NCBI GenBank assembly: GCA_021738605.1 | Contig: JAIPBY010000001.1 | Coordinates: 1-41,495, forward strand | Reading direction: 5' to 3' | DNA: 41,495 nt | Origin: Chitinophagaceae bacterium | GTDB lineage: Bacteria > Bacteroidota > Bacteroidia > Chitinophagales > Chitinophagaceae | Shown here: piece by piece, positions 1 to 41,495 of the stretch | How positions within the stretch are numbered: the first letter of the stretch is position 1 | Layout of the letters: each line of letters opens with the position of its first letter | Program-made: the position numbers and the translations under genes | Notes under the pieces: model-generated | Told to the model about the DNA's origin: nothing | The model's input: the letters and a program-made list of their open reading frames with translations, nothing else | Database searches by the model: none

Positions 1-793
1 ATCTTGCTACCCGGTTGTTATCTGTATAACCAACCAATGCATTGTTATTGGCAGGCCTGTTAAATAGATCACTCGCAGCATAGGTCAAAGTCCTGGCTTT
101 CAACGCAAGAGCAGCACCAACTGTAGGCCTTCCCCAATCTGCATTGGCAATATCAGCCAATTTCAAAGGGAGATTCATGGCGGCAGAATCACAGAGTCTG
201 GTAATGTAATTGACACATTCATTGAAACTATTCCTTTTGACAGTATTCAGGTATTCTGTCTCCTTGAAAATGCTGATCTTATGGTCAACAATTGGAATAC
301 CTCCATAGCGCTTCAGGAGCTCGAAATAATAAAAAGCACGAAGAAATTGAGCTTCTGCCCTCCACATTTTCATGTTACTGACCCTTGCTACATAAGTAAC
401 GGGATCTGGAATTTTATACTCAATAAAAGTTATCGTGTCGGTTCCTTCAGTAAAATCAAAGGTTTTACGAATTCCCTGATAATTCCTTGCCCAACTATCA
501 TCCGGATTTGAATAAATGTTCCAGTTACCTGTGTTGAAATCCTGGATATTATCTGTTTCATTTACATCCTCTGCTTCATCAGATGCAGAAGCGCGCCATG
601 AATTGCCATTTGAATTGTAGCCTTCAGGCAATGAAGTGAACATATTGTTGCGCAACCTTGTCAGGTTACTAAAATTGGTGATAACATCCAAACGAGTTGT
701 CAATGAAAGTGCCTCAGGTTCGAGGTATGAACAACCCGTCTGAATTAAAATAAACAATCCAAATAATAACTTTGATATATTTTTCATTTTCAT
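1..793 (-). CDS. SusD/RagB family nutrient-binding lipoprotein (partial, runs off window start; absent from ORF track)
   Basis: Manual translation from ATG at 793: MKMKNISKLLFGLFILIQTGC (lipoprotein signal) ... AEAQFLRAFYYFELLKRYGGIPIV ... WGRPTVGAALALKARTLTYAAS, classic SusD motifs; directly downstream of a SusC. Confidence 0.92.
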   Translation of the reverse strand, partial: MKMKNISKLLFGLFILIQTGCSYLEPEALSLTTRLDVITNFSNLTRLRNNMFTSLPEGYNSNGNSWRASASDEAEDVNETDNIQDFNTGNWNIYSNPDDSWARNYQGIRKTFDFTEGTDTITFIEYKIPDPVTYVARVSNMKMWRAEAQFLRAFYYFELLKRYGGIPIVDHKISIFKETEYLNTVKRNSFNECVNYITRLCDSAAMNLPLKLADIANADWGRPTVGAALALKARTLTYAASDLFNRPANNNALVGYTDNNRVAR

Positions 794-799
794 TGAATT

Positions 800-3607
800 T
801 TAGAGTTGAATCTTGAATCCCATATTAACAGATCTCATGGTTGGATAACCAGTGATGTTCTCTGGATCTGAATATTTGAATTTATCGATCGTCAACAGAT
901 TCATGCCTCTTACAAAAATCCGAGACATGCCGATTCCTGTTTTCTTCAGGAAAGCATTTGAAAAATTATACCCCAACTCAAGTGAACGTACCTTTATGAA
1001 TTCTCCATTGCGCAACCAAAAACTGGATGTTCTGTAATTGTTGGCATTCTCAAGTGTTGAGAGGCGTGGATACATGGCAGTTGCCTTGGTTTCAGGCGTC
1101 CATGGATGTTGAACAAAGGTTGAGATTTTTTGATTGGAACGAAGTGGGAAGAAGATGTTCCCATAACTGGCGAGGTTGATGTTCCTGTCCATCTGAGCCT
1201 GCAACATGACCTGAAAATCAAATCCGCCAATGTTAAATCCAAGATCGAGTCCAATCTCTTTGGTGGGGATGCTTCCATTACCGATGGGTCCAATATCATA
1301 ATTGTTGACAACTCCATCATTGTTCCTGTCTCTGTATTTGATATCCCCGGGTTGTACAGGTCCAAAGATCTGCTTGGGACTGTTGGCAATATCATTGTCT
1401 GACTCAAAAAATCCCAGTGCCTGAAGTCCATAGGTATAAAAGACTGGACTACCAGTTCTATAAAAATATTCACTACCCGTCGGAACAATTTCTTCAGCCA
1501 TGGCCACAACCTTATCCTTGATAAAGCTCATGTTTACCCTTGCATAAAAACTAGCATTCTTATATTGCTTGCTAAATAGCATGGACAATTCAATACCCCT
1601 GTTACTCACCTCGCCTTTGTTTACACTTGGTAAGGTGGCTCCAAACAAGGCAGGAACTGTTGTGGATTGAGAGGTAAGGATATTTTTTCTGTCTTGCTGA
1701 AACAACACCATTGATAGATCAAGGAGGTTAAAAATTCTTGCATCCAAACCAAGATCATATTGATAGGATTGTTCAAAAGTCAATCCAGGATTGGCTACAA
1801 GACCTTCAGTAACTGTTGAGGCGGCTGCATTCGTATTTCCGAAATAGTAGGCGGATCCTCCAACATATAACTCTCTAAAAGCAAAACGGGTTCCAAGATT
1901 GCTGCTACCAACCATTCCTGCAGATGACCTGATTTTTAGGTAATTAACTGCTTTTGAGGCTTGTTTGGAATTGTTGTCAACCAAAATATATCCTGCCGAA
2001 AGAGCGGGAAACAGACCAAATCTTTCTCCTTTGGCAAAAGCCTCAGTACCACCATAAGAGGCAGTTAAGTCAGCAAAGAATTTATTTTTATATCCATAGT
2101 GCACCCTTGAATTAACAGATTGCATGTTGTAGGGATTTTCCCTGCCAACGATTTGACGCGTCTGGTTATAAAGGGCAATAAAATCGATGGAATGATTGCT
2201 CCCAAATTTCTTTGTATAGTTTAGATAAAACTCAGCTGTACCTCTCCTGTTTTGTGCGTCACTGTAGGGAGAATTGTATGCAAGGTTGGTATTGTTGCCA
2301 ATAGTGGCTCCAATGATTGGCTTACCAGTCAAGGGATCTTTGGTGGTCTGGTAAACTGAAAATGTTTTGGACCATCCATCGGTAACGGTATAGTAATTGT
2401 CAAATCCAACGCGTGCTCCAAGACTCAATCCAGCAATATATTTGGATGCATCATATTTGAGGTCGAGATCGGATTGAAAAAAACGGTTGTGCGTCTCTCT
2501 GTAACCACGGTTGTTGATATACCCAAATGGATTGTCTGGGAAGGCAGATGTTCCACCCAACAAACCAGATTGAGCATATACAGGAAAAAGATGCGTGGGA
2601 TAATCATATAATCTGTTCCAGATATCTGAAGTAGCCATACGGGGCGCATTCAGATCATTCACCTGTCCACCCAGATTGAGCTTTAAGGTCAGATCGTTCA
2701 AAATATTCACGTCTATATTTGACCTGAAGTTTAATCTGTCCAATGATGAATTTGTGCTATAACCTTCATTTAGTTCAGTATTTTTATAAATGCCTGAATT
2801 CTTCAAATACCCCAAGGAGACATAATAATGAGCAACTTTGTTTCCACCGGATGAACTGACGTTGATTGAAGTAACAGGTGCATTGTTCTTGATTGTTTCC
2901 TTCATCCAATCCACATCGGGATAAAGTCTTCTATCACCATCCGTATACCCTACAATATCAGCAGCAGTAAACAATGTGGGTAGTTTGTCATTCACCAAAG
3001 CCTGATTGTACATCTTGGCAAAATCAGCAGAATGATAAAACTGGGGCAACCTTGTTGGTGATTGGAAACCAGATGAAAAATCTACCGTAACTTTTGACTT
3101 TCCAGGTTGACCTGCCTTGGTTGTAACGAGAATTACACCGTTGGCACCTTGAATCCCATACATAGCCGTTGATGCTGCATCTTTCAGCACAGATATTTTA
3201 TCAACGTCAAAAACTGAAACAGAATTTAAATCCCTGATAAATCCATCAACAAGTACCAATGGTGCTCTTGCATAACCAAATGTAGTGACACCCCTCAATG
3301 AAAATCCAGGAAGATCATTTCCAGGCTCTCCGCTGTTTTGATCAACAATCATACCAGGCACCTTACCATACAAGGTGTTCCCCAAAGAAAAAACCATATT
3401 CTTTTCTATGTCTTTTCCAGTTATTGATGATACTGAGCCAGTCACTTCTCTTTTCGATAAGAGACCATAAGCAATAACCTGTTGGGCTGAGGCAATTTGC
3501 AATACAGAATCTTTTACAGCTGTTTTTTGTGCCTGTAATTCCGCACTAAACAGGGCTAACGAGGCAAATGACAGAAAACTGAAATATTGTTTAAACAGTC
3601 GTTTCAT
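800..3607 (-). CDS. SusC/RagA family TonB-dependent transporter (short form)
   Basis: Plug motif ISVLKDAASTAMYGIQGANGVILVTTK, PGDIKYRDRNNDG, C-terminal beta strand. Start moved to MKRLFKQY (3607), which gives a signal peptide and removes overlap with the upstream susD. Confidence 0.93.
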   Translation of the reverse strand: MKRLFKQYFSFLSFASLALFSAELQAQKTAVKDSVLQIASAQQVIAYGLLSKREVTGSVSSITGKDIEKNMVFSLGNTLYGKVPGMIVDQNSGEPGNDLPGFSLRGVTTFGYARAPLVLVDGFIRDLNSVSVFDVDKISVLKDAASTAMYGIQGANGVILVTTKAGQPGKSKVTVDFSSGFQSPTRLPQFYHSADFAKMYNQALVNDKLPTLFTAADIVGYTDGDRRLYPDVDWMKETIKNNAPVTSINVSSSGGNKVAHYYVSLGYLKNSGIYKNTELNEGYSTNSSLDRLNFRSNIDVNILNDLTLKLNLGGQVNDLNAPRMATSDIWNRLYDYPTHLFPVYAQSGLLGGTSAFPDNPFGYINNRGYRETHNRFFQSDLDLKYDASKYIAGLSLGARVGFDNYYTVTDGWSKTFSVYQTTKDPLTGKPIIGATIGNNTNLAYNSPYSDAQNRRGTAEFYLNYTKKFGSNHSIDFIALYNQTRQIVGRENPYNMQSVNSRVHYGYKNKFFADLTASYGGTEAFAKGERFGLFPALSAGYILVDNNSKQASKAVNYLKIRSSAGMVGSSNLGTRFAFRELYVGGSAYYFGNTNAAASTVTEGLVANPGLTFEQSYQYDLGLDARIFNLLDLSMVLFQQDRKNILTSQSTTVPALFGATLPSVNKGEVSNRGIELSMLFSKQYKNASFYARVNMSFIKDKVVAMAEEIVPTGSEYFYRTGSPVFYTYGLQALGFFESDNDIANSPKQIFGPVQPGDIKYRDRNNDGVVNNYDIGPIGNGSIPTKEIGLDLGFNIGGFDFQVMLQAQMDRNINLASYGNIFFPLRSNQKISTFVQHPWTPETKATAMYPRLSTLENANNYRTSSFWLRNGEFIKVRSLELGYNFSNAFLKKTGIGMSRIFVRGMNLLTIDKFKYSDPENITGYPTMRSVNMGFKIQL

Positions 3608-3641
3608 TTTAACTTTCTTTAATATTTTATCTGGAATTAGC

Positions 3642-5408
3642 TTACCAACCTGGATTTTGTACCAGGCCATACCCCTTGTTCACCTCATTGTAAGGGAAAG
3701 GATGCAAATACCAGTGTGGGAACCATGCCCTGTCATGATACTTATACTTGGTATAGGTATAGGTTGAATTTTTCTGCTTGATGACCCTCAGATCATATAT
3801 AGGACCTTTGAAAACATCGCCGATCATGAGTCGTTTCACATCAAAATAGCGATGGTTTTCCAAATAGAGTTCAACGCTACGCTCGTTTTCAATGTACTTT
3901 CTCAAACCTGTCTGATCAAGCGATTTAGAAACAACAGGCATTCCAGAGCGGGTACGAATAACATCCAGCGCTGCAAACACCTCGGCACTTGGCCCATTGG
4001 CTTCATTGGATGCTTCGGCAAGAATAAGGTACATCTCTGCCAAACGCATGTAAGGACTCATCGGCGTCCAAATACCACTTGCTTCAAAACCATTCAACCA
4101 TTTACGGGTAAAATATGCGAACTGGGTCTTTGCAGATATCGGACCATTCCTTCCATTGGCAACACTTGCATCAACACCATCATAAATTTCAAGGCTATAC
4201 GTAGGATTGGTAGTCACCCACAAACATCCATTGTAGGCCACAGAAATATGAAACCTTGGGTCAAGTTTTTTATATGGGGATGTTGGATCGTTTGCAGGAG
4301 TAGTGATTGTTGAATTCCAATTGACAGTAGTTCCGTCTGTATTTTGGTATTTTTCAATATGATTCTGGGTTGGCTCCGTAGCGGCATATCCACCCATGTT
4401 CGTTCCACGGCCCAGCCAATACAACTTTGATTGATTGATGGATTGAAAAGTTCCATACATGACCTCTGTATTTCCAGCTTTGGGAACGTCTTCACAGGCA
4501 ACTTTATAATTTCGGGTTGGACCAAAACTCTTCACAATACCATACCCATTTTGCTCGCAATAGGCAATGGCTTCGCGCGCTGCCTTGGCAGCAGAAGCCC
4601 ACAAATTCTTGTCATATTTCATCAAACAAATCAACTTGTTGTTGGCTCCCAAATCCTGATAAGGCTTGTCTGTATTGAACAATGGGCTCGCAGCATAAAG
4701 CAAGGTCCGGGCTTTGAGTCCATATGCAAAGGCCTTGGTCAGCCTTCCAAATTCCTTTTCATCAGGAACTTTTGCAGGAAAAAATTGACTGGCAATTGCC
4801 TCATCGCAGAGATTGATGATGTGCTTATACACAGAATCAAGCGATGCTCTAGGAATGACAAATTCCTCAGCGTCATTCAATGGCTTTGTAACAATGGGAA
4901 CACCACCATATCGTTTGAACATTTCAAAATATTCAAGCGCCATTACAGCAGCACATTCGGCTTTGATCCTTCCCTTGACATCAGCAGGCGCATCTGGAAC
5001 CCTATCGATGTTCTCTTTCAAAATCAAAGCCTTTCGGATGGTCTTCCAATGGTTGTCATACACATCCTCACCATTGGTTCCATTCACGGTAAACCAGGTG
5101 GAGTTGATGCTTCCAGCGTATACATTGTTTGCAGTGTAACCGTTTTGTGCAGTAAAACAGATGGCCTCATCTGTAATGGTAGATACTGAGGTTGAACCCA
5201 GTTTTCCATTCAATGCTGTTGCAAGCGCACGTCCTTGGAATTGGTAAAGATCAAAAATAAGACGTTCAGCATTCTGGTATTTTGAGAATACAGAATCCGT
5301 GTTGAACGAAGTTTGTGCAGGCATCTCTAAATACTTTTTGCAAGAGTTGAGACCCAACAAAATGGATGCAAGGAAAACGATGAGATAAAAAGGTATTTTA
5401 ATCTTCAT
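3642..5408 (-). CDS. SusD/RagB family lipoprotein
   Basis: Lipobox LNSC; YFEMFKRYGGVPIV; MRLAEMYLILAEA; ERSVELYLENHRYFDVKR; C-terminal QNPGW. Confidence 0.95.
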   Translation of the reverse strand: MKIKIPFYLIVFLASILLGLNSCKKYLEMPAQTSFNTDSVFSKYQNAERLIFDLYQFQGRALATALNGKLGSTSVSTITDEAICFTAQNGYTANNVYAGSINSTWFTVNGTNGEDVYDNHWKTIRKALILKENIDRVPDAPADVKGRIKAECAAVMALEYFEMFKRYGGVPIVTKPLNDAEEFVIPRASLDSVYKHIINLCDEAIASQFFPAKVPDEKEFGRLTKAFAYGLKARTLLYAASPLFNTDKPYQDLGANNKLICLMKYDKNLWASAAKAAREAIAYCEQNGYGIVKSFGPTRNYKVACEDVPKAGNTEVMYGTFQSINQSKLYWLGRGTNMGGYAATEPTQNHIEKYQNTDGTTVNWNSTITTPANDPTSPYKKLDPRFHISVAYNGCLWVTTNPTYSLEIYDGVDASVANGRNGPISAKTQFAYFTRKWLNGFEASGIWTPMSPYMRLAEMYLILAEASNEANGPSAEVFAALDVIRTRSGMPVVSKSLDQTGLRKYIENERSVELYLENHRYFDVKRLMIGDVFKGPIYDLRVIKQKNSTYTYTKYKYHDRAWFPHWYLHPFPYNEVNKGYGLVQNPGW

Positions 5409-5419
5409 GGTAATTAAAT

Positions 5420-8400
5420 TTAAAATTGAAGGTTTACACCAAAATTGAAAACCTTCAATTGTGGATAGGTCATAGAGCCAGATGCTACATTCTCAGGATC
5501 AATAAATTTGAGCGTGTCGAATGTGAGCAGGTTTTGTCCGCTTACAAACAACCTCATTGAGTTTGCCCCAATTTTATTCAGGAATGAACCTTTGAGGTTG
5601 TAGGCCACTTGCACATTGCGCAGGCGCAAATAAGAAGCATCCCTTATCCAAAGTGATGAGTTATAGTAATTGGTCAAATCAGCATAGTTCAGTGTCAAGC
5701 GGGGAATCTTTGCATTGGCATTGTTGTCCGGGCTTCCTGCATACCATCTGTCTTTGATGAAGCCCATGGCTGATCCATATGCGCTGAAAGGCAGAAGGGC
5801 ATTGAAACCAAGACTCATGCTCATGTTAGCGGCACCCTGAAACAAGAAACTGACATCAAGATTTTTATAGGTAAATCCTCCAGAAAATCCGTAGTTGATT
5901 TCAGGGAATGAAGGATTCATGATCGGACTTCTGTCGTTCACATCCACAATCCCATCGCCAGTCAAATCAGCGTATTTCACATCACCAGGGCGTTGGTTCA
6001 TGTTGAACTGCCTTGGCCACTTGTTGATATCATCCTGGCTGTTGAAGAAGCCCATGAATTGATATCCAAATACTTCACCAACACGCTGGCCCGTTTGGTT
6101 GAGCAGCGGATATTGGTTGTTGTAGGCCTCATCCATGAAAAGGATCTTGTTGCGGGCAAAAGAATAATTACCACGGAGATAATAACTGGTTTTTCCAATC
6201 ATGTCTGACCAGCCCAACTCAATTTCATAACCGCCATTCTTTACTCGGCCAATATTATAAGCATCTTGCAATACTGCCGCCACATGGATAGGAACGGTTC
6301 TCCTTGCTGTCAAAATATTGGAACGTTCTTCTCGGAAATAATCAATGTTTAAAGACAACTTGTTCTTAAGGAACCTGAATTCTGCAGCATAGTTCTGCTT
6401 CAGTGATTTCTCCCAGGTAACATTGGGGTTACCCAACTTACCCTCATACAATCCAGAACGGCTAACGGGATCCTCTCCAAAAATTGCTCCGCCTCCACCG
6501 AGGTATTCACTGGGGAAGTACATGAAACGCAGTGATCCCATTCTGTCATTTCCCACAAAACCATAAGATGAGCGAAGCTTCAGGTATGAAAGGAAATTTT
6601 CACCAATGGCTTTTTTCACGAAAGGTTCATTGGTGACGACCCAACCTGCAGAAACTGCGGGGAACCATCCGAACCTGCTGTTCACAGGGAAGTTTTCAGA
6701 ACCATTCCTACCCATGTTGAACTCGAGCATGTATTTTTGGGCATAGTTGTAGGTGAAACGGGTTATAAAATCCTGATAACCCAAAGGAATACCAGGATAA
6801 GAAAGCGAGTGATAGAATTGTTTACGCTGGGTATACAGCAACAACCCACTCACTGCGTGTTTTCCAAATGTATTGTTGTACTCCAATGCAGATTCCAGGT
6901 ATACACGCTTTGATCTCGAAAAACTTTCTGATGGGTCGTTCAATACCCCATCCTCACCGGATTGTCTCAAAATTGGATCAAGGATGCCGTCACCGTTGAC
7001 ATCCACTTTTTCTGCTGCATATCTAGCAAAACTCCTGGAAAATCCTCTGCTCTGTCCATATTCACTGTCATATGCACCCATTACTCTTCCTGACAATCCC
7101 TTCAACAGGAAATCAAACTTTTGCTTCAAACCCACATTTAAATTCAAGACACTATTGGAATAACGATCAAATCCATCAAACAAGGCACTCAATGCGTTTC
7201 TTCCATTGGCCCTTGCCAGCGTCACGAATTTTCCGTCCCACATGCCTGCAGTACCATTGGTAGCAGCGGCCAATATGTCGAGAAATGGTGAACCACCTGG
7301 AGAACTTCTGTTCGATGTAAAACCTCCAATCTGAACATTGGCCTTGGTGGTTTTTGAAATATCCAATTCCAGGTTAGAACGGAAATTGAATTTTTTATAC
7401 AAATCATTGTTGTTGTACTCTTTTACGAACTGCTTCCACAATCCCTCTTGCCCTAAATAACCAAAGGAAACAAAATACTTAGCAACACTGGTACCTCCAG
7501 AAATATTTACGTTATGTTGTTGCTGTGGAGCATAGTCATTCATCATAAAATCCAACCAGTCAATGTCTGGATAAAACAAAGGATCACTACCATCCTTAAA
7601 TTTTTGTAATTCATCTTTGGTAAACATAGGCGCAACCAATGGGTTATCATTCAACTGGGCTTCCACCTGAAGCACTGAAAAATCATACCCATTAAGAAAT
7701 TTGGGTAACCGGGTGGGTACCTGAACAGCATAGTTTCCGCTGTAATTTACCTTAGCAGGACCTTCTTTTCCTTTGAGCGTGGTAACCAGGATTACACCAT
7801 TGGCACCACGTATTCCATACACTGCTGTAGAGGCAGCATCCTTCAATACTGAAATAGACTCAACCTCGTTTGGATCGATGCGTGAAAATGGTCTTTCTAC
7901 ACCATCAACCAAAACCAAAGGAGCAGCGTTCCCGTTATCCAAGGTTCCAATTCCCCGGATCCTCAAGGTTGTTTCGTCATTACCAGGTTGTCCACTTCTT
8001 TGAACCGATAACAGCCCAGGTACCCGACCTACAACTGCTGCGGTAAGGTTCGGCACAGGGGATTTGATCAAGTCTGCACCCTTTACGGTTGAAATAGCAC
8101 CAGTAACTGTAGCCTTTTTTTGACTGGAATATCCCACCACAACAACCTGGTCCATGTTTGATGCAGACGGTACAAGTGTGATGTTGTAGTTATTTAAAGT
8201 TCCAACCCTCACCTCCTGGGATTCGTATCCCACATAACTAATGATGATAATTGACGCAGGACCTTCAACTTCAATTGAAAAACTGCCATCAGCAGCAGAT
8301 TGGGTTGAATTTTTTGATCCTTTTTCTGTAATGGTACACCCGGCCAGTGCTTCGCCCCTTTCATTCAACAATTTACCCTTGATTACATTGCGTAATGGAC

Positions 8401-8548
8401 TTACATCAAAATCTGGGTCATTTGAATGGTAAAAAGCGTATGCCGGAGAAGAATTCAAACTGGCAGCAAAAAAGAAAATCATCAAATGCTTGATTGCTCT
8501 CCCTTGGGCCATGTGTTTACAATTGAAAAAGTTGGTTAACATTTTCAT
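5420..8548 (-). CDS. SusC/RagA family TonB-dependent transporter with N-terminal carboxypeptidase-regulatory-like domain
   Basis: IKGKLLNERGEALAG...ISYVGY N-terminal domain; VVVVGY; SISVLKDAASTAVYGIRGANGVILVTT; C-terminal Phe. Start uncertain (ATG at 8548, 8542 or later). Confidence 0.95.
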   Translation of the reverse strand: MKMLTNFFNCKHMAQGRAIKHLMIFFFAASLNSSPAYAFYHSNDPDFDVSPLRNVIKGKLLNERGEALAGCTITEKGSKNSTQSAADGSFSIEVEGPASIIIISYVGYESQEVRVGTLNNYNITLVPSASNMDQVVVVGYSSQKKATVTGAISTVKGADLIKSPVPNLTAAVVGRVPGLLSVQRSGQPGNDETTLRIRGIGTLDNGNAAPLVLVDGVERPFSRIDPNEVESISVLKDAASTAVYGIRGANGVILVTTLKGKEGPAKVNYSGNYAVQVPTRLPKFLNGYDFSVLQVEAQLNDNPLVAPMFTKDELQKFKDGSDPLFYPDIDWLDFMMNDYAPQQQHNVNISGGTSVAKYFVSFGYLGQEGLWKQFVKEYNNNDLYKKFNFRSNLELDISKTTKANVQIGGFTSNRSSPGGSPFLDILAAATNGTAGMWDGKFVTLARANGRNALSALFDGFDRYSNSVLNLNVGLKQKFDFLLKGLSGRVMGAYDSEYGQSRGFSRSFARYAAEKVDVNGDGILDPILRQSGEDGVLNDPSESFSRSKRVYLESALEYNNTFGKHAVSGLLLYTQRKQFYHSLSYPGIPLGYQDFITRFTYNYAQKYMLEFNMGRNGSENFPVNSRFGWFPAVSAGWVVTNEPFVKKAIGENFLSYLKLRSSYGFVGNDRMGSLRFMYFPSEYLGGGGAIFGEDPVSRSGLYEGKLGNPNVTWEKSLKQNYAAEFRFLKNKLSLNIDYFREERSNILTARRTVPIHVAAVLQDAYNIGRVKNGGYEIELGWSDMIGKTSYYLRGNYSFARNKILFMDEAYNNQYPLLNQTGQRVGEVFGYQFMGFFNSQDDINKWPRQFNMNQRPGDVKYADLTGDGIVDVNDRSPIMNPSFPEINYGFSGGFTYKNLDVSFLFQGAANMSMSLGFNALLPFSAYGSAMGFIKDRWYAGSPDNNANAKIPRLTLNYADLTNYYNSSLWIRDASYLRLRNVQVAYNLKGSFLNKIGANSMRLFVSGQNLLTFDTLKFIDPENVASGSMTYPQLKVFNFGVNLQF

Positions 8549-8770
8549 GGCATTAAATTGTAAAATGAAGAATGAGAAATTTTCTGAGTTCGGCAATGGT
8601 CTGTTGCAAAAAAAAGGTTTGCAACTTCAGTTGTTCTTTTCATACTAAAACAAGCAGTTTATGGCAGTTAAAGAGATAGATATTTGGCAGTGCACACCAA
8701 AATAGTTCTTCAAAATATTGCGTAAATATCGATTTAACAATATATTGTGCAAGGAATTATCCACATAAAC

Positions 8771-8802
8771 TATCGAAATTGATTGCGATAACGTTTGCGA
8801 TA
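8771..8802. promoter_or_regulatory. Probable LacI-family operators (two overlapping imperfect palindromes)
   Basis: TATCGAAATTGATTGCGATA (8771-8790) and GCGATAACGTTTGCGATA (8785-8802) share the TTGCGATA half-site and lie between the divergent susC and lacI-type genes. Confidence 0.6.
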
Positions 8803-8819
8803 GATATAAAACTTTTCTG

Positions 8820-9980
8820 ATGCCAAGAGCAAAATGTCCTAAATGCCAGAAAATAGAGAGAATCCTAAAATCTGGAATTATCAGAGGGAAACAACGCTTC
8901 TACTGTAAGGATTGTAATTATCATTTTACCCTCGTCCATGAAAGCAGAAAACAAAAGACCGAGGCAAGAAAAAACAATGATAAAACATCTTTAAAGGACA
9001 TTGCAAATGCAGCAGGTGTTTCCATTTCAACTGTATCAAGGGCTCTCAATGAACATCCAGACATCAGCATTGAAACAAGGATGGCCATCAAAACGTTGGC
9101 CAAAACAATGGATTATCAGCCCAATCTGCTTGCGCAAAGTCTTGTCAACCGCTCTACACATACCATTGGCGTAATCATCCCCAATCTGGAAACCACTTTT
9201 TTTTCCTCCATGCTCGGTGGCATTCAACATATTGCAGCCCAATCAGGATACCGCGTGGTGATCTGTCAATCTGATGAGAGCCACACCATTGAGGTTGCTA
9301 ACTTGCAGGCATTGATGAACAATATGATTGATGGCTTGCTGATTTGTCATACCCTTAACACCACCAATTTTGACCACCTGAAAATGCAGATAAACCGGGG
9401 TATTCCGATTGTACAATTTTACCGTGTCTCTGATAACCTTGACATACCAAAGGTTTACAGTGATGACGAGAGCGGAGCATTCCAAATTACAGAACATTTG
9501 ATCAAGAAAGGATCAAAAAAAATCGGGTTGTTGCTGGGGCCAAAGGCCTTGTCCATCAACAAGCGTTTGAATGGATACCTTAAAGCATTAAACCTTCATG
9601 GAATTGAAATAGATGATAAGCTGATCAAGCATGTTGATTTTAGCTACAATGCAGTCATTAAAGCTGTAGATGAATGGCTGGAAATGGAGCCTGCAATTGA
9701 TGCCATATTTTCCATTTCAGACAAATGTGCAGTGCAAATCATTCGTTATTTGAAGAGCAAAAAAATAATAATCCCGAACATGATCAGTGTTTGCGGATTT
9801 GGCAATGAATATACGGGAGAAATTGTTGAACCACAGCTCACCACCTTTGATGTTAAGACAAGAGAAATAGGTGAAGCGGCAGTCAAATTATTGTTGGACC
9901 AAATCATTCAAAAAACGTCAAAGATCAAAAAACAAATGATCAAGGGAAGCCTGATTGTGAGGGAGTCTACTGATAAATAA
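8820..9980 (+). CDS. LacI-family transcriptional regulator with N-terminal InsA-like Cys4 zinc ribbon
   Basis: LacI HTH SLKDIANAAGVSISTVSRALN, hinge YQPNLLAQSL and sugar-binding domain, preceded by CPKC...GIIRGKQRFYCKDC. Confidence 0.92.
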   Translation: MPRAKCPKCQKIERILKSGIIRGKQRFYCKDCNYHFTLVHESRKQKTEARKNNDKTSLKDIANAAGVSISTVSRALNEHPDISIETRMAIKTLAKTMDYQPNLLAQSLVNRSTHTIGVIIPNLETTFFSSMLGGIQHIAAQSGYRVVICQSDESHTIEVANLQALMNNMIDGLLICHTLNTTNFDHLKMQINRGIPIVQFYRVSDNLDIPKVYSDDESGAFQITEHLIKKGSKKIGLLLGPKALSINKRLNGYLKALNLHGIEIDDKLIKHVDFSYNAVIKAVDEWLEMEPAIDAIFSISDKCAVQIIRYLKSKKIIIPNMISVCGFGNEYTGEIVEPQLTTFDVKTREIGEAAVKLLLDQIIQKTSKIKKQMIKGSLIVRESTDK

Positions 9981-10007
9981 AACAGGGCTTGATGTAACAC
10001 CATTAAC

Positions 10008-11738
10008 TTACTCCAACACTTGTGCATACTTGATGAGCATCTCTTTCAACTCCTGGTAAGGTAGCTCCTGTGAAAGATAATTTTTATCCATCGCCATACA
10101 AGCAGCGATTGCAGCAGATTGACCCAAAACCATAAATACGGGTTCCATCCGGATAGAGCCAAAAGCGATATGAGATGCAGACAAACAAACGGGAACAAAC
10201 AAATTGGTTGTTTCTGTTTTTTTGGGCACAATTGATTTGTAGCTGATAGGGAAAGGACTGGAAACATGGGCTTCTACATTGCCTTCATTCTTTACAAACC
10301 CATTCAGGTCTACATATCGTTGAACATTGTGAGAATCCATACCATAGGCTCCCATGCCCACAGGATCCTGAACAACCTCAAACTGTTCACAATTCTTTTG
10401 GCTCATAACATAATCACTGATCATGCGCCTTGCTTCCCGTATATACAACTGGCCAGACCAACCATCACCATTTTCAAATTCGTCTTTGCACATTCCCCAT
10501 TTTGACACAACATCCCTTACTTCTTTTGGAACACGAGGGTGATAGGCCAATGACCACATCAAGCCCTGCTGGTATTTTTTATGGCGATCGGCAATGTTTA
10601 ATCGCTCTTCATAACTTGCCTCTGGATAAGCATAATTTTGTCCTATAAAATCTGTTGAAAATCCCTTTTGATTGTTGGTATCGGTTTTCTTGTTGGGCAT
10701 ATCTGAATTGATCCAGGGCACCAAAGGGTCACCATAAGTGTACATCTTGTTTACCAAACCATCAGCTGCCTCATAATTTCTGAAAAGCAATTCATAATCC
10801 ATATCATTGTAACCTTCTGGCTTCAGAAATGGAGTTCTGTTTTCAGGATGATCAGTCAATGTCATCCGGTAGCAGTATGCCTGTATTTTATGATCAGCCA
10901 TACCATCAATGCCAGGTTTATCTTTATTGACGAATGGCAACAAGCCACTTTGAGGATTCCCTTTAACAACATAAGGATCTACACTTTCGACGAAATTGTG
11001 GTAATATCCATTCAACGAAACGGTTTTACGCAGTGTCAAACCCACTTTGTTGGCCTGAACACCATTCAAAGATTCCCCATATTGACTGTTTGATTCTCGG
11101 CCCACGGTATAACTTACCCCTGCAGCAGCCATCAAATCTCCTTCATATGTACAGTCAATAAACATCTTCCCACTGTACACTTCCCCAGTTTCCATTTGAA
11201 TGGATTTGATTGATTCCTTCAACTTAATGACCCCATTTTTACGGTTCAATTGTTGCTGATAAACCAGGGTAATGTTTTTCTCTTTGCCTAACATTGCCTT
11301 GAACACCTTTAAAGCTGCTGAAGGTTCAAAAGTCCACATCGCATCTTCATTGCCTGAAGTCCGGGTTTGTCCGCCATCCCGGTATGCTTCTCTTTTTTGC
11401 CAAATCCAATTTTCGGACTGCTGATAAAACTGCTTGATATTTTGATAAAATTCTCTGGACAATCCCCCGATGGCTTGTTTGTTGCCAATATCTGTTTGAC
11501 CCAACCCTCCGGAGGTTAATCCTCCGATGCGATCACTGGGTTCAATTAAAACTACTTTTTTCCCCATCCTGGAGCCCTGTATTGCAGCAGAAATTCCTGC
11601 AGAAGTAGCACCATAAATCACCAGATCGTAGGATTGATTTGATTGGCCGATGGCTTGTTGCAACAAAAGAATACAACACAAAGACAACAAATACTGGGCA
11701 GGATTTACGCGAGAAAAAAATGAACTTTTACTGATCAT
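10008..11738 (-). CDS. Secreted FAD-dependent oxidoreductase (FAD_oxidored family)
   Basis: Signal peptide; DLVIYGATSAGISAA dinucleotide-binding fold; FIDCTYEGDL; YIREARRM; SASHIAFGSIRMEP. Confidence 0.85.
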   Translation of the reverse strand: MISKSSFFSRVNPAQYLLSLCCILLLQQAIGQSNQSYDLVIYGATSAGISAAIQGSRMGKKVVLIEPSDRIGGLTSGGLGQTDIGNKQAIGGLSREFYQNIKQFYQQSENWIWQKREAYRDGGQTRTSGNEDAMWTFEPSAALKVFKAMLGKEKNITLVYQQQLNRKNGVIKLKESIKSIQMETGEVYSGKMFIDCTYEGDLMAAAGVSYTVGRESNSQYGESLNGVQANKVGLTLRKTVSLNGYYHNFVESVDPYVVKGNPQSGLLPFVNKDKPGIDGMADHKIQAYCYRMTLTDHPENRTPFLKPEGYNDMDYELLFRNYEAADGLVNKMYTYGDPLVPWINSDMPNKKTDTNNQKGFSTDFIGQNYAYPEASYEERLNIADRHKKYQQGLMWSLAYHPRVPKEVRDVVSKWGMCKDEFENGDGWSGQLYIREARRMISDYVMSQKNCEQFEVVQDPVGMGAYGMDSHNVQRYVDLNGFVKNEGNVEAHVSSPFPISYKSIVPKKTETTNLFVPVCLSASHIAFGSIRMEPVFMVLGQSAAIAACMAMDKNYLSQELPYQELKEMLIKYAQVLE

Positions 11739-11759
11739 GGGAAATAAATTTATTCAAAT

Positions 11760-12797
11760 TCATTTATGCGCTTTAAAAGCATCCAAACTCCAAGCATCCT
11801 GCCAATGTAATGAAAATTGATTGTTCCGAATATCCACAGGCAACCAAATATACCTGCTTTCAAAGGGGTGATCAGGCTTGTTGACATCAAACATGGCAAT
11901 GTAAGCGTCTTCACGTCCTTGAACCTTCAAAATAAAAGTGGATTGGCCTCCAAAAGCTTTTTCAGGACCCAGGCCATTGATTGGGTTGATTCCTGAACAG
12001 GGATTGTCATGGTATTCCCATGGGCCTGTAAGAGATGTACTGGTGAAATACCTTGCAGGATTGGGATCCCAGCCGGTGGATCCGGAAGCCAGCAAATGAT
12101 ACGTCCCATTGCGCTTCACGATTGAGGGTGCTTCAGTCTTTTCTAGAATTCCGGAGCAAACTACGTATTGTCCTGCCGGTAACAAATACTCCTCATTCAT
12201 TTTGCCAACAACAAATGCCTTGTCAGGTTTTCTCACTGCCAGGTGATATAAATCTCCATTTTCCTCCTGATACATGGCGAAATCACCGGAACCATTGGGA
12301 GAATTGGCTCCAAGGAATTTGTGGCTATAAGTGAAGGGGCCAGTCGGACTTTTTGAAAGGGCCACGCCAACGAAGCCCGTTTCTACACCGAAACCTTTTA
12401 GGTACAATTTAAAAAATGCCACAAAATTACCTGTCTTGGCATTGAAGACAACTTTAGGACGGTCAAAATTACATTCATAGGCAAGATCTTGGGCATCATC
12501 CCCTTTGACCAAATTGAGTACCATTCCCATGTCCTGCCACTTCACCAGATCCTTAGAAGCATAACAGTGAATTCCTCCATCTGCATGTTTTGCTTCGGAC
12601 AAGCCTTGTAATTTATGGGTACCATACCAATAATAAATACCATTGTGGTAAAGAACCCCTCCACCATGCGCATTAATGCGCTCACCACGTGAGTCATTCC
12701 ACAATTTACCGGGTTGAATGTTCAACTTGGAACCCATTTGCTGGGCCTGCAAAAAACCCACATTAAAAAAGATAATCAGCAGTATTAAATGTTTCAT
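11760..12797 (-). CDS. Glycoside hydrolase family 43 (GH43_24-like five-bladed propeller)
   Basis: INAHGGGVLYHNGIYYWYG, EAPSIVKRNGTYHLLASGSTGWDPN, GGQSTF, SRYIWLP. Start moved to MKHLILLII (signal peptide) to remove overlap with the divergent gene. Confidence 0.82.
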   Translation of the reverse strand: MKHLILLIIFFNVGFLQAQQMGSKLNIQPGKLWNDSRGERINAHGGGVLYHNGIYYWYGTHKLQGLSEAKHADGGIHCYASKDLVKWQDMGMVLNLVKGDDAQDLAYECNFDRPKVVFNAKTGNFVAFFKLYLKGFGVETGFVGVALSKSPTGPFTYSHKFLGANSPNGSGDFAMYQEENGDLYHLAVRKPDKAFVVGKMNEEYLLPAGQYVVCSGILEKTEAPSIVKRNGTYHLLASGSTGWDPNPARYFTSTSLTGPWEYHDNPCSGINPINGLGPEKAFGGQSTFILKVQGREDAYIAMFDVNKPDHPFESRYIWLPVDIRNNQFSLHWQDAWSLDAFKAHK

Positions 12798-12894
12798 GCC
12801 CGCATCATTATAGTTGAATGTAAACAATTTTCTAATTAGGTGTATGTTGATGCGGATGGTATATTTGTAACTCAATAAAATCAAAAATAATTTT

Positions 12895-13911
12895 ATGCAG
12901 AAAATTTTGATTGCCTGCCTGCTGAGCATCTCAACCATAGGGATGGCACAGGATACAACAGAAGTATTTGATTATAGCAAATTTGGTGATGCGCAAGGCG
13001 TAAAACGCTATTGCACACAAAAAGTAGCCAATCAGACCCCTCAACGCATTATTCATCTTGGCTATGAATCCACAGGAAGTTTTCAAATGCCCGGTGTGCC
13101 ATTAAGCTCCATGTTGCCCGCCATGCAAGACTTTAGTGTGAACAGGGTTTCCGCCATCCGCGCCCAGGTAAACATTCCAGTTGTGTCTACCAATAAAATC
13201 ATCTGGCAATTGGGTGCCAATTATTGGGGCAGTAATTTTAACCTTGAAAACCCGGGAACAAACCTTTTTGCAAAAGAGCTGAACAATAACTCAATGACCA
13301 GCGCGGGTATCAACTCCACCATCTTCAAGCCATTGAATGAAAAGAATTTTCTGATCTTACAGGCCAGTATCGACGCCAATGGTTTTTTCAAAAGCATGAG
13401 TGATATCAACGGAAAATCTCTTACGTTGAGTGCTACAGCGATTTATGGATGGAAAACATCCGAAAAGAACATGATTGGAACGGGTATTGCCCGTACATAC
13501 CGTGCAGGACAGCTCATCCATGTTCCGGTGCTGTTTTGGAACAAAACCTTTAATGACAAATGGGGTATGGAATTGCTGTTGCCAGCCAAAGGGCATTTGA
13601 GGTATAATTTTTCTACTTCCAATATGCTTCAAGCAGGATTTGAGCTTGAGGGCAACCAGTTTTCAATGAGATTACCCAACAGCCAAAATGGCACGGTGTT
13701 TATTCAAAGGGGTGAATTCAAACCAAGGATCATGTGGGACAAGAAAATCAGTGGATTCATATGGTTCAACGTTCAAGCAGGTCTTCGTTACAATTATAGG
13801 TTTGATGTGATGAACCAATATGATGCAAAGAAAGACAACCAACGCTATTTTGCCAGCAAGCTTGGTAACCCGATGTTCTTCAACTTCAGCCTGAACTTCG
13901 TATCACCTTAA
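12895..13911 (+). CDS. Putative outer-membrane beta-barrel protein (DUF6268-like)
   Basis: Signal peptide, alternating amphipathic strands, PVLFWNKTFNDKWGMELLLP segment; TATATTTG promoter box at 12860-12867. Confidence 0.6.
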   Translation: MQKILIACLLSISTIGMAQDTTEVFDYSKFGDAQGVKRYCTQKVANQTPQRIIHLGYESTGSFQMPGVPLSSMLPAMQDFSVNRVSAIRAQVNIPVVSTNKIIWQLGANYWGSNFNLENPGTNLFAKELNNNSMTSAGINSTIFKPLNEKNFLILQASIDANGFFKSMSDINGKSLTLSATAIYGWKTSEKNMIGTGIARTYRAGQLIHVPVLFWNKTFNDKWGMELLLPAKGHLRYNFSTSNMLQAGFELEGNQFSMRLPNSQNGTVFIQRGEFKPRIMWDKKISGFIWFNVQAGLRYNYRFDVMNQYDAKKDNQRYFASKLGNPMFFNFSLNFVSP

Positions 13912-13928
13912 GAGGCAATCGCAATAAC

Positions 13929-13960
13929 AAAAAAGCCCCACTTGAAATGGGGCTTTTTTT
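13929..13960. terminator. Bidirectional intrinsic terminator
   Basis: AAAAAAGCCCCA-CTTGAAA-TGGGGCTTTTTTT between convergent genes. Confidence 0.9.
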
Positions 13961-13984
13961 ATGCTTTAACGAATGCATGATCTG

Positions 13985-14488
13985 CTATTTTGCAACCTGC
14001 CTCGTCCAGGTATCTGTTCGTCCAATCAAAGAAACGCCGATGAATCCCCTAACTTCAAGGCTATTGGCCTTGTCCAGCTTCACGCTGCAGGAATAGGTAT
14101 TGCCGTTTTTCGGATCATAAATATTCCCCTCTCCCCAGGTATTCTTTTCTTTGTACTCAAAACCCCAAACATTGATCAATCCGAGGATAGGACGTGTTCT
14201 GGATGACTCATCAGGATGAAACTTATCCACCTTAGGCTTACCAGTTTCAGGATCAATGGGTTCTTTTAACCAAACCACCTTGCCTTGGTATTTGTCACCA
14301 TTTTTGTAAATGCGCACCATTGCGTTGCCTTCACCGGTCTTCCAAACACCTACAATGGCATCCGGATTGTCTTGTTGGCTGCGAAAGGCAGTTGTTGTAA
14401 TCAGCAACAATGCAAGAGCCATTGATGCCAAAAAACTTCCTTTAACTACTGCGTAGAACTTTTGAGAAGAAATTTTGAATGTTTTCAT
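13985..14488 (-). CDS. DUF2147 domain protein
   Basis: IVGVWKT, GKVVWLKEP, GNIYDPKNGNTYSC, LEVRGFIGVSLIGRTDTWTR; minus-strand TATATTTG box at 14510-14517. Confidence 0.88.
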   Translation of the reverse strand: MKTFKISSQKFYAVVKGSFLASMALALLLITTTAFRSQQDNPDAIVGVWKTGEGNAMVRIYKNGDKYQGKVVWLKEPIDPETGKPKVDKFHPDESSRTRPILGLINVWGFEYKEKNTWGEGNIYDPKNGNTYSCSVKLDKANSLEVRGFIGVSLIGRTDTWTRQVAK

Positions 14489-14600
14489 GATCTGTTTCTA
14501 ATTATACAACAAATATAGAAAAACTTATTTCCTATTGCAGCATCCGAGCCCAACAGTTGGCAATAAACCATTTCTTGCCAATGATATAGGGTTTGGGAAT

Positions 14601-14637
14601 AAAAAAGCCCCCTTCTTGTTTGAAAAGGGGGCTAAAA
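14601..14637 (-). terminator. Intrinsic terminator downstream of tmRNA
   Basis: Minus strand AGCCCCCTT...AAGGGGGCT followed by a T run. Confidence 0.8.
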
Positions 14638-14663
14638 ATGATCACCCATAAAAGAGTGAAACG

Positions 14664-15030
14664 TGGAGCTGGTGGGATTCGAACCCACGTCCAAACATAT
14701 TCGCCGAATGCTTTCTACATGCTTATTTTGGAATTGATTGTCAGGAAACGGCAGGGGCCAAACGAACCAACTATTTCCGTAGCTGAATGGTCTTAGTCAA
14801 CCAGCACAGCCTATGGTTGAGGCAGCCTTATTTTTTTTGATTCAGCAGGGCGACTCGGTAAAGGCAAACCCGTCTGCCGGCTATAATGGGTGCGCTAATC
14901 TCTGATTAGGCAGCCATGGCGTAAGTGTTCTCGCCATTTATTGGTTTCGAATTCAGATTTAAGTGCTAATATTCGCAATGCACTGCATGCTTACATTCAA
15001 AGATCTACGCTGTCAATACCGGTCAGCCCC
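14664..15030 (-). ncRNA. ssrA: tmRNA
   Basis: 5' GGGGCTGACCGGTATTGAC; 3' T-arm GTGGGTTCGAATCCCAC followed by CAGCTCCA; tag frame GENTYAMAA* at 14935-14906; TAATTTTG promoter box at 15042-15049 (minus). Confidence 0.96.
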
Positions 15031-15134
15031 GATTGAACAAACAAAATTACCCCATTTCCAGACAGAAAATGATTTTTCTTCGAATAACTATTGTTAAAAC
15101 GGAGAAGTTGCAATAAATTTGCATCCCAATCATC

Positions 15135-15218
15135 GCCCAGATGGCGGAATTGGTAGACGCGCTAGACTCAAAATCTGGTTATCGCAAGGTAGTGCAGGTT
15201 CGATTCCTGTTCTGGGCA
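15135..15218 (+). tRNA. tRNA-Leu (CAA)
   Basis: GCCCAGA/TCTGGGC acceptor stem, D-loop GGAATTGGTAGAC, anticodon arm CTAGA-CTCAAAA-TCTGG, long variable arm, GGTTCGATTCC; CCA not encoded; TAAATTTG promoter box at 15114-15121. Confidence 0.96.
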
Positions 15219-15219
15219 C

Positions 15220-15253
15220 AAAACCCCTGATCATCAATGATTCAGGGGTTTTT
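15220..15253. terminator. Intrinsic terminator after tRNA-Leu (bidirectional form)
   Basis: AAAACCCCTGA-TCATCAATGAT-TCAGGGGTTTTT. Confidence 0.85.
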
Positions 15254-15258
15254 CTTTT

Positions 15259-15318
15259 CTTGGCCACCTCTATTTTAATCTTCTTGTTCTTGATCCTTTT
15301 CTCTTTGATCAATTGCAA
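15259..15318 (-). pseudogene. Relic copy of the 3' end of the DEAD-box helicase gene (direct repeat of 17854-17913)
   Basis: Translates LQLIKEKRIKNKKIKIEVAK versus helicase LQLIKEERIKNKKVKIEVAK (18/20); 48/57 nt identical over 15259-15315 versus 17854-17910. Confidence 0.88.
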
Positions 15319-15383
15319 ATTGGATTCAGCCTACCCTTTTTCGCCTGATTTTTGGTTTATCTTTAAAGCTCAAAAAAATACAT

Positions 15384-16094
15384 ATGCAAATAAAATTAAT
15401 GCTGATTGTCTCTTTTTCATTGATGGCCACATCCAAGCAAGCTATTGCCCAGGAGGCAAAACACTTGTTTATTCTATCTGGCCAAAGCAATATGGCAGGG
15501 CTAAAGCCGGAAGAATCATTTCTTCCAACTGTTGAAGCTGCTTTCGGAAAAAATAAGGTAATCGTGGTCAAAGACGCGATGGGCACTCAACCCATCCGAC
15601 GCTGGTATAAAGATTGGAAACCCATGCAGGGCGATATGCCAACTGCCCAACCTGAATTATACGATTCGCTGATGAAAAAAGTGAATGCAGCCATTAAATC
15701 CCAAAGCATTGCATCCGTAACATTTATCTGGATGCAGGGAGAACGTGATGCAAGAGAACAACTCGGCAATGTATATGAAAGAAGCCTACTGGGACTATAT
15801 CAACAACTTTCAGCCGACCTACATAGAAAGGATATCAATTTCGTCATAGGCAGGCTCAGCGATTTTGGTTTGACAAATGAGCAATATCCAGATTGGAATC
15901 TGATAAGAGAAATACAAGTTAAAGTTGCCCAATCAAACCCCCGCTTTGCATGGGTCAACACTGATGACCTGAATGACGGCTTTGACCGAAGCGGCAAAGC
16001 CATAAAAAATGATTTGCATATGTCTGGCGAAGGGTACATCAGTTTGGGAAACAGATTTGCCAAGGAGGCCATTCGGATCATAAACAACAAATAA
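15384..16094 (+). CDS. Carbohydrate acetylesterase, SASA/CE6-like SGNH fold
   Basis: Signal peptide; FILSGQSNMAG, WMQGERD, C-terminal DxxH-like NDLHM. Confidence 0.85.
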   Translation: MQIKLMLIVSFSLMATSKQAIAQEAKHLFILSGQSNMAGLKPEESFLPTVEAAFGKNKVIVVKDAMGTQPIRRWYKDWKPMQGDMPTAQPELYDSLMKKVNAAIKSQSIASVTFIWMQGERDAREQLGNVYERSLLGLYQQLSADLHRKDINFVIGRLSDFGLTNEQYPDWNLIREIQVKVAQSNPRFAWVNTDDLNDGFDRSGKAIKNDLHMSGEGYISLGNRFAKEAIRIINNK

Positions 16095-16140
16095 TAAGGT
16101 AGTTATTGGCGCGTAAACAACTTTCTGCCAGAATTGAACT

Positions 16141-17832
16141 ATGCCCGCAAATCAACTAACGATTAAAATTGGAACAATGCTCAAAGACCAGCTTAAAATC
16201 ATCTTTTTTTTAGTTGCACTATTTTCCATGCACAGTGCTATTGCAACGGATTATTTCATCAATAATGCTGTAGGGAATGATGCCAATGTAGGCATGTCAG
16301 AAACACAACCGTTCAAATCAATAGAAAAAATAAATACCGTTCTATTAAAACCCGGCGACAGGATACTTTTTGCTGCAGGACAGGTTTTTCCCGGTGAGCT
16401 ACGTTTGATTGGCGTACAAGGCCTTCCTGGTAAGCTTGTTATTATTAGCAGCTATTTTGAGGGTAGCGAAAAGCCAACAGCTGAAGCCAAGGTGAACTTT
16501 ATGATAAATGCCAAGGGCATGCCCAATGGTTTGCTGATTCAGGATTGCAGTTATATTTTGGTAAAGCATGCAATCATTGAAGCAGATGGATATGAAACTG
16601 AAAAACCTTCGGAAGATAAGATGCGGGTTGGGGTAAAAATTACGGCATCACCAGGAAAAATTTGCAAGAATATTCAGCTTGACAGTCTTGAAATCAAGAA
16701 CATTTATTTTGAGAACAAAGGATTTGTGAGAAACGCAGAAGAAGTGAAAACCGCTAACGGAACACAAAGGTATGGCTGGGGTATACGCCTATTAGCGGAT
16801 CACCCAACAGCTCAAATCACGCAGGTTGAGATCAGCAATTGCCGCATCAGGGATGTGGACCATACTGGCATAAAAATCACAGGGGCCAACAAAAACATTC
16901 ACTGGATAAACATACATGAAAATGATATTGCCAATACCGGAGGCCCCGGCATCCAAATGAGTGAAGTGAAAAATATTCATGTGCACCATAATTCGGTAGA
17001 TCATTCGGGAAGCAACAACGATAGTCGCAAATGGGGAAGAGGAAGCGGACTCTGGACATGGAGCGCTTCGCAGGTGCTGATTGAACACAACAGCTTCACA
17101 TATGCGAATGGTCCGGGTGATTCGGCCGGAGCACATGTTGATTTCAACTGCGATCATGTTGTGCTTCAGTATAATTTCAGCGCATGGAATGCTGGTGGAT
17201 TCTGTGAAATATTGGGCAACAATTACAATTGTGCATACAGGTACAACATAAGCGTAAATGACGGCTTTCGCATCAAAGGTGAAAATGGTGCATTTCAGGA
17301 AGGCAAAATATTTTGGTTGAGTGGCTATCAGGGTGAACAAAAACCAAGGAAAGGACCTGTAAATAGTTACTTCTATAACAATACCATTTATCTGGATACA
17401 ACCATTACAGCAAGAATTGCCATTGATGGAACATCAACAGGTATTATGATTGCAAATAATATTTTTTGCATCATGGGCACTTCCAAAATGGTACTCGGCG
17501 ATCAGAATAAAACTGATAAAGTTGGCACAAGTTTGGATGGTCCAGTGTTTTTCAAAAATAACCTTTGGTATTCAACTAATGCATGGCCAGCAGATGCAGT
17601 GATTAAAGACTCCAACCCGAAAATAGGGAACCCCTTTTTCAAAAATCCTGGCGGACTCCGCATTCAAGATTATATACCAGGGAATATTGATTTCATAAAA
17701 GAAAAGGGTATAAAAATTGAACCACTTCCCGGTGATTTTCTTGGCTTGCTGCAGGGTATGAATCCTGGGAAAGATATCCTTGGAAAACCCATTGGAGACA
17801 AACCGCATATTGGTGCCATTGCGCCTGATTAA
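16141..17832 (+). CDS. Secreted right-handed parallel beta-helix protein (putative polysaccharide lyase/hydrolase)
   Basis: TDYFINNAVGNDAN...LKPGDRILFAAG N-terminus and Asn/Ile-rich beta-helix repeats; true start may be MLKDQ at 16177. Confidence 0.72.
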   Translation: MPANQLTIKIGTMLKDQLKIIFFLVALFSMHSAIATDYFINNAVGNDANVGMSETQPFKSIEKINTVLLKPGDRILFAAGQVFPGELRLIGVQGLPGKLVIISSYFEGSEKPTAEAKVNFMINAKGMPNGLLIQDCSYILVKHAIIEADGYETEKPSEDKMRVGVKITASPGKICKNIQLDSLEIKNIYFENKGFVRNAEEVKTANGTQRYGWGIRLLADHPTAQITQVEISNCRIRDVDHTGIKITGANKNIHWINIHENDIANTGGPGIQMSEVKNIHVHHNSVDHSGSNNDSRKWGRGSGLWTWSASQVLIEHNSFTYANGPGDSAGAHVDFNCDHVVLQYNFSAWNAGGFCEILGNNYNCAYRYNISVNDGFRIKGENGAFQEGKIFWLSGYQGEQKPRKGPVNSYFYNNTIYLDTTITARIAIDGTSTGIMIANNIFCIMGTSKMVLGDQNKTDKVGTSLDGPVFFKNNLWYSTNAWPADAVIKDSNPKIGNPFFKNPGGLRIQDYIPGNIDFIKEKGIKIEPLPGDFLGLLQGMNPGKDILGKPIGDKPHIGAIAPD

Positions 17833-17850
17833 AACAAGATGCACGGTTTC

Positions 17851-19173
17851 TTACTTGGCCACTTCAATTTTCACCTTCTTGTTTTTGATTCTTTCTTCCT
17901 TGATCAATTGGAGTGTAGGCCCTGCCTTTGATTTACGGATGGCTACAAACGAAAAGAAATCCTTCACTTCAATCAACCCGATTTCTTCTTTTTTGAGCCT
18001 CCCCTTGTTGGTAAAAAATCCCACAATATCAATCTTGTTGACCTTGTCTTTTTTTCCGGCACTGATGTAAAAGGTTGTCCAATCTGGCTTGGCTGGCAAG
18101 GTTAAATCGGCGGGAAGTTCAATGGTTGAAGGCTCAGGGAGAATATAGGGCGGAACGGTTTCTTGCGGCGCAAGCAATAAAATCGCTGTTCCACTGGCCT
18201 CCATCCTGGCTGTACGACCATTGCGGTGTATGAAAGACTCCTCTGATGTGGGAAGCTGGTAATGAACGATATAACGGATGTTGGGAATGTCCAACCCCCT
18301 TGCAGCAAGGTCAGTGGTCACCAGCAGATTGGAGGTACCATTGCGGAACTTGCAGAGGGCAACATCGCGCTCTTGCTGTTCCATGGCTCCGTGGTAGAAT
18401 ACATTTACGATGCCTTTGTCTTTCAGAAAATTGCTTACCTGTTCTACAATTTCCCTTTGGTTGCAAAACACAATGGTGGAACGGTTGCCCAAGGCGCAAA
18501 TCAGGTTAAACAATGCAGTTGATTTGTTAGCATCATCGCTTCTCAGCATTTGTACTGCCAATGCCGGAGACTTCTCTCCTGTTAAAAAATTGATTTCAAC
18601 AGGATTTTTCAACCCTACAAAAGCAGGTATCTCAACTGCCTCAGTGGCAGAGGTGAGCATTCTTTTTGTCAGGTTGTGCAATGATGTAATGATAAATGAC
18701 ATCTCCGCTTCAAATCCCTGTTCCAGCGATTTATCAAACTCATCCAAGACCAGGGTTTCAATGTGAGAGGTGGTGATGTTACCTCGCCTGATATGATCAG
18801 CCAGCCTTCCAGGAGTACCCACAATAAGTGCTGGGGCTTGTTTAAGGTTATTCTCTTCCGTTTCACGCAGGTGCCCACCATAACAGCAGGTGATCTTGAA
18901 TCCTGTTCCCATCTTTTTGAACACCTGTTCAATTTGCAAAGCCAATTCCCTGGAAGAAACAATGATCATTGCCTGGCTCACTTTCTTTGCTTTGTCCAAC
19001 AACTGGGCAACGGGCAACAAGAATGCAAGTGTTTTACCGGATCCCGTATCCGCCAGCAACACCACTGATTCATTGGCTTTGTTGGCTTCCAGGGATGACA
19101 GCTGCATCTCATTCAGTGCTTTGATCTGTAGGTTGGAAAGGGCGTCTTCAATAGAAAAGGAGGCTATGTGCAT
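17851..19173 (-). CDS. DEAD/DEAH-box RNA helicase, DbpA-like
   Basis: TGSGKT, GTPGR, DEFD, SAT, TDLAARGLD, HRNGRTAR and a C-terminal DbpA-type RNA-binding domain (GKKDKVNKIDIVG). ATG at 19173 lies 4 nt after a TACTTTTG box (19178-19185). Confidence 0.93.
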   Translation of the reverse strand: MHIASFSIEDALSNLQIKALNEMQLSSLEANKANESVVLLADTGSGKTLAFLLPVAQLLDKAKKVSQAMIIVSSRELALQIEQVFKKMGTGFKITCCYGGHLRETEENNLKQAPALIVGTPGRLADHIRRGNITTSHIETLVLDEFDKSLEQGFEAEMSFIITSLHNLTKRMLTSATEAVEIPAFVGLKNPVEINFLTGEKSPALAVQMLRSDDANKSTALFNLICALGNRSTIVFCNQREIVEQVSNFLKDKGIVNVFYHGAMEQQERDVALCKFRNGTSNLLVTTDLAARGLDIPNIRYIVHYQLPTSEESFIHRNGRTARMEASGTAILLLAPQETVPPYILPEPSTIELPADLTLPAKPDWTTFYISAGKKDKVNKIDIVGFFTNKGRLKKEEIGLIEVKDFFSFVAIRKSKAGPTLQLIKEERIKNKKVKIEVAK

Positions 19174-19211
19174 GAAGCAAAAGTAAGCCAAATCGATGTG
19201 CAGACTGGCAC

Positions 19212-19326
19212 AAAAAAAGGAACTGGGGTTTGCCCAGTTCCGAGATACAGCAGTTTTAAACCCTTTTACGAAATCCTATTGTCTGCTTTAATCAAACCGG
19301 CATGGGACGATGTCCTTTAACCGACT
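19212..19326 (-). ncRNA. Candidate small RNA (~115 nt)
   Basis: TATGTTTG promoter box at 19331-19338 (minus), short internal stems, 9-bp GGAACTGGG/CCCAGTTCC hairpin plus T7; the downstream helicase has its own promoter box. Confidence 0.6.
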
Positions 19327-19477
19327 GATGCAAACATACGTTTCGGCTTGATGCCCATCCAATGGCAGCAGTCATTGATGATGATGACCTTAATCAGTTT
19401 AAGCATCAATACACATCATAAATTAATCCTCACAAGGAAATTAGTTTGCATACAATCATCACCTTAAAACAATAGCC

Positions 19478-19708
19478 ATGGCCATCATTAAAGTCATAGA
19501 GATTTTGAGCAACTCCGAAAAAAGTTGGGAGGATGCTGCACAAAAAGCTATCCTGGAAGCTTCAAAAACCATTAAGAACCTTAGATCAATCTATATCAAA
19601 GATCATAGTGCAACCATTGATAAAAACAACAAAATCGAAGAATACAGGATCACAGCAAACCTGAGTTTTGAAATAGAAGGCCCTCAAAAATCTGTTTCCA
19701 AAAAATAA
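19478..19708 (+). CDS. Dodecin family protein
   Basis: IKVIEILSNSEKSWEDAAQKAILEASKTIKNL...EYRITANLSFEI. Confidence 0.9.
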   Translation: MAIIKVIEILSNSEKSWEDAAQKAILEASKTIKNLRSIYIKDHSATIDKNNKIEEYRITANLSFEIEGPQKSVSKK

Positions 19709-19710
19709 AC

Positions 19711-20730
19711 ATGGACATTAAAAACAATATCCTGGAAACAATTGGGAATACCCCATTGATAAGAATCAACAAAATTACCCAGGCCCTTCCTTGCCAGGTC
19801 TTGGCCAAGGTTGACTATTTCAATCCAGGAAATTCTATCAAAGACCGGATGGCTCTCAAAATGATTGAAGTGGCAGAGCGGGAAGGAAAATTAAAACCCG
19901 GTGGCACCATCATTGAATGTACATCGGGAAATACAGGAATGGGTCTTGCATTGGCGGCTATTGTAAAGGGATATAAATGCATTTTTACCACTACAGACAA
20001 ACAGTCCAAGGAAAAAGTGGACATCCTGCGTGCAGTGGGAGCGGAAGTGATCGTTTGCCCCACCAATGTTGCACCAGAAGATCCCAGGAGTTACTACGCG
20101 ATTGCACAAAGATTGGCCAAAGAGATTCCCAATGCATTTCATGCCAACCAATATGACAACCTCGCCAATCGATTGGCACATTATGAATCAACAGGGCCTG
20201 AGCTCTGGGAACAAACAGATGGGAAAATCACCCATCTTGTTTCTACAGCAGGTACTGGTGGAACCATCACAGGAACTGCCATGTTCCTGAAACAAAAAAA
20301 TCCCAACATCAAAATATGGGCCATCGATGCCTGTGGGTCTTTACTGACCCATTACTATAAAACCGGATCGATTGACATGACCAAAGTTCACCCTTATGTG
20401 TCTGAAGGTTTTGGAGAAGACTTTGTGCCTGAAAACTTTGACATGTCCTTGATTGACCATTTTGAACAGGTAACAGACAAGGATGGCGCCATCATGGCAA
20501 GAAGGATTTCAAGGGAAGAAGGAATTTTTTGTGGATACAGCGCTGGCAGCTGTTTGCAAGGATTGATGCAACTTAAAGATGAATTGAAAAAAGATGATAT
20601 GGTGGTTTGTATTTTTCATGACCACGGCAGCAGGTACCTTGGTAAAATTTACAACGACCAATGGATGATTGATCAGGGATTTATGCAAGAAGCAATCAAT
20701 ATTGCCCCTGAACTCAAAAAAGTATCGTAG
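19711..20730 (+). CDS. PLP-dependent cystathionine beta-synthase / cysteine synthase family (no CBS domains)
   Basis: IGNTPL, FNPGNSIKDR (PLP Lys), TSGNTG, GTGGTITG, DHGSRYLGKIYND. Confidence 0.9.
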   Translation: MDIKNNILETIGNTPLIRINKITQALPCQVLAKVDYFNPGNSIKDRMALKMIEVAEREGKLKPGGTIIECTSGNTGMGLALAAIVKGYKCIFTTTDKQSKEKVDILRAVGAEVIVCPTNVAPEDPRSYYAIAQRLAKEIPNAFHANQYDNLANRLAHYESTGPELWEQTDGKITHLVSTAGTGGTITGTAMFLKQKNPNIKIWAIDACGSLLTHYYKTGSIDMTKVHPYVSEGFGEDFVPENFDMSLIDHFEQVTDKDGAIMARRISREEGIFCGYSAGSCLQGLMQLKDELKKDDMVVCIFHDHGSRYLGKIYNDQWMIDQGFMQEAINIAPELKKVS

Positions 20731-20778
20731 ATCTACGATACTTTACTCACGTAGATTAACAGGATTGGGAGTAATTAC
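20719..20778. promoter_or_regulatory. Perfect 26-bp palindrome plus secondary boxes; putative transcription-factor sites
   Basis: AAAGTATCGTAGATCTACGATACTTT (20719-20744), CGTAGATTAACA (20750-20761), GTAATTAC (20771-20778). Confidence 0.55.
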
Positions 20779-20841
20779 TGAACACCAATAAAAGGGTTGT
20801 TTTGCTCTTGTGTAAAGACATGAGGCAAGGTATCTTTGTAT

Positions 20842-21063
20842 TGTTGATCGAAAGAGCAACATATCCAGAAAAACCAAACCAAATCCAATTTCCAAAGAAA
20901 AAACCTCCAATTCCTAAAACCAAACAAATCCAATTTTCCTACACAAAAACCAAACTATCCAACTGAACGAAAGCCGCATCCAACATCCGAAAAACCAAAA
21001 ACCACCCATTTAACCATCAAAAAGGCTTAAGACATAAAAACCCGGTGTTCTCACCGGGTTTTT
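20842..21063 (+). ncRNA. Candidate A/C-rich repeat non-coding RNA (~220 nt)
   Basis: TATCTTTG box at 20831-20838 with TTG at 20808-20810; 5' GAAA-tetraloop hairpin; imperfect AAAACCAAAC..ATCCAA repeats; no ATG seen; terminator at the end. Confidence 0.6.
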
Positions 21064-21064
21064 A
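21035..21064. terminator. Bidirectional intrinsic terminator (his operon / candidate ncRNA)
   Basis: TAAAAACCCGGTG-TTCT-CACCGGGTTTTTA. Confidence 0.92.
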
Positions 21065-21071
21065 TATTGTA

Positions 21072-22211
21072 TCAAAGCATTCCTTTTGTTGTGGGAAGCG
21101 CATCGTGCATCGGATCTTTTTTCACAGCCATCCGAATGGCTTTAGCAAAAGCCTTGAAGATCGCCTCAATCTTGTGGTGTTCATTATCGCCCTGGCAAAA
21201 AACATTGAGGTTGCATTTGGCGGCATCTGAAAATGACTTGAAGAAATGATAGAACATTTCTGTTGGCATATCCCCTACTTTTTCCCGGCTGAAACTTGCA
21301 TCCCAAACAATCCAGCTCCTTCCCCCAAAATCAATCAACACCTTTGCCTCTGCATCATCCATGGGCAAAGCAAAGCCATACCTTTCCATTCCCCGCTTGT
21401 CGCTCAACCCTTTGTAGATGGCTTCTCCGAGGGCAATGCCTGTATCTTCTATGGTATGATGCTCATCAATATGCAGATCACCTTTTACCGCTATGTCAAG
21501 ATCCATCTTACCATGCCTTGCAATCTGATCAAGCATGTGATCAAAAAAACCCAGGCCAGTGGCAATCGTTGATTTGCCTGTACCATCTATGTTGAGCTTG
21601 ATGTCGATGCGCGTTTCGTTTGTTTCACGTACATGATGAACCGTTCTCAGGCCATGTTTTAAAAACTTGTATACTTCCATCCAATCACCTGTGACCAATG
21701 CAACTGTATTTTTCAAACCCTCCTCCAGACTGTCAAGATCAACAATACCTGCACCATCCTCACTGGTCATGAGAATGCATTTGGATCCCAGGTTGAACGC
21801 CAACTGAATATCTGTCAACCGATCACCAATCACAAATGAACCCGGAAGATCATAAGCAGGATTGTTAATGTATTTCCCCAACATTCCAAGACCCGGCTTT
21901 CTTGAAGGTGAGTTTTCATGTGGCATGCTGGGGTCAATAAACTCCTCATCAAAATGAATGCCTTCGCCTGCAAAGGTTTTTACAATATGATCATGCACAG
22001 GCTGAAAATCTGTTTTAGGAAAGGATGCAGTTCCCAAGCCATCCTGGTTGGACACCATCGCCATTTCAAAATCAAACTCCTTTACAATTCTGGAGAGGGA
22101 TTGAAAAACCGCTGGAAAAAAAACAAGTTTCTCAAAATGATCAATCTGATATGTTGGTGGCGCTTCCTTGATCAAGGTGCCATCCCTGTCGATGAACAAT
22201 ACTTTTTTCAT
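21072..22211 (-). CDS. hisB: Bifunctional histidinol-phosphatase / imidazoleglycerol-phosphate dehydratase
   Basis: FIDRDGTL HAD motif, SNQDGLG; GFFDHML, DEHHTIED, NEHHKIEA. Confidence 0.96.
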   Translation of the reverse strand: MKKVLFIDRDGTLIKEAPPTYQIDHFEKLVFFPAVFQSLSRIVKEFDFEMAMVSNQDGLGTASFPKTDFQPVHDHIVKTFAGEGIHFDEEFIDPSMPHENSPSRKPGLGMLGKYINNPAYDLPGSFVIGDRLTDIQLAFNLGSKCILMTSEDGAGIVDLDSLEEGLKNTVALVTGDWMEVYKFLKHGLRTVHHVRETNETRIDIKLNIDGTGKSTIATGLGFFDHMLDQIARHGKMDLDIAVKGDLHIDEHHTIEDTGIALGEAIYKGLSDKRGMERYGFALPMDDAEAKVLIDFGGRSWIVWDASFSREKVGDMPTEMFYHFFKSFSDAAKCNLNVFCQGDNEHHKIEAIFKAFAKAIRMAVKKDPMHDALPTTKGML

Positions 22212-22230
22212 TTATTTGAGTTGTGATAAA

Positions 22231-23277
22231 TTATTGGAATGAATTGATGGCTTCCACCAATTTCAGGTTTTCGGCGTCGGTTCCCACCGTGATGCGTAAA
22301 CAATTATCGCAAAGCAAAACATTGCTGCGGTCACGCACCACAATCCCCTTGCCCACAAGGTAATCATACATGCCCCTGGCTTGGGTAAATTCAACAAGTA
22401 AAAAATTGGCATCCGAGGGAAATATTTTGACCACCTGAGGGCTCATGACGAAATCTTGTTCAAGTTGTTTTCTTGCTTCCACCAACTGCAAAATCATGTC
22501 GTTGACCTGGCCAATTTCATCCAGTGCCTTCAAGGCCAGTTCCTGAACAGGTTCGCTGATGTTATAAGGAGGCTTTACCTTGTTGAGGTAGCCAACAATT
22601 TCAGCTGAGGCAAATGCCATGCCCACCCTCAATCCAGCCAGGCCCCATGCCTTGCTGAGTGTTTGCAATACCACCAGATTGGGATAATCAGCCAGATCAG
22701 TTACCAATGATTTTTGACGGGAGAAATTGATGTACGCTTCATCCACCACAACCAAGCCATCAAAATTATTCAAAACCATTTCAATGTCTTGACGGTCAAT
22801 GCTGTTCCCTGAAGGATTGTTAGGAGAACAGATCCAAATGATTTTTGTATTGGGTTTAATGGCAGATTCAAGTGCTTCAAGATCAAGTTGGAATTCAGAG
22901 GTCAGCGGCACCCGGTTGCAGGAGATGTTGTTGATGTTGGCAGAAACTTCATACATGCCATAGGTTGGAGGAAACAGAATTACTTCATCAACACCTGGTT
23001 CGCAAAAACAACGAAACAACAAATCAATGGGCTCATCACTTCCATTACCCAAAAATATCTGATCCACAGGGACCTGCTTGATAACAGATAATTTCTCTTT
23101 TATTTTCCACTGCATCGGATCAGGATAACGGTTGTACCATTTGAGCAATGGAGAACCCAATGAGTTTTCATTGGCATCCAAAAATATGTTGGCCTCACCC
23201 TTGAACTCATCCCTTGCAGATGAATATGGTTTAAGGTTCCTGATGTTGTTTCTTACAAGATTATGAGGATTGAACAT
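22231..23277 (-). CDS. hisC: Histidinol-phosphate aminotransferase
   Basis: LDANEN, GNGSDE, CSPNNPSG, DEAY, TLSKAWGLAGLRVG. Confidence 0.96.
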   Translation of the reverse strand: MFNPHNLVRNNIRNLKPYSSARDEFKGEANIFLDANENSLGSPLLKWYNRYPDPMQWKIKEKLSVIKQVPVDQIFLGNGSDEPIDLLFRCFCEPGVDEVILFPPTYGMYEVSANINNISCNRVPLTSEFQLDLEALESAIKPNTKIIWICSPNNPSGNSIDRQDIEMVLNNFDGLVVVDEAYINFSRQKSLVTDLADYPNLVVLQTLSKAWGLAGLRVGMAFASAEIVGYLNKVKPPYNISEPVQELALKALDEIGQVNDMILQLVEARKQLEQDFVMSPQVVKIFPSDANFLLVEFTQARGMYDYLVGKGIVVRDRSNVLLCDNCLRITVGTDAENLKLVEAINSFQ

Positions 23278-24557
23278 TACAACTGGTTTAAACGGATTTT
23301 AACTGCATTGGCATGTGCATCCAGCCCTTCAGCTTCAGCCATGGAGATGATGGTTTTCCCAATGTTTTGTATACCCTGTTTGCTGATTTGCTGGAAGGTG
23401 ATCTTCTTCACAAAACTATCAACACTCACCCCGCTATAAGCCCTTGCATACCCATTGGTAGGCAGTGTATGGTTGGTTCCACTGGCATAATCCCCGGCAC
23501 TCTCCGGAGTATAGTTTCCTAAAAATACAGAACCTGCATTGATGACCAGTGCTCCATAACGGGGAGCTTCTTCTGATGCAATGATCAGGTGTTCAGCAGC
23601 ATATTCATTGACCAGTTCCATGGCATCATCCATGTCTTTCATCAGAACAGCCTTGCTGTTTTCAAGTGCCCTAGCAGCAATCTCCTTTCTTTCCAACAGA
23701 CCAAGTTGTGCATGCAAAGACTTGATTGTTTTTTCAATGATGGATTCATCATTGGCAACCAACAATACCTGAGAATCCGGTCCATGTTCTGCCTGAGACA
23801 ACAGATCAGCCGCAACAAAATCAGGATTTGCTGTATCATCAGCTAAAACACAAACCTCACTGGGGCCTGCAGGCATATCAATGGCAATACCATCCATTTG
23901 CACAAATTGTTTTGCAGCCGTCACATATTGATTGCCTGGCCCAAATATCTTATCCACTTTTTTGATAGAACCAGTGCCGTATGCCATTGCTGCAATGGCC
24001 TGCGCTCCGCCACAGCGGTATATTTCAGTAACACCCACTTTTTGTGCTGCATAGAGAATTGCCGGATGGATGGATCCATCCTTTGATGGTGGCGTGCACA
24101 ACACAACTTCACTGCATCCCGCAATCTGAGCAGGAATGCCAAGCATCAATACTGTAGAGAACAAGGGGGCAGAACCACCAGGAATATAGATCCCTACCCT
24201 TTTCATGGGGGTGGGTCTCCGCCAACATTCCACCCCTTCCATTGTTTCTATTTTTTTTATTTCCTCCACCTGAACACTGTGAAACCGCTTGATGTTCTCA
24301 ATGGCAACAATGATGGCGGATTTCAAAGATTCCGAAACATTTTTTTCAGCAGCGGCTATTTCTTTTGGACCAACTGATAACTTTTTCAGGTCAACACCAT
24401 CAAACTTCTTGGAATACCGTTTGAGCGACCTGTCTCCATTTTTTTTGACATCAGCAATGATCTTCCCCACCTGCTTCCGAAGCATGCCATTTTCAATGGC
24501 AGGCCTTTCTGTAATGCCTGCCCAGTCTTCTTTTGATGGATAACGTATAATTTGCAT
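23277..24557 (-). CDS. hisD: Histidinol dehydrogenase
   Basis: GIYIPGG, GGAQAIAA, IDMPAGPSE, DLLSQAEH, GDYASGTNHTLPT. Confidence 0.97.
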   Translation of the reverse strand: MQIIRYPSKEDWAGITERPAIENGMLRKQVGKIIADVKKNGDRSLKRYSKKFDGVDLKKLSVGPKEIAAAEKNVSESLKSAIIVAIENIKRFHSVQVEEIKKIETMEGVECWRRPTPMKRVGIYIPGGSAPLFSTVLMLGIPAQIAGCSEVVLCTPPSKDGSIHPAILYAAQKVGVTEIYRCGGAQAIAAMAYGTGSIKKVDKIFGPGNQYVTAAKQFVQMDGIAIDMPAGPSEVCVLADDTANPDFVAADLLSQAEHGPDSQVLLVANDESIIEKTIKSLHAQLGLLERKEIAARALENSKAVLMKDMDDAMELVNEYAAEHLIIASEEAPRYGALVINAGSVFLGNYTPESAGDYASGTNHTLPTNGYARAYSGVSVDSFVKKITFQQISKQGIQNIGKTIISMAEAEGLDAHANAVKIRLNQL

Positions 24558-24565
24558 GGTAAAAT

Positions 24566-25432
24566 TTAAAGAATCATTTTTTCAATAGGCACCACCAAAA
24601 TTCCCTCTGCACCGGCGGCTTTCAACTTCTCAATAATCTCCCAGAACTTGTCTTCACTCAATACACTGTGCACACTGCTCCATCCTTCTTTGGCAAGCGG
24701 AAGTATGGTTGGGCTTCTCATCCCAGGCAGAAGAGAGATGATGTTGTCCAACTGGTCATTGGGCGCATTCATCAATACATACTTGCTTTTTTTTGCTTTT
24801 TTCACTGCCCTGATCCTGAACAAAAGCTTGTCGAGTATGGCTATTTTTTCTTCATCCAGGTTTTTCCTGGCCACAAGTACCGCTTGAGATTCAAGAATAA
24901 TCTCCGCCTCCTTCAAACCATTCATGAACAAGGTTCCTCCACTGCTGACCAAATCAACAATCACATCAGAAAGTCCAATGCCGGGAGCAATTTCAACCGA
25001 GCCGCTGATTTCATGAATACTTGCTGTCACCTTTTTTTCTGCAAGGAATGATTTCACAAGGTGTGGGTAGCTCGTAGCAATTCTCTTGCCTTCAAGCGAA
25101 GCAACACCTTCATATACCAGCGCTTTGGGAACAGCAAGAGAAAGACGGCACTTGCCAAAACCAAGTGCTTCAACCGTATCAACCTTCCTGTCTTTTTCAG
25201 CCAAGACGTTTTGCCCTACGATGCCAATATCTGCTACACCGTCTTCTACATATTCGGGAATATCATCATCCCGCAGGAAAAACACTTCAATTGGAAAATT
25301 TTCAGAAACAGTTCTTAACCTGTCCTTTACATTCCTGAGTTCAATTCCGCATTCTTTCAAAAGCTGAACTGAGTCTTCATACAACCTGCCAGACTTCTGA
25401 ATGGCAATCCTTAATACTGTTTCATTACCCAT
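24566..25432 (-). CDS. hisG: ATP phosphoribosyltransferase (long form)
   Basis: LRIAIQKSGRL, RDDDIP, RIATSYP, GSVEIAP, DLVSSGGTL and the C-terminal regulatory domain. Confidence 0.97.
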   Translation of the reverse strand: MGNETVLRIAIQKSGRLYEDSVQLLKECGIELRNVKDRLRTVSENFPIEVFFLRDDDIPEYVEDGVADIGIVGQNVLAEKDRKVDTVEALGFGKCRLSLAVPKALVYEGVASLEGKRIATSYPHLVKSFLAEKKVTASIHEISGSVEIAPGIGLSDVIVDLVSSGGTLFMNGLKEAEIILESQAVLVARKNLDEEKIAILDKLLFRIRAVKKAKKSKYVLMNAPNDQLDNIISLLPGMRSPTILPLAKEGWSSVHSVLSEDKFWEIIEKLKAAGAEGILVVPIEKMIL

Positions 25433-25450
25433 GCTATCCTGTTTAAAAAT

Positions 25451-25476
25451 AAAAAAAGGCTTACCAATGGCAAGCC
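25451..25476 (-). terminator. his attenuator terminator
   Basis: Minus strand GGCTTGCC-ATT-GGTAAGCC-TTTTTTT upstream of hisG. Confidence 0.85.
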
Positions 25477-25508
25477 CGAATTATGTATACACCAATACCA
25501 GGCTTACC

Positions 25509-25553
25509 CTAAGGCAAGTTATGATGATGGTGGATATGACCGTTTGCTAACAT
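25509..25553 (-). CDS. hisL: his operon leader peptide MLANGHIHHHHNLP
   Basis: 14-codon ORF with 5 His codons (4 consecutive), 4 nt after a TATTTTTG box (25558-25565) and upstream of the attenuator. Confidence 0.88.
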   Translation of the reverse strand: MLANGHIHHHHNLP

Positions 25554-25642
25554 GTTGCAAAAATAGCTCCCAAAAACATTATCGCCAAAAATCAATGTGT
25601 TTTTATAAAATGGCATTAATTTCGGAGAAATAACCACTGTTT

Positions 25643-27583
25643 ATGAGGAAAATTCATCTTGCTGCTTCATTGGCCGTATTTTTCTGCCTGTTTATTGCTG
25701 AAAATGCTCTTTTTGCACAAGCCGACAGGTGGCAGCAAAAAGTCAATTACAAGATGGATGTGAAAGTTGATGCTGAAAACAACAGGTTTTCAGGCATGCA
25801 ACGCCTCGACTATTGGAACAACTCTCCAGATACATTAAAAGTGCTTTATTATCACCTTCAATGGAATGCTTTTCAACCCGGCAGCATGATGGACATGCGC
25901 AGCCAAGAATTGGGAAAGAAACTGATCAGGGGCCGTGCAGACTGGGACCAACGCGTTAGAGACAGGATTTCAAACCTCAAGCCCAATGAAATTGGATTCC
26001 AGGAGGTCAAAAACCTAAGGGTCAATGGTCAATTGCAAAAAACAACGGCCTATGAAACCATTCTCAAAGTGGAACTAGCCAAACCCATTCTCCCTAAATC
26101 CAAGGCCCTGATTGAGCTTGATTTTGAGGCCCAGGTGCCTGTTCAAATCAGAAGAAGCGGAAGAGACAATGCTGAAGGTGTTCGCTTCAGCATGGCCCAA
26201 TGGTATCCTAAATTGGCAGAATACGACCTGCAGGGATGGCATCCTACACCTTATGTTGCTAGGGAATTCTATGGCATTTGGGGCGATTTTGAAGTCAACA
26301 TCACCATCGATAAAAACTATGTAATTGGCGGAACAGGTTATTTGCAAAACCCCCATGAAATCGGCCATGGGTATGAAAAATATTCGCCCCTGCCATTCAA
26401 ACCGACACAGGGCAATACCCTGACCTGGAAATTCAAGGCCCCCAATGTGCATGATTTTGTTTGGGCAGCAGATCCCGGATATGTACACAATTCAAAACAG
26501 GTAAGAAAAGGACTTGTTCTTCATTCTTTCTATACAATAGACACTGCAGCATTGACGACCCAGTTCAATGCTATGCCAGCCAGAATGAGGCAAGGAACCA
26601 GCCTCAATACGTATATCAACAATTACAAGACTCAGTGGGACAGTGTCCTCGAGCTTGCCTCCAAAGCATTGCCTTTCATTGACAAGCATTACGGTGAGTA
26701 TCCCTACAAACAATATTCATTCATCCAAGGCGGAGACGGTGGCATGGAGTATCCCATGGCCACCTTGCTCAAAGGGGCCGGAGAAGGTGTAGTCATCCAT
26801 GAATGGATGCACAGCTGGTACCAGATGATCCTGGGCACCAATGAATCCCTCTACCCCTGGATGGACGAAGGGTTCACCAGTTTTGCTGAATCGAATGTCC
26901 AAAATTACCTCCATGAAAGCAAGGATTCATTCCCTCATCTTGGTGCATACAATGCCTACATCGCCCTTTCAAAAAGTGATTTCAATGAGCCTTTGACAAC
27001 CCATTCAGACCATTACAGCTCGAACAGCGCATATAGCACCAATGCCTATTCAAAAGGAGAAGTTTTCATGGAGCAACTGGGCTATATAGTGGGCGCTCCA
27101 GTCAGGGACAGTATCCTGTTGAAATATTTTCAAACCTGGAAGTTCAAGCATCCCAATGTAAATGACCTGATTAGGCTGGCTGAAAACGAAAGCGGCATCC
27201 AGCTGGATTGGTACAAAGACTTTTTTGTAAACACCACCAAGACGATTGATTATGGGATTGACAGCCTCTGGGATGAGGGTGGAAAAATGAAAATACGGTT
27301 GAGGAATGCCGGAACCATGCCCATGCCCATTGATATTTCATTGGAGTTCAAGGATGGATCAAGAGAAACGGCTTACATCCCACAGTACCTCATGTTTGGC
27401 AGCAAGCAAAATGAAGAGCCTTCCATCAAACGTACCGTTGGAGAACCCTGGAAATGGACACACCCAACCCATGTGATTTCCATAGACAGGAAACTGCTTG
27501 ATTTAAAAAAGATTGAAATTGACCCTACCAAAAGGATGGCAGACAACGAAAGAAGAAACAACAAATTGGAGCTTACTTGGTAG
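25643..27583 (+). CDS. M1 family zinc metallo-aminopeptidase, secreted
   Basis: Signal peptide; GGMEYP; HEWMH followed by WMDEG (HEXXH-X18-E); AYSKG. Confidence 0.92.
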   Translation: MRKIHLAASLAVFFCLFIAENALFAQADRWQQKVNYKMDVKVDAENNRFSGMQRLDYWNNSPDTLKVLYYHLQWNAFQPGSMMDMRSQELGKKLIRGRADWDQRVRDRISNLKPNEIGFQEVKNLRVNGQLQKTTAYETILKVELAKPILPKSKALIELDFEAQVPVQIRRSGRDNAEGVRFSMAQWYPKLAEYDLQGWHPTPYVAREFYGIWGDFEVNITIDKNYVIGGTGYLQNPHEIGHGYEKYSPLPFKPTQGNTLTWKFKAPNVHDFVWAADPGYVHNSKQVRKGLVLHSFYTIDTAALTTQFNAMPARMRQGTSLNTYINNYKTQWDSVLELASKALPFIDKHYGEYPYKQYSFIQGGDGGMEYPMATLLKGAGEGVVIHEWMHSWYQMILGTNESLYPWMDEGFTSFAESNVQNYLHESKDSFPHLGAYNAYIALSKSDFNEPLTTHSDHYSSNSAYSTNAYSKGEVFMEQLGYIVGAPVRDSILLKYFQTWKFKHPNVNDLIRLAENESGIQLDWYKDFFVNTTKTIDYGIDSLWDEGGKMKIRLRNAGTMPMPIDISLEFKDGSRETAYIPQYLMFGSKQNEEPSIKRTVGEPWKWTHPTHVISIDRKLLDLKKIEIDPTKRMADNERRNNKLELTW

Positions 27584-27585
27584 GC

Positions 27586-29814
27586 TTATTTTTCGCCGAT
27601 TCTTTTTTGTAAATTCTGGAACAGGTCAATGAGCTGGGCATACATCAGTGTCATTTCGGCTTCTGTTTTTTTAATGGTATCATCCTCAATTTCCCTGATC
27701 AACCCATCAAAACCATTTATGCCGATGGATTTGATCATCACTTTTTCCCTGTGCAAGGTTCTCTTTGCACCTTCCCAGTCCTTGGCAGAAACACTGATCT
27801 GCCACTCGCCCAATGCATGACCCACTTCATCCAAAAAGTATTCCATCATTTTTGCAACCTGGGTGGGCTCATTTCCTGCCATTTCAGAAATATTGGAAAT
27901 GATTTTTTTGTGGATGGATTGATAATATTTTTCTTTCACCGAGCCTGTCTTGAAGAAAAGACAAAGACGGTGCTGAAGATTTTTTTGGTCAATGGGTTTG
28001 GTGATGCAATCTGCAAAACCAAGGTTCAACATATGGTTGACCTCTGACTTAAAGGCAGCCGCAGTCAGGGCTATTACAGGAATAGTTTCACCGTAGCTTT
28101 TTCTGATCAAGGCCAGCGCTGTCGGACCATCCATGATGGGCATCTGAACATCCATCAGTACCAAATCATATTTGTTCTTGCTAATCATCTGAACAGCCTC
28201 AAGTCCATTCTCAGCTTCCTCAGGAATACCTTTCATGTTTTTGACCATCATGGCAAAAAGCATCCTGTTGAGTTTGTTGTCTTCAACAATCAGGATTTTC
28301 TTGCCCTCCATCAATCCACAATCATCAAACTGAACAACATCCTTCATCAATTCATCAGCAGCAACCATCTCGAATGGTATTTCAACCATCACCTTGGTTC
28401 CCACGTCTTTTGTGCTCTCAATCCAAACCTTTCCTCCCATCAGGTTTACAAGGGTTCTCGTAATGGCCAACCCAAGACCCGATCCGGTATGGCGGTGGTT
28501 GTTCTCATTGACTTCCTGGTAAAAATCATCAAAAATATGTTTGAGGCCTTCTTCTGAGATACCAATACCCGAATCCTCACAGGTAAACAACACACGTTGT
28601 GTCTGGTTTTTCTCTTCAATCATCTTGCTGGAAAGCTTGATGGAACCGGCATCCGTAAACTTGATGGCATTCCCAACAATATTGATCAATACCTGCCTGA
28701 TGCGCACTTCATCAGCAAAAAGATTAGGATCTATTTTTCGGTCGAATTCAGTTTCAAAGCTCAGGCCCTTTTCCTTTGCCTTGGGACGGAGAATATTTTC
28801 AACACTTTTGTTGATGTCTTTCAAGGAAACGATTTCTTTTTCAATGTTCATCTTCCCCGCTTCAATCTTAGACATGTCCAGGATATCGTTGATGATTCCC
28901 AACAAACCATGGGCTGCATCACTGATATTTTTTACGAAATAATGCTGTTGCTCGTTGAGCTGAGACATGGACAATTGTTCTGCCAATCCCATGATGGCAT
29001 TCATGGGTGTCCGAATTTCATGGCTCATATTGGACAGAAAAGCAGACTTTGCTTTTTCTGAAGCAATGGCCCTGTTCTTGGCATCTACAAGGCTTTTTTG
29101 CAACTGCCTGTTTTGTGTAACATCCGTATAACTCCAAAGCTGCCCTTTGAAAGTATTCTCAATGATGATAGGCACATAATCCCTTTCAAGGATCCTGCCA
29201 TCTTTTAACACCACTTCCTGCCCAATCAGTGGCTCTTGCTTACCCATCATGCTGAAAATATCATTTTTCACCTTTTCAGCATCTTGGAAGAGTGCAAGTG
29301 ACTGTTGAAGAGAGTCCAGACAATTGACCCCAATCATCTCATGGGGCTGAACAGGAATTTGAAAAAGATTACAAAACTGTCTGTTCACCAATACAACACA
29401 ATGATTCTCGTCTTCTACAAGAATTCCCTTGCCCAGGTTGCTCATCAAATACTGCAAACGGTTAGCATTGATGGCTTTGGAATTATCCCTGCAGACACAA
29501 ACCAAACCTCCATCAGGAAGGCTGGTTAGAGAAACATATTGCATCACAGGCTTTTTATCTTTGCTGATGCCTATGGTTTCACCCGACCAATTGCCATTTT
29601 TACCCAAAACCGGGAATACCTCTTTTTCTAATCTTTCTGCTGCCTCCTTGGTATATATACTCTGCCATGATTTTCCGTACAATTCTTCCGCAGCATCATA
29701 ACCGAACAAATCTGCATGGGCCTTGTTCATGTACATGTAATTGCCACTTTTATCAAGAAGGGCAATTCCGTCGAATGCATTTTCAATGGCGGTTAGCTTT
29801 GCAGGTGTTAACAT
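27586..29814 (-). CDS. Cytoplasmic hybrid histidine kinase (PAS-PAS-HisKA-HATPase-REC-HPt-like)
   Basis: FLSNMSHEIRTPMN, NIVGNAIKFT, DSGIGI, GSGLGLAI, receiver LMDVQMP, C-terminal helical LHREKVMIKSIG; no transmembrane segment seen. Confidence 0.92.
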   Translation of the reverse strand: MLTPAKLTAIENAFDGIALLDKSGNYMYMNKAHADLFGYDAAEELYGKSWQSIYTKEAAERLEKEVFPVLGKNGNWSGETIGISKDKKPVMQYVSLTSLPDGGLVCVCRDNSKAINANRLQYLMSNLGKGILVEDENHCVVLVNRQFCNLFQIPVQPHEMIGVNCLDSLQQSLALFQDAEKVKNDIFSMMGKQEPLIGQEVVLKDGRILERDYVPIIIENTFKGQLWSYTDVTQNRQLQKSLVDAKNRAIASEKAKSAFLSNMSHEIRTPMNAIMGLAEQLSMSQLNEQQHYFVKNISDAAHGLLGIINDILDMSKIEAGKMNIEKEIVSLKDINKSVENILRPKAKEKGLSFETEFDRKIDPNLFADEVRIRQVLINIVGNAIKFTDAGSIKLSSKMIEEKNQTQRVLFTCEDSGIGISEEGLKHIFDDFYQEVNENNHRHTGSGLGLAITRTLVNLMGGKVWIESTKDVGTKVMVEIPFEMVAADELMKDVVQFDDCGLMEGKKILIVEDNKLNRMLFAMMVKNMKGIPEEAENGLEAVQMISKNKYDLVLMDVQMPIMDGPTALALIRKSYGETIPVIALTAAAFKSEVNHMLNLGFADCITKPIDQKNLQHRLCLFFKTGSVKEKYYQSIHKKIISNISEMAGNEPTQVAKMMEYFLDEVGHALGEWQISVSAKDWEGAKRTLHREKVMIKSIGINGFDGLIREIEDDTIKKTEAEMTLMYAQLIDLFQNLQKRIGEK

Positions 29815-30089
29815 GGTGTTTTTGTTTGTAGTTTAAACAACGACAATTTCGTGCTTTTTACTTTTCAAAAAGGAGAAAAAAACACAAAAAAATGAGAAAA
29901 ACCACTTTTATTATTGTTGAATACTTAGCTCGAACAACAGGTCGAATGTAGAACAATATATACGAACCCATTAATTACTAATAAACAAGCTACTATTATT
30001 AGTTGTTTTTAGTAGTTTGTTATATGATAAATAACCTCTTTTTTAAAAATATTAATAATCACCATTAACTTACATTCCAGGTTAAGATT

Positions 30090-30728
30090 ATGACAAGAAT
30101 AGGTATCATAGAAGACAATATTTTTTTGCTGAAAAGCTTTAGGGATTACCTGAACAGCGCAGAGGGAATGACCGTTGTCTTTTCTTGTGCCTCTATGGAA
30201 GAAGCCAAAGAGCAAATAGAATTAAAACAATCCCTCTCACCTGATATCATTTTATTGGATATTTTCTTACCCGGTGAATCAGGCCTTGAAGGCATACCCT
30301 ACCTTAAGAGCAAATTCCCAACCGCCAAAATCATCATGCTCACCGCATACAATGAAGATGGCCTGATCATCAATTGTCTCAAACAAGGTGCCTCCGGCTA
30401 TGCACTAAAAACCGCTCAATTGAGCCATTTGATTGATGTAATCAACCAAACCAGCAGAACAGGGGCTTTTATTGATGAACTCTCCATCGGAAAAGTGATC
30501 AGCAACCTTCAGTCCAAAAAAGAGTCCAGCTTCAAAGACATACTGACTTTCAGGGAAAAAGAGATTGTTGCCCTGGTTGAAAAAGGATACAGCTACAAAC
30601 AAATGTCTGATACGCTTTTTGTTACCACGTATACAATCAATTATCACCTGAAAAACATCTACAAAAAGCTCAACATCCACTCTAAGTCAGAGCTCTTATC
30701 TAAAATCATGGATGAAAGCAAAGGCTGA
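30090..30728 (+). CDS. NarL/LuxR-family response regulator
   Basis: IIEDN, ILLDIFLP, GASGYALK; LTFREKEI...HLKNIYKKLNI HTH. Confidence 0.93.
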   Translation: MTRIGIIEDNIFLLKSFRDYLNSAEGMTVVFSCASMEEAKEQIELKQSLSPDIILLDIFLPGESGLEGIPYLKSKFPTAKIIMLTAYNEDGLIINCLKQGASGYALKTAQLSHLIDVINQTSRTGAFIDELSIGKVISNLQSKKESSFKDILTFREKEIVALVEKGYSYKQMSDTLFVTTYTINYHLKNIYKKLNIHSKSELLSKIMDESKG

Positions 30729-30783
30729 GCATTTGTCAACATCATTTTCGCTGTATCTTTGAGGCCATTCAAGTCTTTGCCAC

Positions 30784-32019
30784 ATGTCCAATTCAGCGCT
30801 GCCAATCAATTTCAACAATACTGAAAAAGCTTTTGCCTACAAAACTGATCGTGACCTGAAAAGGGCCCGGTTTCTATTTTCAGTGATGCAATTTGCCCCT
30901 TTGGTAAAATTGGGAACACAAATCACTCCCTGGGCCATCAAATCAGGCCTACCCGTCAAAGGGATTATCAAAAATACCTTGTTCAAACAATTTGTAGGGG
31001 GTGAAACCCTGGAAGAAACAGTTGGCGTTGCTGACATGCTTGAAAAATTCAACGTGCAGGTTATTCTGGATTATGGAGTTGAAGGAGGAGAAGGCGATGA
31101 AGATAAATATGAAGCAGAAGCCAATTATTTTATCAAAGTCATTCAGTTTGCTGCAACCAGAAAAAACATTCCCTTCATCAGCATCAAGATAACAGGTCTG
31201 GTATCCAGTTTACTCCTAGAAAAATTGGATACTACCCTATCAGCCAACAGCATTGAACCTTTGGTCACCCGGTTTACAAGCAAACTTGAACAACTGAGCC
31301 AGGAAGAGAAAGGCCAATGGGAACAACTCATCGCCAGAACAGTGCGATTGTGCCAGGCAGCATCTGATGCAGGCATTGGTATTATGATTGATGCAGAAGA
31401 ATCCTGGATTCAAGATGCTATTGATGTGGTGGCTACCCAAATGATGGCGCAGTTTAACCTGGGAAAAGTTGTTGTTTACAATACCATTCAACTGTATCGC
31501 TCAGATAGGTTATCATACCTGTCTGAAGCCCTTCAAGAAGCTGAACAGGCAGGATATCTCGCAGGGCTAAAGCTGGTAAGGGGAGCGTACATGGAAAAGG
31601 AAAGGGCAAGAGCAATGGAATTGGGCTATCCCTCACCCATCCAACCCAGCAAGGAGTCTACAGACAGGGATTATGATGCAGCGGTTACGATTTGCATAAA
31701 AAAAATAGAACTGGTTTCTATCATCATTGCCAGCCATAATGAAAAAAGCAATCTATTGGCGGCAAACGAATCAAGATCCAAACATTTATCTGCAAAGCAT
31801 CCTCACCTGCATTTCTCACAGCTCTATGGCATGAGTGATAACCTCACTTTCAATTTAGCAGACGCAGGATACAACGTTTCAAAATACCTCCCCTTTGGCC
31901 CTGTTCATGAAGTAATTCCCTACCTGATGCGAAGGGCAGAAGAAAACAGTTCGGTTTCTGGTCAGACAGGAAGGGAACTCGAACTCATCAAACGAGAGTT
32001 TTCAAGAAGAAAAATCTGA
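30784..32019 (+). CDS. Proline dehydrogenase (monofunctional)
   Basis: QFVGGE, IDAEE, KLVRGAYMEKE, ASHN, FSQLYGM, PYLMRRAEEN; TATCTTTG box at 30754-30761. Confidence 0.93.
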   Translation: MSNSALPINFNNTEKAFAYKTDRDLKRARFLFSVMQFAPLVKLGTQITPWAIKSGLPVKGIIKNTLFKQFVGGETLEETVGVADMLEKFNVQVILDYGVEGGEGDEDKYEAEANYFIKVIQFAATRKNIPFISIKITGLVSSLLLEKLDTTLSANSIEPLVTRFTSKLEQLSQEEKGQWEQLIARTVRLCQAASDAGIGIMIDAEESWIQDAIDVVATQMMAQFNLGKVVVYNTIQLYRSDRLSYLSEALQEAEQAGYLAGLKLVRGAYMEKERARAMELGYPSPIQPSKESTDRDYDAAVTICIKKIELVSIIIASHNEKSNLLAANESRSKHLSAKHPHLHFSQLYGMSDNLTFNLADAGYNVSKYLPFGPVHEVIPYLMRRAEENSSVSGQTGRELELIKREFSRRKI

Positions 32020-32037
32020 TATGATTCAAAAAATGAG

Positions 32038-32075
32038 ATTACGTATTAATACGTAATGAAAATGATGGTAATTAC
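32038..32075. promoter_or_regulatory. Perfect 20-bp palindrome plus secondary box upstream of the H-NOX operon
   Basis: ATTACGTATTAATACGTAAT (32038-32057) and GTAATTAC (32068-32075). Confidence 0.55.
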
Positions 32076-32154
32076 GCCTTACTTAGAAAAAACATTCAAC
32101 CTGTTTTAGGGAATAATTGAATATTGAGTAAATTCATACCAATTAATATTTTAT

Positions 32155-32706
32155 ATGTACGGCATTATCAATCAATCGATTCAAGACCTCGTAGTCAAAG
32201 AATTTGGCGAAGAAACCTGGTTAAAAATCATTGCAAAAAGCAAGGTTGATGTACATGAGTTTCAGAATCATCAGGTTTATGATGATGCGTATACTTACCG
32301 ATTGGCAGGAGCAATTTCCGAAGTCCTGAATACCGACCTCAACACCGTTTTAAAGATGTTTGGAGAATTCTGGATTCTGGAAATTTCCCTAAAAAAATAT
32401 CCCTCCATGATGGCCTCAGGTGGTTTGAGCTTCAAAGAGTTCATGTTAAACCTGCCTAATTTTCACAATCGGGTCTATTTGACATACCCGGAACTAGTTG
32501 CCCCAGAGTTCAAAGTCCGAATGGATGGAGATAGCATGTTGGTTGAATACCATTCAAATCGTCCGGGACTGACAGCCATGATGGAAGGAATGCTCCATGG
32601 CATTGTTAAAATGTTCAAGGAACAAGGCGTCCTGGTACAGCTAGAATCTGAAAAAATAAATAGCGACCTTGACCATGACCTATTCAGGATCATATGGGAG
32701 AAGTAA
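32155..32706 (+). CDS. H-NOX (heme NO/O2-binding) protein
   Basis: MYGIIN...FGEETW, YDD, FGEFW, proximal His in NLPNFH, conserved Pro in APEF, YxSxR motif YHSNR. Confidence 0.95.
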   Translation: MYGIINQSIQDLVVKEFGEETWLKIIAKSKVDVHEFQNHQVYDDAYTYRLAGAISEVLNTDLNTVLKMFGEFWILEISLKKYPSMMASGGLSFKEFMLNLPNFHNRVYLTYPELVAPEFKVRMDGDSMLVEYHSNRPGLTAMMEGMLHGIVKMFKEQGVLVQLESEKINSDLDHDLFRIIWEK

Positions 32707-35700
32707 GACATTCCGACACAAAACCTACAGTACAGTTACCTGAGATAGACAAGCTTTTTCCATTCTATTTCATTGTGGATAAAAGCATGTCCATCATCAA
32801 AAAAGGACCTTCGCTGGAAAAAATCCTCTCTTTCAGCGATGAATCAACCAATGCATTCCACAGCATTTTTTTCATCATCAAGCCAAAATCATCCCCCCCT
32901 TTTGATTTTGAATACCTAAAATCAATTTTATCCGGATTTGTTCTGATAGGAATTCATGGGCTGAACAACACCATACTGAAAGGTCAGCTTGAACACAGGG
33001 TCAAAGAAAATCAAATAGTTTTCTTCGGCTCCCTTTGGGCAGAAGAACATGAAAAATTAATTGAATTGGGGCTAACCTATTCAGATTTCCCTGCCTATGA
33101 TGCTATTTTCGACATCCAACAGATGAAATCTGTATTGAAAAACGAACAAGAAGACCTTGAAAAATTAAAGCAAGAACTCACCATCATCAACCATTCTTCT
33201 GACCTTTTTCTAAACCTGCACAGCAGTGGGCTCATTCGAAAATCATCCCCAAGCTCGAGGGCGATAATAGGATATGAACCCTCAGAAATGATTGGGCTTC
33301 AGTTTCAGGACCTTTTCTTAGATTCAGAAGGGATTGATATCAAAAAAGAAATTGCGGAGATCATCAGTACAGGTAAATCAAAGAATTTCACAACTTATAT
33401 TCTATCAAAGCAACAGCAAAAAATAGGCATCAGTATTTCTTTGTCTCCAGTCATCAACAACACCAAAAACACTACACAAATAATTGGTGTAATCAGGAAT
33501 ATCAATGAAAGATTAAAAAATCTTGAAGAGATCAGAAATCTTGCCTCTTTCCCCAATGAGAATCCCAACCCAATCTTTCGGATAGATTTCAATGGCAAGA
33601 TTTTGTTCAACAACAGCTATGCCAGCTCTATCACAACCGTAATTTTTGAGGGTGCCATCTTTGATATAAATGACATTTGGAATCATATTCTTCAAACCAA
33701 GCAAAGGGAAAACCAAATAACTGTTGATCTGATTGCCAACAATAGAAATTATTCATTTAAAATTGTCAAAAGAAAGGAAATCGACGAATACAACGTGTAT
33801 GGGTCAGACGTCACCGACAGGGTAGAAACAGAGCAAAGGGCACAAGATAACTTTACCAAGTTGAATAATTTTCTTGAGTCAACAAACGATGTTTATTACC
33901 TTATTTACCAAAAAAATAAAACAAAGAACTTTTTCACCTCAAGGTGGCCGTTGTTAATGGGATTCAATCCTAAGGCAGGAGATCTTTGGGAAGAAAAAAG
34001 GGATTGTATCCTTGATGAATACAAGAAAGTATATGATGATGCCATGCGTGAGTTCCACCTCAACGGCAGCATGACGGTTCGATACAAGGTTAAAAACAAA
34101 GTATCTGGACAGATCAGGTGGATATTGGAAGAAGGCAAGATAAAATTTGACTCAACCTTGAATGATGAGGTAATTTCGGGAAGATTGACCGATATCACAG
34201 CAAGCGAAACCTATAGAAACCAGGTTCGGGAATCTGAAGAGCGTTTTCAACTCATTACAGAATCAATGCCTGTGATGATTTGGGTTTCCGGTCAGGACAA
34301 TAAAGTATCCTATACCAATCAGGCATCGCGGGATTTTTTTGGATTCGACCTCAAGGATGTACCAGACCAATCAGTGTTTGCAGAGGTTGTACACCCAGAC
34401 CACAGAAAAACTGCCATTGATGACTGGATGTTGCATCTGCTTGCGAAGCAAAAATGCGAGATGCAATACCTTGTAAAGAACAACCATGGAGAATACAGAT
34501 GGGTATTCGAAATGGCTGTACCCCGTTTTACCCACGAACAAGAATTCCTTGGCTATATTGGCACCGCTTTCGACATCACTTCTGAACGAAAAATGTTCTA
34601 TACCCTGGAGGAAGAGAAAAGGAAATATGAGATGATCTCTAATAAATCTGCAGACATCATCTTTCTAATCAACAAGGAAGGTATCATTGAATATGTTTCA
34701 CCCTCCATCAAAAGGATTCTTGGCTACACAGAAAAGGAAACCGTCGGAAAATTTTTTTTCAGCCTCCAGGCAGATGATAGCAACATTAGTATCACGGATT
34801 TCTCAGAGAATCATTTGGGTACACAACGTGCATTGAGTTTTCAAATGCAAGACAACCAGAAAGAGTTAAAATGGGTTGAGGCTGTATACAGCAATATCAG
34901 TGAAGATGAAGTTGGTGGCGACAAACTGCTCATTCACGTTAGAGACATCAATGAACAATACATCGCACAGACCATGGTGATTGAGAACGAGGCAAAATAC
35001 AGGAACCTCTTTTCAAACATGAACCTTGGCATCATGGAAGTGGACAATGACGAAAGGATTCTCTATGTCAACCCTTCATTTGAACGCATTTCAGGCTATA
35101 CCCAGGATGAGTTGCTGGGAAACAGGGCAGACACTATATTTCTTACTGAACTTTCAGAAAAAGAAATATACCTGCAGGAACGCCGAAATCGTCAACACGG
35201 CAAAGAAGGACTTTATGAAATAAAGATAAAGAAGCGGAATGGTGAGCTGGCCACATGGATCATCAGTGGTGCTCCCACCTTTGACCTGAAAGGTAAGGTC
35301 CGTGGATCCATTGGAATCCATTGGGATGTAACTGAGATCAGGGACCTGGAAACCAAGATACTGTTTGAAAGTGTTCAAAAGGAGAAAGAGTTGATGGAGG
35401 CCAGGTTACAGGCAGAAGAAGAACAGCGCGATGTCATCGGCAGAGACCTGCACGATGGGGTTGGACAAATGTTGGCATACATCAGTGTTTATTTCAACAT
35501 CCTCAAAGAAAAGGAAACAATCACTACAGATGATATTGATAAAGCACAGACCACCATCAAAAAAACCATTGAAGAGGTCAGAAGACTTTCAAGGAACCTT
35601 GCTCCTCCTGCCATCAAAGACCTTGGCTTCAGGGAAGCGGTCATTGAACTGATTGCAAGTTATTCAATCATACCCAAGCCTTCTTTCAATCTGAAGATTT

Positions 35701-36020
35701 ACAAAGGAAAAGATCCAGAAAAATTCATGCATGAACATAAAATAATGATGTTCCGTGTACTGCAGGAACTCAGCAGCAATACCTTCAAATATGCCAATGC
35801 CAATAAAGTAGACATCAAAATTGAACAAAATAAAAAGGGGATGCAGATGCTCTACCAAGATGATGGCATTGGATTTGAAATGGCTACAGTAAAGAAAGGA
35901 ATCGGCCTGAAAAGCATTCTTTCTCGCGTTGAATTCTATGGCGGAGATGTAAAAATAAAAACCAAACCTGGAGAAGGTATCGAAGTATTCATTAATTTAC
36001 CATTTGAACTTAAATTATGA
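32694..36020 (+). CDS. HNOBA + multi-PAS sensor histidine kinase (HisKA_3/NarX type)
   Basis: N-terminal LFPFYFIVD...LKGQL...GLTYSDFPAYDA (HNOBA), about six PAS/PAC-like repeats, RDLHDGVGQML, QELSSNTFKYA, DDGIGF, GIGL. Confidence 0.92.
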   Translation: MGEVRHSDTKPTVQLPEIDKLFPFYFIVDKSMSIIKKGPSLEKILSFSDESTNAFHSIFFIIKPKSSPPFDFEYLKSILSGFVLIGIHGLNNTILKGQLEHRVKENQIVFFGSLWAEEHEKLIELGLTYSDFPAYDAIFDIQQMKSVLKNEQEDLEKLKQELTIINHSSDLFLNLHSSGLIRKSSPSSRAIIGYEPSEMIGLQFQDLFLDSEGIDIKKEIAEIISTGKSKNFTTYILSKQQQKIGISISLSPVINNTKNTTQIIGVIRNINERLKNLEEIRNLASFPNENPNPIFRIDFNGKILFNNSYASSITTVIFEGAIFDINDIWNHILQTKQRENQITVDLIANNRNYSFKIVKRKEIDEYNVYGSDVTDRVETEQRAQDNFTKLNNFLESTNDVYYLIYQKNKTKNFFTSRWPLLMGFNPKAGDLWEEKRDCILDEYKKVYDDAMREFHLNGSMTVRYKVKNKVSGQIRWILEEGKIKFDSTLNDEVISGRLTDITASETYRNQVRESEERFQLITESMPVMIWVSGQDNKVSYTNQASRDFFGFDLKDVPDQSVFAEVVHPDHRKTAIDDWMLHLLAKQKCEMQYLVKNNHGEYRWVFEMAVPRFTHEQEFLGYIGTAFDITSERKMFYTLEEEKRKYEMISNKSADIIFLINKEGIIEYVSPSIKRILGYTEKETVGKFFFSLQADDSNISITDFSENHLGTQRALSFQMQDNQKELKWVEAVYSNISEDEVGGDKLLIHVRDINEQYIAQTMVIENEAKYRNLFSNMNLGIMEVDNDERILYVNPSFERISGYTQDELLGNRADTIFLTELSEKEIYLQERRNRQHGKEGLYEIKIKKRNGELATWIISGAPTFDLKGKVRGSIGIHWDVTEIRDLETKILFESVQKEKELMEARLQAEEEQRDVIGRDLHDGVGQMLAYISVYFNILKEKETITTDDIDKAQTTIKKTIEEVRRLSRNLAPPAIKDLGFREAVIELIASYSIIPKPSFNLKIYKGKDPEKFMHEHKIMMFRVLQELSSNTFKYANANKVDIKIEQNKKGMQMLYQDDGIGFEMATVKKGIGLKSILSRVEFYGGDVKIKTKPGEGIEVFINLPFELKL

Positions 36021-36658
36021 CCAAAAAGATCCGAATTATCATTGCCGATGACCACTTGTTGATTGCTGAAACCTGGGCCACCCTGATCAACATGGACCCG
36101 GAGTTTGAGGTAATTAAAGTATATGACAATACGAAAAGTCTCATTGATGAAATAACAGACATAAAACCAGATATCGCCATTCTTGACATCAATATCAATC
36201 CTTTTTCAGGTATTGAGGCTACAAAAATGATCAAGAAATTGGCTCCTGGCACCAAAATCATTGGTGTCTCTATGCACAACCAACCATCTTTTGCAAAGAA
36301 GATGATCAGAAATGGTGCAACTGGCTACGTAACCAAAAACTCCAGTAAGGTGGAGATGTACGATGCCATCCGTGCAGTAATGAAAGGAGAAAAATACATC
36401 TGCGCTGAGATACAAAGGAACATCACCAATCAAATGCTGGTGGATGAAGACGACAACAAACTAAGCAAGTTGACAGAAAGGGAAATTGAAATCATCAAAT
36501 TGATCAAAAACGGTAGTACCAACAAGGAAATTGCTGAGTCTTTGTTTCTGTCACCAAGAACTGTTGAAACCCATAGGGCCAGGATCCTAAAGAAACTTGA
36601 CCTCAAAAATTCATTGTCGCTGGTGAAGTACATCAATGAATCCTTCATGGATCTTTAG
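36017..36658 (+). CDS. NarL/LuxR-family response regulator
   Basis: IADDH, ILDI, GATGYVTK, LTEREIEI...TVETHRARILKKL; ATGA overlap with the kinase stop codon. Confidence 0.95.
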   Translation: MTKKIRIIIADDHLLIAETWATLINMDPEFEVIKVYDNTKSLIDEITDIKPDIAILDININPFSGIEATKMIKKLAPGTKIIGVSMHNQPSFAKKMIRNGATGYVTKNSSKVEMYDAIRAVMKGEKYICAEIQRNITNQMLVDEDDNKLSKLTEREIEIIKLIKNGSTNKEIAESLFLSPRTVETHRARILKKLDLKNSLSLVKYINESFMDL

Positions 36659-36677
36659 CCGCTAATCTTAATAAAGA

Positions 36678-38003
36678 TTAGTCGCCCCAAATATTGTCCT
36701 TACCGTCAAGCCATTCCTTCACCAACATGGTGGTGACAGATTTAGGCCTTTCGAGTGGCATGCCAAGTGCCCTGTCCCAACAAAGGCTGGCCAATACACC
36801 CAAGGAACGGCTCACACCAAACAGAACAGTATAGAATTCATATTCTACCATGCCGTAATGCACGAGCAGAGCCCCACTGTGGGCATCTACGTTGGGCCAT
36901 GGATTTTTCACCTTACCCAATCCATTTAAAATTTCTGGAACAGTTTCGTAAATTCTCCAAACCGTTTGCACAAGCGGATCATTGGGCATATGCTTTTTAC
37001 CAAATTCCATTTGTGCGGTAAACCTTGGGTCGGTTTTCCTCAATACAGCATGGCCATATCCAGGAACGACTTTGCCCTCAGACAAAGTCGTTTTCACATA
37101 TTCTGCAATTTGATCCTTTGAAGGAAGATCAACACCCAATCTTTCACGCATTTCAAAAATCCACTTGATTACCTCTTGATTGGCCAAACCATGCAATGGG
37201 CCTGCCAAACCATTCATACCAGCAGCAAAGCTGAGGAATGGATCACTGAGTGCAGAACCAACCAGATGGGTGGTATGGGCAGATACATTTCCACCCTCAT
37301 GATCTGCATGAATGGTCATGTACAAACGCATCAATTCCTTGAATCCTTCATCACCGTAACCCATCATGTGGGCAAAATTACCCGACCAATCCAACAATCC
37401 ATTGGGTTCGATGTGTACACCTTCCCTGTATTTTCTTCTGTAGATATAGGCAGCAATCCTTGGCAGACGGGCAATCAGATCGAGGGTATCATCAAAGGTA
37501 GCATCCCAATAGTCTTTTTTGTTCATGCCTGCTGCATAAGCTTTGGCAAAATGACTTCCATTCTGCAAAGCCATGATGGCAATCACAAACATTGTCATTG
37601 GGTGAGTAGAAACGGGTAATGCCTCTATAGAGTCAAAAACATAGTTTGGGACATGAGATCGCCGTTGCAAAGTTGAGGTAATGATTTCAGCTTCTTCTGC
37701 GGAAGGAAGTTCGCCCAACAACATCAGATGAAAAAGACCCTCAGGAAGTGGCTCAGACCCACCTTCGACAGCTGGCAATTTTTGTTTCAATTCAGGAATA
37801 GAATGTCCACGAAAACGAATTCCTTCATTGGCATCCAGCAAGGACGTTTCAGTGACCAAACCTGTGATGCCACGCATCCCTTGGTAAACCTGGGACAGCG
37901 TCACTTCTCCGATGACCTTGTTGCCATGTTCCTTAAGCATTTGTTTGATCTCTGCACCAACCAGGTCTGACTTTGCCTTAAACCGCTTTTTTAATGAATC
38001 CAT
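36678..38003 (-). CDS. gltA: Citrate (Si)-synthase, eukaryotic-like type
   Basis: IHADHEGGNVSAH, LAGPLHGLANQEV, VPGYGHAVLRKTDPR, WPNVDAHSG, ERPKS. Confidence 0.94.
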   Translation of the reverse strand: MDSLKKRFKAKSDLVGAEIKQMLKEHGNKVIGEVTLSQVYQGMRGITGLVTETSLLDANEGIRFRGHSIPELKQKLPAVEGGSEPLPEGLFHLMLLGELPSAEEAEIITSTLQRRSHVPNYVFDSIEALPVSTHPMTMFVIAIMALQNGSHFAKAYAAGMNKKDYWDATFDDTLDLIARLPRIAAYIYRRKYREGVHIEPNGLLDWSGNFAHMMGYGDEGFKELMRLYMTIHADHEGGNVSAHTTHLVGSALSDPFLSFAAGMNGLAGPLHGLANQEVIKWIFEMRERLGVDLPSKDQIAEYVKTTLSEGKVVPGYGHAVLRKTDPRFTAQMEFGKKHMPNDPLVQTVWRIYETVPEILNGLGKVKNPWPNVDAHSGALLVHYGMVEYEFYTVLFGVSRSLGVLASLCWDRALGMPLERPKSVTTMLVKEWLDGKDNIWGD

Positions 38004-38096
38004 GGAAAAAATATGAAATTATAGACTGAATTTTTGGATGCGTAAAGGTAAAACAAAGCGACCGAGGTGCACAAGCTTTTGGAAAAAATAATAGAA

Positions 38097-39179
38097 TTAT
38101 TTTGGGGCTTTCTTGTACAAATACAAGGTTAAAGCTCCAAAAATCAGATTCGGAATCCAGGCGGCCACATATGGGTCAAGATCACCCTTGGTAGAAAATA
38201 TTGTAGAGAACCGATCTGCCAGAATGAAAACTGCACAAATGATGATGCCCATCGCGAGGTGAACCCCACTTCCACCCCTGATTTTCCTGCAAGCCAAGAT
38301 GGCCCCAATCAAGGTCAAGAGCAAAACCGCAACGGGGGTTGAAGTCCTGTGCGCATTTTCCATTTCAAGTTCCTTGACTGTTTCTGAGCCACGCAATCTT
38401 TCCTTTTCAATTCTCCTTCTCAGGTCAGGAGATATCATCCTTGCCTGTAAATATTCATCACGTTTGAGCTCAGAAGGAAGAAATGGCAATTTCTTAAATA
38501 CCTCGTACTCGAAGGTGACAGACTCATTCATTCCATTGATGGTTCGCTCCACTACCCCATTCAATTTCCATTTCCTTTTGGTTGTATCCCAGGTAAAATT
38601 ATCAGCCCTGAGGTTGTAGATAACCTGATTGCCTTTGATGGTTTCCATGAACAGGTTACCACCAGCTTTGTTGGTTGTGTCATAATAGCGCATACCAGCA
38701 TAGCTAAAGGAGTCTGTACGCATGTAAATACCGCCACTGGATGTCTGCGGCATGGCCATCTTGGTATACTTGGCTTCAAAAGTTGTACGGATTGCGTTGG
38801 CCCTGGGAATGATATATGCATTTGCATACCACAGTAGTGAACCCAGCAAGATTCCACCCACCCAATAAGGCCTTAAAATCCGTTGAAAGCTAACCCCAGA
38901 AGACAGAATGGCAATGAACTCAGAGAGATTTGCCATTTTTGAGGTGAAAAAAATGACAGAGATAAAAACGAAAAGGGGGAAGAGCATGGCAACAATGAAG
39001 GGGATGAAACCCACATAGTACTGCATGATGATCTGATTTGCGGACAGCCCTGACTTGGCAAAATCATCCGTATGCTCACTGATGTCAATCACCGTACTGA
39101 TTGTTGTGAGCAGTAGCAGTGAAAAGAAAAAAGTGGTCATGAACTTTTTGAGAATGTACCAGTCAAGCTTCCTCATCAT
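38097..39179 (-). CDS. LptF/LptG family LPS export permease
   Basis: KLDWYILKKF, three N-terminal and three C-terminal TM helices, SEFIAILSSGVSFQRILRP, AAWIPN. Confidence 0.9.
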   Translation of the reverse strand: MMRKLDWYILKKFMTTFFFSLLLLTTISTVIDISEHTDDFAKSGLSANQIIMQYYVGFIPFIVAMLFPLFVFISVIFFTSKMANLSEFIAILSSGVSFQRILRPYWVGGILLGSLLWYANAYIIPRANAIRTTFEAKYTKMAMPQTSSGGIYMRTDSFSYAGMRYYDTTNKAGGNLFMETIKGNQVIYNLRADNFTWDTTKRKWKLNGVVERTINGMNESVTFEYEVFKKLPFLPSELKRDEYLQARMISPDLRRRIEKERLRGSETVKELEMENAHRTSTPVAVLLLTLIGAILACRKIRGGSGVHLAMGIIICAVFILADRFSTIFSTKGDLDPYVAAWIPNLIFGALTLYLYKKAPK

Positions 39180-39198
39180 ATCCCTGCAAAAGTATCAT

Positions 39199-40515
39199 TT
39201 AATCCTTACCCAAGAACTTGGCATAGGTCTCAAGGCACCTTTTTCTTGCCACTTCATGCACAACCATTGGCTGGGAATACTGGAGGGTATCAAATTCAGG
39301 GACCCATTTTCTGATGTAAATACCCTGCTTGTCAAATTTTTCGGTCTGCAGGGCCGGATTGAAAATCCGGAAATATGGTGCGGCATCGCAGCCTGATCCA
39401 GAAGCCCATTGCCATCCACCATTGTTCGCTGCCAAATCATAATCAAGGAGTTTGGCGGCAAACCAGGCCTCGCCCCATCGCCAGTCAATCAAAAGATGCT
39501 TTGTCAGGAAGCTTGCTGTAATCATCCTGACCCTGTTGTGCATGAACCCGGTCGCCAGAAGTTCACGCATGCCAGCATCTACAATTGGGTATCCGGTTTC
39601 CCCCTTACACCATTTATCAAAATCCGCTTCGCTGTTTCTCCATTCAATAGCATCATATGCCTTCTTAAAAGACATCCCCTTGCCAACATGAGGAAAATTT
39701 GAAAGGATCATGTGATAGAAATCCCGCCAAATCAACTCATTCAAAAAGGTCTCGTTCAATCCTTTTGCATGTTCAACCAGTTTCCTGATGCTCATGGTTC
39801 CGAACCTCAGGTGAACGCCGAACCTGGAAGTGCCTTCTACAGCGGGAAAATTGCGAAAATCAGTATACCCTTTGACCAATGCATCAGGCACAGTGGTTTG
39901 AGGAAAATTCCAAGCTTGTTTGGAAAACCCCATGGATTCAAGAGAAGGAATGGCATGCTCATCATGTTTAAAGCAATTGTTCAATAAATACTCTGATGTT
40001 GAAAATGAAATGGGATTGGACAACAAATGTGCCTTCCATTTTCTGGAATATGGCGTGAACACTGTATATGGTGATCCGTCATCCTTGCTCACTTCAAGTT
40101 TCTCAAAGACCACATGGTCTTTGAAAGTCTGTAAGCTTGTACCATTGTTTTCCAACATTGACTTGATGCTCTCATCCCTTGTCAGGGCATAATCCTCATA
40201 GTCATGATTGGTGAAAACCGTTTCAACTGAATAGTGCGCAAGAAGGTCCTTGAAAGCCTCATCGGGAGATGCATGATAAAACTTGATGGCTGATCCAATT
40301 CCGATCAGCTCATTTTGCATGGTGTTCAGGGCATTATGGATGTATTGAACACGAAGATCATTGGGCTTTTCAAGCTTATCGAGGATATTTCTGTCGAAAA
40401 TAAAAACAGGTAATACAGGCTTTCCGCTGCTCAGGGCTTGAAACAAACCCGTATTATCAAAAAAACGAAGATCCCGGCGGAACCAAAAAATATTAACCTC
40501 AGGCTTGTTAGACAT
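39199..40515 (-). CDS. phrB: Deoxyribodipyrimidine photolyase
   Basis: WFRRDLRFFDN, ELIWRDFY, GETGYPIVDAGMR, MHNRVRM, NNGGWQW, YFRIFNP. Confidence 0.93.
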   Translation of the reverse strand: MSNKPEVNIFWFRRDLRFFDNTGLFQALSSGKPVLPVFIFDRNILDKLEKPNDLRVQYIHNALNTMQNELIGIGSAIKFYHASPDEAFKDLLAHYSVETVFTNHDYEDYALTRDESIKSMLENNGTSLQTFKDHVVFEKLEVSKDDGSPYTVFTPYSRKWKAHLLSNPISFSTSEYLLNNCFKHDEHAIPSLESMGFSKQAWNFPQTTVPDALVKGYTDFRNFPAVEGTSRFGVHLRFGTMSIRKLVEHAKGLNETFLNELIWRDFYHMILSNFPHVGKGMSFKKAYDAIEWRNSEADFDKWCKGETGYPIVDAGMRELLATGFMHNRVRMITASFLTKHLLIDWRWGEAWFAAKLLDYDLAANNGGWQWASGSGCDAAPYFRIFNPALQTEKFDKQGIYIRKWVPEFDTLQYSQPMVVHEVARKRCLETYAKFLGKD

Positions 40516-40609
40516 CTCTGTTTAACAAACCCGAGGCCGTTTGGTTGAATGAAAAGTGTTTTGTTTGATGCTTCAGGAACATTCTGAACAAATTTCCTGG
40601 CATTGAAAA

Positions 40610-41281
40610 TCAATTGGCCATGGGTCTGTTTTCAATGATGCCAGACTTAACGGCATACATAACCAAACCAGCCAGTGATTTTGCGCCGGTTTTTACTTTC
40701 AACTTATCCCTGATGGCCTCAACTGTTCTTGGGCTCAGTTCTACCAAATCAGCAATTTCCTTTGTACTTTTCTCTTCACAAATCATGCGAAGTATGGTAA
40801 TTTCCTTATCGCTCAACTTGGCGTCAACAGGCAATGAAGCCTCAGCCTGGCGTTTAACACGAAGACCATCAATGAGTGCTTTGTTGGTCAGTTGATTAAA
40901 GTAATATTCCTGCTCATGTACAGTTTTAATGGCTTGGTAGATGATTTCTGAGTCAGAATTCTTTGTCAAATATGAGTTGGCCCCCAACTCCATGAGTTTG
41001 GAGATCATGGAGTGATCATTGTGCATGGTGAGCATAATCACCTTGATTTCTGGATATAGTTTTTTGATTTCAGGCAATGTATTGATGCCATCCATGATGG
41101 GCATCTGGATATCCAGCAGGATAACATCAGGCTGAACATGCTTGAGGACAGTAAGCAATTGCATGCCATTGTCTGCCTCTGCAATCATTTTGATATCCTT
41201 GTGCATGGATAATGCAGACTTAACCCCTGCCCGGAAAAGGACATGATCATCGGCTATGGCTACTTTTATGGGTTCGGTCAT
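40610..41281 (-). CDS. NarL/LuxR-family response regulator
   Basis: IADDH, ILLDIQMP, GANSYLTK, LSPRTVEAIR HTH; TAATTTTG box at 41329-41336 (minus). Confidence 0.94.
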   Translation of the reverse strand: MTEPIKVAIADDHVLFRAGVKSALSMHKDIKMIAEADNGMQLLTVLKHVQPDVILLDIQMPIMDGINTLPEIKKLYPEIKVIMLTMHNDHSMISKLMELGANSYLTKNSDSEIIYQAIKTVHEQEYYFNQLTNKALIDGLRVKRQAEASLPVDAKLSDKEITILRMICEEKSTKEIADLVELSPRTVEAIRDKLKVKTGAKSLAGLVMYAVKSGIIENRPMAN

Positions 41282-41360
41282 ATTAGGGCTTTTAGGTTTA
41301 TTCTGGATATTGACAATTGAATATTGAGCAAAATTAAACGAAATCCAGGTGTTGGTGTAC

Positions 41361-41396
41361 AGTAGAACTACCCTATTATTAAGTTGCAGAAATTAC
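41361..41396. promoter_or_regulatory. GTA-N4-TAC box plus degenerate second box upstream of the NarL gene
   Basis: AGTAGAACTACC (41361-41372) and GAAATTAC (41389-41396). Confidence 0.4.
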
Positions 41397-41495
41397 GGTC
41401 AAGGTTTCAGCTCTGGGAAAATCCAAAAAAGATTTCTTTTAATCTATTGTATATCAATAAGATATGAAAATATTTAGGAATAAAGGCGAAAATCT

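Follow-up and report, generated by a model that had tools for sequence, protein, structure and literature searches.

A repeat-built non-coding gene of Chitinophagaceae, a probable many-site sponge for a FopS-like small RNA

Between a cystathionine beta-synthase-like (cbs) gene and a convergent hisB gene, a Chitinophagaceae genome (GenBank assembly GCA_021738605.1) carries a short A/C-rich unit built of imperfect repeats, which raises the question of what such a unit encodes. We analysed it in a window of 41,495 nucleotides, the whole stretch of DNA under study (contig JAIPBY010000001.1, positions 1 to 41,495), and in related genomes. A preliminary description made from the letters of the window had proposed a stand-alone, largely unstructured decoy RNA, with an RNA-binding protein or a G/U-rich small RNA (sRNA) as its partner. 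Our analysis points to the second partner: the element is probably a stand-alone non-coding gene, and its RNA would act as a multi-site sponge that titrates a FopS-like sRNA by base-pairing. At the level of sequence, the unit itself, its conservation as repeats, the gene of the partner sRNA and the complementarity between the two are established. The features are collected in Table 1.

Table 1. Features of the sponge locus, its predicted docking sites and associated genes (positions in the window unless a genome and contig, G and C, are given; G000 is the window genome)
Feature	Position	Strand	Basis or remark
Predicted non-coding sponge RNA, 221 nt	20843..21063	+	ends and strand deduced from promoter and terminator
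-33 promoter region, TTG at 20808-10	20800..20812	+	mostly invariant in 7/7 aligned orthologues
-7 promoter box TAnnTTTG	20831..20838	+	sequence; consensus and position from PMC9723704
5' hairpin	20843..20860	+	fold; sequence variable across the family
Docking site 1	20861..20875	+	predicted duplex -16.1, net of opening -14.3 kcal/mol
Docking site 2	20883..20905	+	predicted -18.4, net -16.0 kcal/mol
Docking site 3	20906..20921	+	predicted -16.6, net -14.8 kcal/mol
Docking site 4	20929..20951	+	predicted -19.3, net -17.4 kcal/mol
Docking site 5, weakest, overlapping 5' strand of 3' helix	20957..20975	+	predicted -12.6, net -8.1 kcal/mol
Docking site 6, inside loop of 3' helix	20978..20996	+	predicted -20.7, net -19.0 kcal/mol
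Short 3' helix, 20971-75 with 21024-28, enclosing a loop of ~48 nt	20971..21028	+	fold
Bidirectional intrinsic terminator, common to sponge unit and hisB	21034..21065	.	perfect 14-bp inverted repeat; kept in 7/7 orthologues
Upstream neighbour, cbs-like gene (context only)	19711..20730	+	
Downstream convergent neighbour hisB (context only)	21072..22211	-	
Palindromic box CGTA-N4-TACG at -117, candidate activator site	20726..20737	.	overlaps cbs stop codon
NarL/GacA-fold response regulator gene, candidate activator	40610..41281	-	
Second family unit in the same genome	G000:C2:21398-21619 (L031:499-720)	-	own promoter and terminator
FopS-like sRNA gene, copy 1 (L537)	G000:C64:12282-12342	+	
FopS-like sRNA gene, copy 2 (L538)	G000:C59:10680-10739	-	
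ECF sigma factor gene, candidate target leader (L195, L230-L259)	G000:C132:6543-7124	-	

Both promoter elements named in the preliminary description, TTG at 20808-10 and TATCTTTG at 20831-38, are present, and the GCTCTTG of the -33 region was found again in distant family members. The Bacteroidota -7 box is reported to occupy -12 to -5 (PMC9723704), so the start of the RNA is predicted at G20843, a small correction to the earlier placement. The strong terminator that had been claimed is indeed a perfect 14-bp inverted repeat (arms 21034-47 and 21052-65) with T runs on both strands; a simple terminator scan missed it. The 5' hairpin folds as first described, but its sequence and GNRA loop vary across the family. 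The 3' helix is longer in orthologues than at the window locus, and the equivalent helix of another subfamily shows both-sided changes in two of six pairs. The product of the neighbouring cbs-like gene has 339 amino acids compared with ∼453 in relatives where the gene lies upstream of the same RNA; judging by this comparison, the gene shed its C-terminal part while the RNA remained linked.

The composition of the body was borne out in full. Positions 20861-21020 hold only 7 G, the remainder being 78 A, 50 C and 25 T, and they contain the three quoted repeats together with six copies each of TCCAA and AAAACC; the terminator arm adds a seventh AAAACC at 21037, and 20839-21064 is free of ATG. Among 394,118 segments of 160 nt in its own genome, the element has the top motif density, and only 8 segments have 7 G or fewer; motif density and G-poverty both exceed chance. 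In the predicted fold, 91% of the RNA body is unpaired. Of the 36 same-genus genomes searched, 11 have an orthologue at the same location (two truncated by contig ends). The orthologues differ by indels of 1–3 nt and by repeat duplications of ∼40–46 nt, and motif columns are 92.5% identical against 79.3% in the linkers, so that the alignment across relatives that had been suggested earlier reveals conservation as repeats and not as a reading frame. An Rfam search, likewise suggested, gave no family at gathering threshold for the long RNA: the best score in the window region was 28.1 bits against a threshold of 114 and was driven by the terminator, and 12 other member loci gave no match.

RNA libraries were consulted as assembled contigs. 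Four of six RNA runs contain contigs within 20842-21045, none of them bridging to the neighbour genes; runs X16 and X18 contribute no contig there, although uncovered parts count as no evidence, and two DNA runs cover the whole stretch. In X15, a contig identical to window 20867-21024 has a depth of 127.9; an identical cbs contig has 2.4 and a hisB contig 18.1. In X17, the depths of element, cbs and hisB contigs are similar. All mapped runs are contigs, which give neither strand nor RNA ends nor level, and for this reason they only hint at a discrete RNA from the element. Some RNA contigs of X17 and X20 jump back from the RNA interior to near its 5' end (20842-20997), which may be a library artefact or a circular form.

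By its sequence features, the window RNA belongs to an uncatalogued, multicopy family of Chitinophagaceae RNAs of ∼120–720 nt. A scan of a species-level genome collection returned 54 stretches, of which 17 were dropped (13 within long reading frames, 4 motif-poor) and 37 were kept as family. The retained stretches come from genomes labelled Chitinophagaceae, Chitinophagales or unspecific Bacteroidota, plus one contig (QFQQ01000053.1) of a metagenome-assembled genome labelled Citrobacter freundii, which carries a full family member (L072) and is likely misbinned Chitinophagaceae. Copy numbers reach at least five units in G133 and at least eight in G160, and G241 has four in tandem. Units were verified in 16 of 60 family genomes; the family pattern recovers 64 of 75 known members, and its misses are therefore not absences. 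No motif clusters were present in 23 pattern matches sampled outside the family, and among 68 matches in viral contigs, six had at least 7 motifs, none resembling a family member. A sequence-only RNA model was insensitive, matching 5 of 151 genomes.

The family is not uniform. Ten loci (L052, L053, L055, L103, L147, L148, L158, L161, L204 and L206) form a subtype in which the 5' end has two alternative partners, a short internal complement and a distal strand that precedes a U run, and L103 has three such units in tandem; in terms of the modelled folds, an sRNA-responsive attenuator inside the sponge is possible. At L027 (G033:C70) and L221 (G223:C1), the motif array lies downstream of a frame of ∼70 codons whose leader also has AUCC motifs, possibly an mRNA-borne sponge. 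A distinct, dispersed C/T-rich repeat with CTTCAAC/CTCTCAAC units, often just before start codons, was seen in intergenic regions of the window genome (contigs C105, C149, C118, C47, C39, C175 and C8).

The G/U-rich sRNA named earlier as a possible partner has a concrete counterpart: a predicted sRNA of ∼60 nt, whose 5' 22 bases complement both repeat motifs in the right order. Of 60 family genomes, 39 carry this 22-mer, in up to 10 copies that are nearly all exact; a reversed-pattern control gave no matches. Among 57 sRNA loci examined, 38 have a -7 box at -14 to -10, and most loci continue with a hairpin and end in a T run at ∼60 nt. A shorter form of the seed, with one mismatch allowed, occurs in 4 of 237 non-family genomes, never with the sRNA layout and in one case as the antisense of a gene start. 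The first 11 aligned bases equal the published FopS consensus (supplement of PMC11697453); the Rfam FopS model (RF04319) scores 16.0 bits over positions 3-71 (E ∼1) and its gathering score of 56 is not reached, so we call the partner FopS-like, not a member by score. With FopS/GibS of Bacteroides thetaiotaomicron (RF04319, PMC11697453) it shares the 5' seed block, a length of ∼60–70 nt, a single-stranded 5' end followed by a terminator, a canonical promoter and multiple copies; unlike FopS, it contains two GGAU blocks, which arise from a 2-nt insertion and a substitution. FopS is described as a gut-Bacteroides repressor that blocks translation by pairing near start codons and is bound by the protein RbpB (PMC11697453).

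The seed centre of the FopS-like sRNA is antisense to AUG followed by AAA. Its predicted targets, taken as the best 40 of 1344 start regions, include several secreted-looking proteins, and SusC genes are not dominant. In another family, the start region of a TonB-dependent receptor-like gene is a one-mismatch complement of the seed core (L573, G529:C5:52872-52893, minus strand). The loci L548, L562 (G075) and L572 comprise a variant sRNA with an altered 3' half of the seed and one leader site in the same genome that fits the variant. The sRNA is present in every one of the 16 genomes where a unit was verified and none of the 21 without the 22-mer has a unit, a co-occurrence that follows one clade of kin genomes and is not independent evidence; in 23 of 39 sRNA-bearing genomes no unit was verified, with pattern misses again not being absences.

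Six predicted duplexes with this sRNA tile 20861-20996 of the window RNA without overlap, and five keep -14 kcal/mol or lower after the opening cost. Their sum is -102.2 kcal/mol. Dinucleotide shuffling of the body, repeated 60 times, gave -37.1 ± 12.0 (best -78.2), and 60 shuffled seeds gave -44.5 ± 22.3 (best -82.9); these energies are predictions, and G/U-rich seeds pair readily with A/C-rich RNA. The antisense strand of the body gives a summed pairing of -17.3 kcal/mol. For pairing with the element, the seed ranks second of 1379 promoter-proximal 27-mers of the genome, one unrelated 27-mer being slightly better. The excess extends to the family: 37 members (promoter plus terminator units of 120–560 nt, six near-duplicates dropped) have 311 predicted sites compared with 109 in shuffles, each of the 37 exceeds its own shuffle, and the number of predicted sites per member has a median of 8 and a range of 3–17.

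The pattern of pairing within the sites is uneven. Seed positions 1-7, 12-15 and 17-22 are paired in 71–97% of member sites, whereas the central CAUA is paired in 31–49% of sponge sites, against 63–87% in the top 60 predicted mRNA start regions. Since the flanks are paired and the anti-start-codon centre mostly is not, the sites are, in the pairing model, mimics of start regions without the AUG. The second copy in the same genome has a near-perfect predicted site (-25.5) that lacks the UG of AUG. Because the seed is nearly invariant, compensatory changes linking sRNA and sponge could not be demonstrated, and no array was found in two variant-seed genomes. A pattern for arrays fitting Bacteroides-type FopS matched at least 119 metagenome stretches in the 23 of 64 parts covered, and these contained no convincing promoter-array-terminator unit.

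With at most one mismatch allowed, 26 of 51 non-redundant units have the palindromic box upstream, compared with 24 of 1288 gene leaders (1.9%), and its positions cluster at -93, -117 and -138. At the window locus it is embedded in a longer palindrome (20719-20744), which could alternatively be a hairpin. With a box matrix derived from the RNA units, and with the window genome only as background, the promoter of a response regulator gene ranks 13th of 1291 in that genome; 21 of 22 promoters of its orthologues reach at least the 97.5th percentile, compared with two of seven paralogue promoters. The regulator scores 125.3 bits, below the cut-off of 280 of the NCBIfam UvrY/SirA/GacA equivalog, and is assigned to the NarL-family fold only. 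It is present in 22 of 60 family genomes, including all 16 with a sponge unit, and in G184 its gene is divergent to a family RNA. The conserved box, and a regulator gene with the same box, suggest inducible expression of the sponge. Other palindromes were noted in this genome. A perfect 20-bp palindrome containing the CGTA-N4-TACG core occurs identically at window 32038-32057, upstream of a gene of a heme-NO-binding-like sensor cluster, and at G000:C39:4818-4837, upstream of a small gene. An inverted TACGTA pair ∼30 nt apart lies upstream of the second unit (G000:C2), and likewise at L014 and L022.

What the sRNA might control was approached through gene leaders. As judged from sequence conservation, the leader of an ECF sigma factor gene is a candidate target of the FopS-like sRNA: it conserves AUCC near -30 and AAAACC near -16. 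A regular expression for this arrangement, devised after viewing ECF leaders, matches in 16 of 23 regulator genomes, 4 of 27 others and 1.8% of the leaders of the window genome. Predicted pairing of the ECF leader with the seed falls in the top 5% in 15 of 23 genomes with regulator and sRNA, 4 of 15 with the sRNA only and 1 of 12 with neither. Many ECF leaders form a helix over the bases before the AUG (80.7% paired, slid controls 36–47%), with both-sided changes in 5 of 10 pairs; RNAalifold found no consensus structure in the ECF leader alignment, and the window genome's own ECF leader is without the helix. Similar ECF leader helices of other sequence were seen in genomes without a sponge.

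Other leaders were tried and rejected. Only 5 of 30 primary-sigma-like leaders have AUCC at a distance of 50 nt or less from the start, as do 7 of 27 YkuD-family leaders (three more had no assignable start), and sites in leaders of HU, an OmpR-type regulator and glutamate dehydrogenase were unconserved in 5 of 5 cases each. A start-region pattern gave 44 matches in five genomes, and among 30 examined only the ECF sigma factor recurs; of 26 orthologue pairs in a 400-kb stretch of G223, none has AUCC in both leaders.

Taken as a mechanism, the FopS-like sRNA would repress translation in the manner of FopS, by pairing across start codons; the sponge, induced by the NarL-family regulator through the upstream box, would bind up to five or six sRNAs per molecule at its AUG-less start-region mimics; and titration would lift sRNA control of the targets, with the ECF sigma leader as one candidate. 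Stand-alone sponges of sibling sRNAs are known: QrrX of Vibrio cholerae (PMC9732341) and CrfA of Caulobacter crescentus, which has one mapped site (PMC12559287). Like them, the element has its own gene, is a candidate for induction by a signal or regulator, and is predicted to pair with the seed of a multicopy sRNA. They differ in that QrrX and CrfA work with Hfq, which Bacteroides-type organisms reportedly lack (PMC13370968); moreover, CrfA has a single site, compared with 3–17 predicted sites in a family that is itself multicopy. The antagonist known for FopS is a protein, RbpB (PMC12205990, PMC13750123), whereas here it would be an RNA. By analogy only, the design recalls multi-site sponges of eukaryotic microRNAs and the centrally bulged target mimics of plants (ciRS-7, IPS1) in its many seed sites per molecule and unpaired duplex centre; unlike these, it is bacterial and linear, and no Argonaute is involved.

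Pairing by itself cannot separate titration from storage or decay, and an RNA that stores, protects or scaffolds the sRNA, or is a substrate destroyed by it, would rest on the same complementarity. The central bulge could keep such a duplex from cleavage, and in G133 and G160 a unit is preceded on its own strand, by at most ∼1 kb, by an sRNA copy. Against this, the sites occupy the entire seed, which the sRNA would also require for its mRNAs, the known sibling-sRNA sponges QrrX (PMC9732341) and CrfA (PMC12559287) inactivate their sRNAs, and no more than 7 of 47 sRNA promoters score high for the box, consistent with separate control. We regard storage or decay as unlikely.

The preliminary description had also invoked CsrB-like decoys, and a single-strand RNA-binding protein reading A(A/U)CC could in principle be captured by such an array. 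The element shares with CsrB/CsrC, RsmX/Y/Z and CrcZ (PMC13501541) an unpaired body of many short motifs, the presence of paralogues and a response-regulator box farther upstream, which recalls the Csr/Rsm architecture; RRM proteins are encoded in five of five genomes tested, and RbpB, as noted, binds FopS (PMC11697453). Unlike CsrB/Rsm RNAs, however, the element has no GGA loops on the promoter strand, its motifs being UCC/ACC with ten GGA on the antisense strand only; its repeats are antisense to an RNA, it has no Rfam match, and CsrA was found in none of 61 family genomes, with control genomes positive. The Hfq decoy CrcZ is characterised by AANAANAA (CA) motifs; ACAA and AACA words are depleted in the family. 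A cold-shock domain was present in three of five genomes by one search and was not found in G160 (one contig, many copies), G017 and G000, and none of 19 RRM leaders examined has a motif cluster. One invariant sRNA, on the other hand, explains both motifs, their flanks and their order. The decoy proposal thus stands as a stand-alone, unstructured, multi-site RNA outside Rfam, and its protein version is unsupported and, in our view, quite improbable.

Two further readings have very little to recommend them. C-rich, G-poor and unstructured RNA is what characterises rut sites, and the composition fits a decoy or loading site for Rho, but in the 37 members ACUC (7 vs 51 expected), CUCC (14 vs 33) and CCCC (8 vs 47) are depleted while AUCC is enriched (399 vs 52), an enrichment that is partly circular because members were gathered by motif patterns; a role in Rho binding is therefore highly improbable. 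The 48-codon frame 20820-20966, whose translation and conservation had been named as the finding that would speak against an RNA, retains its ATG in the six closest orthologues, the window included, but this ATG sits in the promoter spacer, 23 nt upstream of the predicted start, and the frame is not conserved across orthologues, ranging from 39 to 88 codons with unrelated C-termini because of indels and lacking an ATG in G031, so that a small protein gene is hardly credible.

The preferred reading, a sponge for the FopS-like sRNA, may be part of a larger circuit. We tentatively picture, at a confidence well short of that in the sponge itself, an RNA-only switch in a Chitinophagaceae clade in which an autoregulated NarL-family regulator drives many-site sponges, these titrate the FopS-like sRNA, and targets including the ECF sigma factor are released, with the number of sites tuned by repeat expansion. 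Such a cascade would resemble Gac/Rsm. A literature search (most subscription papers and preprint supplements lay outside its coverage) returned no description of the family or of an RNA sponge for FopS, and a many-site base-pairing sponge is apparently undescribed in bacteria: many-site bacterial decoys are known for proteins, and the best-mapped sponge compared, CrfA, has one site (PMC12559287). The family would thus be a many-site base-pairing sponge, itself multicopy, facing a multicopy sRNA, and it offers an answer to how many identical sibling sRNAs can be shut off simultaneously. It would extend FopS-type control beyond gut Bacteroides, with a testable regulator and target named, and the natural variation in site number (3–17) would make titration thresholds directly measurable. 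The design also suggests a way to silence families of sibling sRNAs that resist multiple deletion in B. thetaiotaomicron (PMC11697453).
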